Shown: positions 1 to 64,000 of the stretch, piece by piece
Position numbering within the stretch: the first letter of the stretch is position 1
Layout: each line of letters opens with the position of its first letter
Source of the DNA: Dehalococcoidia bacterium
Lineage (GTDB): Bacteria > Chloroflexota > Dehalococcoidia > Plut-88900
DNA length: 64,000 nt
Reading direction: 5' to 3'
Assembly (NCBI GenBank): GCA_965249275.1
Contig: CBDFLQ010000007.1
Span: forward strand, 864,001 to 928,000
Notes under the pieces: generated by a model
The model's database searches: none
What the model saw: the letters and a program-made list of their open reading frames with translations, nothing else
What the model was told of the DNA's origin: nothing
Program-made: the position numbers and the translations under genes

Positions 1-728
1 TCCTGCTCTTCGCTGAAGCGGGCCATTTCGTGGGCGATGTCTCCCTTGTAGAAATAGTCCCGTGCGGCGCGTAGCGCCTCCGGTCTACCGAGATGAGCAT
101 TGGCGGACTCGACATCTGCGAGGCGCTGGAAGGTACGACCTAGGTCGGACTGGACAAATATACTGCCAACCGGGGGGACTCGGCCATCGGGCATGAAAAT
201 CTCTCGGGTGGAGGGCCAGCGGCCAAGGGTGCCGTTGACCGGGTCGGCATCCTCCAGCAAGCCTCCGTAGGTGACGGGGTTCATTGGAAATCCGTCTCGG
301 GCGAGCTGGAGGGCCGGGGTAACGACTTCCCCGAAGGTCTTGGTCCCATATCGTTCCAGGGCGGTGAGCCAGGCGTCGGGGGCGGCGGGCACGATGCTCT
401 GGAGGATCCCCTTAGGGATTTCGCCGCCTGCGTGCTCCATGTAGTAGCCGATGTTGGCAGATCGGGGCCAGCGGCCCAGGCCGCTAATGGTGATCACGGA
501 ATTCGACGCGGCTAGATAGATCATGATGGGCGCTACGCCACCGAAATTGGTGCTTTCCGGCAGGAGAACGTTGATGGCAATGCCAGCGGCCACTCCCGCA
601 TCAACGGCGTTGCCTCCCTGCTCCAGAATACGGTACCCGGCCTCGGCGGCAAGGTAATGGCCGGCAGCGACCATGTGGGTGGTTCCCATGAAAGTGGGCC
701 GAAGGCTTTCGATACCGGGATAAGTCAT
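1..728 (-). CDS. ggt: gamma-glutamyltranspeptidase family protein (runs off window start)
   Basis: Manual translation from ATG at 728: MTYPGIESLRPTFMGTTHMVAAGHYLAAEAGYRILEQGGNAVDAGVAAG; GGNAVDA is the GGT N-terminal motif; RBS AGGAG upstream. Confidence 0.85.
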   Translation of the reverse strand, partial: MTYPGIESLRPTFMGTTHMVAAGHYLAAEAGYRILEQGGNAVDAGVAAGIAINVLLPESTNFGGVAPIMIYLAASNSVITISGLGRWPRSANIGYYMEHAGGEIPKGILQSIVPAAPDAWLTALERYGTKTFGEVVTPALQLARDGFPMNPVTYGGLLEDADPVNGTLGRWPSTREIFMPDGRVPPVGSIFVQSDLGRTFQRLADVESANAHLGRPEALRAARDYFYKGDIAHEMARFSEEQ

Positions 729-759
729 GGCGGTTCTCCTTTTTCTCGAGGATGAGGGT

Positions 760-2091
760 CTAGGACCCGACACCCTCCGATACGGCGCGTATGGCTTCCT
801 CCATAATGGCAAGAGCCTTGTCTATCTCCGGCTCGCCGATGACTAGGGGAGGAGCGAGGCGGATCACGGGCGTGCCGTGAGTCGTGAACAGTATAAGGCC
901 CTTTTGGAGGCAGTAGCTGGTGATTTGGTCCATCAGGTCGGGGGCGGGGTGAGCCGAGGATTTGTCAGTGACGATTTCAAGACCCAGTAGTAAACCCACG
1001 CCCCGCACATCCCCAACGATCTCGTATTGGTCACGCAAAGTCTCGAGGCCCGTTCGAAAATAGTCTCCCATAACCTCCGCCCTCTCGACCAGGCCCTCGG
1101 ACTCTATGATCTCCAAGTTGGCCAGGCCGACGCCGCAGAGGAAGGGGTCGCCACTGTGCGAGGTGCTCTGAGCATAACCTCCCTCCTCCAGCTTGCGAGC
1201 GACAGACTCGGAGACGACGGTCGCGCTCAGGGGCACGGCCCCGCCGAGGCTTTTGGAAAGGGTCATGACGTCGGGGACGACGTTGTGGTGCTCGGCGGCA
1301 AACCATTTACCTGTTCGCCCCAGACCGGTGAGGGCCTCGTCCATGATGAGAAGAGCGCCTCTCTCGGTGCAAAAACGACGGAGGGCCTGCACGTACTCTG
1401 AGGGCGGGACGACGATGGGGCCACCGAGGACCGGCTCGATGATCACTGCGGCGGGCTCGCCGGTGGTATTCAGGTCGATCATTTCTACGGAATAGTCGAA
1501 GCAAACCAGAGAGCATCCGTCCTGCCGTGAACAGAAGCGGCAGCGGTAGGAGTTGGGTGTGGGGAGAAATGTGACGCCAGGCAGGCCAGGGCCGTATTCG
1601 GGGTGGCCCCGACGGTAGCCGCGGCCCGTGACGCTCCATGCGGCAAGTGAGAGGCCGTGATAGCTTTCCGATAAAGATATCAGTTCATGCCTTCCTGTGG
1701 CGAAACGGGCGATGCGGATGGCGGTCTCCACGGAGTCGGAGCCCGTGCAGCCGTAAAAGGGCTTTTGCAGGTCCCCCGGAGTAAGTTCAGAGAGGCGTTT
1801 GGATAGGGCAACTTCCTGCGGGGTGGTGAAAGATGAGCCCGTCTGCATTAGGAGTGCCGACTGACGGGTCACGGCTTCCAGGAGTCGGGGGTGGCTGTGG
1901 CCCACGGAAACGCAGAGCTGGCCCGACATCATGTCCAGGTACTCCTTGCCTTCCACGTCCCAGAGGGAGCAGCCCAGGCCCCTTGCGGGGACTATAGGGA
2001 ACTTTTGCCAGGTGTTGAGTGTCCAGCGCTCCCCGGCCTCAATCCATTGCTCGTTGGTTGTCAGATCGAGTCCGTGGGTGCTTCCTACCAT
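760..2091 (-). CDS. class III PLP aminotransferase
   Basis: DEALTGLGRTG and PDVMTLSKSLGG (PLP lysine), GHSHP, IRLAPPL motifs. Confidence 0.92.
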   Translation of the reverse strand: MVGSTHGLDLTTNEQWIEAGERWTLNTWQKFPIVPARGLGCSLWDVEGKEYLDMMSGQLCVSVGHSHPRLLEAVTRQSALLMQTGSSFTTPQEVALSKRLSELTPGDLQKPFYGCTGSDSVETAIRIARFATGRHELISLSESYHGLSLAAWSVTGRGYRRGHPEYGPGLPGVTFLPTPNSYRCRFCSRQDGCSLVCFDYSVEMIDLNTTGEPAAVIIEPVLGGPIVVPPSEYVQALRRFCTERGALLIMDEALTGLGRTGKWFAAEHHNVVPDVMTLSKSLGGAVPLSATVVSESVARKLEEGGYAQSTSHSGDPFLCGVGLANLEIIESEGLVERAEVMGDYFRTGLETLRDQYEIVGDVRGVGLLLGLEIVTDKSSAHPAPDLMDQITSYCLQKGLILFTTHGTPVIRLAPPLVIGEPEIDKALAIMEEAIRAVSEGVGS

Positions 2092-2182
2092 AATCTGCTC
2101 CTCTCAGAGTGTGTTTGTCGGAGGTTTCGAGAGTATTATATTGCGCTTGACGGGTGAACGCTTGTTATGAAAAGAAGATGAC

Positions 2183-3223
2183 ATGCCGATAGGCGAACTA
2201 TCAGTCCTGGCGTCGGCGCTTCTGTTCTCGATGACGGGAATTGTGCAGAAGACGCTGGTGTCCAGGTTCAGGCCGCTGACGCTGGGCGCTCTGGGGTCTG
2301 GGGGAGGGGCATTAGCGGGACTAATCTTATCGCTGACCATTGCCGACATCGGAGAGCTTACCCGTATCCCGACTCTTTACCTGGTCCTCGGAATTCTTGG
2401 CGGGATTATTAACATCGGGCTGGGCGAGCCGCTGTACCTGCTGTTCCTGAGAAACGTGGACATCAGCAAGGCGTGGCCGATGGTGGCTGGACTGCTATCG
2501 AGCTATTCGCTGCTATCGGGGATATTCGTTCTGGGAGAGACGCCTTCTCGCTACGACATACTGGGAGTGGTGGTAATAGCGATGGGGGTATACCTGCTTA
2601 GCTTTGGCCAGCGCAGGTACACGGATAAGAACCAAGCCTCGTGGCTGGGGTTTAAGGGTGTGCTTCTGCTGGCGCTGGTGGCAGCGTTCTGGGTATCAGG
2701 TCTTACGATTCAGGGGTTCGCTCTGCGTCACATGGACCCACCACTGCTGAACATGACCCGGCTTTCGGCAGTATGTATTTTCCTGACTGTGATGTCCGGG
2801 CTGGGAGTTAACGACATACTGCTGCCGAGCGAAGAGGACGCTGCTTTGGGTTTCGGAAGACGGGTCAAGAAAGCGCTCTCCCAGGGACTCGTTGCGCGCA
2901 CCGTGCGTCGAGTCCTGAAACTTGAAGGGTCTATAGCTCATCAAGACTCGGACCGCAGGAGGAGGCGCTTCCGGTCCGGATGGTCGTACCGGATGTCAGG
3001 CGTGGCAGTAACGAACGGGAGCATATCTCTGGGCGTCGCCAGCATGTTGTTCCTGGTCGGGGTACAAAGAGCGGGCCTTTCGATAGCGGCAGCGCTATCG
3101 TCGACACAGATATTCTGGACGACGACGCTGTCGGCGATAGTGCTAAGGGAGCGCGTGAACCCGGCAGGGATAGCAGGGGTGCTCACTCTGTTCGGAGGGA
3201 TACTTCTAATCCTGCTATTGTGA
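2183..3223 (+). CDS. DMT/EamA family transporter
   Basis: About 10 hydrophobic segments; two EamA-type repeats (LGE, LRERVN motifs); long basic loop in the second repeat. Confidence 0.8.
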   Translation: MPIGELSVLASALLFSMTGIVQKTLVSRFRPLTLGALGSGGGALAGLILSLTIADIGELTRIPTLYLVLGILGGIINIGLGEPLYLLFLRNVDISKAWPMVAGLLSSYSLLSGIFVLGETPSRYDILGVVVIAMGVYLLSFGQRRYTDKNQASWLGFKGVLLLALVAAFWVSGLTIQGFALRHMDPPLLNMTRLSAVCIFLTVMSGLGVNDILLPSEEDAALGFGRRVKKALSQGLVARTVRRVLKLEGSIAHQDSDRRRRRFRSGWSYRMSGVAVTNGSISLGVASMLFLVGVQRAGLSIAAALSSTQIFWTTTLSAIVLRERVNPAGIAGVLTLFGGILLILLL

Positions 3224-3261
3224 GCAGGGCTGGCTATACAGCGCCCTGTTCTCTGCCCGCC

Positions 3262-3606
3262 TCACTCCGTGAAAGTGTCGCGATCCAGGAGCAGGAAGAC
3301 CTCGCCCCACTGAGAAGCATCTTCGAGGGCCCAGTCGCCCGCCGAGTCCTGGGGCCGGAGGCGAATGCCCTCTTCTCCGCCATAGACGAGCAGGGCGGCC
3401 CCTTCACCGGAGTCATCAACCAGAGCGGCGAAGGCGGTTACAGCGCCCTCGGAAGACCAGCCGACTACCTCGTATACGCCTTCAGTTCCGTCGGGCGCGA
3501 AGGCGGCGACTTTCGAGATGGGCCTCGGGTCTCCGATGGTCTGGAAGCTGCGGGTCACGTCGAAAAGGCTATTCTCCGATTCTTCTACTTCTAATACTAG
3601 CAGCAC
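3262..3606 (-). CDS. hypothetical acidic protein
   Basis: 114-aa ORF, GTG start with GGAG RBS, co-oriented directly after 3629..3997. Confidence 0.65.
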   Translation of the reverse strand: MLLVLEVEESENSLFDVTRSFQTIGDPRPISKVAAFAPDGTEGVYEVVGWSSEGAVTAFAALVDDSGEGAALLVYGGEEGIRLRPQDSAGDWALEDASQWGEVFLLLDRDTFTE

Positions 3607-3628
3607 GGGGAGTCTCCGGGTATTTGGG

Positions 3629-3997
3629 TTAGGCCTCTATACTGCGCATGCCTGAACGCTGCATCTGGGCAGTTGCAAGGTACTGTTCGAGTAGGACGCG
3701 GGCTTCGGGCTTGCGGAGGTCCAGGGATGAGATGGCAATGGCCCGGTAGAATACCCCAGCCGGGACTTGAACGGACGTAGAGGAGCCCGACTCAGGCAAT
3801 TCCGCGCCTAGGGCTTCGGCCATGAACTCGGCTTGTAACTCTCCGACTCCCGTTGCGTGGCACTTGGTCACGGCACGGCCGCGGTGCAAGAGGGTTACGC
3901 CGGACTTCGACCGCTTGAGGGTGAGAGGAATGGCAGCGCGCGGTTTTTCGAGGATTTCCTCGGCGTAGTCCTGGGCCCGGGAGCGGCTTATGCCCAT
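3629..3997 (-). CDS. hypothetical protein
   Basis: ORF track 3629..4030; ATG at 3997 lies 7 nt after the reductase stop, consistent with an operon. Confidence 0.65.
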   Translation of the reverse strand: MGISRSRAQDYAEEILEKPRAAIPLTLKRSKSGVTLLHRGRAVTKCHATGVGELQAEFMAEALGAELPESGSSTSVQVPAGVFYRAIAISSLDLRKPEARVLLEQYLATAQMQRSGMRSIEA

Positions 3998-4004
3998 GCA
4001 GGCC

Positions 4005-5837
4005 TTATACCATGCACTCTCCCTCGCCACGCTCGACCTTGAACATACGGGTCTTTCCCCAGTCCATGTAGGTGTTGAGGCTCTCCTTGTTCAAGGGGCC
4101 CGTCTCCTTGTAGGCGCCTGCGAGGGTTTCAAAGGGCTCGGTGCCGACGCGGTCGACGAAGCGGTTGAATACCTCCTGGGGCTCGCGCTCGTTCTGGTAG
4201 AAGTGGACGATGTCCTGCACGAGGCTTGGGACCTTCTTGGCAGGGATCTTTGTCTTTACTCTCTTGCCAAACCGGGCGTCTTCATCGCTGCCGAAGCTGC
4301 CGCCGATGAAAAGCTCATAGGAGGGAATCTGGCTCTTGTTGGCGCCACGGGTAGCTGCTCCGTGGAATCCGATGTTTGCGATGTGATGCCGGGCGCAGCC
4401 ATTGGGGCAGCCACTGATCTTCACGTGGAGGGACCTGACTAGCGGGTCCTCATAGGCCGCCTCCCTAAGGGCATCGCCGACGGCCTGACCCAAGCCCATT
4501 GAAGATGTTATGCCGAGCTTGCAGCTGTCGGTGCCGGGGCAGGAGACCACATCCGTAATCTCTCCCGCTCCTGCTTCCCCGAGGCCTGCGTTCTTAAGCT
4601 GACGCCAGACTTCTTTCAGTACGCCGGTGGGGACCCACCGGTAAACCACGTTCTGCTCCACGGTGGTGCGGATGCGGCCACCGGCAAAGTCGCGTGCGAT
4701 GCGGCTCAGAATGGGGAACTGCTCGGTGGAGATATCGCCGAGAGGAAGCTTGACGGTGACGACGTTGTAACCTTCCTGTTTCTGGGGGCGCACGTTGCTC
4801 GAGACCCACCGGTCGAAGACGGGAGACCTCTGCCCGTTGCTCTCTACAGGCACAAGGGCGGGGGGCTCGTCAATGAGCTCAGGAGGGAGTTCCATGAGGG
4901 GCTCGGGATCGTAGGACTCCTGGGCCCAGGGTTGCTTCAACTCTTCTTCGACCTGCTCACGGAAGGCGTCGATGCCTACCCGGTCGATGTAGAACTTGAT
5001 CCGGGCCTTCATTCGGTTACGGCGGAGTTCGTCCGTGCGGTTAAAGATGCGGACTACGGCCTCGCTGACCCGGAGGAAGTCCTCGACGGGGACAAAGTCG
5101 TAGAGGGTGTAGGCGAGTCGGGGCATGATGGAGGTGCCGCCGCCGGTGATCATTTCGAAGCCGCGGCGCTCGACGCCATTCTCGTCGATCCGGACCCTGG
5201 GCTTGAAGGCGAGGTCATGGATGGCGGTGACGACACAGTCGTCATTGCAAGAGGCGAAGGCTACTTTGAACTTTCGGGGGAGCGCCTGGGCCTGGGGGTG
5301 TCGTACGAACCAACGTGCGAAGGCCGCTAAGTAGGGGCCTACGTAAAAGGGCTCGTCGGGGGTGACGCCGGAAAGGGGGCAGCCGATGACGTTTCGCACG
5401 GTGTTGCCGCAGGCCTCACGGGTAGAAAGACCTGCCTCACCGAGTATGCGCAAGACGTCAGGGGTGTCTTCCAGATTTACGAAGTGAAGCTGGATGTTCT
5501 CCCGGGTGGTGACGTGCCCCTTGTTGAGGGGAACGTACTTATCGACGATTTCGCCTACGGCATCCAGCTGGTCAGCAGTGAGGCTGCCGGCAGGCATCTT
5601 GATACGGATCATGTGGACGTCCGGCTGGCGCTGGCCGTAGATGCCGCGGACGAGCCTATAGGCAGTGAATTTCAGGGGGTCTTCCCAGCCGCCCTTCTGG
5701 AAGCGGGTTACCTCGGTTTCGAAGTCAGATACTTCCTGGGGCAGGTAGGGAATGATTCCCTTTGAGTAATCAAGACCGGCCTTGTCTTTTATGGAAAGAT
5801 CTCTTTCGACAGTAGTCATTTCGCCCTGAACTCCCAT
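4005..5837 (-). CDS. ferredoxin-dependent sulfite/nitrite reductase (siroheme, 4Fe-4S)
   Basis: TTRENIQ, CGNTVRN, LPRKFK, and SCPGTDSCKLG...SGCPNGC siroheme/Fe-S cysteine motifs. Confidence 0.92.
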   Translation of the reverse strand: MGVQGEMTTVERDLSIKDKAGLDYSKGIIPYLPQEVSDFETEVTRFQKGGWEDPLKFTAYRLVRGIYGQRQPDVHMIRIKMPAGSLTADQLDAVGEIVDKYVPLNKGHVTTRENIQLHFVNLEDTPDVLRILGEAGLSTREACGNTVRNVIGCPLSGVTPDEPFYVGPYLAAFARWFVRHPQAQALPRKFKVAFASCNDDCVVTAIHDLAFKPRVRIDENGVERRGFEMITGGGTSIMPRLAYTLYDFVPVEDFLRVSEAVVRIFNRTDELRRNRMKARIKFYIDRVGIDAFREQVEEELKQPWAQESYDPEPLMELPPELIDEPPALVPVESNGQRSPVFDRWVSSNVRPQKQEGYNVVTVKLPLGDISTEQFPILSRIARDFAGGRIRTTVEQNVVYRWVPTGVLKEVWRQLKNAGLGEAGAGEITDVVSCPGTDSCKLGITSSMGLGQAVGDALREAAYEDPLVRSLHVKISGCPNGCARHHIANIGFHGAATRGANKSQIPSYELFIGGSFGSDEDARFGKRVKTKIPAKKVPSLVQDIVHFYQNEREPQEVFNRFVDRVGTEPFETLAGAYKETGPLNKESLNTYMDWGKTRMFKVERGEGECMV

Positions 5838-6065
5838 GTTTCTTTATTGCAATAAAAAACGCCCCTTCGATTACACTTAATCGTAGGGGCGCAACGCTAT
5901 GCCAAGCTGGATTAGCGCCGGCCCTATTGCCGGCACATACAGACGCAAGAATCAAGCCAATATCTGTTATTCATCGGTGCTGAAGCTTAGCGTTGTTTAG
6001 GAGTGATGTCAAACGTGGGCAGGTCTATCGATGGCGCTGGCAATGGCAAGGGCGTGCCAGGACAA

Positions 6066-7262
6066 CTAGAACGCGACCTCTCGTAACTCGTCCGACTCCG
6101 TAGTGATAAGGTCAGACCCCGTCTCCGTAACTACATGGGTGTCCTCCCACAGCAGGTGCAACTCCTTATCCCCGATGCCTGGCTCCGTGCTTATGACAGT
6201 GCCTACTTCCAGCACCGTATGGTCGGTGGGTGTCACACTGGGAGGCTCCGTGAACTGTATTCCTTGCCCGTGACCCATGCGGCTCCCACCCGTGAGTCTT
6301 TCAGGGTTGTCCGTCTCAACTCCCAAGTCTTTCATAGCTTGCACACCGGCACTGTGAATGTCCGCCGCCTCGACGCCCGGTCGCAGGGCCTCTACCATGC
6401 GGCGGTTCACTTCGAGGAGTTGATTGTAGAGACGTTTCTGCCTATCTGTGGGCGGACCCAGGGAGACCATACGTGGGTAGTCGACGGTATACATCCCGAC
6501 CCGGGCCCCGGTGTCGATGCCCAGTATGACGCCCGGTCTCAGAGGCCTGTCATAGTGAAATGCGTGCTTAGCTCCGGGAAGCTCGGACTGGATGTCGAAC
6601 TGGAAATGGACGAAGGACGTGCCGTCGGCACCTTCATCTAGTACCAGCTTCTGGAACTGGCGCGCCAACTGGCGTTCGGTTACTCCGGGAGTCAAATAGT
6701 CTGTATACAGGCGATGTCGAGCCCTGGCGGTAATGCGAGCCGCCTCACGCATGTATGACACTTCCTCCTCCGACTTGACCATGCGAGTCTTGATGATGAC
6801 GTCCGCGGCGTCAACGAACCGGGCCTCGGGCATCGAGCCGACGATGCTCAGGTAGTCCCCGACCGGCACACCCATCCTCTGCTCCTGACCCAACTCCGCA
6901 CCGATGCGACCAGCGCTCAGTCCCCTGTCCCGCAGAGCCTCTTCAACCAGCTCGTATGGGAACTGGAGGACATCGAAGTAGTCCCGGATGTCGGCGATAT
7001 ATGTGCTCTGCTCGATGTTGTCCCTGCCTTGGGAAACGATTATCGGATCTCCTACGGCGGGCAAAATGAAAGCCGAGGGTCGGGCCAAAGATTCGTTGGG
7101 GCCGATGCTTGGGGCAGCACCCACAAAGTAGTGGAAGTTGTGTTCTCCCGTAATCAGCAGCGCGTCCAAGTCGTTTTGTGCCATCAGCAAGCGGGCTCGG
7201 GCGAGTCGGCGGTCCATCTCTTGTCGGGAGAACATGGGGTAGGTCGGGTTTGACTGTGCCAA
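6066..7262 (-). CDS. M24 family Xaa-Pro peptidase/creatinase-like protein
   Basis: Creatinase-type N-domain; GHGQG, EPP, STEPG, WEDT metal-site motifs; start uncertain (ORF track extends to 7337). Confidence 0.85.
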   Translation of the reverse strand: MAQSNPTYPMFSRQEMDRRLARARLLMAQNDLDALLITGEHNFHYFVGAAPSIGPNESLARPSAFILPAVGDPIIVSQGRDNIEQSTYIADIRDYFDVLQFPYELVEEALRDRGLSAGRIGAELGQEQRMGVPVGDYLSIVGSMPEARFVDAADVIIKTRMVKSEEEVSYMREAARITARARHRLYTDYLTPGVTERQLARQFQKLVLDEGADGTSFVHFQFDIQSELPGAKHAFHYDRPLRPGVILGIDTGARVGMYTVDYPRMVSLGPPTDRQKRLYNQLLEVNRRMVEALRPGVEAADIHSAGVQAMKDLGVETDNPERLTGGSRMGHGQGIQFTEPPSVTPTDHTVLEVGTVISTEPGIGDKELHLLWEDTHVVTETGSDLITTESDELREVAF

Positions 7263-7489
7263 AGGAACTCCTTCACTAAATTCTTGCCATTTACCGAAAT
7301 CGAAGGTTAACCCCACGGTGTGAAGCGTGCAACTCACTCAGTTTCCCGAAGGACTATGGAAGAGCCCATGACAATGGCGAGTGGTCTCGCAATCACCTTG
7401 TCAGAATAGCGCTACACCAAATTCCCCAAGATGCGTTGTGATAGGATGCACTCTGATGGGATCTGTATGGATTAAAGGGGTGCCTTAGC

Positions 7490-7711
7490 ATGAAAAAAGA
7501 GCTCTCTGTGAGCGTTTGGCAAGAAGGCTAGTGGTCCGTGGCTCAGGCTCTGGAAACGGACGTGGCCAGCCAAGGCCATTCCGTAGAAGAGGCTCTTGCC
7601 AATCTACGCGAGGCATTGGAATTGCATTTTGAGGCATCTGTTGCCACAACCTCACGCGAGATCCGGCGCATTGAGATAGAGGTTGCCGCCAGTCACGCTA
7701 CGAACAATTAG
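7490..7711 (+). pseudogene. hicB: HicB-family antitoxin with in-frame TAG
   Basis: MKKELSVSVWQEG*WSVAQALETDVASQGHSVEEALANLREALELHFE...; SQGxxxEEAxxNLREALELH is the HicB motif; stop at 7529-7531. Confidence 0.8.
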
Positions 7712-8824
7712 ATGAAAATAGAACGTGTCGAAGTCCGAGTTGTCGCTCCCCAAGTCCAGCGGTTTACCTGGTCCCACGACCTCCCCGACCAGTTCGCCAC
7801 CAACACCCTGGTCCGTATCTTCACTGACGAGGGTGTCGAGGGCGTGGGTGGTGCATGGAACGGCACCTCCTTCGACTATGACCGCTATACCGCAGAAACA
7901 CTGCGCCACCTCTCCCCGACCCTAGTGGGTCGTGACCCGTTAGACCGGGAGGCTCTTCGTCGGGATCTGTGGCCTCGGGTCTTTCCGATACCTCCCCAGG
8001 CCCTCGCCGCAATCGACATCGCGTTGTGGGACCTGGCCGGGAAGGCGGCGGGCATGCCTCTCTACAAGCTAATCGGAGCCACCAGAGACCGAATCCCTTC
8101 CTATGCGAGCACTCCCATGCTGGATGACGTACCCGCATATCTGGACTTCGTGGAGACTCTGCTAGACCAGGGCTTCAACGCCGTCAAATTCCACACATGG
8201 TGTATACCGGAGCAGGATGCAGCCCTGGCCCGCGCAGTCCGGCAGAAGCATCCCAGCAAGGACATAGCGTTCATGTTGGATGCGGAGAACAACTACGACA
8301 GGGAATCCGCTCTCAGGGTTGCTAAAGAGCTGGAAAGCCTGGACTTCACCTGGTTCGAGGCTCCCCTCCCCGACTACGACCTCGAAGGCTACCGAGCTTT
8401 GGCAGAGGCAGTCGAGATGCCGGTGCTCCCATCTGGGAACTGGATTATGGACCTGACAACTTTCGAAAGCGCGGTGAAGTCGGGGTGCTGGCGGTCGTCC
8501 CGGACGGATGCGCTGATTCTCGGGGGCGTAACTCCTCTACACAAGGCCGTCGAGATTAGCGAGTCCGCAGGCATCAATTGCGAGATCATGTCCTGGGGAT
8601 TCAGCCTGAACTCGACCGCCAACCTCCATCTGATGCTCACCACCGACAGCTGTTCCTACTTCGAGCAGACTATGCCATACGAGCCTTACGAGTACGGCAT
8701 GATAGACGTCGTCCGAACCCAAGTGGATGGATACGTCTACGCCCCAGAAAAGCCGGGACTAGGTCTGGATGTTGACTGGGAGGCGATGGAGCACGCCACA
8801 ATCCACAGTTTGACCTTCCCCTAG
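7712..8824 (+). CDS. mandelate racemase/muconate lactonizing enzyme family protein
   Basis: AAIDIALWDLAGK, MLDAENNY, WFEAP, PGLGLDVD. Confidence 0.9.
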   Translation: MKIERVEVRVVAPQVQRFTWSHDLPDQFATNTLVRIFTDEGVEGVGGAWNGTSFDYDRYTAETLRHLSPTLVGRDPLDREALRRDLWPRVFPIPPQALAAIDIALWDLAGKAAGMPLYKLIGATRDRIPSYASTPMLDDVPAYLDFVETLLDQGFNAVKFHTWCIPEQDAALARAVRQKHPSKDIAFMLDAENNYDRESALRVAKELESLDFTWFEAPLPDYDLEGYRALAEAVEMPVLPSGNWIMDLTTFESAVKSGCWRSSRTDALILGGVTPLHKAVEISESAGINCEIMSWGFSLNSTANLHLMLTTDSCSYFEQTMPYEPYEYGMIDVVRTQVDGYVYAPEKPGLGLDVDWEAMEHATIHSLTFP

Positions 8825-10410
8825 TCGCGCTCGTACTTCCTACCCAACTCTTCCTCCCACCTCAAGTACTCTATCGCCCCCGCGAAGTTGCGCCCAGACC
8901 CGGTAGCCACCAGGTCATCCGGGGGTGTCAACACACCTGCCAGACCTTTTTCCAACGGATGACCCTCCGCAACCCAAGCCCGCGTACCTCCATCCAACGA
9001 CGCCACGCTTTCATACCCCATATCCACCAACGCCAGTCCAGCGAGTATCGATTCACGGCCCTCGGGGCTCACAAGCACTACGGGTGTCGACTTGGAGGGC
9101 ACAATGCTGTCCGCGAGGAGCTCCAGGGAGCCCCGAGGCGCCCATCGGCTGCCCGGCGGGTGTCCTTGCGAGAACTCCGCACTCGTCCCGATAAACAGCG
9201 CTACGGCGGACTCTTTCATCATCCTAGCCACATCTCTCGGGGGCAGTGAGGAGACACGGGTGCGAGCTTCTTCGAAGGTGGCGGGTCCTGCATCGCGGGA
9301 ATCCGATTCAAGCTCCAATCCCGCTTCCTTCCATGCCTTCGTGCCGCCCTCTACCACGTGAACGTTCGGGTATCCCATCTGCCTGAAAAAGGAGCCCGTC
9401 ACCGAGGCCCTAGCTATTCCGTCGCAGCAAAAGACGATCTGCCCTGCCTTCACCCCAACCACGTTGTCGCTCTCCTGGACGGCCTGACCTCCCGGATGCC
9501 ACCAGAATCCCGGAATATGGCCTGCTTCGAATTCATCGCGCGTTCTCACATCCACGAGATAGACGTTCTCGTCACGCCGCTCCGACAACAACCTTTGCAG
9601 CCCGTCGGGCGTCAAATAGTTCACTCCGTCTTCAGTCGCCACTCTTCGGCCGAATGCCTCAGCCCTCCCCAATGCCTCCACCGATGGCGCATTCAGGGTC
9701 ACCCGGCCCGACCCATTCTCCAAGTCAAAACCAGCCAACTGCCACCCCATCGTTCCGTTCCGCAGCCCGTAGATTTGCTTCACGCCCATACGCTGCAAAA
9801 GGCCCGTACCAACTATGCTCCGGGTACGGCCCGCACAATGCACAACCACCGGGGTATCCTCGGTATCCATCAGGTCCCAGATACGCAAGGCGATCTCCCC
9901 ACCGGGAAGGCTGCGGCTGCCCGGAATACAGAAATTGTGGTGTTCCTCCGGGGTCCGGGAGTCGACCATGACGAACTGCTCGCCGCGGGAGATCCAGCCT
10001 TCAAGCTCCTCGGCGGTTATCTCCGGCACCTGCTGTTCAACCTGCAACCGTTCTCCGAAGTCTTTGCTCAGAACGTTGACACCCCACTCGGACCCGTAAC
10101 CGAGGGATGTCCAGCGGTTGATCCCACCCTCCAACACCGACCCATTCTCGTATCTCATGCGTTCCAGCGTGCCAAGGGCCAACGCTGCTCTCCTACCGTC
10201 GTCATCGCAGACTACAATCCTAGTCGCCCTATTGGGTACAAGGCGAGGGAGCCGGTACTCAATGAGCCGTCGTGGAAGTGGGCAGGCGCCGGGGATGTGG
10301 GCGAGGTTATATTCTCCGTGCTCACGCACGTCCAACAGGGCGATGGGAGCGCCTTGGTTCAGCAGGGATGCAAGCTCTTCAGAGGCAGTGATTTTAGGCA
10401 TCTCTGGCAT
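8821..10410 (-). CDS. multi-domain (four-repeat) rhodanese/sulfurtransferase
   Basis: Repeated DVR..E...HIPG and LxGGxxxW units; active-site loop HCAGRTRS. Confidence 0.88.
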   Translation of the reverse strand: MPEMPKITASEELASLLNQGAPIALLDVREHGEYNLAHIPGACPLPRRLIEYRLPRLVPNRATRIVVCDDDGRRAALALGTLERMRYENGSVLEGGINRWTSLGYGSEWGVNVLSKDFGERLQVEQQVPEITAEELEGWISRGEQFVMVDSRTPEEHHNFCIPGSRSLPGGEIALRIWDLMDTEDTPVVVHCAGRTRSIVGTGLLQRMGVKQIYGLRNGTMGWQLAGFDLENGSGRVTLNAPSVEALGRAEAFGRRVATEDGVNYLTPDGLQRLLSERRDENVYLVDVRTRDEFEAGHIPGFWWHPGGQAVQESDNVVGVKAGQIVFCCDGIARASVTGSFFRQMGYPNVHVVEGGTKAWKEAGLELESDSRDAGPATFEEARTRVSSLPPRDVARMMKESAVALFIGTSAEFSQGHPPGSRWAPRGSLELLADSIVPSKSTPVVLVSPEGRESILAGLALVDMGYESVASLDGGTRAWVAEGHPLEKGLAGVLTPPDDLVATGSGRNFAGAIEYLRWEEELGRKYERD

Positions 10411-10437
10411 TGAGAATGTGCAGATACGGCAGACCGG

Positions 10438-11022
10438 CTATTCGTTGTCGTACTTGGACTTGCTCTGGAAGTCGACTTTGGCGCCGGTCGCCATATCGAA
10501 ACGGCACCGCTCGATGTTGCTCAGGTCCTGGCCGTAGACGTGGATTTCCACCGTGGGCCGGGAGTCAGGATTGTCGATCTGGTGTATTTCGTCGATACCG
10601 GGGATGAGCAGGCTAACCTCGCCGGGCTTGGACACTGCATCCCGGTCTTTCTCCAACCGCCCGAAGCCAGGCCGATCTTCGTCGGAGTGCCACCGGAACC
10701 GGATCTCGTTGAGCGTGTTGTCCAGGACACCGATCATGCCCCAGACGTGGTGGTCATGCGGGTCGACATGGTCGCCCGGACCCCACACCTCCGCAGAGAC
10801 CAGCAGGATGTCGGAACGGTGGAGAAGGTACGAGCCGTGAATCCGACCGCCACCCTTGCTGGAAGGGACCCGATACTCCTGAGGTATGCAGTTCGGGTTG
10901 TTAATCAACCTCTCCAGGAAAGAAGAGCCTTTATCCAGCACTGCCGATTCATCAACGCCCTTAGACTGGAGTTCCCTAATGTCGTACACGAACTGGTCCA
11001 GAGTGTAACTGCTTGTAGCCAT
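10438..11022 (-). CDS. thiol dioxygenase (cysteine/3-mercaptopropionate dioxygenase-like cupin)
   Basis: WGPG..PHDH..WG, IHQI and IHVYG motifs (3-His triad). Confidence 0.8.
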   Translation of the reverse strand: MATSSYTLDQFVYDIRELQSKGVDESAVLDKGSSFLERLINNPNCIPQEYRVPSSKGGGRIHGSYLLHRSDILLVSAEVWGPGDHVDPHDHHVWGMIGVLDNTLNEIRFRWHSDEDRPGFGRLEKDRDAVSKPGEVSLLIPGIDEIHQIDNPDSRPTVEIHVYGQDLSNIERCRFDMATGAKVDFQSKSKYDNE

Positions 11023-11270
11023 GCGATTCCTCCCACTAACTTGCTTACGGCTGCATAGGCCATCTTATGCAATTGTACACGCTTTTGTGCTTCATCAACC
11101 AGCCAAGAGGTGAAAAGACGGCATGAAAACGCTAAAAATAGGCTCAGTTTTGCCCTACTAAATCGACCTGTTACAATAGTATTAGTATTGAATGGACGTT
11201 CCCGAATACTCCGTGCCCACAAAAAGAACTGGGTGTCCCGTGGAGACTGGAAGCATAGAAAGGATCGAAA

Positions 11271-12077
11271 ATGGCTAAGAGAAGATCCAGGTTTGTGCCC
11301 CCCAAGGGCGCCATGACCGTTAAAGAAGCCGCCGAATCCACGGGCTACAGCGTGGCCCGAATATCGAAACTGTTGGGTGAAAACAGGATAGTAGGCACTT
11401 TCAAAAGGAAGGGCCGGAGGCTTATCCCAACGCCCATAAAATTCCTCACGACCAAGGGTGAAGAGAAGCTACTCGACAAGGCTCAACGTGGAAAGTCCGA
11501 CTCGGTGGTCGACCCTAACGAAGTCCGGGTCACGGGTGAGAACTCCTTCATCCGCCTCGCCCCCTCCGAGGGCGCTGATTTCACTACGGTGATCAGCCAC
11601 TGGCGAGTCCTCTTCTCTCCAGCAGGCCCGGGCCACGCACTTTTCATGCGTTCGGACCTTACCGATGACAAGGTAGTCGCATACTCCGACAACGTTGCGC
11701 TGGCGCGGTGGTTGCAAGAAGAGATCGAATCCATGATCAATCCGCCTTTCGCCGACACTTCAGTACGGATAATTGAGGCGGAATTCGAGCGGGAAGGCGA
11801 CGTCCGATCCTACTCCACGGAGCGCATCGAATCTCGAGATGAGGACATTGCCCTCACCTGGTACGACACCATGACTCCCTTCGCGATACACGCACCGCCC
11901 GGGACTGGGGGCCGAAGCCACGGCGTCTACAGCATCATGACTCCTGCCCGTCGGGCCCAAGTGGTGATTAACGGTGAGTATGCGTCCGGTAATGCCCAGA
12001 CCGCCCAGCGCGACGGCACTCCATCCACCACGGCCTGCCTGGCCTGGTCTGAGTCCTGGGTCAGGCCGCGTACGTAG
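11271..12077 (+). CDS. hypothetical protein with N-terminal excisionase/MerR-like HTH
   Basis: MTVKEAAESTGYSVARISKLL HTH followed by ~190-aa domain of unknown function. Confidence 0.7.
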   Translation: MAKRRSRFVPPKGAMTVKEAAESTGYSVARISKLLGENRIVGTFKRKGRRLIPTPIKFLTTKGEEKLLDKAQRGKSDSVVDPNEVRVTGENSFIRLAPSEGADFTTVISHWRVLFSPAGPGHALFMRSDLTDDKVVAYSDNVALARWLQEEIESMINPPFADTSVRIIEAEFEREGDVRSYSTERIESRDEDIALTWYDTMTPFAIHAPPGTGGRSHGVYSIMTPARRAQVVINGEYASGNAQTAQRDGTPSTTACLAWSESWVRPRT

Positions 12078-12098
12078 GCCACACATGGTGGAAAACGT

Positions 12099-14051
12099 TT
12101 GGTGATGCCTCTCATACCTCGCAAGGTGTTGTTCGGCAACCCGGATAAGGCTTCGCCGCGTCTAAGCCCTGACGGTCTGCATATAGCTTTTCTGGCGCCT
12201 GTCGAGGGAGTCCTTAACGTCTGGGTAGGCCCAGCGTCGAACCCTATGGCAGCCGAGCCGCTGACGCGAGACTCCGGACGGGGTATCAGGCTCTACTTCT
12301 GGGCCTTTACCAACCGCCACGTAATCTACCTTCAGGACAAAGAAGGAGACGAGAACTGGCGCGTCTACACCGTAGAACTCGAATCTCGGGAAGTCCTAGA
12401 CCTCACGCCATTGGAGAATGTTCAAGCACAGGTCGTTGGAATCAGTTCTGATCATCCGGACGAGATAGTTGTCGGGCTGAACGACCGCAATCCCCAGTAC
12501 CACAACCTGTACAGGATCGACGTATACACGGGTGAGAGAACACTGCTCCAGCAAAACGACCGCTTTGCTGAGTTTCGCATTGACGATGATTATCGTGTGA
12601 GATTCGGAACGGTGATGACTCCCGACGGCGGCAGCGAGGTGTTCGAAGCGGATGGGCAGGGCCGGTGGGATACCTTCATGCAGGTGGGCATGGAGGATGC
12701 GCTCACAACAGCTCCAGTGGGTTTCGACAAGCCCGGTAGTACGCTCCATCTGATCGACTCCCGGTGCCGCAACACGGCAGCTATGGCCTCCATAGACCTC
12801 GACACCGGCGTCGAGACGGTCATCGCAGAGAGCGAACTGGCAGATGTGAGCGACGCCATGATCCACCCTGTGACCAATGCCATTGAGGCCGTCGCTTTCA
12901 CCCACCAGAGAAAAGAATGGCATGTTCTGGCCGAGTCGGTGTCCGAGGACTTGAATTTTCTCAAGCCAAAGGAGGATGGTGACGTCGAAGTAGTGAGCAG
13001 GACGCTGAAGGACGACATGTGGATAGTGGCCTATATGTTGGATGATGGCCCAGTCAAGTACCACCTCTACCACCGCTCCACCCGACAACTTGAATATCTG
13101 TTTTCCAACAATGCCGAACTGGAAACGGTGCCTCTCGCCAAGATGCAACCTGTGATCATTAAATCCAGGGACGGGCTAGACCTGGTGAGCTACTACTCTC
13201 TGCCGGCAGAGAGTCAAGGAAAGGACCCCCGATTCCCCACCCATCCCCTTCCCACCGTGCTGCTAGTACACGGAGGGCCCTGGGCACGGGCTGACTGGGG
13301 GTACGATCCCCATTCTCAATGGCTCGCTAACCGGGGCTATGCTGCGCTAGTAGTCAACTTCCGTGGTTCGACCGGCCTGGGCAAGAACTTCATTAACGCG
13401 GGAAATATGGAGTGGGGTCGCAAGATGCACGACGACCTGCTCGACGCGGTGAACTGGGCTATTGATTTCGGGGTAGCCGATCCCGAGAAGATTGCCGTGA
13501 TGGGAGGCAGTTACGGTGGCTACGCTGCATTGGCCAGTTTGACGATTACGCCTGATGTTTTCGCATGTGCAGTCGACATCGTCGGCCCATCCAACCTGAT
13601 AACGCTTCTGGAGTCGTTTCCGCCATATTGGCAGCCGATGATAGAGCTATTCACCAGCCGCGTCGGGGACCATAGGACTCCCGAGGGCCGAGCCTTGCTC
13701 CAGGAGAGGTCACCCCTCAGCTACGTGGACCGCATTAGGCAACCTTTGCTGATAGGCCAAGGCGCCAATGACCCTCGGGTCAAGGAAGCAGAATCTGCGC
13801 AGATCGTTCAAGCCATGGGCGAACGGAACATACCCGTCACATACGTCCTGTATCCCGACGAAGGGCATGGTTTCGCCCGGCCCGAAAACAGGCTCTCTTT
13901 CTACGCCATTGCCGAGGCGTTTTTGGCACAGCACCTCGGGGGCCGGTTCGAGGAAATTGGAGATGACTTAGCAGGGTCGTCAGCGTCAGTTAAGCAGGGC
14001 ATCCACGAAGTGTCGGGTGTCGCAGAGGCCCTTTCCAAACAAAAGGCGTAA
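12099..14051 (+). CDS. S9 family peptidase (acylaminoacyl peptidase/DPP)
   Basis: VHGGPW, GGSYGG nucleophile, DPRV, DEGHGF. Confidence 0.95.
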   Translation: MVMPLIPRKVLFGNPDKASPRLSPDGLHIAFLAPVEGVLNVWVGPASNPMAAEPLTRDSGRGIRLYFWAFTNRHVIYLQDKEGDENWRVYTVELESREVLDLTPLENVQAQVVGISSDHPDEIVVGLNDRNPQYHNLYRIDVYTGERTLLQQNDRFAEFRIDDDYRVRFGTVMTPDGGSEVFEADGQGRWDTFMQVGMEDALTTAPVGFDKPGSTLHLIDSRCRNTAAMASIDLDTGVETVIAESELADVSDAMIHPVTNAIEAVAFTHQRKEWHVLAESVSEDLNFLKPKEDGDVEVVSRTLKDDMWIVAYMLDDGPVKYHLYHRSTRQLEYLFSNNAELETVPLAKMQPVIIKSRDGLDLVSYYSLPAESQGKDPRFPTHPLPTVLLVHGGPWARADWGYDPHSQWLANRGYAALVVNFRGSTGLGKNFINAGNMEWGRKMHDDLLDAVNWAIDFGVADPEKIAVMGGSYGGYAALASLTITPDVFACAVDIVGPSNLITLLESFPPYWQPMIELFTSRVGDHRTPEGRALLQERSPLSYVDRIRQPLLIGQGANDPRVKEAESAQIVQAMGERNIPVTYVLYPDEGHGFARPENRLSFYAIAEAFLAQHLGGRFEEIGDDLAGSSASVKQGIHEVSGVAEALSKQKA

Positions 14052-14077
14052 CCGACGCTCGCAACGCTGGACACCCG

Positions 14078-15274
14078 CTACTTAAACAGCGCCTCCGGGT
14101 GCTCGATCAACTGCTTCAACCGGCGCAAGAAGGCGGAAGCCGGTGCGCCATCCACAACCTGGTGATCGACGGTCAGGCTCAGCGTCGCCGTCTCTCTCGC
14201 GACTATCTCATCACCGACGACTACAGCCTTTTTAGCGACTCTGCCTACTCCCAGGATCGCGCTCCGGCCCGGGTTGAGAAGGGGTGTGAACCCGTCAACA
14301 GTACCGAGAACCGTGAGTATGAATGTGCCGCCGGTCATTTCGTCGGCCTTTAGCTTGCCGTCTCGCGCCCGTCCGGATACGTCTTTTCTCTCGGATGCGA
14401 GCTCTTTCACGGTCTTTGCCTGCACGTTCTTGATGACGGGGACAATCAATCCCTCATTAAGGGCTACTGCTATTCCAATATCGACCTGGTCGAAGTAGTA
14501 CACCTTGCCGTCCGAGAGAACGGTGTTGAGCTGGGGGTTCTTGAGCAGGGCTTCGGCGCAGGCCTTCATGATGATGTCTGTCGCTGAGAGAGAGGCTTCG
14601 CTTCCTCGGGAATGTTCTCGGCGGAGGGCCGTGGCCTGTGTCATGTCCACGTCCAAGTGGAAAGAAAGCTGCGCCGCGTTGGACACGCTTCGGCGCATGT
14701 TGGTGGCGATGGCCTTCCGTATGCCGGCAAGGGGTACGATTCTGGAAGGAGTCGGGAGACCGGAGGGTAACACCGCCTTTTCGCTCTTCTCAGGTGAAGG
14801 GGCCGACGCCTGGCCTTCGGCGTAGGTCTTAACGTCAGCCTCTACGATACGACCTCCCGGCCGAGCCGGAGGCACCAGGGCGATATCTATTTCCAGCTTG
14901 GCCGCGAGTTTACGGGCGCTGGGCGCTGCCCTAACGTCCCCGCTAGCCTGAGTCCGGGTACCGCGCGTTGTGGTGGTAGACGCCGCGGTTGCAATTACGT
15001 CAACAGATTTCGGGGCAGGGGGCTCGGGTACGGACTCCCCTTCCTTCAGAATATGGGCGATGAGTTCCTCAATGGGGACTACGTCACCCTCGTTGACCAC
15101 GGGATGGAAAACCCCTGATTCAGGAGCTTCAAGCTCGTAGGAGATTTTCTCCGTGGTGATCTCTGCCAGGGGCTCGCCCTGCTGGACGGTGGAACCGGGA
15201 CCCTTGTGCCATTTGGCAAGAGTTCCCTCGGTCATAATCATCCCGAGCTGAGGCATTCGGATGGGGGTCGCCAT
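14078..15274 (-). CDS. dihydrolipoamide acyltransferase (E2)
   Basis: Lipoyl domain (TEKI), E3-binding domain (AAPSARKLA...GGRI), catalytic DHQVVDG. Confidence 0.92.
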   Translation of the reverse strand: MATPIRMPQLGMIMTEGTLAKWHKGPGSTVQQGEPLAEITTEKISYELEAPESGVFHPVVNEGDVVPIEELIAHILKEGESVPEPPAPKSVDVIATAASTTTTRGTRTQASGDVRAAPSARKLAAKLEIDIALVPPARPGGRIVEADVKTYAEGQASAPSPEKSEKAVLPSGLPTPSRIVPLAGIRKAIATNMRRSVSNAAQLSFHLDVDMTQATALRREHSRGSEASLSATDIIMKACAEALLKNPQLNTVLSDGKVYYFDQVDIGIAVALNEGLIVPVIKNVQAKTVKELASERKDVSGRARDGKLKADEMTGGTFILTVLGTVDGFTPLLNPGRSAILGVGRVAKKAVVVGDEIVARETATLSLTVDHQVVDGAPASAFLRRLKQLIEHPEALFK

Positions 15275-15301
15275 ATATCTCTCTACACCCGGAGTCCGGG
15301 G

Positions 15302-16363
15302 CTATTCCATCAACCCCTTGGCCGCCTCGACGATGGCGTCTTTTGAGGGGTTGTAGAGGCTTTCCAAGGCCCGGCTATAGGGGATCGGGGCGTGGGGTGG
15401 CGTGAGCCTTACCGGCGGAGCGTCCAGGTAGTCAAATGCCTGCTCTATAACCAGGGCCGAGATATCGCCAGATATGCCGCAGCGCGGATAGTCTTCATCT
15501 ACGATAATTACCCGCCGCGTCTTTTGCACCGAGGACAGAATCGTGTCTTCGTCCAGCGGCGACAGAGAGAGCACGTCCACGACTTCGGCGCTCACACCTG
15601 CCTTTTCCAACTCTCCGGCCGCGGCCATGCCCACCGCGGTAGTGTGCCCAATCCCGACTATGGTGACGTCTGTCCCCTCTTTCACCACATCCGCCTTACC
15701 TATCGGCACAATGTATGGCTCTTCCGGCACGTCGGAGCCTCTGAGGGGCTCAAAATCGAAGCCTTGGCTGCTCATGAGACGCTTGTGGATGAAGTAGATA
15801 ACCGGATCGTCGTCACGTATCGAGGCCGCCAGCAGGCCCTTGGCAGTGTACGGGTCCGACGGTACAACGCACTTAAGACCCGGGAAGTGAGTGAACACCG
15901 AATACAGCGTCTCCGAATGCTGTGCCGCCTGCCCGCCTCGGATGCCAATGCTAGTCAGGATAGTCAGAGGCAGCGTTACCTTACCCCCGAACATGTAATG
16001 CATCTTGGCTGCGTTGTTGGTTATCTGGTCGGCGCAGACACCGAAGAATCCGACGAACATAAGCTCAGCTATGGGCCGGAGGCCCGTGGCCGCCATTCCA
16101 ACCGCCGCGCCGATGAATCCTGTCTCGGAGATCGGTGTGTCCCGCACTCTTTCGGAACCGTACTTGGTGATCAGCCCTTTAGAATACCCGAAAGCACCAC
16201 CCCAAGCGTCTATTATGCCTTGATCCTCCTTGCCCGCACCGCCCGCTACATCCTCCCCCATAAAGATCACGGAGGGATCTCGACCCATCTCCTGGTCAAG
16301 GGTCTCGTTGAGAGCCCTCAGGTAGCTGATTCGCCGGTTGGATTTGACGCTGGTAGATGCCAT
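15302..16363 (-). CDS. 2-oxoacid/acetoin dehydrogenase E1 beta subunit (copy 2)
   Basis: GEDV, DTPISE, AAQHS, DYLDAP. Confidence 0.93.
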   Translation of the reverse strand: MASTSVKSNRRISYLRALNETLDQEMGRDPSVIFMGEDVAGGAGKEDQGIIDAWGGAFGYSKGLITKYGSERVRDTPISETGFIGAAVGMAATGLRPIAELMFVGFFGVCADQITNNAAKMHYMFGGKVTLPLTILTSIGIRGGQAAQHSETLYSVFTHFPGLKCVVPSDPYTAKGLLAASIRDDDPVIYFIHKRLMSSQGFDFEPLRGSDVPEEPYIVPIGKADVVKEGTDVTIVGIGHTTAVGMAAAGELEKAGVSAEVVDVLSLSPLDEDTILSSVQKTRRVIIVDEDYPRCGISGDISALVIEQAFDYLDAPPVRLTPPHAPIPYSRALESLYNPSKDAIVEAAKGLME

Positions 16364-17466
16364 TACGCCTCCAGGACCTCAACCGCAGCCTCTAATATTT
16401 TTTCCTTGGTCGGGGCAAAGAGGCGCTCCAACATGATGCTATAAGGCACTGGGGAATGAGGCGGGCACACTCTTCTCGGCGGTGCGTCCAGATAGTCGAA
16501 GGCCTTCTCACCTACAAGGGCGGAGATGTCGGTCGCCACGGAGCACCGAGGGTAGTCCTCGTCAGCGATCAATATCCGTCGAGTCTTTTTCACCGACGTC
16601 AAAACCGTCTCTTCGTCCATCGGAGAAATGGAAAGCAGGTCTATCACCTCGGCGTTAACACCCTGCCGTTCAAGGATGTCGGCGGCCTGCAGGCACAAGC
16701 CCGTCGTGTACCCGATCCCGACCATCGTAATGTCGTCACCCTGTCGGGCCACATTCGCCTTGCCTATCGGCACAACGTAAGGCTCTTCAGGCACGATCCA
16801 CTCCTCGGAGGGTCGGAGGCCTGCCCGAGTCCTGCCAAGGAGCAGTTTGTGGAGGAAGATCATGACCGGGTCGTCGTCCCGTATGGCAGCGGTCATCAGG
16901 CCCTTGGCCGTGTATGCGTCCGACGGGACTACGCACTTCAAGCCGGGAAAGTGGGCAAAAATCGAGTAAAGGCTCTCCGAATGCTGGGCCGCTGCTCCTG
17001 CCCCCGTTCCAATGTTCGTAATAATGGTGATGGGCAGGGTCACTTTTCCGCCGAACATATAGTGCATCTTCGCGGCGTTGTTGGTGATCTGGTCGGCACA
17101 GACTCCGTAGAAACCGACGAACATCAACTCCACGATCGGCCGCAGGCCCGTGGCCGCCGCCCCCACCCCCGCCCCGATGAAGCCCGTCTCCGAGATGGGT
17201 GCGTCGAGCACTCTCTGGGAACCGAACTTGCCGATCAGGCCCTTCGTCAGCTTAAACACACCTCCCCACGCATCTTCGAAACCCTGGTCCTTCTTGCCCG
17301 GCGCCCCCGCCACGTCCTCCCCGATCACTATGACCGACGGGTCTCGCTCCATCTCCTGAGCTATTGCTTCGTTGATGGACTGGACGAAGCTTATCCTGCT
17401 CCGTTCCGTAGTCTGTGTTTCAGCCGTTACCATACTGTTCACCTTTACCAGTAACTGCCCTGTCAA
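16363..17466 (-). CDS. 2-oxoacid/acetoin dehydrogenase E1 beta subunit (copy 1)
   Basis: GEDV, DAPISE, AAQHS, DYLDAP; real start may be a few codons later. Confidence 0.93.
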   Translation of the reverse strand: MTGQLLVKVNSMVTAETQTTERSRISFVQSINEAIAQEMERDPSVIVIGEDVAGAPGKKDQGFEDAWGGVFKLTKGLIGKFGSQRVLDAPISETGFIGAGVGAAATGLRPIVELMFVGFYGVCADQITNNAAKMHYMFGGKVTLPITIITNIGTGAGAAAQHSESLYSIFAHFPGLKCVVPSDAYTAKGLMTAAIRDDDPVMIFLHKLLLGRTRAGLRPSEEWIVPEEPYVVPIGKANVARQGDDITMVGIGYTTGLCLQAADILERQGVNAEVIDLLSISPMDEETVLTSVKKTRRILIADEDYPRCSVATDISALVGEKAFDYLDAPPRRVCPPHSPVPYSIMLERLFAPTKEKILEAAVEVLEA

Positions 17467-17472
17467 TTCTCC

Positions 17473-18456
17473 CTAGTAGCTCACGTACACGTCGGCCAGC
17501 AGTTCTTCAGGGTCAGGCCAAGGGCTGTCATCCGCGAATTGCACCGCTTCGTCCAACGACACCAATACTGATGAGTCGATCGACTCCAGTTCCTCCCCGG
17601 TACTCAGCTCCTCATCCAGCAACCTGGTCTTGTATGTGATTATGCAGTCCCGGCTGCGGTAGTATTCTTCCTCTTCCTTGGTGCGATACCGAGAGGTATC
17701 GTCAGCGCCGAAGTGGCCGTAATATCTGTAGGTCTTGGCCTCGATGATGCTCGGCCCCTCTCCGGCCCGAGCCCTCTTCACCGCCCTCTCCATAGCTGCG
17801 GAGACATCCAGCACATCCTGCCCATCCACCGTCTCTCCCACAATCCCGTAAGCTGAGGCCCGATTAGCCACCGACCCGCCTGCCAAAGAGTATTCAACGG
17901 GAGTGGATTCGGCGTAACGGTTGTTTTCGCAGACGAATATCACGCCCAGATTCCAGATGGCTGCCAGGTTCATGGTTTCGTGGAGTGCACCCTGATTGGC
18001 GCCCCCATCCCCGAAGAAAACGACGGCGACTTGGTCCGTGCCCCGTATCTTTGCGCTTAGAGCCGCACCCGCTGCCACAGGAACGTTGGACCCAATTACC
18101 CCGTTGGCTCCCAGCATCCCGACGCTCTTGTCGGCGATGTGCATGGTGCCGCCCTTGCCCTTGTTCGTCCCGGTGGCCTTACCCATAAGCTCGGCCATCA
18201 TCTCCTTCATGTCGACGCCTTTTGCCAAGCAGTGGTGATGACTTCTGTGATTACCCAACAGGTAGTCGTCCTTACGGAGATATCTGCAGATTCCTACGGC
18301 CACCGCCTCCTGGCCCACCGAGGAATGTATCCCTCCGACGGGCTTCCCTGCGTCGGCCTCACGCCGAGCCCTCTCCTCGAATTCCCGGATGGTGACCATC
18401 CCTTCGTAAAGGGATAGCGCCGTTTCTTTATCCGGCATGGCGTGAACTTCAGTCAT
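17473..18456 (-). CDS. 2-oxoacid/acetoin dehydrogenase E1 alpha subunit (AcoA-like)
   Basis: GQEA, GKGGTMH, GDG...NN TPP motif, TYRYYGH. Confidence 0.93.
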   Translation of the reverse strand: MTEVHAMPDKETALSLYEGMVTIREFEERARREADAGKPVGGIHSSVGQEAVAVGICRYLRKDDYLLGNHRSHHHCLAKGVDMKEMMAELMGKATGTNKGKGGTMHIADKSVGMLGANGVIGSNVPVAAGAALSAKIRGTDQVAVVFFGDGGANQGALHETMNLAAIWNLGVIFVCENNRYAESTPVEYSLAGGSVANRASAYGIVGETVDGQDVLDVSAAMERAVKRARAGEGPSIIEAKTYRYYGHFGADDTSRYRTKEEEEYYRSRDCIITYKTRLLDEELSTGEELESIDSSVLVSLDEAVQFADDSPWPDPEELLADVYVSY

Positions 18457-18625
18457 GGTGACACCTCGTCGCGGCTCGAATGCGAAACCTCCCGTCCTCC
18501 GATAGCCATCATACTTAGGCCGAATTTAGCCGTCAACAATCGCTCTCCATTCCCTAAGGCTAAACATTCCCTCTTACATAGGGGTGTACAATATAAGAAC
18601 AGATAATCATAGACCCGGAGGAACC

Positions 18626-18931
18626 ATGCGAATTGATGTGGTCACCATAGACGTCAAGCCGGAGTACCGGGAAAAATTCATCGCCGAGACCATACTCAAC
18701 GCCAAGGGTTCCGTTACCGAACCGGGCTGCTCCAGGTGGGAAGTGCTGGTAGACACGGACAACCCTACACGCTTCTATCTCTACGAGGTCTACGCGGACT
18801 CCAACGCCGAGGATGCACACATAAAGACCCCACACTTCCAGCGTTGGGAAAAGGCCACGGAGAACTGGTTCGCAACGCCCTACGAAGTTGCCGTCTGCAA
18901 CAGCGTATACCCTGAAGATGAGAAGTGGTAG
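18626..18931 (+). CDS. ABM-domain protein (LsrG/putative quinol monooxygenase-like)
   Basis: EPGC, FYLYEVY, HIKTPHF; GGAGG RBS before ATG. Confidence 0.85.
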   Translation: MRIDVVTIDVKPEYREKFIAETILNAKGSVTEPGCSRWEVLVDTDNPTRFYLYEVYADSNAEDAHIKTPHFQRWEKATENWFATPYEVAVCNSVYPEDEKW

Positions 18932-18975
18932 TCACATCTGGTTCGTTATGTTAAATACGTGCCCCGCAATTTAGT

Positions 18976-19449
18976 ATGGACTCGCAGACGCTTATTGATG
19001 CCATTGGAGGCCGCCGCTACCGGATTACTCACCCGCGCCGACGGGTGATCGCGAGCATAGCGGAGAAAGACACCAACTTCACAGCCGAAGAGCTCCACGC
19101 GGAGCTAAATGGTGTTGGAAGGGCCACGGTCTACCGGACGATAAAACTGCTGGTTGAGCAAGGCCTCCTTTGCAAGATAAGCCTCCCGGACGGATCGCCC
19201 CGTTACATGTTGACCATGAGCGGGCACCATCATCACCTCGTCTGCGTATCCTGTGGTCTCGTCTCCGAGTTCCACGAGTCGGAGATTGAGCAGCTTCTTT
19301 CTGAGTGGGAAGCCTCCGGCAAGGGCACAGTAGTCGGGCACCGGATTGAGGTGTACGTGGTGTGCACCGCCTGCCAGACGCGACTCGGGGGCCCTGCCAA
19401 CTTCCGAACCCTATTCCCCCACCCCGTCATATCTGATCAGGAGAACTAA
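18976..19449 (+). CDS. Fur family transcriptional regulator
   Basis: RATVYRT, HHHHLVCVSCG, CTAC. Confidence 0.92.
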   Translation: MDSQTLIDAIGGRRYRITHPRRRVIASIAEKDTNFTAEELHAELNGVGRATVYRTIKLLVEQGLLCKISLPDGSPRYMLTMSGHHHHLVCVSCGLVSEFHESEIEQLLSEWEASGKGTVVGHRIEVYVVCTACQTRLGGPANFRTLFPHPVISDQEN

Positions 19450-19511
19450 AAGGCGAATCTCGCTCTTTTGTCTCTCCGCATACCTTATTTCGACCCTTCC
19501 CAAGGAGCGTA

Positions 19512-20426
19512 ATGGACAAAGACCTGCTTTCCATGGCCGACCTCACCGGGCCCGAGGTCTGGGACCTTATGCACAGCGCTGTTGAGCTAAAAAAACAGCG
19601 CAATTCCCGCGTTCTTGAAGGCCGGGCCTTGGCCCTGGTCTTCGAGCTGCCCTCTCTTCGCACGAGAGCCAGCTTCGACGTAGGGATGCGGCAGCTGGGC
19701 GGCCAGTGCATCTACCTGTCTCCGCAGGAGATAGGGCTCGGGACGAGAGAGCCAGCGTCGGACGTGGCCCGCGTGCTGAGCCGTTACGTTGACGGCATAG
19801 TTGCCCGCACACGTCGGCACCAGACCGTCGTAGACTTGGCTAACTTCGCCTCGGTACCCGTGATCAATGGCCTTTCCGACGGTGAGCACCCGTGCCAGGT
19901 CCTCGCCGATCTGCTAACCATCTACGAACATAAGAGCAAGCTCGAGGGCCTAAACATCACCTATGTCGGCGACGGCAACAACATGGCGGCCAGCCTATCC
20001 CTGGGAGCAATGCTAGTCGGGGCTAACTTAACTATGGCAGCGCCCGAAGGCTATCTCCTTCCTCCCGAGACCGTCAGTACAATAAAGGAGCTCGGCGCCA
20101 AGAGTGGAGGAGTTTTCGACATTAACCCCGACCCCGCGCAGGCAGTGTCCGGCGCCGATGTTATCTACACTGACGTCTGGACAAGCATGGGCCAGGAGGC
20201 AGAATCAGAGCGGCGGCTGCGAGACTTTGCCGGATACCAAGTCAATGCTGAGCTTTTGTCTCATGTCGGCGATAACGCAATATTTATGCACCCGCTCCCT
20301 GCCCACCGCGGCGAGGAGGTATCCGACGAAGTAATGGAGCACCCCTGCTCCGTAGTCTTCGATCAGGCTGGAAACCGACTCCATGCCCAGAAAGCAGTGT
20401 TGGCGCGGCTTCTAGGCCAGTCTTAG
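19512..20426 (+). CDS. argF: ornithine carbamoyltransferase
   Basis: PSLRTR, HPCQ, DVWTSMGQE, HPLPAHRG. Confidence 0.92.
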   Translation: MDKDLLSMADLTGPEVWDLMHSAVELKKQRNSRVLEGRALALVFELPSLRTRASFDVGMRQLGGQCIYLSPQEIGLGTREPASDVARVLSRYVDGIVARTRRHQTVVDLANFASVPVINGLSDGEHPCQVLADLLTIYEHKSKLEGLNITYVGDGNNMAASLSLGAMLVGANLTMAAPEGYLLPPETVSTIKELGAKSGGVFDINPDPAQAVSGADVIYTDVWTSMGQEAESERRLRDFAGYQVNAELLSHVGDNAIFMHPLPAHRGEEVSDEVMEHPCSVVFDQAGNRLHAQKAVLARLLGQS

Positions 20427-20459
20427 TCCGGCAAGCGCTCTGGGAGTATTCACGTTCAG

Positions 20460-21773
20460 ATGTCTATAGTAGCCATAGTAGGCCGTCCTAACGTCGGGAA
20501 GTCGACGCTGTTCAACAAATATGTTGGGCGGCGGATGGCCATCGTGTCCGACACACCGGGCACCACGCGGGACCGGGTCGCAGCTCAGATCACCATTAAC
20601 GGCAAGAGTCTAATCCTGGTAGACACCGGAGGCCTGGATCTCCGCCAGGAAGATGAAATTCACCTGGGCGTAACGGACCAGATAAAAACCGCTCTTGCAG
20701 AGGCCGCAGCGATCTTGTTCATGGTGGACGGTAGAGACGGCCTGACTGCAGCCGACGAAGACCTCGCCGACCTGCTGCGGATGTCGGACAAGCCCGTCGC
20801 ACTAATTGTGAACAAGATCGACAACGCTCGTAGAGAGGCGTCATTACAGGACTTCTACCGGCTAGGCATGGGCGACCCGACCCCGATAAGTGCATACCAC
20901 ACAAAAGGGCTGGACCAGGTCACAAGTTGGATAGACGCCAACCTAGATGCTCCGGAACCAGATCCGCAGTCCGGCGCCATGAAGGTCGCCATCGTGGGTC
21001 GGCCCAACGTTGGGAAATCGTTGCTGCTGAACACTCTATTCGGGCAGGACAGGGTTATCGTCAGCGAAATTCCGGGCACCACTAGGGACGCTATCGATAC
21101 CGTACTGGACTACGAAGGTGAAAGCATCGTCCTCATAGACACCGCGGGTGTCAGGAGGCGGGGCAAGATCGGCCACGGAATAGAGAAATACAGCGTCCTT
21201 CGCACCATGGGGGCAATCTACCGGGCAGACGTGGTGCTGCTGGTAGTCGACGCCTCGGAGCTTATGACTGCGCAGGACATGCACGTTTGGGGCTACGCCA
21301 AGGATGCTTACCGGGGAATGGCAGTGGTGGTGAACAAGTGGGACCTGGCCGATGAGCTGGAGCTCGACATTAAGTCCACCCAACCCTATATCCAAGATCG
21401 GCTTCGCGCCGGTGAATACGTACCCATCCTGTACACCTCCGCGTTGTGTGGTCAAGGCATCTCCGAGCTAATGCCCACAGCCCAAAGCATATTCAGAGAG
21501 AGAGGGAAAACGGTCACCACGTCGGCGCTGAACAGGATGCTGACCAGGGCCGTGACCGCCAGCCCACTGCCCCGGGCCCGGGGCAGACGATTGAAGCTCT
21601 TCTATTTGACTCAGACCGGCACGCACCCCCCCACCTTCACATTCTTCGTCAACGATCCTGCGCTGGTGCACTTCTCCTATCAACGGTTCCTGGAGAACCG
21701 CATTCGTGACGAGTTCGGATTCAAAGGGACGCCTATTCAACTGAAATTTCAGAGGAGAACTCGCAACGAATGA
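20460..21773 (+). CDS. der: ribosome biogenesis GTPase Der
   Basis: Two GRPNVGKS G-domains and a KH-like C-terminus. Confidence 0.96.
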   Translation: MSIVAIVGRPNVGKSTLFNKYVGRRMAIVSDTPGTTRDRVAAQITINGKSLILVDTGGLDLRQEDEIHLGVTDQIKTALAEAAAILFMVDGRDGLTAADEDLADLLRMSDKPVALIVNKIDNARREASLQDFYRLGMGDPTPISAYHTKGLDQVTSWIDANLDAPEPDPQSGAMKVAIVGRPNVGKSLLLNTLFGQDRVIVSEIPGTTRDAIDTVLDYEGESIVLIDTAGVRRRGKIGHGIEKYSVLRTMGAIYRADVVLLVVDASELMTAQDMHVWGYAKDAYRGMAVVVNKWDLADELELDIKSTQPYIQDRLRAGEYVPILYTSALCGQGISELMPTAQSIFRERGKTVTTSALNRMLTRAVTASPLPRARGRRLKLFYLTQTGTHPPTFTFFVNDPALVHFSYQRFLENRIRDEFGFKGTPIQLKFQRRTRNE

Positions 21774-22393
21774 AGGCCTTATTCTTAGTGTTGCTAGGTT
21801 ACCTGATCGGAGGGATACCGACAGGAAAAATAGTTGTCAAAAAGTCGAAGGGCCTGGATATTCAGAAACGCGGAAGCGGAAATATAGGCGCGGCCAACGT
21901 CTACCGTGTCGCCGGGCCCTCGGCCTCGACAGTTGTCTTGCTAACCGACACTTTCAAGGGCCTCCTGCCCGTACTTATAGCAAGGAAGGCCACCGATTCG
22001 AGCCTGGTGCACGCTTTGGTTGGACTCGCGGTTGTGCTGGGACACATTTGGCCGGCATTGCGCGGGTTCAAAGGTGGTAAGGGCGTGGTCACGAATCTCG
22101 GGGCACTGCTGGCCCTGGCCCCCGTGCCGGGGCTTATCGCGGCCCTGACCGGTGGTTCAGTAATGGCGAAGTTCCGGATATCGTCCCTGGGCTCCCTCTC
22201 CGGAACTGCAGTCGGAGCGACATGCCTCCTAATCGCCGTGCTGGTCGGCAAGAGGCCGAAGTCATATTTGCTTCAAGCCCTCATCCCGACCGTGATCATC
22301 TTCTACGCTCACCGCGAGAATTTCAGCAGGCTCCTATCCGGCGCCGAGAACAGGTTGGAGTTCGAGCCCGAGGAAGAGCAGGACCAGTCCTAG
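21770..22393 (+). CDS. plsY: glycerol-3-phosphate acyltransferase PlsY
   Basis: GSGNIGAAN, GH..P...FKGGKGV, HRENF..L..G.E. Confidence 0.94.
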   Translation: MKALFLVLLGYLIGGIPTGKIVVKKSKGLDIQKRGSGNIGAANVYRVAGPSASTVVLLTDTFKGLLPVLIARKATDSSLVHALVGLAVVLGHIWPALRGFKGGKGVVTNLGALLALAPVPGLIAALTGGSVMAKFRISSLGSLSGTAVGATCLLIAVLVGKRPKSYLLQALIPTVIIFYAHRENFSRLLSGAENRLEFEPEEEQDQS

Positions 22394-23271
22394 GTTCGAC
22401 TGAACACCAGGGCCAACCAATCATCTCGTATGGCCCGGGACTTGATAGAGGCGCCTTTAGCCTCGAATGCCTCCTCGACAGCCGTGGCTTGATCTTCGAG
22501 AAGCCCACTTAACACCGCAACTCCGTTCTCGGACAGCGAGTTTACGATATGCGGCGCTAGTCCTACTATCGGGTTCACGGTGATGTTGGCGACTATTACA
22601 TCCCATCCGGGATCAGGGTTGGCAGGGTCGTGCCAGAGCGTCCCTTCTGCGACTTCCACAATCTCTCCAACATCGTTAGCTGCCACGTTCTGCCGGGCCA
22701 CCTCAACCGCTACTGGATCCACGTCCAGGGCCGTCACCTTCGCCGCACCAAGCTTGGCAGCGCCTATGGCCAGTATCCCCGACCCGGTGCCCACATCCAT
22801 GACGCGCATCCCCGTCTCTACAATTCCATCCAAGGCATCCAGACACATGCGGGTGGTGGGGTGCACACCCGTCCCGAAGGCCATGCCGGGGTCCAGGTTG
22901 ATCACGACTTCGTTATCAAGCGGCTGATAGGCAAGCCATGTCGGACAGACTACGACTCTCTTGCCTACATGCTGGATAGTGAAATGCTTTCGCCAGGCTC
23001 GGGCCCAATCTTCTCCCTCTAAGAGTCGGTACTGCAGAGGCCCGACAGGCCGGAGCAGCCCCAAAAGCCTGACCACGACCTCCATGTCCGCCTTCAACTT
23101 CTCTTGGGCGTCGTCATTGGGGGCGTAGGCCCTGACTATCAGCCGGCTTTGCTCGCTGGGTGGGCCTTGCTGCTCAACGACTATCCTCCCACATCCATAT
23201 CTCCGAAAGGCCTCGCAGACCGGCTCCGTAGACTCAGCATCTACTTCAACCGAAAACTCTACTAATTCCAT
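22390..23271 (-). CDS. prmA: ribosomal protein L11 methyltransferase
   Basis: DPGMAFGTGVHPTT, DVGTGSGILA; follows dnaJ. Confidence 0.94.
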   Translation of the reverse strand: MELVEFSVEVDAESTEPVCEAFRRYGCGRIVVEQQGPPSEQSRLIVRAYAPNDDAQEKLKADMEVVVRLLGLLRPVGPLQYRLLEGEDWARAWRKHFTIQHVGKRVVVCPTWLAYQPLDNEVVINLDPGMAFGTGVHPTTRMCLDALDGIVETGMRVMDVGTGSGILAIGAAKLGAAKVTALDVDPVAVEVARQNVAANDVGEIVEVAEGTLWHDPANPDPGWDVIVANITVNPIVGLAPHIVNSLSENGVAVLSGLLEDQATAVEEAFEAKGASIKSRAIRDDWLALVFSRT

Positions 23272-23315
23272 CGTGTTTCTTTAGTCTGCCGTGGGTTCAG
23301 GCGTGGCCGGTATAG

Positions 23316-23354
23316 CGGGAGGCCCGACCCTGCAATGCAGGGCCGGGCCTCCCG
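23316..23354 (-). terminator. strong GC hairpin between dnaJ and prmA
   Basis: GGGAGGCCCG(G)CCCTGCA / TGCAGGG(T)CGGGCCTCCC stem on minus strand; no U-tract. Confidence 0.4.
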
Positions 23355-23378
23355 GCGGCGTTCAGTTCAATCTCTCGC

Positions 23379-24500
23379 TCACCGGAACACTTCCCTGATT
23401 TTTGCAAATATCCCCCTGCCATTCCGGCTAGAGACCCCGGGCCTGTCCAGGGTCAGGGTTAGCTGGCGGAACAGCTCCTCTTCTTCCTTATTCAAGGAAT
23501 CGGGCGTCCTTACGTTTATGTTGACGATCTGGTCACCCCTCCCCCCGCCCCGTAACCGGTAAGCACCGCGGCCTTTCAACCTGAGCGCCGTACCAGTCTG
23601 GATGCCCGATGGCACTTTGAGCATGACAATGCCATCTATGGTAGGAACTTCCACCTCGTCCCCGAGGGCCGCCTGGGCAAAGTTGACGGAGTATTCAAGC
23701 ACGACTTCGTCGCCATCCCGGCTAAAGTACTCATGCCTCTGTACCTTGACCGTTACGTAAAGGTTGCCCGGAGCTCCGCCGCGTGTCCCTGCGTCGCCCT
23801 CTCTGGTAAGCCGGACCTGAGTGCCATCCTCCACACCAGCGGGAATCTGCACAGCTATCTTTCTGAACATCTTCGTCCGCCCCACCCCACGGCACTGGCT
23901 GCAAGGCGTGGGTACGACACGCCCCTCGCCGCGGCATTGGTCGCAGGCAGTGACGTTAACAAACTGACCAAACAGGTTCTGCTGTACTCTCCTGACGCTC
24001 CCACTGCCGTTGCAGGTTGAGCAGGTGACAACCTCTGTGCCGGGTTCCGCTTTGGACCCGCGGCACGTCTTACAGACCTCAGTCCTCTGCACTTCAACGT
24101 TGCGCTCGGTGCCGAAAACAGCGTCCTCAAAGGAAATCGTTACCGTCTGGTGGATGTCCGCGCCGCGCTGGGGCCCGGACTTGGCGCCGGCATTGGAGCC
24201 GAAGAAGGCTTCGAAAATATCCCCGAACCCCCCGAATCCGCCCATGCCTTCAAATCCTCGGCCGTATCCGCCACCCGCCGTTCCTGCGTGTCCAAACCTG
24301 TCATAGGCGGCCCGCTTATCCGGGTCGCTAAGGACTTCGTAAGCCTCGTTGATCTCTTTGAACCTGTCCTCGGCATCGGGGCTCTTGTTTCGGTCGGGGT
24401 GGTACCTGAGCGCGAGCCGGCGAAACGCCTTCTTAATCTCCTCAGGAGTGGCGTTCCGTTGCACTGACAGCAGGTCGTAGTAGTCGGCCTTAGTAGTCAT
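23379..24500 (-). CDS. dnaJ: chaperone DnaJ
   Basis: HPD J-domain, G/F region, four CxxCxG repeats. Confidence 0.97.
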
Positions 24501-24550
24501 AAGATGTTAATTATCTCAGGTTAGAACAATCGTCGTTTGCAATAAGAGCC

Positions 24551-25132
24551 CTATGCAGACTCTTGTTGCCCTTCTCCCGAAGCGGCTTCCTCCTCCGCTT
24601 CGCCCTGCCCTACTTTCACCATGGCTGGCCGTATAACACGGTCGTGGAGCTTATATCCTCTCTGAAACTCCTCGACTATCTTGCCCTCCGGGCCGTCACC
24701 ATGCATCACGGCCTCGTGCAGATTCGGGTCGAAATCCTCACCAAGGGCCTTGATTTCCGAAAGGCCCGCGGCCTCCAAGGTTGCACCGAGCTTCCGCTCT
24801 ATCAGGAACAGGCCCTCGACCCAAGTCATGCCAAGAATGCTGTCGGGAATCGTCAATCGAGCCCGCTGGAAATCGTCAACCAAGTTTAGCATACTGCCGA
24901 TCAGGGCAGCGTTGGCGAATTTAGCCAGGTCCTGCTTCTCCTGGTCGACTCTCTTCTTATAGTTGGAAAGATCGGCCTGGGCCCTTTGCCAGTTGGCCAA
25001 GTTCCGGTCTGCCCGTTCCTTCTCCTGTTCCAGGGCCAAGGCCAAGTCCTCTGTTATTTCCTGGCCTTCCGACTCCTTCTCGCTATCCTGCTCGGCTTTG
25101 GGGTCCTCGGTTTTGTTTGTGGCGTCGTTCAT
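24551..25132 (-). CDS. grpE: nucleotide exchange factor GrpE
   Basis: ADLSNYKKR, FDPNLHEAV, GY....RVIRPAMVKV. Confidence 0.95.
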   Translation of the reverse strand: MNDATNKTEDPKAEQDSEKESEGQEITEDLALALEQEKERADRNLANWQRAQADLSNYKKRVDQEKQDLAKFANAALIGSMLNLVDDFQRARLTIPDSILGMTWVEGLFLIERKLGATLEAAGLSEIKALGEDFDPNLHEAVMHGDGPEGKIVEEFQRGYKLHDRVIRPAMVKVGQGEAEEEAASGEGQQESA

Positions 25133-25144
25133 TTTATGGCTGGA

Positions 25145-26164
25145 TCAGCGGGGGAAGCTCTCCTGTATGGAGTCGCTCATCAGATGTGCAAGATAGTTTA
25201 CTGCGGGAATGTTGCGCCGGTAGGCCATCCGCTTGGGACCAAACACCCCGATCACGCCCTTTATGCCGTCCGCAGCGCCATATTCGGATACGATAAGACT
25301 GAAGTGGCGCATCCTGGAGACCCTCACTTCGCCGCCAATGGCCACCCGGATCCCCGGCCCCGAGTAGACCTGCTCCATTATATTCTTGAGCCGACCCCTC
25401 TCCTCCAGGATTTCCATCATATCCCGCAGGATTTCCGCCTCGGCCAGTTCCGGTTGTTCGAAGATTTGCTGGAGACCTTCAAATAGGGGGTCTTCCAGGT
25501 CCCGCTGTTCCTCTTCTTCCATGAGTCCCTTGACCAGCCGGACCACATTCTCCTCCAACGGTGAAAGCTCGAGATCAGTATTCCCAATAGCCGACGGGGC
25601 TACGCCCTCGAAAAGGTGGTTGAGTTTATTGCTGACACGCGTCAATTCATTCCTGGGTACGTCCTGCTCTAATGAAATCATCTGGCGTAGTATCTTGGCG
25701 CCCCAAAGGACCACCAGGGTCATTACCATAAGATCTTGGACAGGGACGAGTTCGATGCGCTTCAGCCTGACCCGTGAGGGTTTTGGAGCAGTGGTTACTG
25801 CGAGGCTGCCGGTGAGTCTGGAAAGAGCCTCGGCTGCAGACCTTGCCCACCCTTCCTGGTCCATGGCCACGTGTACCAGCCGCCGCTTGATGTGACCCTT
25901 CTCCCTGGGACCGAGCACTGGGTTAGCGAGAAACTGCCTGATATATGTCCGATACCCCAAGTCGGTGGGCAGCCCCCCGGCAGAGGCGTGGGGTCTGGTG
26001 ATATACCCATCCTGTTCGAGGGTGGCCATCTCGGAGCGGACGGTGGCCGGGCTCAGGGCCTTGCCCCATTTTTTGGCGATGTGCTGGGAGCCCACGGGCG
26101 TGACAGTATCAATATGCCCCTCGACGATGGCATTGAGCACAGATTCTCTTCTTGCGGTTAACAA
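25145..26164 (-). CDS. hrcA: heat-inducible repressor HrcA
   Basis: PVGS, SPATVRSEM..LE..GY...PHASAG..PTDLGYR, GPKRM.Y. Confidence 0.95.
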   Translation of the reverse strand: MLTARRESVLNAIVEGHIDTVTPVGSQHIAKKWGKALSPATVRSEMATLEQDGYITRPHASAGGLPTDLGYRTYIRQFLANPVLGPREKGHIKRRLVHVAMDQEGWARSAAEALSRLTGSLAVTTAPKPSRVRLKRIELVPVQDLMVMTLVVLWGAKILRQMISLEQDVPRNELTRVSNKLNHLFEGVAPSAIGNTDLELSPLEENVVRLVKGLMEEEEQRDLEDPLFEGLQQIFEQPELAEAEILRDMMEILEERGRLKNIMEQVYSGPGIRVAIGGEVRVSRMRHFSLIVSEYGAADGIKGVIGVFGPKRMAYRRNIPAVNYLAHLMSDSIQESFPR

Positions 26165-26209
26165 AAAGGCCTCCTTGTAAGAGGTAGGGCCGTCCGCCTA
26201 AATACAGGT

Positions 26210-26236
26210 TTGGCACCCCGAGATTTGGAGTGCCAG
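26210..26236 (-). promoter_or_regulatory. CIRCE operator
   Basis: CTGGCACTC-N9-GGGTGCCAA on minus strand, matching TTAGCACTC-N9-GAGTGCTAA; 45 nt upstream of hrcA. Confidence 0.9.
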
Positions 26237-26245
26237 TTACTATCG

Positions 26246-26274
26246 AATTTATCAGCAGGTGTTAGATGTGTCAA
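26246..26274 (-). promoter_or_regulatory. sigma70-type promoter of hrcA operon
   Basis: TTGACA-N17-TAAATT immediately upstream of CIRCE. Confidence 0.65.
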
Positions 26275-26341
26275 GTTGAACGGCAGTGTTGCGCCTGCCA
26301 ATCCGCTTTTCTATACTTTCAGAAGAAAGAAAGGTGAAGAG

Positions 26342-27007
26342 TTGGATATTATCTGGTTTGGTAGAAGGTGCTTTTCGATTCGGTCTCGTGACTTGGGGGT
26401 CGTGACGGACCCGTATGATCAAGTGCACGACAAGGTGGTGCGTGCCCCCTTCGTTAAAGCCGTAACATGGAGCGGTCCGCCTACCGGTCCCCCTTCCCTA
26501 TTCACACCGGAGGCCCAACTCGAACCCTCGAACGGGCGGTCATGGAGAGAAATCAGGGGCCCTGGTGAGTACGAAATCTCGGAAGTGTTGATTACGGGAG
26601 TCGGGACAGCGTACCAGAACACACTGGATGAGGATGGTGTCGGGGCTACGGGTAGGAATACCGTTTACGCCATAGAGGTAGAGGGCATTATAGTGTGCCA
26701 CCTCGGGGACCTGCAGAAGCCGTTGGATTCGGGGCAGGTGGAACGACTGGGAGACGTGAGTGTACTGGTCATGCCCATTGGTACGGCTGAGAGTGTGAAG
26801 GCGTCGGTGGAAACGGCCAGGGTCCTGGAACCACGTATAGTGGTGCCGATGGACTATCCGGGTCCAAGCTCATCGGAGTCCGAGGCGTTAGCCCGGTTCG
26901 TGAAGGAGATGGGGGTCCCGGCGCCCGAGGGCCAGCGACGTCTCCACGTGACGGCGTCCAGCATGCCGGACCAGACGCAAGTGGCGCTGCTGGAGAGTTC
27001 GGGATAA
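26342..27007 (+). CDS. MBL-fold (lactamase_B_3-like) protein, metal motif degenerate
   Basis: DIIWFG..CF, VVTDPY, GPGEYEI, CHLGDL, PRIVVPM; HxHxDH position reads SGPPTG. Confidence 0.75.
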   Translation: MDIIWFGRRCFSIRSRDLGVVTDPYDQVHDKVVRAPFVKAVTWSGPPTGPPSLFTPEAQLEPSNGRSWREIRGPGEYEISEVLITGVGTAYQNTLDEDGVGATGRNTVYAIEVEGIIVCHLGDLQKPLDSGQVERLGDVSVLVMPIGTAESVKASVETARVLEPRIVVPMDYPGPSSSESEALARFVKEMGVPAPEGQRRLHVTASSMPDQTQVALLESSG

Positions 27008-27031
27008 CGGAAGGTTGTACGGGCAGTGCCC

Positions 27032-27961
27032 CTACAACCTTGGCAGCACCTGCTCCGCCAAAAGCTCGGCCTGTTCCTTAGGGTCGAACGCCGGAGCCAG
27101 CAGCACCAGATCTATCCCTTCCGCCATCACTTCGCGTAATCCCTCCGCCACCTCCTCTCGGTCTCCGTACACTGCAACCTTGGAGGCAAGAGTCGGGTCT
27201 CCGTAGATAAACCCCATCATCTCTTCAAGTTTGCGTAGTGCCCTTGGCTTGTTTGAGTCCAGCGCCAGATACACCCGCTTCGAAAGAGGAAACTGGGCCT
27301 GACTCTTGCCTTCTTCCTCCATGAACCCCCTCAATATGCGTACGTGCTCCCGGAATTCCTCCGTCGATGTAGCACCCGAACCCATCCACCCATCCCCCGA
27401 CTTCACCGACCTCCGGAGAGCAGGCAAGGCCCGGGACCCGAACCACACGGGCGGGTGAGGCTTCTGGGCAGGTCTGGGGCTGATTGATACTCCTTCCATA
27501 TCCCAGAACTTCCCATTGAACGTCACGCTCTCCTTAGTCCAAAGCTCCTTCATCAGCTCCAGCCCCTCGACGAATCGAGTCAGCCGGTCTTCCGGCTTCA
27601 TCCCGAATGCCGGGTAGTGCTCGCGGTGCACTCCTACAGTCACCCCGAGGATGAACCTCCCATTAGATAGTTGGTCCAGGCTGGCAACGGCCTTCGCTAG
27701 GAATATCGGGTTCCAGAATGCTGATGTCAGCGCCGAGACCCCCAACTTCACCTTCGAGGTCAGCGCCGCTGCATAGGAAAGCAACGGGAACGGCTCAAGG
27801 TTAGGCACTCGGCTGAACACTCCTTCGCCTACCCACGCGCTGTCGTAGCCCAGTTCTTCCAAGCGAGTTAGGAAGTCGCCTATGTATCGGGTATCAACAA
27901 CACCGTCCGGGAATTTCTGGGGAATCGCAACGCCGAACTTGGTCGTGCTACTATCTGTCAT
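27032..27961 (-). CDS. LLM-class flavin/F420-dependent oxidoreductase
   Basis: GYDSAWVGE, LDQLSNGR, PRPAQKPHPPVW. Confidence 0.9.
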   Translation of the reverse strand: MTDSSTTKFGVAIPQKFPDGVVDTRYIGDFLTRLEELGYDSAWVGEGVFSRVPNLEPFPLLSYAAALTSKVKLGVSALTSAFWNPIFLAKAVASLDQLSNGRFILGVTVGVHREHYPAFGMKPEDRLTRFVEGLELMKELWTKESVTFNGKFWDMEGVSISPRPAQKPHPPVWFGSRALPALRRSVKSGDGWMGSGATSTEEFREHVRILRGFMEEEGKSQAQFPLSKRVYLALDSNKPRALRKLEEMMGFIYGDPTLASKVAVYGDREEVAEGLREVMAEGIDLVLLAPAFDPKEQAELLAEQVLPRL

Positions 27962-29687
27962 TCGTATTTCCGAGTCCTCTCAGTTTATTGGTCTTCGCTG
28001 AGTCCAGGGTCAGGGCTTCGGGGTGGATGTCAACTTTGTATATTTCTCTGGCAGCGTCTACCGACACGTAGCCGTCAAGCACGTCTCTCAACACGGCCTC
28101 AGGGTCACGTTCCTCAGGAATCCCATACCCACCTGACCCCGACAACGTAGTGCTCACAACATCATTGGCCCGCAGGCGGTATGTCCCCTTGGAGTGGAAT
28201 GGCTCTTCGGCGGGGGTGTCGGGGTTGCGTAGCGTGCGGCCTAACGGCCCTCCCGTTCCACCAAGTAAACCCTGCGGATGGGTGATCTGCCGGTCGGTCA
28301 AGTTGGAGAAAACCACGTCGCCGGTAAGGACGCGGACGTCCTTGCGCATGGCCGTGCCACCCCGATAACGGCCCGGGCCTCCGCTGTCGGTCACGAACTG
28401 GAGACGGTCAATCATCACCGGGTAGGTCGCCTCCACCACTTCGACAGGGATGTTCTCCAGGTTGAACGCCGAGCAGAGCCCGTCCGCCCCATCCTTGGTA
28501 GGCCGTGCTCCAACCCCACCGATGATCATTTCGTAGTACACGAAAGGTTTGCCTGACTTGGGGTCAATCCCTCCATAGTTCGGGTTGGCCCAATGAGAGC
28601 TGTTGGCTATGACTCTGTCGGGGGCGGCCTTGGACATTGCCAGCAGGATGGTGTCTACCATGCGCTGCTGCATTATGGCTCGGGGCCCGACCGCAGCCGG
28701 AGGCCGCGGATTAAACAGGCTTCCCTCCGGGGCGATCACCTCAATGGGCCGGATGCAGCCCGCGTTTTGGGGCACCCTGTCCTGCACCGTGAGGGCCTTA
28801 AGCGTAAAGTAGGAGTAGGCCCTAGTGTAGTTGAACGTGGAGTTCAGGCCAGATCGCGTCTGGGGACTGCTCCCCGTGAAATCGACCGTTAAGCCACCAT
28901 ATTTCACTCGGACAGCCACCTTAACCGTCAGTGGGCCCGTGTCCTGGCCGAAGTCGTCGAAATAGTCCTCGGCTTCGTACACTCCCTCCGGTAACTCTCG
29001 GATCGCGCTCCGCATGGATTCCTCAGACCGAACTAGGATTTGGGACATGCACTCCCGCAGCGTATCCATCCCATACGACTCTGCCAACCCCACCACACCT
29101 GCCTCCCCGATCCTGTTGGCATTCCTCTGTGCCTGCAGGTCCCCCATCACCTTGTCCGGCACCCGCACATTGGACTCCAGCATCCTCAACACCTCGCGGT
29201 TGGGTCGGCCCCCGTGATAGATGCGGGTAGGCAGGAACCTGATGCCCTCCTGGTAAAGGTCCAGGCTATCGACCGCCTGAGAACCCGGGCCCGCTCCTCC
29301 CACGTCGACCATGTGGGCACAGTTTGCAGCGAACCCCAGAAGCTCTCCATTTAGAAAGATGGGGCTTACCTGGAAGAAGTCGGGGAGGTGGCCCGACCCG
29401 AGGTACGGGTCATTCAGCAGTATGGAGTCCCCTTCCTCCAGTTCCTCGACCGGGTATTCTTCGATGATGTGCTTGACTACGAAGGGCATCGACCCGAGGT
29501 GACCGGGACTAAAGTTCCCTTGGGCGATCAGCCTCCCCTGCGCGTCGAACAGTGCGGTGGAGAAGTCTCGTCCTTCCCGCACCCCGAGGGAGTAGGCAGA
29601 GCGGCGCAATGCAGTGCCCATCTCCTCGGCTATCGAAACCAGGCCGTTCCAGACCACGCTGAAAGTTACCGTATCTATCTCGCTCAT
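27951..29687 (-). CDS. hydantoinase B/oxoprolinase subunit
   Basis: NDPY.G.GHLPD, HMVDVGG, YQEG, DSGGPGRYRGG. Confidence 0.92.
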   Translation of the reverse strand: MSEIDTVTFSVVWNGLVSIAEEMGTALRRSAYSLGVREGRDFSTALFDAQGRLIAQGNFSPGHLGSMPFVVKHIIEEYPVEELEEGDSILLNDPYLGSGHLPDFFQVSPIFLNGELLGFAANCAHMVDVGGAGPGSQAVDSLDLYQEGIRFLPTRIYHGGRPNREVLRMLESNVRVPDKVMGDLQAQRNANRIGEAGVVGLAESYGMDTLRECMSQILVRSEESMRSAIRELPEGVYEAEDYFDDFGQDTGPLTVKVAVRVKYGGLTVDFTGSSPQTRSGLNSTFNYTRAYSYFTLKALTVQDRVPQNAGCIRPIEVIAPEGSLFNPRPPAAVGPRAIMQQRMVDTILLAMSKAAPDRVIANSSHWANPNYGGIDPKSGKPFVYYEMIIGGVGARPTKDGADGLCSAFNLENIPVEVVEATYPVMIDRLQFVTDSGGPGRYRGGTAMRKDVRVLTGDVVFSNLTDRQITHPQGLLGGTGGPLGRTLRNPDTPAEEPFHSKGTYRLRANDVVSTTLSGSGGYGIPEERDPEAVLRDVLDGYVSVDAAREIYKVDIHPEALTLDSAKTNKLRGLGNTNDR

Positions 29688-29697
29688 TGCCTTACGT

Positions 29698-31761
29698 CTA
29701 TTCTTCAATCTCGACCAGGATGTTGCCGAAACGATCAAGGGTGGCTTTGTCTCCCGGCAGGAGCACGACTGTCGATTCCTCTTCTTCAACAATGGCAGGC
29801 CCGGTGATCACGGCGTCTCTCCCCAACCCCGTTCTCGCGTACACGGGGGTATCCACGAAGCCCCCCACTTCAGGGAAGTAGGCCGGTCTACGGGAAACGG
29901 GCACTGGGTCAGACCCACTTGGTAGTAACTCGGGCCACCGGAACTCACCCCTGGAATGAATAGCCCTTAGCTTCCAGCCCGTGGCCCGTACTGGCTGGTC
30001 GGGCTGCGCGTACCCGAAGGTCTCCGCATATTTTTCGTGAAAAGCAGACCTGAGATCATCTACGCCTTCGGCGTCGAGGGGGACTGGGGGCAGGGGTACG
30101 TCAATGTCGAATCCCTGTCCCTCGTAGTGCATATCCGCAGACGCTGCGAACTCTACGCCATCCGTCACACCATTCTCCCGCATAATGGCTCGGCCTCCGG
30201 CCAACATCTCCTCATAGACCACGTTCACAGGGCCCAGCATGGACTCGTCGAGAGCAGTATCAAAGGTACGAGCGAGGTCGAAGACCGTATCTGCAGCCAA
30301 CAGTCCCGCCGCGGACCCGACTCCCGCCCCCGATGGCAACAGAACTCGAGAAATACCCATCTCTCGGGCCAGCCGGGAGGCATGAACAGGGCCCGCTCCA
30401 CCAAACCCGACAAGAGTGTAGCGACGGGGGTCCTTTCCCCTCTCGACCGTCGCCAGTCTGATGGCTCTCCTCATGTTGGAATTCACCACCGTATGCACGC
30501 CCCACGCCGCCTCTTCCATCGACAGGCCCAGCGGCTTCGCCAACCGTTCCTCGATACCGTTCTCCGCCGCCGCCTTGTCCAGCTTCATGCGTCCGCCCAG
30601 GAAATAGCCAGGATTTAAGTAACCCAATACCAGGTCTGCATCGGTGACCGTAGGTTCCACTCCTCCGGCGCCGTAGCAGATAGGGCCGGGACTCGCGCCT
30701 GCGCTATCCGGGCCAACGGCGATGGTTCCCATCTCTACCCTCGCTATACTGCCCCCACCCGCTCCGATCTCCACAAGGTCGATACCCGGTACACTGATAG
30801 GCAACCCACTGCCCGACTGCATCTTCATACGGCCGATCTCGATTTGGGAGGAAGTAGAGGGTGAACCGTTCTCAATGAGGCACACCTTGGCCGTCGTGCC
30901 TCCCATATCGAATGAGATCATGCGCTCAAGGCCCAAGGCCCCGCCTATGCTCGCGGCCATCAGCGCCCCTGCCGCCGGCCCCGACTCTATGACTCGCACC
31001 GGAGCATGGTTGATGATTTCAACCGTTGCGGTCCCGCCGTTGGCTTGCATCACCTGCAGGGGTCTGCTGTAACCCTGATTGCTCAAGGTGTCCTGAAATC
31101 CCCTCAAATATCCGCGAACCGCAGGCATCACGTAGGCGTTGGCGACCGCCGTGCTGGTGCGTTCATATTCCCGCCACTGGGGTGATATGTCACTGGACAG
31201 AGTAACCAGCGCCGAAGGGATTGTATCGAGGATGATCTCCCGCACCCGGCGCTCGTGGGCCGGGTTGGCGTAGGAGTGGAGAAGGGCCACTGCGAAGGAC
31301 TCGACTCCCAAGGCACCGAGCCTCTCAACTGCCTCGATGACACTATCCTCATCGAGAGGTTTCCAGACCTCGCCGGAGTGGGTCATCCGTTCATCCACCT
31401 CCCGGATGAAACGCCGAAACAGTAAAGGCTGCACCTTATCGAGGAACAAGTCGTAGATGTTAACCCGCAGCTGGCGCTGTATAAGAAGCACGTCTCGAAA
31501 CCCCTGAGTCGTGAGGAGACCCGTGACGGCGCCCTTGCGCTCGACCATCAGGTTGGATGCGACTGTAGTGGCATGGACCACCTGTTCCATCTCAGAGATC
31601 CCGCGCCCTTGCAGCACTCCTTCCAGCCCCTCGATAATTCCGGCGGTCAGGTCGGAGGGCCGGGTCGGGTGCTTGCCGACAGTAAGCCTGCCGGTCTCCC
31701 GGTCCTGGAGGACATAGTCGGTGAAGGTTCCGCCGACATCTATTCCGAGTCGATATCGCAA
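29698..31761 (-). CDS. hydantoinase A/oxoprolinase subunit
   Basis: DVGGTFTD, ESGPAAG, DMGGTT, GAGGGS, PTVTDA. Confidence 0.94.
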   Translation of the reverse strand: MRYRLGIDVGGTFTDYVLQDRETGRLTVGKHPTRPSDLTAGIIEGLEGVLQGRGISEMEQVVHATTVASNLMVERKGAVTGLLTTQGFRDVLLIQRQLRVNIYDLFLDKVQPLLFRRFIREVDERMTHSGEVWKPLDEDSVIEAVERLGALGVESFAVALLHSYANPAHERRVREIILDTIPSALVTLSSDISPQWREYERTSTAVANAYVMPAVRGYLRGFQDTLSNQGYSRPLQVMQANGGTATVEIINHAPVRVIESGPAAGALMAASIGGALGLERMISFDMGGTTAKVCLIENGSPSTSSQIEIGRMKMQSGSGLPISVPGIDLVEIGAGGGSIARVEMGTIAVGPDSAGASPGPICYGAGGVEPTVTDADLVLGYLNPGYFLGGRMKLDKAAAENGIEERLAKPLGLSMEEAAWGVHTVVNSNMRRAIRLATVERGKDPRRYTLVGFGGAGPVHASRLAREMGISRVLLPSGAGVGSAAGLLAADTVFDLARTFDTALDESMLGPVNVVYEEMLAGGRAIMRENGVTDGVEFAASADMHYEGQGFDIDVPLPPVPLDAEGVDDLRSAFHEKYAETFGYAQPDQPVRATGWKLRAIHSRGEFRWPELLPSGSDPVPVSRRPAYFPEVGGFVDTPVYARTGLGRDAVITGPAIVEEEESTVVLLPGDKATLDRFGNILVEIEE

Positions 31762-31867
31762 CTAAAGCTCCATTGGAAAGCCGCCAAGTGTTTCGACGCC
31801 CATTATACCCACCCGGCCTCCAACCAAAGTGGTATCATCAACTCACACTTCCCCCAGGAGGATCCCG

Positions 31868-32677
31868 ATGCCAGACTACAAAATCACCGTAGGAAACGCA
31901 GAAGTCCTCTCCCTCACCGACGGCGCAGACCGAGCCCCTGCCACCACCCTTTTCCCAAAAGTAGCTCTCTCAGAGTGGGACGCTTACCCCGGCCTGGTCG
32001 GGGACGACGGTAAGGTAGACGTTAACTTCGGCAGCTTCGTCATCCGTTCCCAGGGCAAGACCATTCTGGTCGACACCGGATGGGGCAAAGACTACCCCGG
32101 CCGACTCATGGATGATTTAACCGAAAAGGGCGTCTCAATCGACGAGATCGAAATAGTCGCCATAACCCACCTTCACGTCGACCACGTCGGTTGGAACATA
32201 ACCGAGGAGAACGGTGCCTCTCGACTCACCTTCCCCAACGCCACGTACTATATTCCCAAAGTCGACTACGACTTCTACAACCAGGACCTGGAAAACAACG
32301 CCCACATGGTCACCCAGGTCAACCCTCTCGAATCCCTCGGCGCTATGGTCTTGGCCGACAAAGAGGTCTCTCTCACCAGCGAAGTAACCATGGTCCCGAC
32401 TCCCGGCCACACTCCCGGCCACATGAGCCTCGGCATCCTGTCCGACGGAGTGCGCGGTTACATCCTCGGTGACGTCATCAACTTCGCTCCCCAGTCCAAC
32501 GAGACCCACTGGGAAATCATCTTCGACACCGACCATGCCCTCGCTCGCCAGACAAGGGAAGTAGTGCTGGAACGCCTCCTGCAGGACGGTTCAGTGATCG
32601 GAATGGGGCACTACATGCCACCCAGCTTCGGCAGAATCATAAGAAGTGAAGGCCGTCGGCTCTGGCAGGTCATATAA
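31868..32677 (+). CDS. MBL-fold metallo-hydrolase
   Basis: THLHVDHVG, PGHTPGH; AGGAGG RBS. Confidence 0.9.
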   Translation: MPDYKITVGNAEVLSLTDGADRAPATTLFPKVALSEWDAYPGLVGDDGKVDVNFGSFVIRSQGKTILVDTGWGKDYPGRLMDDLTEKGVSIDEIEIVAITHLHVDHVGWNITEENGASRLTFPNATYYIPKVDYDFYNQDLENNAHMVTQVNPLESLGAMVLADKEVSLTSEVTMVPTPGHTPGHMSLGILSDGVRGYILGDVINFAPQSNETHWEIIFDTDHALARQTREVVLERLLQDGSVIGMGHYMPPSFGRIIRSEGRRLWQVI

Positions 32678-32733
32678 CTCCCCACGTCCCAACTCTAATA
32701 AGGGCTTGAGGGCAAGAGCTTCAGCTACCCCTG

Positions 32734-33219
32734 TTACACTGGGAACTGGCGTATCCGAGGCCTAGGCTCTGAATCCAGGGCCATCCAATCCAAACGCGGG
32801 CCTCGACTCACCATCTGCAACCATCGATCCGCTTCGACAGCAAGGGCCCCGGTGTCCAGACCAAGAAACGACGGTGTGAATACCTTCAACAGCCGCAATC
32901 CCTCGCCCAGCTTGTTCCTGCATCCTCTTACATTATGTCTATTCGAGTGGTGGAACCCAACCGCTATCTTCAAAACGCCCTGGTAGAAGTGCCGCAACGG
33001 ATAAGGCGTGACCAGCCAGAGGTCTTCCAGAGTCTCGTGGCATTCCCAGAACAGGCCGGCGTTGAACTGATCAACGGCCTTGTTGACCTGGGTGGAGGGT
33101 GAGTCGGGAAAGGCGTCCTGAAAGGGTGAAAGCCCACCTTCTTCCAGCCTCTCCAGCCAGAGCATATCCGTTTGACGCCTTCGCCGCCTCAGCGGCCACA
33201 ACGGAAGTTCCGCATGCAT
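32734..33219 (-). CDS. DUF309 domain protein
   Basis: FNAG.FWECHETLEDLW...QG.L..AVG.HH; start uncertain. Confidence 0.8.
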   Translation of the reverse strand: MHAELPLWPLRRRRRQTDMLWLERLEEGGLSPFQDAFPDSPSTQVNKAVDQFNAGLFWECHETLEDLWLVTPYPLRHFYQGVLKIAVGFHHSNRHNVRGCRNKLGEGLRLLKVFTPSFLGLDTGALAVEADRWLQMVSRGPRLDWMALDSEPRPRIRQFPV

Positions 33220-33343
33220 GATCAGAAATCGCCTCTATCCATTTGGTACAATCATAACCATTTCCAATTGACGCTAACACGCGCAACCTCATAACATACC
33301 GCGCAAGGCGGCTGAAGACCCGAAACGAATATGGAGGCAAGTA

Positions 33344-34546
33344 ATGGACCAGGCACTCAAGGGCGTTCGAATCTTGGATCTCACCCAGTACGAGGCCGGC
33401 ACCACTTGCACTCAGGCCCTGGCCTGGCTCGGGGCGGACGTCATAAAGGTCGAGTCCCCGGGCCGCGGCGACCCCGGCCGGTTCAGCACCCCCAGAAACA
33501 GCGATAAGGACAGCTATTACTTCATCATCCTCAACTGCAACAAGCGCAGCATCACGCTCAACCTGAAAACTGAAAAAGGCAAGGCCATCTTCTTCGACCT
33601 TCTGAAGCGCTCCGACGTAGTTGCCGAGAACCTGGGCCCCGGCACACTCGAACGTCTGGGCCTCTCTTACGACGTACTCTCAAAGATTAACCCACGCGTT
33701 ATCCTTACGAGGGTTAAGGGTTTCGGGACTTACGGACCCTACAGTCACCTGAAGGCCTTTGACATGGTAGCCCAGGCCACGGGCGGTTGCTATACAACCA
33801 ATGGCTACCCGGATGGGCCACCCCTTCCCACCGGTGTGTCCTTCGGTGACATTGGGACCGGATATCACGCGGCGCTAGGGATTACAGCCGCACTCTACCA
33901 GCGGGAGCGGACGGGTCGGGGGCAGACGATCGAAGTAGCCATGCAGGATGCAATGGTGAACTTCGCCAGGGTGGGGATGATGCGCTACTACGAAGACCCC
34001 GACATCCATATCCGGGGTGCATATCACAGCGGCAAGGCCCCGTCCTGGGTCTACAAGTGCGCCCCAGGCGGCCCCGACGACTACGCCTATATCTACGCCG
34101 ACGAAGGACCAGCCGGGGCCTGGGAGGCGATCCTAAAGACAATCGGCAGGGAAGACCTCATCGGCGACGAACGATACTCGGACTCCAGAAAGCGCTGGGA
34201 ACACAACGACGCAATTACAGCGATGATCGAAGAGTGGACGACCAAGCACACCAAGCATGAAGTGATGAGAATCCTGGGTGGTGCGGGGGCAATAGTCGGG
34301 GCCTGCCTCAACCCCAAGGACATCCACACCGACCCCCACCTGATGGAGCGGGGCATGATCGTGGATATAGACCACCCTCAGATTGGCAAATTCAGGACGC
34401 TCGGGTCTCCCATCCAGATGTCGGACTCTCCGAACACGGTCACTACTGCGCCCCTCCTGGGCCAGCACACCTCCGAGGTGCTAAACGAAATCCTGGACTA
34501 CGGGCCGCAAGAGATAAATGAGCTGGCTGGACAAGGAGTTATCTAG
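33344..34546 (+). CDS. class III CoA-transferase (formyl-CoA transferase/CaiB-like)
   Basis: RILDLTQYEAG, GADVIKVE, NCNKRSITLNLK, PLLGQHT. Confidence 0.92.
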   Translation: MDQALKGVRILDLTQYEAGTTCTQALAWLGADVIKVESPGRGDPGRFSTPRNSDKDSYYFIILNCNKRSITLNLKTEKGKAIFFDLLKRSDVVAENLGPGTLERLGLSYDVLSKINPRVILTRVKGFGTYGPYSHLKAFDMVAQATGGCYTTNGYPDGPPLPTGVSFGDIGTGYHAALGITAALYQRERTGRGQTIEVAMQDAMVNFARVGMMRYYEDPDIHIRGAYHSGKAPSWVYKCAPGGPDDYAYIYADEGPAGAWEAILKTIGREDLIGDERYSDSRKRWEHNDAITAMIEEWTTKHTKHEVMRILGGAGAIVGACLNPKDIHTDPHLMERGMIVDIDHPQIGKFRTLGSPIQMSDSPNTVTTAPLLGQHTSEVLNEILDYGPQEINELAGQGVI

Positions 34547-34570
34547 CCCCTGCTTCCTTACTGAAAGAAT

Positions 34571-34615
34571 AAAAGACAAGGGCGAAAGTGCCTCGCACTT
34601 TCGCCCTTGTCTTTT
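34571..34615. terminator. bidirectional intrinsic terminator
   Basis: Perfect 21-bp stem AAAAGACAAGGGCGAAAGTGC-ctc-GCACTTTCGCCCTTGTCTTTT between convergent genes. Confidence 0.85.
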
Positions 34616-34651
34616 CACCCTCGAAGTAGTGTGAGCGCCCCTCAGTCGGCG

Positions 34652-34993
34652 TTAACGATTCATATCTGATATCTGCTTGTGGATCACCCGGTCGATCTGG
34701 GAGCCGATTTGGTCGCTCATCTTCATCGCCTTCGCCTCATCGGACTCCCCCGTCTCCTTCTCGAACATTCCCTTGAGTTCCTTGCGGCTCTTGAGGAACG
34801 GCATCGACTTCTCCACGAAGTCCTCGCTGTACTTGTGCTTGGCCGGGAACCGGTGATTGCTCAAGGACACAAGCTTCCAGGTATCCCCGCTCCCGCAGTT
34901 ATCGCAAGTCACGCTATCAGGAATCTCGTACTTCCTGGTGAAATGGTTCGTTAAACCGGCGCACTGTCGGCACCCAAATTCATATATCGGCAT
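34652..34993 (-). CDS. FmdB-family zinc-ribbon protein
   Basis: MPIYEFGCRQC...C..CGS. Confidence 0.8.
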   Translation of the reverse strand: MPIYEFGCRQCAGLTNHFTRKYEIPDSVTCDNCGSGDTWKLVSLSNHRFPAKHKYSEDFVEKSMPFLKSRKELKGMFEKETGESDEAKAMKMSDQIGSQIDRVIHKQISDMNR

Positions 34994-35079
34994 GGCAATG
35001 TTCCCGTTGATGTGACCGCTGTTGGTGGAGCTTGCGCGTATTGCGTAATATCACTCAAAAACGTGTGTGTTGGTTTGCG

Positions 35080-35337
35080 CTAGCGCCTTCCGCGATACCT
35101 TTCGATTATTTTGCCCAGTCCCTTTCGACCTATCCCTGATTGCTTATGGCTAAGGATCCCGTGCAACGTCCCCTTGGGGATAGAACCCGGTTTGTCTGGG
35201 ATAAGTGCAAATCTAACTTTCCCATCAACCAATTTCCTGAAAGCAACGCCGTGATTCGTCCTTCCATCCTCTAGCCAACCATCAAATAGCAGGAGAGCCA
35301 TCAAATCCTTGGCAGAAAGGGCGGGAAGATTTTCCAC
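35080..35337 (-). CDS. hicA: HicA-family toxin
   Basis: LPALS.KDL..LL..DGW...HG; IPKGTL..IL; basic 85 aa. Confidence 0.7.
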   Translation of the reverse strand: MENLPALSAKDLMALLLFDGWLEDGRTNHGVAFRKLVDGKVRFALIPDKPGSIPKGTLHGILSHKQSGIGRKGLGKIIERYRGRR

Positions 35338-35340
35338 AGT

Positions 35341-35685
35341 TCACACTGTGGCCGAGACAGTACCGGGAGGGCTGGGGAACGGGAAGGCGTTCGGCTGATA
35401 TAGCGGGCCGCTAGTTGTGCCGGAATCTGCATACACCGGGGAACTCCAACTCCAGGAATTTCCTTCTTTGTCTTCCTGATAGAGTTTAATACCCTGCTCC
35501 AGGAAGAACGGCTCCCGCTCACCGGCTTTCTCAAGTACGTTCAGGTGGAGAGTTACTAGGTCCTTCAATTCCACCTGCACCTCTTCCAACGTGGATGCCC
35601 ATGTGCAGGTCCCCAACTCTACGCACTCGCCAAGCCACTCCGATTCTTCTCTCTCGAACCGGAAGGTCAACACAACGAAGCTCAT
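35341..35685 (-). CDS. hicB: HicB-family antitoxin (copy B)
   Basis: MSFVVLTFRFE..WLGECVELGTCTWASTLEE....LKDLV.LHL. Confidence 0.75.
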   Translation of the reverse strand: MSFVVLTFRFEREESEWLGECVELGTCTWASTLEEVQVELKDLVTLHLNVLEKAGEREPFFLEQGIKLYQEDKEGNSWSWSSPVYADSGTTSGPLYQPNAFPFPSPPGTVSATV

Positions 35686-35713
35686 TATCCTCCCCCTGCC
35701 CTTTTGCAGCATT

Positions 35714-35977
35714 CTAGCTGTTCCATGGACTTACCGGCAAACTTGTAGATGTTTCAGTAGGCATGTCCGTGTGCAATTCTATTCCCCACTCATCAAACAC
35801 TTGCCCCAGCCGTCCGGTTTCCTCCAACGTGACCAAATGCAGACCCACCAGGTCCCTCAACTCCTCCTCCAACTGCGCCAGTGATTCAGCCGATGTAGCC
35901 GTACCCAGCTCCACGCACTTCCCAAACCACCCGTCCTCCTCTTGCTCGAAGCGAAATGTCAGCACAACGAAGCTCAT
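35714..35977 (-). CDS. hicB: HicB-family antitoxin (copy A)
   Basis: MSFVVLTFRFE..WFGKCVELGTATSAESL; GGAGGAGG RBS; TATAAT upstream at 36014-36019. Confidence 0.75.
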   Translation of the reverse strand: MSFVVLTFRFEQEEDGWFGKCVELGTATSAESLAQLEEELRDLVGLHLVTLEETGRLGQVFDEWGIELHTDMPTETSTSLPVSPWNS

Positions 35978-36068
35978 CGTCCTCCTCCTGCTCTTTCGCG
36001 GGATTCTACCGATATTATAACCACTGTCAACATCAAACCATGTACTGCGTATCCTTGGCCTATCCTCT

Positions 36069-37166
36069 TCACCCAATCCCGTATATCCGGGCTGCGTTGC
36101 CATAGACAATCTTGCGCTTGGATTCCTCGCTGACGGGCTGGAAGGTCTTTTCGATTACTTCCTGCGAGTGAGGGAAAGTGCCCTCGTCGTGGGGGTAGTC
36201 GCTGCCCCACACCAGGCAGTCGTCTCCGAGCACGGGTATGGTGAGAAGGGCCACCGGGTCGTCTCCGAAGGTGACATGACCCTGGCGCCGGAAATAGTCG
36301 CTTGGCTTCATGTCAAGCTTGGGAGATATCCACATGTGCTTCTTCTCTACCTGCTCGTCGAGGGCGTACAGGAGCCACGCGAGCCACCCCGCTCCACACT
36401 CAATTACTCCCAGGTTGATCCCCGGGTGCCGCTCCAGCATCCCCGAGCTTATCAGCATCGACGCGGGCTCCAGGCCTGCGGCCATGCTCATGACCATGAA
36501 GTTAAGCGCTCCGCCAAAGCCATTCTCCTCACCCCAGTCCTCAGGGTAGGTGTCCTCGGCGTCGGTGAAGGCGTGGAGATTGAGAACCAGGCCAGCGTCC
36601 TCGACGGCCTGCCAAAGCGGCTCGTAGTCCGGCTGGTTGTAGGGTCGGCCCCTGACAGAAATGGGAATCTTTACGGCTCTATATCCCAGCTTGCTGACCC
36701 TCTTCACTTCTTCGACCGCGGTCGGGATGTCCGTTACAGGAATCACCCCCACCGGTACGAAGCGGTGCAGGTGGTCACGAAAGACCTCTATGGCCCAGTC
36801 GTTGTAGGCCTGGGCGACGGCGAACTGATAGCCGGCGTCGAAAGACTTGTGAAGCCCGAGAGTCTCGTTTGGGTAGATAATCTCGCCGTAGATGCCGTCC
36901 TTGGCGATGTCCGTAAGCCGCCGCTCGATGTCCCGACCGCCGGAGTCGTCATCTCGGAACTCACGCACTTGGTCTTCTTCGGTCTCCCGGGCCTCGGCTA
37001 TGTCCAGCCTTCTCGGCTTCCGGCCTTCCACCATGCGGTATCGAACACCGTCGATTACTTCGACGTGTGGGAGTCGGGCCATGTACTCCTCCGGCAATCG
37101 GGCCGTGTACATCTCCTTCGGCTCCTGGACGTGAGAATCTCCGGAAATCACCCTTGTCTCTATCAT
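36069..37166 (-). CDS. amidohydrolase_2 family protein
   Basis: ISGDSHVQEP, YNDW, WGSDYPHDEGTFP. Confidence 0.9.
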   Translation of the reverse strand: MIETRVISGDSHVQEPKEMYTARLPEEYMARLPHVEVIDGVRYRMVEGRKPRRLDIAEARETEEDQVREFRDDDSGGRDIERRLTDIAKDGIYGEIIYPNETLGLHKSFDAGYQFAVAQAYNDWAIEVFRDHLHRFVPVGVIPVTDIPTAVEEVKRVSKLGYRAVKIPISVRGRPYNQPDYEPLWQAVEDAGLVLNLHAFTDAEDTYPEDWGEENGFGGALNFMVMSMAAGLEPASMLISSGMLERHPGINLGVIECGAGWLAWLLYALDEQVEKKHMWISPKLDMKPSDYFRRQGHVTFGDDPVALLTIPVLGDDCLVWGSDYPHDEGTFPHSQEVIEKTFQPVSEESKRKIVYGNAARIYGIG

Positions 37167-37309
37167 CTGCTCACCCTTCTAATCTACGCTTTGAAGTCGC
37201 CTCGGCTCCTTTTGCCTCATTATATTACGATGAGTTCTTTCACAGTAATCTGTCGCGCCACAGAATCCACCCCCCCACCTCCATCCCCCATTCCCGGGAA
37301 CCGAGGGGC

Positions 37310-37432
37310 CGCTCACCCTGAGCCCCATCGAAGGGTCGAGCAGGGGGGTGGTCCCGCACTGCCAATCCGTCGCGCCCGCCTCCACCCCAACCCCCTTAAC
37401 CCTGTCATTCCGAGGCTCCGCGAGGAATCTAG
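37310..37432. repeat. REP-like palindromic units
   Basis: GCTCACCCTGAGCCCCATCGAAGGG and TGTCATTCCGAGGCTCCGCGAGGAATCT resemble common bacterial REP-type repeats. Confidence 0.45.
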
Positions 37433-38628
37433 GAAACCTCTGAACAAGTCTAAGGGCATAGGTAATAGGTAAGATAGGGAGAGTAAGGCCAAAGCTGAGG
37501 TGAGATTTGATGGAGCAGCCGACATTTGCAGACTTGGAATACGAGGGCAAGAAGCGAAAGACCCGCCGGGAGATATTTCTGGAGCGGATGGAGGACCTGG
37601 TTCCATGGGGAAAGTTAGAGGAGCGAATCCGGCCCTACTATTCCAGGGCGGGCCGTGGACGGAGGCCCTACGAGTTGTCGGTGATGCTGCGGATACACTG
37701 CGTGCAGCTGTTCTACAACCTGAGCGATCCGGGCATGGAGGACATGCTCTACGAGGTGGAGTCGGTGAGGCGGTTCGCAGGTCTGAGGCTGTCCGGCCCC
37801 TTGCCTGACGAGACTACGATACTGAACTTCCGCCATCTGCTGGAAGAGCAGGAGTTGGGTCGGGGGCTGTTCGAGGAGATCAACCGTCATCTGGAGTCTC
37901 GGGGACTGAGGCTCAGGGAGGGTACGATTGTGGATGCGAGCATCATCGAGGCGCCGGCGTCTACGAAGAACCGTGCTGGAGAGCGAGACCCCGATATGCA
38001 CCAAGTGAAGAAGGGGAAGGAGTGGCACTTCGGTATGAAAGTGCACATTGGTGCAGACGCTGACACGGGGGTGGTGCACAGTATGAGTACGACAGCTGCG
38101 AACGTGCATGACGTGACGGAGGCGCACCGGCTGCTGCATGGAGGGGAGAGGCGAGTGTGGGGAGATGCGGGATATCAGGGAGTGGAGAAGCGGGCGGAGA
38201 ATCGGGATATGGATGTGGAGTGGCGGGTGGCGATGAGACCTGGACGGCGTCGGAAACTGAGGGCGGGGAGCTGCGAGGCCTTAGCGGAGAAGAGCAAATC
38301 ATCCATCAGGGCTAAGGTGGAGCATCCGTTCCTGTACGTGAAACGGCACTTCGGCTACGCCAAGGTCCGCTACAGGGGCTTGTACAAGAACACGCAACGG
38401 GTGGCGATGCTGCTGGGGCTGGCCAACTTGGTAAGGGCCGAGCGCCACTTAGCGGTGTGACGGAGGAGCAGTGTGGTCAAATCCGGGTCGATGGTGACTG
38501 GATGCCCTGACAGGCCAGAACATAGGATGCAAATAAGCCACCGAGACGCAACATTACGACCCAACCTCTCCCCAAAACTCCATGCAAGACAACCTAAGCT
38601 GGTTTACAGTGAGTTGTTCAGAGCTTCC
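37433..38628 (+). mobile_element. IS5-family insertion sequence, 1196 bp
   Basis: Terminal IRs GAAACCTCTGAACAAGTC / (rc) GGAAGCTCTGAACAACTC; CTAG duplicated at 37429-37432 and 38629-38632. Confidence 0.92.
37507..38460 (+). CDS. IS5-family DDE transposase
   Basis: PDETTILNFRHLLE, IVDASII, FGMKVHIG, GDAGYQG, RAKVEHPF. Confidence 0.95.
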   Translation: MMEQPTFADLEYEGKKRKTRREIFLERMEDLVPWGKLEERIRPYYSRAGRGRRPYELSVMLRIHCVQLFYNLSDPGMEDMLYEVESVRRFAGLRLSGPLPDETTILNFRHLLEEQELGRGLFEEINRHLESRGLRLREGTIVDASIIEAPASTKNRAGERDPDMHQVKKGKEWHFGMKVHIGADADTGVVHSMSTTAANVHDVTEAHRLLHGGERRVWGDAGYQGVEKRAENRDMDVEWRVAMRPGRRRKLRAGSCEALAEKSKSSIRAKVEHPFLYVKRHFGYAKVRYRGLYKNTQRVAMLLGLANLVRAERHLAV

Positions 38629-38685
38629 CTAGGACTTGCCCTTTCACACCATTCCTCGCCTTCCTTTCCCTCCCCCATTGGTAAC

Positions 38686-38726
38686 GATATATGAGCCATG
38701 TTGCAGAGCAACATGGCTCATATATC
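38686..38726. repeat. perfect 19-bp inverted repeat
   Basis: GATATATGAGCCATGTTGC-aga-GCAACATGGCTCATATATC. Confidence 0.85.
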
Positions 38727-39032
38727 AATAAAACAGGGCGGGTGGGCGGGACTCAATATATCCCTGAGGGTGGTGAGGGGTGTCCCCCCAAATGTGACAC
38801 GAACCCCTTGACCAGAGTTGTACACATGTACTATATTCACCCCCGACTAGCTCGTCACTCACCCTAATCCCAAGGAGGAACCACAACCCAGGGGGAACCA
38901 CATCCCCGGCCCACACGAGGACTCAACGTCCAAGCCCATCCCAAAGGGCGGCCCACACGCCGCCCCACGGCTCAAGCAAACGCCGCCATCTCCTCATACC
39001 AAGGGCCCCGGCTCACCCCTCCCCCCACCACC

Positions 39033-39432
39033 CAGGCGATGGAAGGTCCACAGACTATGCTCGGCAGGCCCCGTCCAGGGCCCCTGCCGATTCAACGCTT
39101 CCCATTACCGGATGCGTTTACCCCGGCCCATTGCGCGCCGGTTTCCCGGGTAGGTCAACCAACCCCCGGTTTAGCAAGGTCCTCGTGTCCTTGTTTGTCC
39201 CGCCATCCCCGCCATCCGTCTACCCGGCGGATGCACCGGGACGCCGGTTATGAAAGTCCGCCTCAGGCGGTATCTTCCCCGTCAGCGGTCCGGTCAAGTG
39301 CCGCTGCCGGTAGGATCGGCCCCACACAACCCTGACCGCAGCCGACAACATGTGGGGATAGTCCAGCCCGGTGCCGACGGCTCGGCAGCAACCCCCGGTC
39401 TGAATTCTAGTCACCGGACCTTCCATCGCCTG
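39033..39432. ncRNA. candidate large structured ncRNA (or MITE), 400 nt
   Basis: Perfect 17-bp terminal stem CAGGCGATGGAAGGTCC/GGACCTTCCATCGCCTG enclosing about ten further helices; no convincing ORF. Confidence 0.5.
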
Positions 39433-39565
39433 CCCCCTACAAACAAAACGGAACCCCAAACGCCAACTGAATAAACACCGTCCCCTCCCCCTGGTTGCGT
39501 GATACACTTCATCCAACCCCATCCCCTGAGCCTTTCCGCCATCCCTTATGGAGGTGCCGACGCCC

Positions 39566-40552
39566 ATGAATTACGACATGGAGATACCAACCAGCCGGGA
39601 AGCGGTCTTCGTGCCGATTCCATTCGCCGGGCCCAAAGAGATAGTGAAGATAGTCCAGGACGCCGAGAAGCTCGGCTATCACGCCGTCTGGGGCACCGAC
39701 TTCATGACCCTGGCCCCGGGCGTATCCCCCCTGGAAGACCCTGACCCGCCCAACTGGTACGAGCTCATCGTGTCCCTGTCCTACCTGGCCGCCGTCACGG
39801 ACAAGATCATGCTCGGGACCGGCGTCGTCCTGCTCCCCTATCGGGACCCGATAATCCTGGCCCGGCAGATCACGACTCTGGACCACTTCAGCAACGGCAG
39901 AGTTGCCTTGGGAATAGGGCTCGGCAACCGAGCCGAGTACGAGATGGTCCAGCCCAAGATGCGCAAGGTACACCGGGGCCGCATGCTCGACGAGAAGATG
40001 GAGGCCTTGCATCAGCTCCTCGGACACTCCGAGCGCGCCGTCAGTTATTCCGGCAAGTACGTCGAGTTCCGGGACGTGGAGATATTCCCGAAGCCTGTGC
40101 AAAACCCGCTTCCCATGTACGCTCCGGGTCGGAACCCGGACGCCCTAAAACGCATAGCCAAGTGGGGCAATGGACTCTTCACGGCGGCCTCGGCCGGTCG
40201 GAGCGCCATTGACGCCTTGGAGCCGCTTCTGGAGCAGCAGGGCCGCAGCCTGGACGAGATCCACGTCATCGCCGAGGGTGAACTGAGCCTGGGATCTACC
40301 CACGAGGAAGCTGTGGAGCACTACCGCAACAGCATGCAGGGGCAGTTCCGTCTGGCTAAAGGCTTCTCCCTGGACAATATCGTGGAGCAGAACTGGATCG
40401 GTACCGTCGACGAGGTGGTTGATAAGATTGGTCAACTGAAGGACTTGGGCATCAACCACGTTAACGCCCTTCACATCGCCGGAGACACCATACCGGAGAT
40501 GATGGAGCAAGTGGAGTCGTTCGCGAAGGACGTGATGGCCAATGTGGGATGA
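39566..40552 (+). CDS. LLM-class (probably F420-dependent) oxidoreductase
   Basis: AEKLGYHAVW, TLDHFSNGR, PKPVQNPLP; GGAGGT RBS. Confidence 0.9.
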   Translation: MNYDMEIPTSREAVFVPIPFAGPKEIVKIVQDAEKLGYHAVWGTDFMTLAPGVSPLEDPDPPNWYELIVSLSYLAAVTDKIMLGTGVVLLPYRDPIILARQITTLDHFSNGRVALGIGLGNRAEYEMVQPKMRKVHRGRMLDEKMEALHQLLGHSERAVSYSGKYVEFRDVEIFPKPVQNPLPMYAPGRNPDALKRIAKWGNGLFTAASAGRSAIDALEPLLEQQGRSLDEIHVIAEGELSLGSTHEEAVEHYRNSMQGQFRLAKGFSLDNIVEQNWIGTVDEVVDKIGQLKDLGINHVNALHIAGDTIPEMMEQVESFAKDVMANVG

Positions 40553-40560
40553 CGGGTGTG

Positions 40561-41811
40561 TTAGGCTGGGTCGGGGGAAGCGCGTTCTGCCGATGGGGGG
40601 AGGTCCCATTTCTTGGACAGAAGGAGGGCGGCGACCGTCATAAACAGGGGGGCCATGCTGGTGATAGTGATGGCGAGTCGGACATCCGAGGTGAGGTCCT
40701 GTATGATCCCTGAGATGATCGGGCCCAGGAAGGCGCCACCCCATAGGGACATGAAGAGGGCCGAGACGGCGACGGCTGTTTCCCGGGGTTTGATGCCCGG
40801 GAGTTCGTAGGGGATGGTCGTGGCGGCGGGGAAGAAGGTCCACCCGAGGCTCTGCACCACAAACAGCAGGACCAGGATCCACAAGGGTCCTACCCAGAGC
40901 AATCCCATAGAGGAAGCGACGAGGATGATCCCGGAAAGCATGAGTACCGTCCTCTTGCCTCCCTTTCGGCTCACGTAGAATCCGACGCTGAGCCCGGTAA
41001 AGGATGTAAAGAGGCCCCCGATGCCCATCACCACCGCGGATTCGAGTTCCGACATTCCAAAATGGTCGAGGCGGAAGATGGGCCAGAATGTGGAGAAACC
41101 GGTGAAGTTGATGCCCTGGCCGAACATCCCGAAAGCAAGAAGCCAAAGTTCCTTGTAGCGTTTGACGATAGCGAAGGGGTTGATGCGTTCTACGGGAGCC
41201 TGTACAGCGGTTTCCAAGTTCTTGCCGTCCCGGCCGAGGAAGAGCCATCCTAGGTTCAGGGCAAGGAGGCTCGATCCAACAACGTAGGAAGCGTTGCGCC
41301 AGCTATCATCCAGCACCTCGATGAGCAGGGGCACGGCCATAATGCCGAGAGCCACGAAGCCCCACATGAAGTTGCCCATGGTGTTGGCAATTACGATCTC
41401 CCGGGGCGGGACCCAGCGGCGGATGAGCATGACCCAGGCGGGTTCTCGGGCAACGGCGGTTATGCCGTAGAGGAACCTGCCGAGGAGCAGCAAGACATAG
41501 ATCGGGGCCCAGGCCTGGAAAAATATGAGGCCCGCGGCACAGAAGAGGCTGATGGTGGTGATGTGCTTGGGGTTGAAACGGCTAAGGAACCAGCCGAATG
41601 GAACGGCCAGAAGGACATTGGCGAGCTGGGATGCGCCGCCCAGGAAGCCTTCCTGCAAGCCCGTCAGTCCAAATTCCTCACGAATGCTGGGCAGCATCAG
41701 GCCAAGGCTGGACAGGAAGACAAAGCTCCAGAGATGGGGCAGCATCCAGGAACTGAGCACGACCCATCGGTATCGGGGGTAGACGGGGGTAGAGGCGTAG
41801 GCTGTAGTCAT
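40561..41811 (-). CDS. MFS transporter
   Basis: About 12 TM segments, YRWVVL N-terminus, GRFLYG motif. Confidence 0.85.
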   Translation of the reverse strand: MTTAYASTPVYPRYRWVVLSSWMLPHLWSFVFLSSLGLMLPSIREEFGLTGLQEGFLGGASQLANVLLAVPFGWFLSRFNPKHITTISLFCAAGLIFFQAWAPIYVLLLLGRFLYGITAVAREPAWVMLIRRWVPPREIVIANTMGNFMWGFVALGIMAVPLLIEVLDDSWRNASYVVGSSLLALNLGWLFLGRDGKNLETAVQAPVERINPFAIVKRYKELWLLAFGMFGQGINFTGFSTFWPIFRLDHFGMSELESAVVMGIGGLFTSFTGLSVGFYVSRKGGKRTVLMLSGIILVASSMGLLWVGPLWILVLLFVVQSLGWTFFPAATTIPYELPGIKPRETAVAVSALFMSLWGGAFLGPIISGIIQDLTSDVRLAITITSMAPLFMTVAALLLSKKWDLPPSAERASPDPA

Positions 41812-41896
41812 CGACTCGGGCCCCGATTGGCGCGGAGGCCCTGGTCAAGTGCCCCTGAATTACCGGGCAGTTTCATTGCTGTAAGGCGGCGCAAGT

Positions 41897-42154
41897 CTAT
41901 GCCTGCACCATGGCCTTTCGGGACCGCAAGAGGTTTATGAGTCCGACTACGGCCACCATGGTCCAGGTGCCCTCCAGTATCACGAAGGGGAAGAAGTCGA
42001 TGAGGATTGAGGCGGTGCAGGCCAGCGCTCCCCCGACAAGGTTGAGAAGGATGTATTTGTAGGTGCGGCGTTGCATCAGGCCAAACAGGTTGAGAGAGAA
42101 CCCAACAAGAATCATGCTTACGCCTATGGTACCCAGCACTTCGGCAAACGACAT
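41897..42154 (-). CDS. small membrane protein (CBU_0592-like)
   Basis: LG.IGV..IL, Y..LNLVG, PF.ILEG.W. Confidence 0.65.
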   Translation of the reverse strand: MSFAEVLGTIGVSMILVGFSLNLFGLMQRRTYKYILLNLVGGALACTASILIDFFPFVILEGTWTMVAVVGLINLLRSRKAMVQA

Positions 42155-42217
42155 TTCAGTCCTCGAACGTGGTGCAGTTTTTGACAGGGGAGTGGGTCGG
42201 CACCCGATTAGGTTACC

Positions 42218-42739
42218 TTAACCCCACAGCTTGGAGAAGTTTAACGCCCTGGGACAATGCCCATATGCCTCTTCAATGGTCACCATGATCCCCTGCTGCA
42301 CTTTCGAGTTGTCGTCCGGGTTGTGGACTTCCAGCTCGACTTCCAAACGTGCAAGCTCTTCTTTGCTCACGAATTCCATCGTCCCGTTCACGCGCACCGT
42401 ATCTCCGATGCCGGGAATGAAGAAGATCAGACCGATGTGGGGATTGTCCGTCATGTTCAGATAGGACTGGAACAGCCTGTTGCCGGCAACGTCGGGGATA
42501 AGCAGGCGGGTGTCGTCCAAGACCTTTACGAAACCAGGCATACCGCCCTTAGGCGATGCGTCGCAGGTGCCGTCGGCGCTGCTTGTGGCCATTACAAGAA
42601 ATGGCGATTGTTGGATGAATTCCTTTTCCTTGTCAGAGAGGAAAGACTTGACCTTCGTCGCCGGCCTCTTCTTGGGGAACCCGAATTCGCGGGTAAACTT
42701 ATTGTCAAATGTCTTTTCTATGTTTTGTACTTCGATCAT
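42218..42739 (-). CDS. pyridoxamine 5'-phosphate oxidase-related FMN-binding protein
   Basis: CDASPKGG.PGF, IPD..GN, RVNG, HCPRA. Confidence 0.85.
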   Translation of the reverse strand: MIEVQNIEKTFDNKFTREFGFPKKRPATKVKSFLSDKEKEFIQQSPFLVMATSSADGTCDASPKGGMPGFVKVLDDTRLLIPDVAGNRLFQSYLNMTDNPHIGLIFFIPGIGDTVRVNGTMEFVSKEELARLEVELEVHNPDDNSKVQQGIMVTIEEAYGHCPRALNFSKLWG

Positions 42740-42759
42740 CTCATTACTCTCCAACACAG

Positions 42760-43908
42760 TCAGCCCAGGCCATATAGCTCTGCGGCATTTGTATATGTGA
42801 TCCGCCTCTGTTCCAGCTCCGTAAGTCCTCCCAACACATGAGTCAGCACCTGCCTTGATCGGGGCCAGGTCGACTCTCGGTGGGGGTAGTCCGACCCCCA
42901 CATTACCCTATCGACCCCTACCATAGAAAGTAGCGGCACGAATACAGGGTCCTCCATGAAGGTGAAAAGAACGTTCTGTCTTATGAAGTCACTCGGGAGT
43001 TTGCCGTCCTTGAAGCGTATTTCCGTCACGTATCCATGCTCAGAATAGGTCATGTCCATGCGGTGTATGAAGTGCGGCGCCCAGCCTACGTCGTGCTCTA
43101 CTACAGCCAACCGGAGGCCAGGGTAACGTTCGAACACGCCTGCGAAGACCATGTCGGCAACGGAGCGCATGGCCCAATAGTGGTACGTAGATCTGAAGGC
43201 TGCGTCACCGGACTTCTGCACGGTCATGGCAAAGTCGCCAATGCTGAACCTGCCGGGCCCCGGCCTTTCAGAACCTGCGTGCATGCTCAGAGGCATACAC
43301 AAATCCTCGGCCTTTTCCCAAAACGAGTTGTAGAAGGGTAGACGGTAGGGCGATTCATCTCCTGGATAGGTAGGTATGGCTGCGGAGCGCAATCCTAACT
43401 TGGAGCACCTGTGCAGTTCATCTACAGCATCCTCGGTGTTTTCTACGTTTATAAGGGCTGCGCCGGCCAGCTTACTTGGATAAGCCCCGACAAATTCAGA
43501 CGTCCAGTCGTTCACCGCGCGAAAACAGGCCGACATCAGTTCTCCACCGACTGGCGAAGTATAGATGCGGGTCCCGATGGTCGAGTAGACCATCTCGGCC
43601 TCAACACCGTCCTCTGCCATGGCCTCCAACCTTGCGCCAGGGTCGTAGCCAGCCTCGGGGACCTCTTCCATGCGGGCGGCGAGACCAAGGTTCGACAATC
43701 CCTCATACCGACGCCCAGCCTGCGAAGGCGCACCCAACGACCCCAAATTAACCCCATCTCCCACCACCCAGCGATGCACTCCATCTTCCTCTACAAGCCT
43801 CGGGGCGGCATCCTTGAACCGGTTATCTATCCTCTCCTCCCAGAGGTCGGGAGGTTCTACAACGTGGGAGTCAGCAGAGATCAGCGAGGTTATGGCCATA
43901 GTCTTCAT
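42760..43908 (-). CDS. amidohydrolase_2 family protein
   Basis: ISADSHVVEP, GVFERYP, WGSDYPHRESTWP. Confidence 0.9.
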   Translation of the reverse strand: MKTMAITSLISADSHVVEPPDLWEERIDNRFKDAAPRLVEEDGVHRWVVGDGVNLGSLGAPSQAGRRYEGLSNLGLAARMEEVPEAGYDPGARLEAMAEDGVEAEMVYSTIGTRIYTSPVGGELMSACFRAVNDWTSEFVGAYPSKLAGAALINVENTEDAVDELHRCSKLGLRSAAIPTYPGDESPYRLPFYNSFWEKAEDLCMPLSMHAGSERPGPGRFSIGDFAMTVQKSGDAAFRSTYHYWAMRSVADMVFAGVFERYPGLRLAVVEHDVGWAPHFIHRMDMTYSEHGYVTEIRFKDGKLPSDFIRQNVLFTFMEDPVFVPLLSMVGVDRVMWGSDYPHRESTWPRSRQVLTHVLGGLTELEQRRITYTNAAELYGLG

Positions 43909-44318
43909 GCGGTGCTCTTAAGGAGTCGTGGGTCTCCATAGATTACAGGCAGACTGGGCATCTGGCCTCTGTCCAGTGGCCGGGGAATGCAGGGCTGTCG
44001 GGGCCTATTGGGGGCTTGCGGAGAGGATGGGATTAGTATTTAGCTACGAACTACCTACAATTTGGTGTTCATTCCCACAATGCTTACCACACTCATAGGG
44101 CGAAAGTAACGCCCCTGAAGATTGCCACGCAATGTATGGTATCACGCCTTCACCTATGACTATGACCGGAGCGACTGGATCTGGTTTGCGGAACGCATCT
44201 AAGTGCCGGTCGCGTTGGGCCTTGATTAGAAGTTCGAGTCTGATCAAGCACACCTGAGCGTACTGTATTGCGAAGTATTCGGTGGGTAGTGCCAATTTAG
44301 GTTGTGTTCTCAGAAGTT

Positions 44319-45557
44319 GAGATCTTTGCATAACCTTGGGATAGGGGCAACAATAAGGTGCTTGAGCATCGATGTATGAGGAGGGTGGTATGCACCGAGA
44401 CATGGGCCAATCTTCATTAGCGGAATCGTTGTTGCCTGAGACCTTGGGTAACAATGAACGGCTGCAACGAATCGACGATGCGGTGGACTGGGGTCGGTTC
44501 GGCCGGTTGGTTGTGGGAGTCTACTCGGCGTGTGAAGGAAGGCCTAGCTATCCACCGCTGACGATGGTCAAGGTGCTATTGCTGGAGCAGTGGTACAACC
44601 TGTCGGATCCTCAGATGGAGGAGGCTCTGGGGGACCGGATATCGTTCCGGCGGTTTGTGGGGCTGGGGCTTCAGGATGACACACCTGACCACTCTACGAT
44701 GAGCCGGTTCCGGGCCATGTTGACGGAGATAGGGGTTGTGGAAGGGTTGATGGAAGAGTTGAACAGGCAGCTAGAGGAGAAGGGGATGATGGTGAAGGCT
44801 GGGACGCTGATGGATGCGACGCTAGTGGAGTCCCAGGGGAGGCGGGTGTCAAAGAAAGAAGAGGCAACGGATAAGGATGCGGCATGGGCACGTAAGGGAG
44901 GACGGAATTACTACGGGTACAAGGTGCATGTTGGGGTGGACGAGGGGAGTGGGCTGATACGGAAGGCGGTGTTGACGCCGGCCAACCTGAACGACACGGA
45001 GGTGGCCGACGAGTTAATAATGGGAGACGAGGGGGCGGTGCACGCTGATCGGGCGTACGACACGCATGAGAGGAGGCAGAAGCTGAAGTCTATGGGGATA
45101 GGGGACAGGACAATGAAGAGGGGGAACAAGCATCATCCTGAAGTTAGTGAAGAGGATAGGGAACGGAACGAGCTGATATCGAGGGTGAGGGCCAGAGTGG
45201 AGAAGGTGTTCGGGACACTGAAGCGGACATACGGATACAGTCGGGTGCGCTACGGAGATGTGGTTGAAGTGCATGGCCTACAATCTGCGCAGGGCAGATC
45301 GGATAGTGCTAAATGGAACGTGAGAAAGTGGCGGAGCAGTGGGCTATGCAGGAACGTCTGTTATTGAAACAGCCTCCTGGGGACGTTCTGGCTGTTAGCA
45401 GACGCCGGAATTCCCCATCCCAAGGCATAAGATCACCGACCTTAGCAACTGAGACATCCCAAAATCACAACATCGTGAGTTACGTAAAGGTCTCATCGAG
45501 GGAGAGGGTATAGGACTCCGCCCCACGCCCTCTCCCTTGGGGTTATGCAAACGTCTC
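44319..45557 (+). mobile_element. IS5-family element with two candidate right ends
   Basis: Left IR GAGATCTTTGCATAACC (44319); right-end-like GTTACGTAAAGGTCTC (~45479-45494) and GGTTATGCAAACGTCTC (45541-45557); no clear TSD. Confidence 0.8.
44372..45367 (+). pseudogene. IS5-family transposase with C-terminal deletion/frameshift
   Basis: PDHSTMSRFR, MDATLVE, GYKVHVG, ADRAYD, RARVEKVFG; after RVRY the expected tail EMWLKCMAYNLRR lies in another frame. Confidence 0.85.
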
Positions 45558-45584
45558 AAGTCGGGAGAGGCTTTTACCAGTTCG

Positions 45585-45700
45585 AATCCAGGCAGGTGGA
45601 CTCCGACACTAAATCCCGCTTACAGTGGCGCTACCGCGGCGGCTTTTCACCGCCTTCCCTATTCTCCCTGGATGGGCACCTGAACGGGGAGTGGTCTGTG
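45585..45700 (-). ncRNA. cobalamin riboswitch (short form)
   Basis: Minus strand TTCAGGTGCCC...GGGAGAATAGGGAAGGCGGTGAAAAGCCGCCGCGGTAGCGCCACTGTAA...GTCGGAGTCCACCTGCCTGGA: AGGGAA, GGTGAAAA T-loop, GCCACTG and B12-box-like ACCTGCC. Confidence 0.85.
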
Positions 45701-45717
45701 TTTATGATTTGGAGTTG

Positions 45718-45746
45718 AGGATATTGGCACGGGAGCGAAGTGTCAA
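45718..45746 (-). promoter_or_regulatory. sigma70-type promoter upstream of riboswitch
   Basis: TTGACA-N17-TATCCT. Confidence 0.65.
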
Positions 45747-45918
45747 GGGTCGGCATTAGTACGGGATTTCTGTTGCTTTTGGCTATGGCGTGGTTACACA
45801 ATGTTGCGTGATTTGGCAGGTAGGCGACATCATCTGTAAGCCGAGCGAGATAACAGCACTGTTTTGCGACTGAATCGGGCGACATTGTTCCGCTACGCCA
45901 CGAGGATTTCCAGCTAGC

Positions 45919-46422
45919 ATGGATTTGTACGTACTAAGGCACGGCGTCGCAGCCGACCGAGATTGGACCGAGTACCCCAACGACGACCTGCGACCATTGA
46001 CGGACCACGGGACAGCAAAACTGGCTCAACAGGTTAAGGGGCTGAATGCTATTGGTCTCTCATTAGACCTGATGATAACCAGCCCCTTGGTGCGGGCTGA
46101 ACAGACGGCTCAGATAGTCCGGGATGGCCTTGCGAGGCCCGGCGAGCTAGTGACGGCCAATACCCTCGTTCCGGAAGCGCATCCCTATCTGTTCTTGGAA
46201 GAACTGGCTTCAAAGCACCGAACCAGGGCAAGCGTGATGGTGGTCGGGCACGAACCGCACCTGAGCAGCTTTGTCTCGATGGTGGTGAGCGGGGACCCGA
46301 GCGGGTTAATTCGCCTAAAAAAGGGTGCGTTGTGCAAGCTCAGGCTGGCATCACTGGATGGCACGCGTTGCGGGTGGCTCGAATGGCTGATGACGCCCGA
46401 CCAGATGATTAGGCTCGGCTAA
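45919..46422 (+). CDS. sixA: phosphohistidine phosphatase SixA
   Basis: LRHG, RPLT, SPLVRAEQTA, VGHEP. Confidence 0.88.
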   Translation: MDLYVLRHGVAADRDWTEYPNDDLRPLTDHGTAKLAQQVKGLNAIGLSLDLMITSPLVRAEQTAQIVRDGLARPGELVTANTLVPEAHPYLFLEELASKHRTRASVMVVGHEPHLSSFVSMVVSGDPSGLIRLKKGALCKLRLASLDGTRCGWLEWLMTPDQMIRLG

Positions 46423-46569
46423 CGGTCGGTGAGAAGCAAGTCCGAGCATTCACTGTTCCGGACTGTTCAAGAGTCCTTCATAGACAATGATTGACGCGCC
46501 GTGTCGTAAGGGTTAAGACTTGCAGATACTGTCAGTGAGCTTTAGAACTTCAGGAATGTGGGACTGAAT

Positions 46570-47495
46570 ATGAACAACCGAAAGCTCCAACAGAAGAAGA
46601 GGTCCTGGGATATGCAAACAGCTGCTCAAACTGGGGTAGATGGGGTGCCGACGACCAGCTTGGAACGCTGAACCTGGTAACCGAGGAGAAGCGTCGGCGG
46701 GCGGCGGAGCTTGTGGAAGACGGCAAGTCCGTTTCTTGTGCATGGACTATATCCAAGGACCTGCACGGGGAGACTATGTCCCAGGCGCTCCATTACATGA
46801 CGGAGACCGGGGAGGCGGGGCCTGACGCCGAAGAATCAGGTGACTTTATGGGTGTGGCGTACCACAGCAACTCCATCACGCACGTCGATGCGCTCTGCCA
46901 CATCTTTACCGAGGGCAAAATGTACAACGGCCTCCCGGCCAACCTGGTGAAGAGCGGAACCGGGGCTGAGGCGGAGTCGATAGAACTCTTGGCGCAGGGG
47001 GTCGTTACCCGGGGCGTGCTATTGGACATTCCCAGGCTGCGGGGTGTGAAGTGGCTGATGGAACCGGAACCCATCTTTCCCGAAGAACTGGAGGAGGCGG
47101 AGAAGGCCCAGGGTGTGAGGGTGGAATCCGGGGACATATTGCTGATTCGCACCGGACACCTGGCACGGTGCTACTCAGGGGAATTGTCGGCGTCAGATGA
47201 ACCGAGGCCCGGGCCACATGCTTCGTGCATACCCTGGTGGAAGGAACGGGACATAGCGATGCTGGCCGGAGACCAGTCCAACGAGGTATGGCCGTCGGGC
47301 TACGAGGGCATCCGGTCGCCGAATCATGCGATAGCCATACCTCACATGGGGCTTTGGCTCATCGACAATGCCAATTTAGAGGACCTCGCGGTGGAATGTG
47401 TTAGGCGGAATCGATGGGAATTCATGATGGTTGTGGCTCCCCTCAGGTTCCATAATGCGACCGGGTCACCGGCTAATCCGCTGGCGATATTTTAG
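46570..47495 (+). pseudogene. cyclase/kynurenine formamidase-like metal hydrolase, start out of frame
   Basis: Frame upstream of 46713 reads NWGRWGADDQLGTLN; H....THVDA.CH and GD..LIRTG motifs; ATG at 46570 is one base out of frame. Confidence 0.75.
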
Positions 47496-47621
47496 CTTGC
47501 GTCTGCCAAAGCAGAAGGAAGCGGGTAAGGTAACACACGCCCAGCTCGGGAATTGGTGTACCGGCCACTGTCTTAACTGGACTATTGAGGCCGGATCAAG
47601 TAGCAAAAGAGGACAAATTTC

Positions 47622-48062
47622 ATGAAGATGACCGAAGAGCAAGTGCGTCGATTCCTGGACGAACCCCGAATCGCCAGGGTGGCTTCGAACAGCCCCGACG
47701 GTTTCCCCTTTCTGATTGCCACCTGGTATTTGTATGAGGACGACAAACTGCTCTTTTTCTGCGGAAGGGCTGCGCCGAGGGCCAAGGCACTCCAAAATGA
47801 TGCAAGGATGGCGTTTCTCATCGACGATGATCACTACCCCTATAGGCAGGTCACTTTGCAGGGCTCGGGGCACGTGGAGAAATCCGAGTCCAAAGCGGGA
47901 GTGTATATTGAGCGAATTTGCATAAGGTATCTCGGACCTGACGCAGGGCTCAGGTATTCGGAATCGTTAAAGCAGTCAATCAATCCCGTCCTTGTAGGAG
48001 TCGAGGTATCCAAGCTGATTTCGTGGGACTACTACACGGGTGGGTACAGGACGAAGGCCTAA
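47622..48062 (+). CDS. PPOX-class (pyridoxamine 5'-phosphate oxidase-like) flavin/F420 oxidoreductase
   Basis: MTEEQVRRFL, DGFP...WY, PYRQV..G, ISWDY. Confidence 0.75.
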   Translation: MKMTEEQVRRFLDEPRIARVASNSPDGFPFLIATWYLYEDDKLLFFCGRAAPRAKALQNDARMAFLIDDDHYPYRQVTLQGSGHVEKSESKAGVYIERICIRYLGPDAGLRYSESLKQSINPVLVGVEVSKLISWDYYTGGYRTKA

Positions 48063-48084
48063 GGATAGCCACTCACAAGCGCCC

Positions 48085-49435
48085 ATGAAGAGGGCTTTAG
48101 ACGGGATACGCATCCTTGATTTGGCTGGGGAGGAAGGGCAACTTTGCGGTCGGTTGCTAGCCGATTTGCGGGCGGAAGTCATCAAGGTAGAACCTACCCA
48201 AGGTGACCCGGCAAGGCGTATAGGCCCGTTCAGGCGCGGGGCGCCGGATGACGAGGCAAGCCTGCGATTTCTCCACCTGAACAGCAACAAGAAGAGTGTA
48301 ACCCTTGACCTGACTGCGGGCCAGGGTAGGGAGCAACTAAGAAGGCTGGCCCATACGGCCGATGCCATAATCAAGACCTCGGTGGAAGGGGCTCTTGGGT
48401 ATGAAAGCCTGAGAGAGGAAAACCCGAGTCTTGTTGTGGCGTCGATCACGGGGTTCGGGCTCGATGGGCCTTACAGCCGCTTCAAGGCGCCGGGTATCGT
48501 GGTATCGGCGATGGGTGGTGTGATGTATTTGTGTGGTTCGCCGGATCGGGTGCCATTGGCCGAGCCGGAATACCAACCCTACCAGCTTGCGTCTACTTAC
48601 GCAGCATTTGGGCTGCTCATGGCCTTGAGACACCGGGAGAGCACGGGGCAAGGGCAGCGGGTCGATGTGTCGTGCCAAGAGGTTAGCGCGTCGCAGCAGC
48701 ACGTAGTCGTGAACTACAGCCCCAACGGAGCGGTCCTGGTGCGAGAGGGAAACCGGGGACCCTTGGGCGGAGGCATGCCGGAGGGCGTCTATCCGGGCAG
48801 TGACGGTTTCTGCCACGTCGTAATCATTCCTCGGGGGCACTGGCACGGTCTGCTCGAATGGATGGGCAGGCCGGAGGCTCTCATGGACCCGATTTGGGAG
48901 AACCGGCACGTATGCAATGCAAATCTCGAATTCATAGAACCCCAAGTACTGGAGTTCATGAGGGGGTTGTCCAAAGATGAACTGTTCCGAAAAGGACAGG
49001 AATATCGGATCCCAATTGGCCCAATCAACCGACCCAACGAATTCACCGGAGACCCCTATGCAATAGAAAGGGGGTTTGTTCGTGCACGTAGAGGACGGGG
49101 TGTCGGGAATAAGCAGGCTTGTGTGCAGTCCGTTCAGGATGAGCAAGACGCCCGGCAGTATCTTCTCGCCTGCTCCCGGCTTAGGTGAACATAACGAAGA
49201 AGCCTTAACACCAACAATGGCAGCCGGAGCGCCCGCACGACCTCCTTCAATTGAAGCAGGGCGGACAGATAAGCCCGGCAAGGATTTACCACTTCAAGGC
49301 ATTCGCGTACTGGACTTCACTTTTGCCATAGCAGGGCCGGTCCTGACGCAAGTCTTGGGAGAGAACGGGGCGGAGGTGATAAAAGTTGAGTCGGAGGCCA
49401 GGCAGCAGAGGGGTCGGAGATTGCGTCGGAGATGA
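48085..49435 (+). pseudogene. two-domain CaiB/BaiF CoA-transferase, frameshifted and truncated
   Basis: Domain 1 ALDGIRILDL...NKKSVTLDL; frame change near 49080 (PFRMSKTPG...APGLGEHN); domain 2 [10 protein letters not shown]...GAEVIKVES ends abruptly. Confidence 0.8.
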
Positions 49436-50007
49436 CTGAGGCTGGGATAGAGGTAACAGTCTCCATCCAGTCGGGGGCTAATGTTATTCCGAAGAGCATA
49501 GTGGGCATACCGACCCAGTATTTCGGCTGGGTGATGTCGTGTGTCCCGACGCCCGCACAAAGGCGCGTTGTGGGTGGGATGGGGCTGATAGGCGGCTTGC
49601 TGAGGCCAGGGTCGGCCCGGCTACCGAGAAAACAGATGAAGGATGACTGCCCGGACGTCCCTGTGATCGGTCGCGGGATCCTGGACCATATCGAAGCGGG
49701 TCGGATAAAGTTGAAGCCCGGGGTGGCTAAAATGGCCGAGGGCGGTGTTCGTTTCACAGATGGTTCCGAGTGGGCAGGGGACCAGGTGATACTTGCGACC
49801 GGATATCGTGCGGCAATTGAATGGATGGGTGTTTACGGGGCCAGAGATGAGTGTGGGTTCGGCGATCGGAGAGACAGGGTGTGCAGCGCTAACCATTCGG
49901 GGCTGTATTTCATCGGCCACAACTACGATGGACGAGGCGGTCTCTACAATATTCGCATTGATGCAAAACGGGTGGCACGAGTTATTGCATCGAACTACCG
50001 TAGGTAG
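49432..50007 (+). pseudogene. C-terminal fragment of a flavin-containing monooxygenase/NAD(P)-FAD oxidoreductase
   Basis: GVRFTDGS...D.VILATGY and GLYFIG motifs; lacks N-terminal GxGxxG. Confidence 0.7.
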
Positions 50008-50412
50008 TCGGCGAATGCCCAAAGAGCAATGGCCAGGACCATGTGGAACCAGATCGGGATGGTGCGTTTGAACCACCTGCGCTTGGGGCGCAACGCCATA
50101 GTCAGGACGTAGCGGAGGGCCATCGACACGAAGTAGACCCCGGAAATGACAACTAGAATTGGCGCAGCTCGGCCCCAGCCGTCAGTCGCGAAAAATGGCT
50201 CATCCTGATAGACTGCCAGAGTTACCGCAATCATGATCGCCAGAAAGAGCAGCTGAGCCGGCAGTAGAAATCTGTAGGGCAGAAGCCCCGAGTACCAGTG
50301 CTCGTTGGAAGGAAGCCAACAGGGGGGCTCGGGTCACTACCAATGCTTGCCCAAGCACGCGCAAAGCGAACAAAGAAGTGCAGACTGCAAGTATGAGGAA
50401 GTTGTAGGACAT
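49995..50412 (-). pseudogene. membrane protein split by frameshift
   Basis: MSYNFLILAVCTSLFALRVLGQALV continues in another frame as PSNEHWYSGLLPY..LLPAQ...WFHMVLA; shift near G-run ~50322. Confidence 0.6.
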
Positions 50413-50562
50413 TGTTCCGATGAACGTAAGGCCACGGCGGGACGCCGAACATTGCATAATCTGGCGTCGGGAGCCTGCACCAGCATATAATTTCCTTGTA
50501 CACCAGGGGTTGTGAACAACCATACGGGGAATGGATCCCCAAAATAGTCCAAGGAGTGAGAC

Positions 50563-51531
50563 ATGACGGTTGCAAATGGTTCGAGGACGTTGAAGGTCGG
50601 GTTGGAGTTGCCCCAGATGGAGGGCTTTCGGGGCGCGGGGGTGAAGGGTTGGAAGGAAGTTAGCGAGATGGCCGTTCTGGCCGAACAGGTGGGCTTTGAC
50701 TCGGTGTGGTTTTTCGATCATCTTCTCTACTCGCTGCGGGGTGAAGATAGGCCATCGGGAGTGTGGGAAGTGTGGTCGCTGGTCTCAGCGGTGGCGGCGA
50801 TAACCGAACGGGTTGAGATAGGAACCCTTGTAATGGCGATGGGATGGCGCAATCCTGCGCTTCTGGCAAAGATGGTATCCACAGTCGAAGAGATAAGTGG
50901 AGGCAGGTTTATCCTGGGACTCGGGTCCGGGTACCACAAGCTCGAGTACGATGCCTTTGGATTTCCTTTCGACTATAAGGTGAGCCGCTTCGAAGAGGCG
51001 ATCCAGATAGTCCACGGGTTGCTGCGAAACGGGGAGATCGACTTTGAGGGACGGTTCCACAGTGCGCGGGAATGTGAGCTTCGACCCCTCGGGCCACGGG
51101 AGGGCGGGCCCCCCATTTTGATTGGGACCATTAAACCCCGGATGCTTTCGTTAACCGCCAAGTATGCCGATGCCTGGAATGCATACTACGCCCACACTTC
51201 TAACAGCCTAGAAGGAGCAATAGAGCTTCGTGAGATTGTGGACGCGGCGTGCCGTAAGGAGGGTCGGGACCCGTCGACACTTGAGCGCACCGTAACGGTC
51301 CTAATCGCAGACGCCACGGCAGACCCCTGGTGGGACCGGCTCCCCTCGGCGCAGTTGATTGATCAGCCTCCGCTGAAGCCCCTGGCCGGTCCTCCTGAAG
51401 AAATAGCACGAATCCTGAGGGAGTACGAGCGGGAAGGAGTGGCCCACATTCAGATCGGCCTGGAGCCAACCACGCTGAAGACCATTGAAGAGCTGGGCCA
51501 GATATTGGAGGCTCTGGACGCGGCCTCGTAA
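50563..51531 (+). CDS. LLM-class flavin-dependent oxidoreductase
   Basis: AEQVGFDSVWFFDH, RNPALLAKM, SGGRFILGLG. Confidence 0.9.
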   Translation: MTVANGSRTLKVGLELPQMEGFRGAGVKGWKEVSEMAVLAEQVGFDSVWFFDHLLYSLRGEDRPSGVWEVWSLVSAVAAITERVEIGTLVMAMGWRNPALLAKMVSTVEEISGGRFILGLGSGYHKLEYDAFGFPFDYKVSRFEEAIQIVHGLLRNGEIDFEGRFHSARECELRPLGPREGGPPILIGTIKPRMLSLTAKYADAWNAYYAHTSNSLEGAIELREIVDAACRKEGRDPSTLERTVTVLIADATADPWWDRLPSAQLIDQPPLKPLAGPPEEIARILREYEREGVAHIQIGLEPTTLKTIEELGQILEALDAAS

Positions 51532-51545
51532 GCCCTATCAGAAGC

Positions 51546-52081
51546 CTAGCCGACCCCATCAAAGGCGTGTTCTGACATAGCTCGCTCAACGAATCGGTCT
51601 GCATCCTCTTCCAGGATGAGACGTTCCTCCACCAGCCACTGAGAGGCAAGGACAACTAACTTTACGTAGCGGGCTCGAGACCCGTAGCGCTCTTGAAGGG
51701 AAGGGCGAGGGTCACCTTTTTCGAGTCGTTCCTCACGGGTCGTGGCAAAGGGCAGAAAGCTCCCGTTCACTGCTGCCATCGCCCCTCAGCAGCACCCTGA
51801 GGCCTGAAATTCCAGCCGGTGTATGTGGCCAGCGGGACGTCTAGTTCGGGGCCCCTGATGCCAGGAACGTCGTTCCCGTCGGCATCCACCTGGGGGACGA
51901 GCACCGTGTATTCCTTTCCTTTGTCTTCGATGGGAGGCTCGACGGTCAATACACCCTGATCGAAATCCGGGCCGTGGTTCTGGACGTAGAGGCGGTTTGG
52001 GGAAGACGGAGGTGTTACCCCGGTGATGGCGAGAAAGAGGGTGTTGGATACTTCGGCGGGGACGCTAGTCTCGGCTTCCAC
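51546..52081 (-). pseudogene. C-terminal fragment of alpha/beta hydrolase-domain protein, frameshifted
   Basis: VPQVDADGND..GIR...VPLATYTGWN then (other frame) GSFLPF...DPRPSLQERY. Confidence 0.65.
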
Positions 52082-52149
52082 TGACGCTCGCTGGCTGCGT
52101 CTTGGAATACGCTTGTTTCTCCCTCAGAGAGTAAGTCTACCCCAACACC

Positions 52150-53600
52150 TTGGATCGGCGGGCGGAGGAGGCCTGGAAACAATTTGAGAAGGCGACGGAG
52201 GTTGCTGTTCGGCAGACATACGAAGAAACCGGAATCATAATGGATCCTCGCTTTGTCTTTTACGATAACAGACACAACGCCCACATATGGGTAGGCACTC
52301 CTATCACCTACTCTTCCAAACTAAGCAATGGCCGGTGGTTCACGGTAGACCAACTGCCCGATGTGGACGATCTGGGTTGGTTGCCCGACGGTCAACAATT
52401 GGCCGCTATTGGGTCCGATATGCTCCAAGGGATGGCGGTGTGGCAGGCATGGCTTTACGTCCTGGAACCTGGGCAGGCCCAGCAACGTCTGACCGACGAT
52501 ATCGTGCGTCCCTATCTAACCTTCGCCACCGTCAGCAGACCTCCGGAATTGCGTTGGACCGAGGACGGCCGCATCTTGTTCCTGGGAGACCAGAGGGGAG
52601 AATCAAAGCTGTTCGAAGTACCGGCCTCCGGCGGGCGCTGCCGCCAGGTGGCTGGCGGTGGTTGGCAAAGCAGCAGCATTAGCATTGATGAGAACGTACA
52701 GGCAGCGGTGGTGCTCTCCTCCTACCCATGGTCCCCCAATGAACTTTATTATCTCGATCTGGTGTCGACGGTCAACGAACAACTGACTCATTACAGCGAC
52801 GAGTACCTAACGAATCGCCCGCCCGCCCGTATGGAAAAATTCGCTGTCCAGCGGGAAAGACTACAACTGGACTGCCGGTTGTGGTTGCCTCAGGGGTTTG
52901 ACCGCAGCCGGCAGTACCCTATGGTGCTGGATATACAGGTGGGCCCAACGGTGCTTTTTACGATTCCTTCACGCCATTGCAGCAGATCCTGGTTACTTCG
53001 GGTTACCTGGTCCTGGCGGTCAATCCTCGGGGGTCTTCGACCTACCGCAAAGATTTCATGATGTCGGTGTTGGGAGATTGGGGAGGGGAAGACTATCAGG
53101 ACTTGATGGCGGCGGTGGATGAGGTAGCGGCCCGGCCGTACGTGGATGAAGGTCGGCTGGGGGTCTGCGGGTATAGCTACGGCGGCTTCATGACCAGTTG
53201 GATCATCAGCCACAATGACCGGTTCAAGGCTGCGGTGGTTGGCGCTCCCTGCACAGACCTGTACAGCATGTACGGGACCTCGGACATTGGAGTAAGTTTC
53301 GGTGAGGACCAATGGGGCGGGAGCTTGGTGGACGCAGCCGAGAAACTGATCAAACACTCGCCCATTACCTACGCAAGCAAGGTCAACACCCCGGTGGTGC
53401 TGTTGCACGGAGAGGCCGACGCTCGGTGTCCGGTGGCTCAAAGCGAAGAGTACTTCGTGGTCTTAAAGCGGCTGGGAAAACAGGTGGAGTTCGTCCGGTT
53501 CCCGGAGTGCAACCACCTCTTTCTTAGGACCGGCCATCCCAAGATGCGGGAGGAATATTTGGCCCGCACTGTGGGGTGGTTTCAGAAGTGGCTGGGGTAG
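52150..53600 (+). pseudogene. S9 family peptidase, N-truncated and frameshifted
   Basis: gat ata ca- ggt ggg ccc (expected DIHGGP) at ~52931-52947; downstream GYSYGG, DARCP, NH catalytic motifs. Confidence 0.85.
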
Positions 53601-53644
53601 TTAAACTGGCGTCTGAAGCCGGCGTTGACTGACGTGGTGGGAAA

Positions 53645-55768
53645 TTATGCTCCCGCGGCTTGTCTCCCCACCACTGGGTCTTCTTCAGCAGGCCGCAACG
53701 ATGCCACGCCGTCAACTTGCAGCCGGGCCAGCTCTTCCAGCGGAATGTGGCAATAGATCACGTGATCTCCACCGTTCGAGGTGAGCGCGGGCGGCGGAGT
53801 ATCGTCGCATATAGCTCCGATCTTTCGAGGACAACGCGCGGCGAAGAAGCAACCCTGAAACTGATCCCTCATGGTAGGCACGAACCCCGGCAGCCGGATC
53901 GTGGTTGGCTGAGCATCGGGATCGGGGACCGGCGCCGACGACATCAAAGCCTCGGTGTAGGGGTGGGACGGCATCGCAAGCACGTTCTTGGCCGGCCCCG
54001 ACTCGGCAACGTGCCCTGCGTAGAGCACCAGGATATCGTCGGCGAGGTACCGCACCACGCCCAGATCGTGGGTGATGAACACGTAGGACGTGTTCGTTTC
54101 CTGCTGGTGGGACCGTAGCAAGTTCAGTACTTGAGCCTGGACGGACACATCCAGGGCGGAGACGGCCTCGTCGGCAACGACAATGTCCGGCGAAGCGGCG
54201 AAAGCCCCGGCCAGTGCCACGCGCTGTTGCTCTCCCCCGCTCAGCTCCCCCGGATGCCGGTTTAAGTACCCTGGGTCCAACCCCACGGCTTGTAACAATT
54301 CCCCAGCACGCTGTCGGCTCTCCCGTTTATTCAGGCCGGAGAACTTGCGCAGGGATCGAATGATGGCGTGGCGGACGGCAAGTTTTGGATTAAGCGAGGC
54401 GGTCGGGTTCTGGAATACCATGCGCATGGCCGCTTGTTGAGTTCGGGTCCTATTGCCGACGTCGGGCGCCAGTTCCTGATCCTGTAGCTGGAGCTTGCCC
54501 CGGTCCCGAGGCACCAGCCCCACGATGGCCCGGGCAACCGTAGTCTTGCCGGAGCCGCTTTCACCCACGATCCCCAATGTCCGTCCCAGCCCGACGTTGA
54601 AGTCAACTTCATTAACGGCGCGGACCGGCGGCCGGACTCGGGGGCCAAAAAATAGGTACTTGCGTCCCCAACTACCGTAGAAACGGCGGAGACCTCTTGC
54701 CGACAACACTGGTTCTTCTTGGGCGCGACCTATTTCCACGTTGGTCTTCTGTTCACCCCAAATGTCCCGATTAACATCACCCGAATACAAGCAACGAGAG
54801 AGGTGCCCAGAGCCTGTGTCAACGACTGGCGGGGCCTGGCTCCCGCACGATTCCTGGGCTATGGGACACCGCGACATGAAGAGACATGCGTCTGGTGCAG
54901 GTTGGGCGGCAGAAAAGACCACACCCGGGATACTACTGAGCTGAACGGTGGCCCCCGCTTCTGTTGGAGGCGTAGGCACACAACTCAGCAGCCCTCGCGT
55001 GTAGGGATGTTTGGGGGACTTGAACAGCTCCCGCACTGGGGACTCTTCCACAGTCTCGCCAGCGTACATCACTGCGACCCGGTCGGCCACGGCTGCGATC
55101 ACGCCCAGGTTGTGGGTCACGTACAAAATGCCGGCGTTGATCCGCTGCTTCAAGTCCGACACCAGTTCCAGGATAGTCGCTTCCGTGGTGACGTCCAGGC
55201 CCGTCGTAGGTTCGTCCATGATCAGCAGGTCCGGCTCACAGGCTAACGCCATGGCGATGACCACCCGCTGCTGTTGGCCCCCGCTGAGTTCGTGGGGATA
55301 CCGCCGCCCAATCGACTCGGGGTCCGCCAATCGCACGCTTTCGAACAACTCGACAATGCGGCGGCGGGACTCCTCACTGTCCATATGCTGGTGTTGGCTG
55401 AGCACCTCATGAATCTGTGAATCCACCCTCATGGTTGGGTTCAGGGACGTTGCAGGGTCTTGGTAGACCATCGCTATGCGGTTGCCCCGCAAATGGCGCA
55501 GTTCCGACGCGCCCATTTGCGCAACATCCCGGCCTTCGAACAGTATCCGGCCGTCTACCCGTGTAATGCCCGGCAGGTAGCCCATGACGGCGAAGGCAGT
55601 GGTCGACTTGCCGCATCCCGACTCGCCGACGACTCCCATCACCTCGCCTCGATGCACCTCCAGCGACGCATCTCTGACCGCGCGGACGGTGCCCCGGGGC
55701 GTGAAGAAGGTAACGCCCAGATTTTCCACTTGGAGCAGTGGCGTTCCATGGTTTGCCTGGCTGCTCAC
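53645..55768 (-). CDS. fused DppD-DppF type ABC ATPase
   Basis: Two Walker A (GESGCGKS, GESGSGKT), two LSGG signatures, two HPYT/Cys-rich C-terminal domains; GTG overlaps upstream stop. Confidence 0.93.
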   Translation of the reverse strand: MSSQANHGTPLLQVENLGVTFFTPRGTVRAVRDASLEVHRGEVMGVVGESGCGKSTTAFAVMGYLPGITRVDGRILFEGRDVAQMGASELRHLRGNRIAMVYQDPATSLNPTMRVDSQIHEVLSQHQHMDSEESRRRIVELFESVRLADPESIGRRYPHELSGGQQQRVVIAMALACEPDLLIMDEPTTGLDVTTEATILELVSDLKQRINAGILYVTHNLGVIAAVADRVAVMYAGETVEESPVRELFKSPKHPYTRGLLSCVPTPPTEAGATVQLSSIPGVVFSAAQPAPDACLFMSRCPIAQESCGSQAPPVVDTGSGHLSRCLYSGDVNRDIWGEQKTNVEIGRAQEEPVLSARGLRRFYGSWGRKYLFFGPRVRPPVRAVNEVDFNVGLGRTLGIVGESGSGKTTVARAIVGLVPRDRGKLQLQDQELAPDVGNRTRTQQAAMRMVFQNPTASLNPKLAVRHAIIRSLRKFSGLNKRESRQRAGELLQAVGLDPGYLNRHPGELSGGEQQRVALAGAFAASPDIVVADEAVSALDVSVQAQVLNLLRSHQQETNTSYVFITHDLGVVRYLADDILVLYAGHVAESGPAKNVLAMPSHPYTEALMSSAPVPDPDAQPTTIRLPGFVPTMRDQFQGCFFAARCPRKIGAICDDTPPPALTSNGGDHVIYCHIPLEELARLQVDGVASLRPAEEDPVVGRQAAGA

Positions 55769-56739
55769 CTGATGATCTCCCTTGGCAAACCACTGGCCTG
55801 TTTGATGCCGTCGGTCAGGAGATTTACGCCCACCACCAAGGTGGCTACTGCTCCGGCGGGCGCCAGTGTCATCCACGGCGCAGCGACTATGAACTGCCGG
55901 CCCTCTCCGATCATAAGGCCCCAGTCCGGCGATGGCGGTTGAACGCCTAGGCCGAGGAATCCCAAGGAGGACACTATTAGGATCGAGTAGCTGAGCCGCA
56001 CCGAGAGTTCAACGGCCAGGACCGGCAGGGCGTTAGGCAGAATCTCTCTGAAGATAATATAAGGAGCATTCTCTCCCCGCAGACGCGCACTCATCACGAA
56101 TTCCTGATTCTTGACCTTTAGCGTGACGCTTCGCAGCACCCGAGAAATGCCCGGCGCATGGACAACGCCGACGGTGAGCACGATCAGTAAGGCCTCCCAG
56201 TTATCGTCCAGCCACCCCCACGGGGCTTCCCGAGTGCCCAGGGTTGTCAGTACCAAAAGCGCCAGTAGCAACCCCGGGAAGGCCAGCCCTCCGTCCATGA
56301 CGCGCATCACCACTTCGTCCACCCGGCCTCCCTTGTAGCCGCTGGTCATCCCTATCACCGTGCCCAAGAAAATCCCCAGCAGGGCACCGGTCAACGAAAT
56401 CGTTATCAGCGAGCCTGCCCCGGACAACACGCGGCTGAAAACGTCGCGTCCGAACTGGTCCGTTCCCAACAAGTAGGTCCAGTTCGGCCCCGAGAGCCGG
56501 TCCGCAGTGGGAAAATCTGGAGGCAGATGGAATTCACCGAAGGGATAAGGGGCCACCATGGAACCGAAAATCGCCACGAACACGTGGATCAGTACGATGA
56601 CCAGCCCGATGCGTCCCGCCGTCGTGGACAGGGAAAGCCGCAAAAACTCTCGGATCCCCCGGCCCGTGGCGAAAAACGCTGGCTGGGCGGCAGTGGGCAC
56701 GCCAACGCGAAGCCTACTTGTGGTAAACCGCACCGCCAT
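55765..56739 (-). CDS. peptide/nickel ABC permease (DppC-like)
   Basis: LGTDQFGRDVFSR, EFVMSARLRG, LGFLGLGVQPPSPDWG. Confidence 0.93.
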   Translation of the reverse strand: MAVRFTTSRLRVGVPTAAQPAFFATGRGIREFLRLSLSTTAGRIGLVIVLIHVFVAIFGSMVAPYPFGEFHLPPDFPTADRLSGPNWTYLLGTDQFGRDVFSRVLSGAGSLITISLTGALLGIFLGTVIGMTSGYKGGRVDEVVMRVMDGGLAFPGLLLALLVLTTLGTREAPWGWLDDNWEALLIVLTVGVVHAPGISRVLRSVTLKVKNQEFVMSARLRGENAPYIIFREILPNALPVLAVELSVRLSYSILIVSSLGFLGLGVQPPSPDWGLMIGEGRQFIVAAPWMTLAPAGAVATLVVGVNLLTDGIKQASGLPREIIR

Positions 56740-58727
56740 TAGGTGTACCTTATCCGTGGGTCTAGGACGGCGTAGCTCAGGTCTGCCAACAGGGTGCTAA
56801 CGGTATAGGTCACAGCGATGAGCAGCGAAAGGGCCTGCAACAAGGGAATGTCACGGGTCTGGACCGAGCTCAATAGCAGTTGCCCCAGGCCAGGATAGGC
56901 GAACACATTCTCAACGATGATGAGCCCAGCCAAAAGCCACCCGGTCATCGTAGCAACGATGCTTATAGTGGGGAGCATCGCATTGGGAACGACATGCCGA
57001 AATATGACCTTCCGCATCGGAAGGCCCTTCAGGATCGCTGTCCGCACGTAGGGGCTCTCCATCACCTCGTTCACGTTGGCACGAGTCATTCTCATAATGT
57101 AGGCGAATACCACGCCGGTCAGGGTGAGGGTCGGCAGCACCAAGATCTCCGGTTTGGTTAAGGGACTTTCCCCCCGGGGTATGGCGCTGGTGGTCGGTAA
57201 CCAGCCCAACTGCGAGGAAAAGATGACCATCAACACCACCCCAGTCACAAACTCCGGCAGCGATATCCCTACCATACCGACAGCGCTGATTATGCGGTCG
57301 CCTATGGTGTTGGGGCGCACCCCGGCCCATGTACCTACAAGGACCGCAGCGGGGACCGCTATCAGAAAAGCAAACGACGCAAGATATATGGACGGCAACA
57401 ACCGGTGCGCGATAACGTCTGTAACGGGCCGTCTCTGCAGCAAAGAATCGCCGAAGTCGCCCCCCAGCGCACCCGATCGCCAGACGGTATCGTCGGAGGC
57501 AGCCCAGGCGCTGACGTCGCCGGACTCGCTTACGTGGATGGCAAGGTCATTCAGTGGCCTGGCCGTGAGCACTCTCTGATCTGCGTTCGTCCCCTGCCGA
57601 TCCTCAAAGATCGCCTGGCGGCTCCAGAAGGCGCCCCCGTCGCTGGTTGTCAGAACCGTCCCCTTGCTTCCGACTATGACGCCGTCGGCGCCGTCGAAGG
57701 AGACAGCATGAAGCGCACTCTTTAGAGACGTACCGATGGTACGACTGGCCCAGGTGACGCCACCGTCTGCGCTATACAGTGCCGTTCCACCATCACCAAC
57801 CGCCCACACGGCCGCGTGGCGGTCAAAGCCCTGGGGCGCTGCGTCCAATACAAAGTCGACAGCGTTCAGTGTCGATGTCGTGCCTGCGTCTGAGCTTTGC
57901 CAGGTCCTGCCACCATCTACGGTCACCAGGATCGTGCCGCTTTCCCCGACAACGATGCCTTGCTCAGCGTTGGCAAAGACCACCGAAAAAAGCGTCACGT
58001 CGACACCTGTGTCCGCCGTATCCCAGCTCAAACCGCCATCGGTGGAGCGTAGTACGAGCCCCTTCTCTCCGGTTATCCAGAGGCGATTGGAGTCCGCGAA
58101 GGCGATGTCGGTAAGCGTCGATGTCGTTCCGCTCTCCACAGGAGCCCAAGTCGAGAGTACCCCATCTTGACATACCACATTCACAGCTGCAGCGCCTTCA
58201 CATTCTACCTGCTGCCCATCCTCCTCCAACGGGACCCCACCCGCCCCGGTGCGGTAGATCGTGCCTTCCTCTCCGATGGCAATTCCACTCTCATCATCTA
58301 TGAATTCGATGGCCGTCAGCGGATGCTCCACTTCAATCTGTCTGATCCACTGCACCCCGCCGTCTTCGGTGTTGTAAATGCGGTTCCTAGAAACAGCCCA
58401 TCCCAGTTTGGAAGATACGAAGGTGGGAGTGGTTACGATGGGATTCTGGCTCACCCGCTTCCAGGTTGCTCCGCCGTCGCTGGTCCTGAACAATGCTCCT
58501 TCCCTCTTGGTCCACCCGACAAGCCAAGTTGCGAACCGCTCGGGAGCGGGGCGGTCCAAGCCCATCTGTTCCCTTAGGTACTTGATATTATCGTCCGTTC
58601 CATACAGCCCCATCATTATCTGCGCCGCATCACCCGGCAGTAGCTCTGTGACGCCGAATATGACCACGGAGACAACGAAGAGGGTGATTACTATCAACCC
58701 TAGGCGTACCGTTATGAAACGTAACAT
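56739..58727 (-). CDS. peptide/nickel ABC permease (DppB-like) with inserted Asp-box/Ycf48-like domain
   Basis: LPGDAA...GLDRP...W [insert with seven (S/T)xDGGxxW-type repeats] GDFGDS...PV; YVRTAILKG, ENVFAYPGLG, DPRIR. Confidence 0.9.
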   Translation of the reverse strand: MLRFITVRLGLIVITLFVVSVVIFGVTELLPGDAAQIMMGLYGTDDNIKYLREQMGLDRPAPERFATWLVGWTKREGALFRTSDGGATWKRVSQNPIVTTPTFVSSKLGWAVSRNRIYNTEDGGVQWIRQIEVEHPLTAIEFIDDESGIAIGEEGTIYRTGAGGVPLEEDGQQVECEGAAAVNVVCQDGVLSTWAPVESGTTSTLTDIAFADSNRLWITGEKGLVLRSTDGGLSWDTADTGVDVTLFSVVFANAEQGIVVGESGTILVTVDGGRTWQSSDAGTTSTLNAVDFVLDAAPQGFDRHAAVWAVGDGGTALYSADGGVTWASRTIGTSLKSALHAVSFDGADGVIVGSKGTVLTTSDGGAFWSRQAIFEDRQGTNADQRVLTARPLNDLAIHVSESGDVSAWAASDDTVWRSGALGGDFGDSLLQRRPVTDVIAHRLLPSIYLASFAFLIAVPAAVLVGTWAGVRPNTIGDRIISAVGMVGISLPEFVTGVVLMVIFSSQLGWLPTTSAIPRGESPLTKPEILVLPTLTLTGVVFAYIMRMTRANVNEVMESPYVRTAILKGLPMRKVIFRHVVPNAMLPTISIVATMTGWLLAGLIIVENVFAYPGLGQLLLSSVQTRDIPLLQALSLLIAVTYTVSTLLADLSYAVLDPRIRYT

Positions 58728-58939
58728 GTGCTCAACAGCCTATCAGTAGCCTCTGAGAAGCGGGGCCGGCGGATGGAGTAACCAAGTGCAAACTGGCGAT
58801 CTTAAATCGCCGGGAGGTTTTATCTCTTTGGAGGACAATCGTGTCACATGGCGAATTTGTAGAGGGGTTTAAGAGGAGATATCCAAGCGGCGGTCTGCTT
58901 TCCAGCCACCAAGGAGTCGTCGAAAGTTAGCCCGATTCA

Positions 58940-59066
58940 ACGCTATCAGGCTATCGGGAAATTGTCAATTTAGAATGTTTGACAAAGAATTAGATGCGTT
59001 TGCCCTGTACCATTTTTAGTAAGAGAATAAGGCTTAGTTGACACCCCCTCCCCCGTGTGATAGCTT
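58940..59066. promoter_or_regulatory. divergent sigma70-type promoters
   Basis: Minus: TTGACA(58968-58963)-N17-TAGCGT; plus: TTGACA(59038-59043)-N17-TAGCTT; both with extended TG; TTGTCAA-N10-TTGACAA palindrome at 58962-58985. Confidence 0.6.
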
Positions 59067-59146
59067 TCGGAAACTGGTCGGCCGCTTAATGGCACACCGC
59101 TCCTAAAATAGACAAGTGACGATCGGCAAGTCCGTGATGTTCGGCT

Positions 59147-59224
59147 AAAAATCCCCCCAATGGGCCCCCTCTAGTGAGGGGGTTGGGAGGATTTTCATCC
59201 GTCGGTGGCGCCCCAGCTGGGGCA
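59147..59224. repeat. palindromic (REP-like) hairpins in SBP leader
   Basis: AAAATCCCCCCAA...TTGGGAGGATTTT and GCCCCAG/CTGGGGC stems. Confidence 0.45.
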
Positions 59225-59271
59225 TGAGAACGGCAAACAGTACGTTTGCCGCCCAATGGGAGGAGACCGTC

Positions 59272-61191
59272 ATGAGATCCAAGATAGCTAGTCTGCATCC
59301 ATTCTTGCTCCTGCTCGCCGTGGCACTGGTATCCGTCCTCTTCGTCGTAGCATGTGGCGATGGCGATCCCGAGCCCACTGCAGCACCCGTCGACACAGGG
59401 GCCGCGGAAGCTGCCGCAGAAGCCGCCGCTGCTGCCGAAGCCGCAGAGGCGGCCGTTTTAGAGGCAGAGGCCACACTGTCAGAGGCAGCAATGGCCGCGG
59501 AAGCCGCAGCTAAGGCTGCTGAGGAAGCTGTCGCCTTTGCCGCAGAGCTCGCTGCCGCTGCCCAGGCTGCCGCAGAGGCCGCCGGCACCGCTGATTCCGC
59601 GGCAGTTATGGCCGCCCAAGAGGCCGCCGCTCAGGCCGTGGCCGCTGCCGAAGCCGCTGCCGCCCAAGTTACCGAGCTAGCGATGGCCGCCGCAGAAGCT
59701 CAAGCCGAGGCCGCCGAGCTAGCCGCTGCCGCCGCAGAGGCCGCCGCACAGGCTGGGGCGCCGAAGTACGGTGGCACGCTGACATTTGCGCAACACCAAG
59801 CCACCGGGACGCTGGACCCGGCCACTAGTCTGGGCGGGGTTGAGTACATCGTTATGCTAGCAGTCTATGACAATCTGCTCATGATCCAGCCGGACTTAAC
59901 GGTGAAGCCAGAGCTGGCCACGTCATGGGAGGCCAACGACGACTTCTCGTCCTACACCTTCTACTTGCGCGAGGGCGTGAAGTTCCGCCACGGGAAGGAG
60001 TTCAAAGCGGAGGACGTAGTCTTCACCATCAACCGGCTGCTGGACCCGGAGCTGGACTCTCGAGCGCGGCCCATCTTCGAGGTTATCCAGGACATGGTCG
60101 TCCTCGACGACTACACCATCCGCTTCGACCTGGAAGGCCCCAACGGGTTCTTCCTGGATATCCTATCGGAACCACTAGCGCATATCCTCCCTGCCGACAT
60201 AGATGTCGAGCGTTTGGCCCAGGAGGAGTTCGGCACTGGGCCCTTCATGATTGAGGAGCGCCTGCCGGGCGAACGCACGACGCTGGTGCGTAATCCCGAC
60301 TACTGGGAGGAGGGCAAGCCCTACCTGGACGAGATTGTCATCCAGGCGATCCCCGAGGCCGCTGCCCGGGTGGAGGCGCTCAAGAACGGCGACGTGGACA
60401 TCGTATGGCAGGTGAATCCCCAGAGCGTCCCCAGTATCGCGGCCAATCCCGAGACCACGGTGTTGAACGCGGCCAGCTTCTCCCATCTTGCGCTGTGTAT
60501 ACCCACCAACGTGCCGCCCTTCGACGACAAGCTGGTCCGGAAGGCCATGCAAGCGGCGACGGACCGGGAAGGCATCAACCAAGCGGTGCTGCTCGGGCTG
60601 GGCATCCCCGCCCGCGACCACCCCATTCACCCCAGCCACGCCGTCTTCGCGTCGCAGTATGCACCCCCGGATTACGACCCCGAACTGGCGAGGTCGCTGC
60701 TGGAGCAGGCCGGGTACCCGGACGGGATCGACTTCACCCTGTACACATCCGACATCGGTCCAGGGTTGATCGAATTGGCGGTGGCATACAAAGAGAGTGC
60801 TGCGCCCGCGGGCATCCGGATCGACGTCGAGCGGGCGCCATCGGAGGTATACTGGTCACAGGTCTGGAATACTGGGAAGTTGGCCTCCGTCTATTGGTTC
60901 GGCTTCATGCCGGACCAAGCCCTGCTCAGGCAGATCCACAGCGAGGCCGCTTTTAACTGTCCGCGTTACTCCAACCCGGTGGTGGACGAGCTGATCGAAA
61001 AGGCCAGGGGGCAGGACCTTGAGGGCCAGAAGGAGAGCTACGGGGAGATCCAGCGCATTCTGATCGATGACGTTCCGCGTTTGATCGTGGTGTTCCAGCC
61101 GTGGATATACGGCGTGAATAAGGACCTGCGGGGTGTAGCCCCCCATCCGCGGGGATTTGCGATCATCCAGGACGCCTGGTTCGACCGATAA
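59272..61191 (+). CDS. family 5 ABC substrate-binding lipoprotein with Ala/Glu-rich N-terminal linker
   Basis: Lipobox VVAC; A/E low-complexity tract; PKYGGTL, LATSWE, LREGVKF, GTGPF, NPDYW, YDPELARSLLEQAG; GGAGG RBS. Confidence 0.93.
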   Translation: MRSKIASLHPFLLLLAVALVSVLFVVACGDGDPEPTAAPVDTGAAEAAAEAAAAAEAAEAAVLEAEATLSEAAMAAEAAAKAAEEAVAFAAELAAAAQAAAEAAGTADSAAVMAAQEAAAQAVAAAEAAAAQVTELAMAAAEAQAEAAELAAAAAEAAAQAGAPKYGGTLTFAQHQATGTLDPATSLGGVEYIVMLAVYDNLLMIQPDLTVKPELATSWEANDDFSSYTFYLREGVKFRHGKEFKAEDVVFTINRLLDPELDSRARPIFEVIQDMVVLDDYTIRFDLEGPNGFFLDILSEPLAHILPADIDVERLAQEEFGTGPFMIEERLPGERTTLVRNPDYWEEGKPYLDEIVIQAIPEAAARVEALKNGDVDIVWQVNPQSVPSIAANPETTVLNAASFSHLALCIPTNVPPFDDKLVRKAMQAATDREGINQAVLLGLGIPARDHPIHPSHAVFASQYAPPDYDPELARSLLEQAGYPDGIDFTLYTSDIGPGLIELAVAYKESAAPAGIRIDVERAPSEVYWSQVWNTGKLASVYWFGFMPDQALLRQIHSEAAFNCPRYSNPVVDELIEKARGQDLEGQKESYGEIQRILIDDVPRLIVVFQPWIYGVNKDLRGVAPHPRGFAIIQDAWFDR

Positions 61192-61406
61192 GGGGCTGGC
61201 CATCGCGCCCGCGTACTAGCTTTTGGTCTACCGCACCCGGTAGAGGCCACTGGCATAATGGTTGTTGTCAGCTTCTTGGGTACATATGCTTGGACCCGGG
61301 AACAGGTTCGAGTCCCTGTCGGACGGCTCCCAAAAAGGACAAGCGAGGTCCTTAAAGAAGGACGGGCATTCAAAGTTGACTACCGGAGCAAAAAGGAGGG
61401 TGATGC

Positions 61407-62522
61407 GTGGCTGATTACAGGGTCATATCCTCGGATAATCACATCATCGAGCCGGTCGACCTATGGACCAGTAGGGGCGAGTCAAAGTTCAAAGACCGAA
61501 TGCCTCACGTTGAACGTTTGGAAGAGGGCGATTATTGGATTTGCGAGGGCGTGAAAGAAATGAGCATCGCTGCGGGGACGCAGGTCGGACTCAGGTTTGA
61601 AGAGCCGGAAAAGCTGAGATTTGGGGGTGGCAGGACAGAAGATGTGCCCCCAGGGGGTTACATTCCCGAGGAGCACGTCAAAGACATGGATATCGACGGA
61701 ATTGACGTGAGTATCGTCTATCCGACAACCGCTCTTGGGCTCTACAGTGTACCGGACGGCGAGCTACTAAACTCCATATTCAGGACCTACAACGATTGGG
61801 TTGGCGAATTCTGCAGCGCGGTCCCCGAGCGGCTCGAGGGTATCGCAATGATAAATTTGGATGATGTGCGGACCGGTATAAAGGAGGTGGAACGCTGTGC
61901 CAAGCTGGGCCTTGCCGGTGCTGCGATTACCGCCTATCCTCCCCAGGCGCGGCCCTACGACAAGCCGGAGTACGAACCCCTGTGGGCTGCGGCCCAGGAC
62001 TTGGCAATGCCCCTTAGCCTGCACACTGGAACTAATCGTAAGGATGGTTTTGTAAATACCGATACCGTGACGGCCTCTTTTATGACTAACTTTGACTATT
62101 GGGTGCGTATGTCTCTTGGCGATATGATCTTTAGCGGCGTTTTTGAGCGCTATCCGAAACTCCAGGTGGGCTCGATAGAGTATGCGCTAGCCTGGGCTCC
62201 CCACTTCTTGAGCCGGATGGACATAATGTACTCCGAAACAGGCGTAGAGCTCACCCAGGGGTACCGGTTCAAAGGCGATGCGCTTCCCAGCGACTTCTTC
62301 CACGATAACGTGTTCCTTGGCTTCCAGGAAGATGCCTTGGGCATCAGGTTGCGCGACATCATTGGTGTGGACAACCTGCAGTGGGGCGCGGATTATCCTC
62401 ATCCAGAGTCTACCTTCCCCAGAAGCCGTCAAATTATCGAAGAGATTCTGGTGGACTGTACTGAGGAGGAAAGGGCCAAGATAGTGGGCGGCAATGCCGC
62501 CAGAGTGTACGGTCTCAATTAG
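61407..62522 (+). CDS. amidohydrolase_2 family protein
   Basis: ISSDNHIIEP, YNDW, GVFERYP, WGADYPHPESTFP; AAGGAGG RBS. Confidence 0.9.
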   Translation: MADYRVISSDNHIIEPVDLWTSRGESKFKDRMPHVERLEEGDYWICEGVKEMSIAAGTQVGLRFEEPEKLRFGGGRTEDVPPGGYIPEEHVKDMDIDGIDVSIVYPTTALGLYSVPDGELLNSIFRTYNDWVGEFCSAVPERLEGIAMINLDDVRTGIKEVERCAKLGLAGAAITAYPPQARPYDKPEYEPLWAAAQDLAMPLSLHTGTNRKDGFVNTDTVTASFMTNFDYWVRMSLGDMIFSGVFERYPKLQVGSIEYALAWAPHFLSRMDIMYSETGVELTQGYRFKGDALPSDFFHDNVFLGFQEDALGIRLRDIIGVDNLQWGADYPHPESTFPRSRQIIEEILVDCTEEERAKIVGGNAARVYGLN

Positions 62523-63134
62523 AGCCACTTAGACTTTGGCGCCTCGCTGGCCCTTGGCCATGTCTCGATCGAGGATAAATGGAAGTTCACCCACATAATA
62601 GCGAGCAAGGACCGTCTCAACCCAAGGCGTCCTGTAAAAAGACTAGGCGGGTTGTGACGTTTGGTAATTCAGGGCCGCTATCGTCGACTTCATCCCGGTA
62701 TCCGGGCAAAGGGCGAAAACCCCTCGGGCGGCGTCTATGGCACAGGCGAACATCCCGAGAACTTGCATTTGGACCTCCTTTGCTTTTGTTCGCACCGGCA
62801 TCCTCGATGCGAGACTCGACCTGACTACCGAATGGAAATTGACGCGGCTTCTCCCCGGACCGGATGCGGGCATGGGGGGAGATGAGGGGGACTAGGTGTT
62901 TCTCTGGGAAGGGAACGGCGACCAGGCAGTTGGGGGATTTGGGGAACATCACCGCTGCTGTAGAGACCTGGGCCCCAGTTGCTCCTGGTGGAACAGGACA
63001 TAAGTAACCACCCGGGGTCCTGGGGGGAACCTGTCCTATGAACACTCGGGCGGATGCCGCAGGACGTGACGAGCCAGCCGGGGCACGGGGCGTACCTCGA
63101 CGGTTACTGATGTGTCCCTGCGGGGAGATCTTCG

Positions 63135-63202
63135 GGAGAGCGAGGCTCGATCCTTCAGGTCGGGACCCCTGGGAGGCTGTTCGGAGAGCGAGGCTCGATC
63201 CT
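63135..63202. repeat. 20-bp direct repeat (2 copies)
   Basis: GGAGAGCGAGGCTCGATCCT at 63135-63154 and 63183-63202. Confidence 0.8.
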
Positions 63203-63400
63203 ATGCAGCCTGTTCTGGATTTGGGGGACGGTAATCCTCCAGGTTTCTAGGGCGTGAAACGCTGGAAAAAGCCGGACGACAATTTCAGTATTGCCCAACC
63301 GAGGGGCTGGATGGAAGGGCCCCGGAGGGTATTTTGGAGGTGCCAGAGTCGATCACTTGCTCCATGGTCATATGCCAGCATCACCCCTCCACCGGATTCC

Positions 63401-64000
63401 CTATCTCCACCAGAGGCCTAGGGTCAGTGACCGCCGTACCCACCGCAGCAGTCTCCGCTTACGCAACGCCTTCCGGGTGTCGTGCAGGGCCGTGTGACGC
63501 CATCCCGTCTGGCCCCGGCGCCCGAACCCCCGCAGCGGCTGGGTTTCGGGAGGGAGGGTCAGCCCGTGCTCCTCCAGCATGGCCAGCTCCAGCACGAGCA
63601 GCCTCTTCTGGGTCACCAGCCACGAAAGGCTCCTTCCCCGGTGAGGATGCCCTGTCCGCAGGCGGCGCCACTCCTCCACCAGGGGCCACGCCGGGCCGTA
63701 GACCTCGGCATCGTCATCGACGGGCTCCTCGGTTACGATCTCGGGGTCCACCCGCCGTTCGGAGAAAGACTTCACCCGACCCAATCCCGGCACCGAGGAA
63801 CCGGTCTCCACTCGATGGCCCTCCCCCTCCTCCACATCACCCACCCCGCACTCCTCCCCGCTCCCTCGGTCGTCGGCGCCCCCGCCCTCGCCAACTGGTT
63901 CTAGGGCCTCCACCCTGTCCCGCAGCTCCCCCACCTCTCCCTCCAGCCGCTCGATGCGGTCCTCCAACGTCTCCTTCCCTGGGGCCTCAGCGCCCTCATT
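63401..64000 (-). CDS. hypothetical protein (coiled-coil then Trp-rich domain), probably extends beyond window
   Basis: Frame stays open to window end; heptad EDRIERLEGEVGELRDRVEAL; C-terminal LTLGLWWR. Confidence 0.6.
   Translation of the reverse strand, partial: NEGAEAPGKETLEDRIERLEGEVGELRDRVEALEPVGEGGGADDRGSGEECGVGDVEEGEGHRVETGSSVPGLGRVKSFSERRVDPEIVTEEPVDDDAEVYGPAWPLVEEWRRLRTGHPHRGRSLSWLVTQKRLLVLELAMLEEHGLTLPPETQPLRGFGRRGQTGWRHTALHDTRKALRKRRLLRWVRRSLTLGLWWR

Follow-up and report, generated by a model that had tools for sequence, protein, structure and literature searches.

The 400-nt element at positions 39033-39432 of the window (the whole stretch of 64,000 nt of Dehalococcoidia DNA that was analysed) is in our reading, to which we give a probability of roughly 0.6, the inverted-repeat-bounded core of a mosaic, genus-specific and promoter-carrying repeat of a MITE-like or BOX/Correia-like kind, and not a single non-coding RNA (ncRNA) gene. 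In the unit as we propose it, a conserved box and a sigma-70-like promoter would be followed by a C-rich leader of ~190 nt, a stem-closed core of 314-546 nt and a C/A-rich tail, and around 60 such units per genome would sit at fixed intergenic slots, mostly ahead of a co-oriented gene.

An earlier note on this DNA had proposed a novel large ncRNA, and the 64-kb window, which holds one copy of a strongly folded sequence with no Rfam match, does look like the home of a single-copy gene of that sort. Nevertheless, a BLAST search of the genome, a check that the same note had suggested, returned 13 close copies, and the genome holds 59 related units. The single-copy gene is refuted by this copy number, and we leave it next to no weight. 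What stands of the proposal is that the structure is real, that it matches no known RNA family and that its transcription is plausible; what falls is its being a unique gene.

Organization and copy number of the repeat unit

Direct reading of both arms bears out the perfect 17-bp closing stem described earlier: positions 39033-39049 of the + strand (5' arm) read CAGGCGATGGAAGGTCC and the exact reverse complement lies at 39416-39432 of the + strand (3' arm), a perfect 17-nt inverted repeat that was also recovered by the inverted-repeat search and by counting the 17-mer. This 17-mer occurs twice in the 64-kb window, once on each strand, against an expectation of 0.05 from 100 shuffles, none of which contained two or more matches. 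The repeat search gave longer arms at 39033-39057/39408-39432 (25 nt, 88% complementary) and confirmed the direct repeat CAACCCCCGGT at 39160 and 39389. The nested pairs GACTA/TAGTC (39053-39057/39408-39412) and ATTCA/TGAAT (39090-39094/39401-39405), as well as those internal stems that were checked by hand, lie where they had been placed before.

Full-length copies of this core number 13 in the genome, are 87-100% identical and are spread over three contigs. A search for stem pairs with the 11-nt repeat core, GGCGATGGAAG/CTTCCATCGCC, allowing at most one mismatch, yielded 60 pairs spaced 310-728 nt; the 5' arm core GGCGATGGAAG is also conserved throughout the genus (9 of 9 genomes). A leader module is found on exactly one side, always the same one, in 59 of the 60 pairs, and the sixtieth is probably a chance pair. 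The 59 units of this 2.9-Mb genome have cores of 314-546 nt that fall into nine subfamilies of 13, 12, 10, 8, 6, 5, 2, 2 and 1 members, the window copy belonging to subfamily 0. The stem and short adjoining stretches are common to all nine and little else is, and leader types are mixed across core subfamilies. Because some 60 copies are dispersed in the genome, we are dealing with a repeat family and not with a one-off RNA gene. Nor is the core coding, since 1-nt indels occur among near-identical copies; on this ground an ORF of 98 aa on the + strand (39039-39335) and another ORF on the minus strand (39220-39567) were both rejected.

The repeat unit reaches ~250 nt upstream of the inverted repeats, taking in promoter and leader, and 40-110 nt downstream of them; the unit measures ~0.7-0.8 kb, and if our reading is right the family makes up ~1.5% of these small genomes (~59 units of ~0.75 kb in 2.9 Mb). 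In the window, homology to the family begins in BLAST at ~38784-38794, and the 5' edge of the unit is the conserved box GTGACACGAACCCC (38794-38807, + strand), directly upstream of the -35 hexamer; the box, with up to three mismatches, precedes the core in most of the 59 units. The putative sigma-70-like promoter that follows, TTGACC-N18-TATATT (38808-38837, + strand), is part of the repeat unit and has 10 of 12 hexamer matches. Promoter-like sites in 38400-39700 number two, the second on the minus strand, whereas shuffles give 0.4 ± 0.6. Of the 59 units, 48 have the pattern TTGAC[CA]-N16-19-TATA[TA]T, with at most one mismatch per hexamer, at a distance of 180-253 nt upstream of the core; its hexamers are conserved and its spacer sequence varies, and it recurs at orthologous slots of other species.

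The C-rich leader (38845-39032, + strand; ~190 nt), whose start we place from the position of the -10 hexamer, carries AAGGAGG (38872-38878), which no start codon follows; in the genomes of the genus that are most distant, 38872-38995 is what still matches of the unit. Beyond the core lies the C/A-rich tail CCCCCTACAAACAAAACGGAACC...CTGAATAA (39433-39490, + strand), in which family BLAST matches extend to 39435-39486, and the motif CCC(A/T)..AACA(A/G)ACA..GAAACC..CACAA(C/T)(T/C)GAA is common to the tails of the 59 units. A co-oriented gene for a luciferase-like monooxygenase (39548-40552, + strand; Pfam PF00296, E 1.7e-46) begins 115 nt past the core, and the scan of 38400-39700 revealed no further promoter-like site on the + strand and no terminator-like site. 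The unit adjoins an IS5-family insertion sequence that lies outside it (37428-38634, + strand; ends CTAGG...CCTAG), with an ORF at 37507-38460 that matches DDE_Tnp_1 and DUF772; this element is present in 11 copies of 97.6-100% identity and its terminal repeats are unrelated to those of the core.

Folding and probable transcription of the core

The + strand of 39033-39432 has a minimum free energy (MFE) of -184.9 kcal/mol compared with -147.3 ± 5.5 in 100 dinucleotide shuffles, none of which folded as well (z -6.9), and the minus strand one of -205.2 compared with -172.6 ± 5.7 kcal/mol (z -5.7). Most helices listed in the earlier note are recovered in the MFE fold. In these models the closing stem is the source of much of the excess stability. 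When 27 nt were trimmed from each end in 17 family members other than the window copy (25 shuffles each), + strand z values ranged from +0.5 to -5.3 and were -2 or lower in 12 of the 17, and the interiors of subfamilies 2 and 4 folded no better than shuffles (z -1.05 to +0.5). In the predicted fold of 38845-39570 the leader is mostly unpaired and the core would form an independent domain between unpaired flanks.

The alignment of subfamily 0 comprised the 13 copies of this genome and 15 more full-length copies from four sister genomes (28 copies, five genomes). On its + strand, 6 of 99 consensus pairs show compensatory changes, and compensatory cells amount to 21, against 6.6 ± 1.9 in shuffled alignments (0 of 500 reach 21) and 2-4 in slid controls. 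The absolute strength of covariation is low: RNAalifold assigns it -0.45 kcal/mol, and most helices are invariant. One compensatory GGAGG/CCTCC change lies within the closing stem at the leuS slot of a related genome, G005, and among subfamily-0 copies there are whole hairpins that are present or absent and variation that affects loops alone.

Which strand would the structure belong to? The consensus fold reaches -146.9 kcal/mol on the minus strand versus -111.7 on the plus strand, with 5 compensatory pairs on the minus strand, and the closing-stem substitutions of subfamily 0 are mostly wobble-compatible on the minus, not the plus, strand. Stems of other subfamilies, among them subfamily 1, favour the plus strand, and all 59 stems together (positions 2-16, ungapped) give 37 G.U-type versus 28 A.C-type cells, a count confounded by a bulge in subfamilies 2 and 4. 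Structure neither confirms nor rules out the lean towards the minus strand expressed in the earlier note, and the conserved promoter points along the + strand.

Contigs assembled from four metatranscriptome runs (two studies) fall on 38853-39430 and some of them span the leader-core junction (38964-39430, 38937-39077); none falls on 38474-38607, next to none on 38608-38852, and none bridges 39431-39562. Such assembled contigs may contain DNA and are silent on strand, start and end, and the parts that they leave uncovered prove nothing. The unit is probably transcribed. Promoter conservation, folds and RNA-library contigs suggest that the unit's promoter would fire along the + strand to give a long RNA, in which leader and tail would be single-stranded and the core would form its own multi-helix domain with a closing helix of 17-25 bp. 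Since there is no terminator-like site, read-through into the downstream gene is expected, and the transcript would run on into that gene. By analogy with Correia repeats, the long perfect helix would be a plausible site for RNase III, an enzyme encoded in this genome (G000:C7:427888-428274).

Searches for known RNAs agree with the earlier failure to match tmRNA, SRP, 6S or RNase P. Covariance models of 4227 Rfam families, run at gathering score over the whole window, detected only a cobalamin riboswitch at 45574-45698, and ARAGORN reported 0 genes and no tmRNA. At E ≤10, the region 38600-39700 gave weak matches only on 38679-38803 (nine miRNA-like or rox2 matches on an unrelated hairpin at 38679-38733 and one DicF match at 38744-38803) and none on the 400-nt element; at E ≤0.1, 20 loci covering all nine subfamilies gave 3 weak, unrelated matches, all off the cores. 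The large RNAs OLE, GOLLD, ROOL, HEARO and raiA, together with RNase P, tmRNA, 6S and SRP, are like the core in their size of 300-600 nt, multi-helix fold and closing helix, but they do not occur in ~60 copies before unrelated genes and the core has no covariance-model match to them.

It might be asked whether the units are a multigene family of trans-acting or processed structured ncRNAs, with a promoter in each unit, in which RNase III would process the stem as it does in rRNA precursors and release a functional core of 300-550 nt, the subfamilies being functional variants. Indeed, the conserved promoter of 48 units, the independent fold, the modest excess of compensatory changes, the hairpin-wise variation, the presence of RNase III and the RNA-library contigs on leader and core all point in that direction, as do two observations described below, the same slots being kept across the genus and the core being better conserved than the leader. 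However, no common functional core is visible because the nine subfamilies share little beyond the stem, the interior folds of several subfamilies are no better than shuffles, and the bias towards co-oriented genes fits a cis role or the ecology of a mobile element better. We consider such a family of RNA genes unlikely.

Fixed slots, core replacement and possible mobility

The family is specific to one genus of Dehalococcoidia. The other genomes of the genus all contain unit DNA (8 of 8), which was found in 0 of 3 sister genera and in 0 of 29 other families of the class. Counts of the 13-mer CAGGCGATGGAAG are 10-36 in each of the nine genus genomes versus 0-1 in the three sister genera. Arm sequences also gave 6 single hits in viral contigs (17-mer) and at least 121 single hits in metagenome contigs (15-mer). 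A wider distribution based on these hits was rejected, and they were taken as chance matches, since no unit was found at 86 arm-bearing loci (6 viral and 80 metagenomic) and similarity never went beyond 20-25 nt; two of the 86 had both 11-mers, without an extended inverted repeat.

Across the species of the genus, units are located at the same slots upstream of leuS, gyrB and gltX. Both arms are present at the gyrB slot in 6 of 9 genomes and at the gltX slot in 8 of 9. The leuS slot is filled in 8 of 9 genomes and the native leuS promoter, downstream of the unit, is retained in all nine, so leuS does not depend on the unit for a promoter. Among six relatives, the slot of the window is empty in three and carries in the other three a unit with a subfamily-3-like core. 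The core at a slot thus differs between species while leader and tail can still be aligned: at slots with differing cores, core windows are 28-52% identical versus mostly 62-96% in the leader windows just upstream. Two G005 cores from different slots are 98.5% alike, compared with 73-75% identity to their positional orthologues in G000. Orthologous pairs whose cores belong to one subfamily show higher identity in the core (82-99.5%) than in the leader (68-92%) in 8 of 8 cases, and in 5 of the 8 the core also surpasses the downstream 800 nt, which are mostly coding; such high core conservation could reflect gene conversion among copies and not selection. At the DNA level, this is the pattern of a segment, delimited by the conserved stem and its flanks, that is copied from slot to slot, and gene conversion between units would be its simplest mechanism.

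The alternative named in the earlier note, a MITE with 17-bp terminal repeats, comes nearer to the truth, though it too is incomplete. The element has terminal inverted repeats (17 nt and perfect here; 11-nt repeat core in 60 pairs) and is small (400 nt), non-coding, multicopy (13 copies) and dispersed. A classical MITE would be a non-autonomous core whose terminal repeats of 13-25 bp are bound in trans by a DDE transposase with a strong preference for one site in the leader/tail repeat, its RNA structure being incidental. This would fit terminal repeats that are conserved across nine otherwise unrelated core types, a change of core at fixed slots whose leader and tail remain orthologous, and stem mismatches that lack a consistent RNA-type asymmetry across subfamilies. 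Against it, no shared target-site duplication of 3 nt or more was found in the flanks of the 13 close copies, where both sides of the core are conserved family sequence (CCACC before it and CCCCCTCCC after it). Excerpts of PMC10969869 describe the nesting of MITEs and the loss of direct repeats with age, so that a missing duplication is not decisive alone.

Other observations are also hard to reconcile with a classical MITE. No pair of arms 800-4000 nt apart encloses a transposase in this genome, and its three multicopy IS families have ends unrelated to the arms; CAGGCAATGGACG, inside an IS of 1.09 kb, was considered as a matching terminus and turned out to be a chance look-alike with 2 mismatches. 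The core was never seen alone outside a leader/tail slot (59 of 60 pairs are in slots). Coreless slots, which cut-and-paste excision should leave behind, were not seen either; every BLAST match of the leader that reaches 39030 continues into the 5' arm. The viral and metagenomic loci that bear the arm sequence lack the unit, and the unit is longer than the stretch between the repeats. Insertion polymorphism speaks clearly neither for nor against a MITE: whole units are present or absent at the slot of the window (empty in three of six relatives) and at one G003 site (compared with G000 C5:1994xx), but these comparisons of empty with filled sites revealed replaced or mosaic DNA with junctions that are not clean. 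On balance, a classical MITE seems to us improbable.

Inverted repeats of 13-25 bp around 300-550 bp, placed between a promoter and a gene and having one consensus genome-wide, are also what would be expected of an inverton flipped by a site-specific recombinase at the repeats. Such a switch is disfavoured, and we regard it as very improbable: no two of the 59 cores match each other in reverse orientation over 40 nt or more, and all 28 subfamily-0 copies, from five genomes, have one orientation relative to the leader.

Relation to known repeats and possible meaning for the downstream genes

According to crude ORF calls, 41 of 59 units are followed by a co-oriented ORF and 39 of 59 are preceded by a divergent one; the 18 units that lack a co-oriented ORF behind them count against our reading. 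Pfam hits were obtained for 43 of 45 co-oriented downstream ORFs tested, and the functions are unrelated, including leuS, gltX, gyrA, gyrB, uvrA, secD, lgt, amidohydrolases, oxidoreductases, transporters and others; association with one pathway, as in a riboswitch or cis-regulatory regulon, was not found across these 45 ORFs. Rho-dependent attenuation by the C-rich leader was considered and dropped, as a search of this genome (87% complete) revealed no Rho RNA-binding domain.

Correia elements are known to duplicate a TA target, whereas no target duplication was seen at the units described here and their cores are exchanged at fixed slots. Correia elements are also shorter, 100-200 bp, and hold their promoter inside the inverted repeats; here the core measures 314-546 nt and promoter and leader are outside, on one side. 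As far as excerpts of PMC10969869 go, Correia and other MITEs bear sigma-70 promoters, are situated upstream of genes and have terminal repeats at which RNase III cuts; in Neisseria transcripts the terminal inverted repeats of Correia form a hairpin that this enzyme cleaves. BOX elements are mentioned there too. Like them, our units are multicopy, intergenic and mostly just upstream of genes, with a sigma-70-like promoter and a terminal-repeat hairpin predicted from sequence, but cleavage is a property of Correia, which a predicted 17-25-bp helix and a gene for RNase III would make feasible here. The likeness to Correia and BOX is one of function by analogy, not of sequence homology.

The BOX elements of Streptococcus pneumoniae and the BIME/REP elements of enterobacteria are mosaic intergenic repeats built from a few module types in fixed order, with complementary end modules and a stable predicted RNA structure. 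The units described here are similar in that box and promoter, leader, core and tail follow each other in order and variants of them are recombined. However, BOX and BIME units measure tens to ~300 nt and have no promoter with a 190-nt leader, whereas our units measure 0.7-0.8 kb and their variable module is a structured core of 300-550 nt. Putative mobile promoters, which in excerpts of PMC3575422 are highly similar promoter regions before non-homologous genes within a genome, offer a further parallel, as here a single promoter module lies ahead of leuS, gyrB, gltX, monooxygenases and other genes. In contrast to mobile promoters, this module never comes without a long leader and a stem-closed core, and at leuS it is added upstream of the retained native promoter. 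We found no published description of the repeat family in searches of the literature on Dehalococcoidia or sponge-symbiont repeats, MITEs and mobile promoters.

To our knowledge, the slot-and-cassette behaviour of the core is not a described property of bacterial MITEs. We mention, as a tentative possibility of low probability, a cassette system in which ~60 promoter-leader slots ahead of housekeeping and metabolic genes, each with one of several structured modules, exchange these stem-bounded RNA modules by a dedicated recombination that recognises the stem, the module setting the expression of the gene or the processing of its leader RNA. If true, this would be a new class of RNA-based 5' regulatory element that is reprogrammable by recombination, so far in one Dehalococcoidia genus.

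Returning to the promoter-carrying mosaic repeat that we prefer, the family will mislead ncRNA discovery and annotation in these metagenome-assembled genomes because a single copy, taken alone, resembles a striking novel RNA. For the genes themselves, a unit would supplement or take over promoter activity and provide a 5' leader that is long and structured. If our reading is right, a promoter and a long structured leader have been placed before dozens of genes, among them gyrA, gyrB, leuS, gltX, uvrA and secD, and this would be an unusually large and stable case of promoter and leader donation by a repeat, one that was retained at its sites while the genus diverged.

The 400-nt element is one of many copies

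The 400-nt element at window positions 39033-39432 is the core of a genus-specific mosaic repeat unit made of a promoter-like site, a leader, a stem-closed core and a tail; there are about 60 units per genome, mostly before co-oriented genes of unrelated function (the exhaustive scan covered only G000, the window's own assembly). The sequence features described in the earlier note were recovered: read directly, 39033-39049 (CAGGCGATGGAAGGTCC) is exactly reverse-complementary to 39416-39432, the nested GACTA/TAGTC and ATTCA/TGAAT pairs and the internal stems lie at the claimed positions, and a repeat search returned the direct repeat CAACCCCCGGT at 39160 and 39389 as well as arms of 25 nt with 88% complementarity. 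The 17-mer of the closing stem occurs once per strand in the window (100-shuffle expectation 0.05; two or more matches in 0/100). The fold of the + strand, the direction of the unit's promoter, reached -184.9 kcal/mol (z -6.9; equally good shuffles 0/100) and that of the - strand -205.2 kcal/mol (z -5.7). The closing helix accounts for much of this excess stability. After removal of 27 nt per end from 17 family members (two per subfamily, one for the singleton, window copy left out; 25 shuffles each), z on the + strand ranged from +0.5 to -5.3, with z <= -2 in 12/17, and was more negative on the + than on the - strand in 13/17.

What kind of element is this? It matches no Rfam family and no tRNA or tmRNA. 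The sole Rfam match of the window at gathering score is a cobalamin riboswitch (RF00174, 45574-45698, - strand; 47.2 bits, gathering score 31.5). A protein-coding core was rejected, there being no conserved ORF. The window holds one copy of the element, so the remaining copies are invisible from it alone. G000 (2.9 Mb, 7 contigs, 87% complete) contains 13 full-length copies, 87-100% identical and spread over three contigs, and 60 pairs of the stem core GGCGATGGAAG with its complement (<=1 mismatch, spacing 250-800 nt), which refutes the proposal of a single novel large ncRNA gene. The alternative then offered, a MITE, agrees with the multiple copies and terminal repeats, but no target-site duplication was found at the copies, and no insertion sequence (IS) with matching ends among the three multicopy IS families of G000 or among wider-spaced arm pairs. 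Viral and metagenome contigs carrying the arm sequence included no relatives of the unit.

The 59 orientable cores are 314-546 nt long and cluster into nine subfamilies of 13, 12, 10, 8, 6, 5, 2, 2 and 1 members, the window element belonging to subfamily 0. Common to the subfamilies are the stem and short stretches next to it; their interiors are essentially unrelated. Two types of core end occur, GGAAGGTCC.../...GGACCTTCC and GGAAGACGCCCTGG.../...CCAGCAAGCGTCTTCC.

Architecture and surroundings of the unit

A longer query extended the family homology beyond the 400 nt, from about 38784 to about 39470, and in 59/60 stem pairs exactly one side bears a ~240-nt module with homology to 38794-39032. 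This module starts with a conserved 5' box, GTGACACGAACCCC (38794-38807, + strand), directly followed in a promoter scan by a sigma-70-like promoter, TTGACC-N18-TATATT (38808-38837, + strand). The promoter pattern precedes the core by 180-253 nt in 48/59 units, one of them in doubtful register; the hexamers are preserved and the spacer sequence is variable. Between promoter and core runs a C-rich + strand leader of ~190 nt; it contains a conserved AAGGAGG not followed by a start codon. The core is followed by a C/A-rich tail common to the units, which in 22/59 (manual count) reaches a (G/A)G(T/C)GTGTCAC box, itself the 5' box inverted, followed by ...CCGAACGAGTACA; the window unit's tail is without a good copy of this box. 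Leader types are mixed across core subfamilies, and the unit is thus a mosaic of modules.

According to crude ORF calls (longest ORF taken first), the unit and the next ORF downstream point the same way in 41/59 cases, and the next upstream ORF is divergent in 39/59. Of the 59 best co-oriented downstream ORFs, the 45 that had >=150 aa and >=0.8x the length of the longest opposite-frame open stretch were compared with Pfam, and 43 of them gave matches. The genes behind units encode LeuRS, Glu/GlnRS, GyrA, GyrB, UvrA, SecD, Lgt, FAD synthetase, seven Amidohydro_2 proteins, luciferase-like monooxygenases, transporters and others; since these functions are unrelated, a riboswitch-type regulon was ruled out. 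In the window, the gene is a luciferase-like monooxygenase (39548-40552, + strand), 115 nt past the core. A minus-strand promoter-like site, GTGACG-N17-TATAGT (38858-38830), overlaps the unit's -10 region and faces the upstream gene, which is usually divergent; together with the 39/59 divergent upstream ORFs, it raises the prospect that the unit may carry a bidirectional promoter. Apart from this site and the unit's own, the scan showed no promoter-like site in 38400-39700. In several other units, the host gene's TTGAC(A/C)-N17 -10-like promoter lies within ~5 nt after the unit, and at the leuS slot (the fixed intergenic site of the unit before leuS; loci L103-L111) a native extended -10 promoter, TTGC(G/A)C...TG(G/T)TAATTT, directly follows its 3' end. 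This placement suggests that units end just upstream of -35 boxes.

Other repeats populate the surroundings. An IS5-family IS at 37428-38634 (DDE_Tnp_1 and DUF772; 11 copies, 97.6-100% identity) interrupts a small palindromic intergenic repeat between GTCATTCCGAGGCTCCGCGAGGAATCTAG and GACTTGCCC, with CTAG at both junctions; an intact copy of this repeat is found in the tail of the unit at C7:250810. Separately, 38629-38783 forms a repeat module with a perfect 19-bp hairpin (38686-38726, 3-nt loop), which accounts for weak miRNA-like Rfam matches and is found again by itself as well as ahead of other units (e.g. C6:57283, C6:128563, C5:665825, C6:922437). G000 has two further multicopy IS families, e.g. 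at C6:56190-57285 and C5:20854-22220: the ~1.09-kb IS belongs to a repeat cluster of 13 intervals and sits in the same GTCATTCC...GGAATC small repeat, and the ~1.36-kb IS has 8 copies with a 401-aa ORF. Two repeats of 8.8-10 kb that tie the small contigs C3 and C4 to C6 and C7 may be assembly duplicates. The intergenic DNA of the genus is strikingly C-rich on the sense strand of the downstream gene and a patchwork of several other short repeats (e.g. unit tails; L024:1479-3000), such as CCCGTAGGGGCGACCGGCCGGTCGCCC(T)GGGGTGGGGC, GTGAGGGTGATCC and CCGCCTCTGGAGGAC.

Stable slots and exchanged cores

Unit DNA is present in 8/8 other genomes of the genus and, of the groups searched outside it, in 0/3 sister genera and 0/29 further families of the class. 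Likewise, the 13-mer CAGGCGATGGAAG occurs 10-36 times per genome in 9/9 genomes of the genus and 0-1 times in three sister genera (reversed control, 0-1). The units are old and stable in position. Both arms occupy the leuS slot in 7/9 genomes, an eighth has the promoter and 3' arm, and that of G001 is without a unit; 9/9 retain the native leuS promoter immediately behind the slot. Both arms are likewise found at the gyrB slot in 6/9 genomes (<=2 mismatches) and at the gltX slot in 8/9. At the window slot, three of six relatives (L021, L024, L026) have a unit in which the promoter module is the same and the core subfamily-3-like, and in the other three (L022, L023, L025) the intergenic region is merely 135-155 nt with ancestral divergent promoters; in the window itself, the ancestral -35 (about 37250) is decayed, and the IS5 copy has come to lie between it and the gene.

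The slots are stable across species, and their cores are replaced and homogenised between slots. At a single slot, leader and tail can be aligned between species around cores of different subfamilies: the leuS core is of subfamily 0 in G000 and G002, subfamily-1-like in G003, subfamily-5-like in G005 and of other types in G006, G007 and G008. Swapped pairs, profiled in 50-nt windows, are 28-52% identical in the core, mostly 62-96% in the leader just upstream and mostly 80-100% in the gene that follows. Within subfamily 0, same-genome copies at different slots can be closer than positional orthologues: two copies, G5_b and G5_c, are 98.5% alike and match their G000 orthologues at 74.5% and 72.6% respectively, and the G000 leuS core is 97.8% like another G000 copy versus 92.8% like its G002 orthologue. 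No core was seen outside a slot among the G000 stem pairs, no slot without a core (all leader matches reaching 39030 continue into the arm) and no reversed core (0 reverse matches >=40 nt among 59 cores). Gene conversion between units is the simplest process for this exchange; each tract would have the conserved end of the leader with the stem as one boundary, and the stem with the tail as the other. A dedicated recombinase that exchanges cores between slots is possible. The conserved stem and its flanks would mark the boundaries of recombination tracts.

Transcription, structure and relation to known elements

In paralogues and orthologues alike, the hexamers are conserved and the spacer is not, which argues for a working + strand promoter. 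Metatranscriptome contigs from four runs in two studies map onto 38853-39430; contaminating DNA may be their source. Some of them span the junction of leader and core (38964-39430, 38937-39077) at 90-95% likeness, and hence stem from related copies. Being assembled, these contigs indicate neither strand nor transcript ends. The predicted fold of 38845-39570 shows the core as a domain of its own between flanks that are largely unpaired. We aligned 28 subfamily-0 cores, 13 from G000 and 15 of 17 matches from four sister genomes (two partial matches left out). The RNAalifold consensus has 99 pairs, 6 with compensatory changes; compensatory cells numbered 21, against 6.6 +/- 1.9 in shuffles (0/500 reach 21) and 2-4 in slid controls, although shuffle statistics overstate significance because paralogous and orthologous copies are not independent. 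Most helices are invariant (covariation term just -0.45 kcal/mol), and in G005 the closing stem of the leuS-slot unit carries one compensatory GGAGG/CCTCC change. The consensus of the reverse strand is equally good (-146.9 kcal/mol, 108 pairs, 5 compensatory), and the stem wobbles favour minus in subfamily 0 and plus in subfamily 1; modelled structure by itself is therefore compatible with transcription of either strand and neither confirms nor excludes the earlier note's lean toward the minus strand. In 8/8 same-subfamily orthologous pairs, identity is higher in the core (82-99.5%) than in the leader (68-92%), and in 5/8 the core also surpasses the mostly coding 800 nt downstream, which could reflect either selection or concerted evolution.

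Correia elements, which carry promoters, lie upstream of genes and are cut by RNase III at their terminal repeats, as far as the cited source describes them (PMC10969869), are the closest analogues of the unit in these respects; the modular BOX and BIME repeats are also close, as are the 'mobile promoters' outlined in PMC3575422. Compared with what these accounts describe, the unit differs in size, in having promoter and leader outside the inverted repeats and on one side only, in lacking target duplication and in the slot-and-cassette behaviour of its cores. For these reasons we file it as a MITE-like mosaic repeat outside every named family, and the literature searched held no earlier description of it.

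We propose that the unit's own promoter would drive + strand transcription and that the RNA would run on into the downstream gene, since no terminator-like site was found in 38400-39700. The Rho RNA-binding domain (PF07497) was not detected in G000 (87% complete) by a search positive in 9/14 control genomes. An RNase III gene is present in G000, and the 17-25-bp helix would be a likely site for this enzyme. The unit would supply the gene behind it with added or replacement promoter activity and a long structured 5' leader.

Follow-up and report, generated by a model that had tools for sequence, protein, structure and literature searches.

The window, by which we mean the whole 64,000-nt stretch of DNA analysed here, from an uncultivated member of the Chloroflexota, carries a transporter locus in which the DppB/OppB subunit of a peptide/opine/nickel (Dpp/Opp) type I ABC importer contains a large inserted domain, predicted to be a beta-propeller. 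The features of the locus are as follows.

53645..55768, minus strand: fused DppD/DppF ATPase gene, with two ABC_tran domains and two oligo_HPY tails
55765..56739, minus strand: dppC-type permease gene (324 aa; BPD_transp_1 and OppC_N in Pfam), its start overlapping the dppB stop
56739..58727, minus strand: dppB-type permease gene with the inserted propeller (662 aa; ORF, translation, Pfam)
56739..57470, minus strand: residues 420-662 and stop, with the GDFG motif, TM2-TM6 and coupling helix; BPD_transp_1 core (Pfam, alignment)
57471..58514, minus strand: insert, residues 72-419, predicted seven-bladed Ycf48-like Asp-box beta-propeller (Pfam, model, Foldseek)
58170..58205, minus strand: residues 175-186, acidic two-Cys loop emerging inside the third Asp-box hairpin
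58515..58727, minus strand: residues 1-71, with TM1, the scoop motif and short helix 61-70 (Pfam, model, alignment)
58728..59223, no strand: intergenic region between dppB and the divergent binding-protein gene, of lower G+C (~0.51)
59224..61191, plus strand: cluster-C substrate-binding lipoprotein gene (SBP_bac_5, Pfam), divergent from dppB
61407..62522, plus strand: Amidohydro_2 gene (Pfam) adjoining the binding-protein gene

As had been stated in the first-pass annotation of this DNA, the genes for DppC, the fused DppD/F ATPase and the divergent binding protein are intact and in frame, based on their ORFs and Pfam domains. The ATPase ORF extends to 55876, and the gene most likely begins at a GTG at 55768, overlapping the stop codon of DppC, because the ATPase of a paralogous operon aligns from residue 37. 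Comparison of N-termini places the likely start of the binding protein at M17 (59272), upstream of a lipobox (VVAC) and an Ala/Glu-rich linker of ~130 aa. In the intergenic region, one promoter-like and one terminator-like match were found, no more than in shuffled sequences, and no Rfam family was detected. The orthologous loci in G005 and G008 have an identical gene set (DppC, ATPase, SBP_bac_5), and copies of the Amidohydro_2 gene that are 99% and 94% identical, respectively, lie there at the matching position; this linkage is weak evidence, because the source genome holds 102 Amidohydro_2 matches. A neighbouring S9 peptidase gene is a decaying pseudogene and is absent from the orthologous loci. 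The genome contains five SBP_bac_5 genes for at least three DppB-type permeases, and its PSII_BNR propellers are confined to DppB genes.

The permease and its insert

All the domains expected from the earlier reading of the 662-aa chain were recovered by Pfam: BPD_transp_1_N over residues 1-71 (43.5 bits, cut-off 23.8), PSII_BNR (100.3 bits, cut-off 27, E 1.5e-28) together with Sortilin-Vps10 (45.2 bits), and BPD_transp_1 over residues 461-660 (112.4 bits, cut-off 26.4). Hydropathy analysis gives six transmembrane helices, with one hydrophobic segment N-terminal and five C-terminal of the insert, and the helices of the structural model match this count, but pLDDT is low in the membrane part. 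At the N-terminus the model has helices at residues 2-29, 34-42, 45-55 and 61-70, the two short ones in the middle (~34-55) forming the scoop motif. The permease scores below every NCBIfam equivalog cut-off (DppB, OppB, NikB, GsiC, Opp1-4B), the best being Opp2B with 233.7 bits against a cut-off of 350, and DppB itself reaching 149.4 bits against 590, so that these profiles assign no substrate.

The insert is 348 aa long, and when searched by itself it matches PSII_BNR with an E-value of 7.7e-30. The seven Asp-box repeats that had been quoted for it are all found, at residues 81-89, 119-127, 159-164 plus 192-194 (a split repeat), 227-235, 268-276, 318-326 and 360-368, and so is the two-Cys loop in the third of them. 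Its model has a pLDDT of ~80-92 over residues 73-416 and superposes on a seven-bladed propeller (VIA, Z 28.8 over 277 residues, rmsd 2.4). The top Foldseek matches are the Ycf48 structures 5ojr and 2xbg (E 5e-14 for 5ojr), at a sequence identity to the solved Ycf48 chains of 14-16%, and the nearest solved relatives include D1 peptide-bound Ycf48 and DAIP in complex with a thermolysin fragment. These results support the prediction that the insert folds as a complete seven-bladed Ycf48-like propeller, the repeats of which are placed by HMMER in two different blade registers. The domain is strongly acidic, with 23 K+R against 46 D+E (net charge -23), and an acidic propeller surface is seen in 23/23 fused homologues, where the net charge ranges from -9 to -35. 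The two residues C176 and C186 are the sole cysteines of the whole permease and both lie in the acidic loop, within a segment (residues 167-190) that is modelled with low confidence; the pair is kept in 20/23 aligned fused homologues, in most of which it also represents the sole Cys.

Position of the insert

Permease residues 1-69 align to E. coli DppB 1-70, and residues 419-512 to DppB 72-165, so that residues ~72-419 (57471-58514) form a clean insertion with bounds very close to those first proposed (~57470-58520). The BPD_transp_1 core aligns to E. coli DppB 205-337 (E 7.8e-28), and residues 420-662 align to E. coli DppB 72-337, to OppB, and to the M. tuberculosis DppB and OppB. The insert enters the TM1-TM2 (P1) loop directly after the scoop motif and short helix, and ahead of the GDFG motif and TM2. 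[quoted passage not shown] M. tuberculosis DppB residues Y82 and S83, which hydrogen-bond the N-lobe of the binding protein (PMC12136057, PMC10954201), align with L429 and Q431 here, 10-12 residues past the propeller exit. In 23/23 fused homologues the scoop region is kept, and PGD and GLD do not vary. Together, these data support a propeller that faces outward and adjoins the binding-protein docking site; the location of the only Cys pair of the permease in the insert, and its conservation in 20/23 homologues, was also counted toward the outward placement. The first proposal, of a permease with a Ycf48-like propeller in its extracellular loop, is hence borne out by Pfam domains, model and DppB alignment, and a cytoplasmic or unfolded insert is contradicted by a folded model and by a loop that is external in solved DppB.

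Conservation of the architecture

The 90% cluster of the permease has 31 members, from many assemblies and many contigs of up to 4.99 Mb. One contig from run X1, 1,492 nt long, covers 57246-58737 without gaps and thus contains both insert junctions, and contigs of run X7, from a separate study, bridge each junction. An assembly chimera, which the first-pass annotation had singled out for checking, is refuted by these near-identical proteins and contigs. The propeller-permease architecture is present in 50/120 homologues among the matches listed and is retained down to ~35% identity. Judged by its dN/dS of 0.25-0.34, the insert is under purifying selection, and neither frameshifts nor stops were seen in it in 23 aligned fused homologues. 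In 2/3 comparisons its rate of evolution exceeds that of the membrane part; the propeller loops are variable among homologues, and conservation falls mostly on structural residues (Gly, Trp, Asp-box).

The architecture is found in 5/12 genomes of the order of the source organism, and it was not found outside this order in a class-wide and a phylum-wide sample of ~400 genomes each. The TMD tree requires at least three gains or losses of the propeller domain, which is therefore modular. At all three window-type loci, and at 4/5 of the clade-B loci examined, the fused gene has a cognate binding-protein gene beside it, and the fused operon L104 of G010 has none within ~5 kb. Clade-B fused operons are also without adjacent ATPase genes, which suggests that components are shared or remote. 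Parts of the permease gene occur in runs labelled as sponge or coral metagenomes, and two short contigs of one sponge-labelled run match at ≥95% identity.

A propeller-less paralogue and other loop inserts

There is also a paralogous operon without a propeller, the membrane and ATPase parts of which are ~85% identical to those in the window: 33/35 residues in TM1, 193/228 in TM2-6, 84% in DppC and 86% in the ATPase. Identity is only 13/36 (36%) in the scoop/helix segment, and only 233/476 (49%) in the core of the binding protein, so that scoop, propeller and binding-protein core change together. The long tether of the binding protein does not explain the propeller, as the paralogous binding protein has a similar one. 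Furthermore, binding proteins 55% identical to that of the window work with ordinary DppB in G323 and G383, so that this binding-protein family needs no propeller.

Other insertions were found in these loops. P0251 has a 130-aa beta-rich insert at the matching DppB site, and the metagenomic DppC proteins P0432-P0437, which are 66-70% identical to the DppC of the window, carry a six-repeat YWTD propeller in their own TM1-TM2 outward loop. LDL-receptor-type YWTD repeats are typical 'eukaryote-like' repeats of symbionts.

Discussion

Type I ABC importers are textbook machines whose specificity is thought to reside in the binding protein, and whose permeases have little outward elaboration. The architecture reported here is real, conserved and rare, and it is undescribed in the literature that we found: as the first-pass annotation had anticipated, our searches returned no paper on such a permease-propeller, no described family and no characterised example. 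Its role we infer from the comparisons that follow.

The solved DppB/OppB structures (E. coli DppBCDF 8z1v-8z1z and OppB 8z21; M. tuberculosis DppABCD 8wd9 and OppABCD 8j5q) resemble our permease in TM1, scoop, short helix, GDxG and TM2-6, and the systems share with the window their partners, namely DppC, an ATPase with an oligo_HPY tail and a cluster-C binding protein. In M. tuberculosis Dpp, as here, the ATPase is moreover one fused chain and the binding protein is anchored to lipid (PMC12136057, PMC10954201). The solved proteins, however, are 306-339 aa long, whereas here a 348-aa propeller stands between the equivalents of E. coli DppB positions 70 and 72. The closest functional analogy might be MalF, a type I importer permease that likewise has a large folded domain in one of its outward loops, P2; this domain binds the N-lobe of MalE through the cycle (PMC6906923). 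P2, which that review calls a unique extended periplasmic domain, is nevertheless Ig-like, of ~185 residues, and belongs to a sugar importer, where it occupies the TM3-TM4 loop (PMC6906923), in contrast to a 348-residue seven-bladed propeller between TM1 and TM2 of a Dpp/Opp-type importer; and while N-lobe binding is established for P2, docking by our propeller is suggested by its position. A propeller beside the scoop motif would be a second kind of accessory permease domain.

Ycf48/HCF136 is also a seven-bladed Asp-box propeller, and it provides both the top Pfam family (PSII_BNR) and the top Foldseek match. It is reported to act on the outer face of the membrane, where it binds a membrane protein's loops and its C-terminal tail, D1 being bound via a patch of six conserved arginines (PMC10403576). 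Our insert is instead strongly acidic, although the blade register is too uncertain for a residue-by-residue match, and it is internal to a permease chain, whereas Ycf48 is a free-standing lumenal lipoprotein of oxygenic phototrophs. The Ycf48 equivalog (NCBIfam PRK13684) reaches 102 bits, below its cut-off of 326. The YWTD-bearing DppC proteins P0432-P0437 resemble our DppB in that they too are permease subunits from this transporter family and hold a whole propeller in the TM1-TM2 outward loop, but they represent the other subunit and an unrelated propeller (six LDL-receptor class B repeats), and are absent from the window. In importers of the OpuA and GlnPQ type, a binding-protein fold is fused to the permease end and there is no free binding protein. 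These share with our permease an extra outward domain covalently joined to it; unlike them, the latter has an in-loop propeller, not a binding-protein fold, and a separate SBP_bac_5 gene is kept.

The reading that we favour, although tentatively and at somewhat less than even chances, sees the propeller as an accessory platform, for docking or for capture, that cooperates with the binding protein, by analogy with the MalF P2 loop. The propeller would stand by the N-lobe side of the docking site and keep the cognate binding protein in place or orient it, or else keep that protein's cargo alongside, and the docking step, entry of the scoop and transfer to the gate might thereby become more efficient or more selective. 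The cycle itself would stay canonical, that is, binding-protein-dependent and ATP-driven, because the scoop, permease cores, ATPase and binding protein are all retained. Proximity to the contact site, the co-variation of scoop and binding protein, the constraint on the insert and the precedent of MalF P2 would all point to such a platform. Counted against it are the related binding proteins paired with propeller-less DppB in G323 and G383, the L104 operon without an adjacent binding-protein gene, and the faster evolution and variable loops of the insert, which are as expected of an environment-facing module; the P0251 insert and the DppC YWTD propellers would agree no less well with outward binding in general than with a specific docking surface. 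The first-pass proposal of a built-in surface propeller thus stands as far as structure is concerned, and among the roles it listed (capture, scaffold, gate or docking), position and co-variation narrow the choice but leave it inferential.

Such an outward-binding role is at the center of a rather unlikely alternative, in which the propeller is an independent module that binds a bulky or polymeric substrate (a peptide tail, a glycan, a host matrix component) or a secreted hydrolase, and so concentrates the substrate, or its production, at the importer mouth. The peptide- and protein-binding propellers among the nearest solved relatives (Ycf48 with D1 peptide, DAIP with thermolysin fragment), the repeated acquisition of unrelated propellers and beta-rich inserts by DppB and DppC in their P1 loops, the variable exposed loops, the acidic surface of all 23 homologues and the modularity of the domain on the TMD tree are in its favor. 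By itself, however, it explains neither the position beside the scoop nor the co-variation with scoop and binding-protein core; no ligand site was identified on the propeller, where conservation is mostly structural, and the neighbouring S9 peptidase gene is decaying and missing from the orthologous loci. That the permease merely anchors the propeller for adhesion or host/matrix interaction unrelated to transport is quite improbable: the sponge- and coral-labelled runs and the LDL-receptor-type repeats of the DppC relatives would agree with it, but the evidence on habitat is slim, a plain single-pass anchor would be better suited to display, insertion is at precise sites within functional P1 loops of both permease subunits near the docking site, and the PSII_BNR propellers of the genome occur only within DppB genes. 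We consider it very unlikely that the propeller takes the substrate itself and feeds the translocator without, or instead of, a soluble binding protein. L104 and the clade-B operons with shared or remote components could be accommodated in this way, but not so easily the conserved scoop, the binding-protein genes beside the fused gene in three window-type and 4/5 clade-B loci, or the five SBP_bac_5 genes for at least three DppB-type permeases. Finally, the close propeller-less paralogues and the three or more gains or losses could be taken as signs of a neutral insertion heading to loss, or of an artefact, yet with 31 cluster members, the X1 and X7 contigs, a constrained dN/dS, a confident model and an architecture kept to ~35% identity, the chances of either are negligible.

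A broader and unlikely possibility is that ABC importers armed with propellers form a class of their own that arose by convergent evolution, unrelated propellers having been grafted in one marine Chloroflexota lineage as built-in receptors; these would capture partner enzymes, or substrates that are bulky or polymeric and may come from a host, and would feed the binding protein or bypass it. If so, the type I importer would gain an outer capture stage, comparable to outer-membrane uptake receptors. The propellers concerned are Ycf48-type in DppB and YWTD-type in DppC, in matching outward loops flanking the docking site. If the propeller binds substrates, this would bear on the acquisition of organic matter by uncultivated marine Chloroflexota. 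The co-occurrence in one lineage of a DppB propeller, a DppC propeller and insert-free paralogues provides natural with/without pairs, which make outward permease domains testable in terms of binding-protein recruitment, selectivity among binding proteins and substrate capture. The architecture is invisible in current annotation, and such proteins are entered just as "ABC transporter permease subunit" or "hypothetical protein".

Domain composition of the operon

In the 662-aa DppB-type permease of this operon (P0001), 348 extra residues (72-419, window 57471-58514) form a clean insertion rather than a divergent loop, because both flanks align to E. coli DppB: in HMMER comparisons with solved chains, residues 1-69 match DppB 1-70 and residues 419-512 match DppB 72-165. 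All seven Asp-box repeats that the first-pass annotation had read in this protein were recovered at the places it gave, along with the two-Cys loop, and Pfam confirmed that the permease and propeller domains it expected lie in one chain, with BPD_transp_1_N at 1-71, PSII_BNR (E 1.5e-28), Sortilin-Vps10, BNR, and BPD_transp_1 at 461-660. The permease, DppC and ATPase genes are tightly packed on the minus strand, and ORF calling and translation gave the following features:

53645-55876, minus strand, ORF of the two-domain ATPase
55765-56739, minus strand, DppC-type permease, 324 aa
56739-58727, minus strand, DppB-type permease carrying the propeller, 662 aa
59224-61191, plus strand, divergently transcribed binding protein, 655 aa

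The ATPase probably starts at a GTG at 55768 that overlaps the DppC stop, as a paralogous ATPase aligns from residue 37. Pfam recognized BPD_transp_1 and OppC_N in DppC, two ABC_tran and two oligo_HPY domains in the ATPase, and SBP_bac_5 in the binding protein. The system is a canonical type I importer, and it is the accessory domain that is new. The first-pass annotation knew of no characterised example, and a full-text search of openly accessible literature returned, in the text that it reached, no description of a Dpp/Opp permease with a propeller or other Asp-box domain built into it. None of the four proteins scored above the equivalog cut-off of a specific NCBIfam model, so that no substrate can be assigned to the system. 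Searching the locus for Rfam families and for promoters gave nothing above chance.

Authenticity of the insert

The possibility of a chimeric assembly was excluded by the size of the permease's 90%-identity cluster, which holds 31 sequences, and by contigs from two studies that bridge the junctions. Fourteen of the 15 listed members of this cluster are 662 aa long and come from separate contigs of up to 4.99 Mb (NCBI, ENA, Logan). A 1,492-nt contig from sequencing run X1 covers 57246-58737 without gaps and with 5 differences, spanning both insert junctions, and each junction is bridged by separate contigs in run X7, which belongs to a different study. One contig each of X1 and X7 also gave a 57951-to-58545 "joint", which falls among similar blades and has a shorter side of only 22 letters, below the caution mark of the tool. 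The N-side junction is also spanned by contigs from two RNA libraries (X15 and X17); as such libraries can contain DNA, this hints only weakly at expression. Parts of the gene have no cover in the RNA libraries. Among the orthologues in the genome of the window (G000), G005 and G008, dN/dS was 0.25-0.34 for the insert and 0.09-0.30 for the membrane part.

Predicted fold and position of the propeller

AlphaFold2, given an alignment (A1) of 23 fused homologues, predicted the insert to be a confidently folded and complete propeller, in agreement with the fold first proposed for it, with pLDDT values of about 80-92 for residues 73-416 except in the Cys loop (167-190). The membrane part was modelled poorly (pLDDT 40-60; overall mean 68, pTM 0.54), and the orientation of the two domains is not readable from the model. 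The best Foldseek matches were to Ycf48 (5ojr, 2xbg; E 5e-14 to 2e-12), followed by the Streptomyces protease-binding propeller DAIP and, for the membrane part, E. coli DppB. VIA-align gave a Z of 28.8 to a 7-bladed propeller (rmsd 2.4 over 277 residues, model range 76-411); since the scores of many 7-bladed propellers lie within 2-3 Z units of one another, the geometry shows only a complete 7-bladed propeller, and the Asp-box/Ycf48 kind is assigned by sequence alone.

The host loop is the periplasmic P1 loop of DppB, which carries a scoop motif (alpha1-loop-alpha2, E. coli residues 32-62) that enters the binding-protein cleft and is followed by a short helix (PMC12136057, PMC10954201). P0001 retains both the scoop helices (34-42 and 45-55) and the short helix (61-70), and the propeller comes directly after them. 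In M. tuberculosis DppB, Y82 and S83 are described as hydrogen-bonding the N-lobe of the binding protein (PMC10954201). These residues align with L429 and Q431, 10-12 residues past the end of the propeller. The insert contains 46 acidic and 23 basic residues, and is acidic in all 23 fused homologues (net -9 to -35). Ycf48 binds D1 through a patch of six arginines (PMC10403576); HMMER aligns the repeats in two different blade registers. The insert also holds the only two cysteines of the permease, a pair found in 20 of the 23 homologues, and a conserved pair with no other cysteine in the chain is consistent with an insert that faces outward.

Distribution and evolution

A word-seeded search with residues 60-440 scored 8,000 candidates, and 1,621 of them reached E <= 0.001. 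The best 120 of these included 48 proteins with both PF00528 and PF14870, as well as two truncated ones with PF19300 and PF14870, at 95% down to 35% identity; the remaining 70 were free-standing multi-domain Ycf48-like proteins (26-45% identity). Source names, where present, read [quoted passage not shown] or "hypothetical protein [Dehalococcoidia bacterium]". Among the best 150 matches in a 50%-identity library, the fused representatives were P0125, P0132, P0153, P0188 and P0209, four of them confirmed by Pfam and the fifth through the copy in its own genome, and P0148 and P0175 appear to be fragments, judging from their length and matched range. In the ESM Atlas, one cluster of 86 members, commonest in Chloroflexota, carries BPD_transp_1 on 100% and PSII_BNR on 88% of its members, and a cluster of the OppC type (score 0.88), 12% of whose members carry PSII_BNR, should be regarded as a lead only.

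The survey of Chloroflexota that the first-pass annotation had suggested located fused genes in five of 12 genomes of the window's order, namely the species-representative genomes G000 (two genes), G002, G005, G008 and G010 (four genes), and the queries used detected none in the other seven. An even sample of the class (401 genomes, three candidates scored per genome) gave full-length matches in four genomes, all from the window's order, and in a phylum sample of 401 genomes only G000 matched an insert-plus-junction query at E <= 1e-25. In G000, which is 87% complete, PSII_BNR matches are confined to the two fused genes; two of the three detected BPD_transp_1_N genes are fused, and there are five SBP_bac_5 genes. 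Its second fused paralogue lies outside the window (C7:1059956-1062004; L107:5957-8005), encodes 682 aa at about 29% identity, and has its own binding-protein and DppC genes and no adjacent ATPase. The four fused paralogues of G010 (L103-L106) all lack an ATPase gene within about 5 kb; one of them (L104), with no binding-protein gene nearby, is flanked by restriction-modification genes.

A profile scan of genome contigs with A1 returned, among the matches listed, mainly free-standing propellers, and its best locus (L007, Gaiellaceae) proved to encode an ordinary 337-aa DppB. None of the 78 loci from a metagenome-contig scan was fused. Frames of 645 and 652 aa in G040 and G017 were rejected as over-extended ORFs of ordinary DppB, with BPD_transp_1_N beginning at 332 and 337, respectively.

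A maximum-likelihood tree of 46 rows was computed solely from the permease part of the alignment (304 columns; P0001 residues 11-65 and 414-662), with P0187 omitted for an N-terminus unlike DppB, and with P0251 labelled apart. Fused proteins fell into three groups with unfused ones between them, were monophyletic in none of 200 bootstrap trees, and well-supported branches force at least three gains or losses. Because the insertion point and junction residues are identical in all fused groups, a single origin, followed by losses or by recombinational transfer between paralogous dppB genes, seems the likeliest history from the sequences compared.

The same loop has received other material as well. 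P0251 (436 aa) has, in place of a propeller at this DppB site, about 130 aa of unrelated and unclassified sequence rich in Trp; P0024 (771 aa) has an additional unclassified stretch of about 120 aa within the last blade; and in the second G000 paralogue the Cys loop of blade 3 has given way to a helical segment of about 70 aa. When long proteins related to the window's DppC were sought, six clusters of metagenome proteins were retrieved (P0432-P0437, 577-609 aa), 66-70% identical to it in the membrane part. Their DppC TM1-TM2 loop holds six YWTD repeats of LDL-receptor class B, with Pfam E-values of 1e-38 to 1e-46. This type was not found in the class sample of 401 genomes.

Possible function of the propeller

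Five genomes, all of the same genus, have an operon with an ordinary-length DppB (G001, G002, G003, G007 and G008), and G008 carries both forms; the two are paralogues rather than alleles, because their neighbourhoods differ.

Identity between the window's system and its propeller-less paralogue in G001
DppB TM1: 33/35
DppB scoop/helix segment (36-71): 13/36
DppB residues 420-434: 11/15
DppB TM2-6: 193/228
DppC: 84.6%
ATPase: 86.4%
Binding-protein core: 233/476

The pair within G008 gave 31/35 for TM1, 15/36 for the scoop, 195/228 for TM2-6 and 234/476 for the binding-protein core. In these alignments, the outward "specificity" parts (the core of the binding protein, the scoop, and whether a propeller is present) vary jointly, and the rest is nearly constant. 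The binding protein itself compares with its G001 counterpart as a mosaic, 82-83% identical over signal peptide and Ala/Glu linker and 49% over the core; in the G008 pair, leader and linker are 45-54% identical. At its N-terminus (59272-59760, plus strand), the window's binding protein has a lipobox, behind which lie about 130 aa of low-complexity linker rich in Ala and Glu. This linker was considered and rejected as the reason for the propeller's existence, as the binding protein of the propeller-less paralogue has a similar one.

It is chiefly from the joint change of binding-protein core, scoop and propeller that we argue for a role connected with the binding protein or its cargo. As our preferred reading we propose, at somewhat less than even odds, that the propeller would be an accessory platform acting together with the tethered binding protein, much as the P2 loop does in MalF (PMC6906923). 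In G323 and G383, an ordinary DppB is paired with binding proteins that share 55-56% identity with the window's, which counts against a strict dependence of the binding protein on the propeller. Furthermore, unrelated propellers in matching loops of both subunits argue that having a propeller on the outside is of general benefit to this transporter, which weakens readings based on one specific interface. The main alternative, independent capture of a bulky substrate or partner protein by the propeller, is somewhat less probable in our estimate; it draws on these same convergent acquisitions in the DppB and DppC loops, on the variability of the exposed loops, and on the closest solved relatives, which bind peptides or proteins. 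Less likely still are surface display, a built-in receptor in place of the binding protein, and a neutral insert.

Gene neighbourhood

An S9 (prolyl-oligopeptidase-family) peptidase region at 52150-53600 (plus strand) consists of overlapping frames with ORFs of 303 and 207 aa, and is probably a decaying pseudogene; as a partner of the importer it was rejected, being split over two frames here, with no ORF >= 200 aa in G005, and absent in G008. Amidohydro_2 genes occur near four of six distinct fused operon types, a linkage probably due to chance and uninformative on the substrate because the genome has 102 matches to this family. Such an expansion of PF04909 is very large for the 2.9 Mb of G000, with examples in the window at 42760-43908 (minus strand) and 61407-62522 (plus strand). 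The window also encodes luciferase-like monooxygenases, a family III CoA-transferase and an MFS transporter, and a DDE transposase gene (DUF772 + DDE_Tnp_1) at 44372-45367 (plus strand) marks an insertion sequence about 8 kb from the operon.
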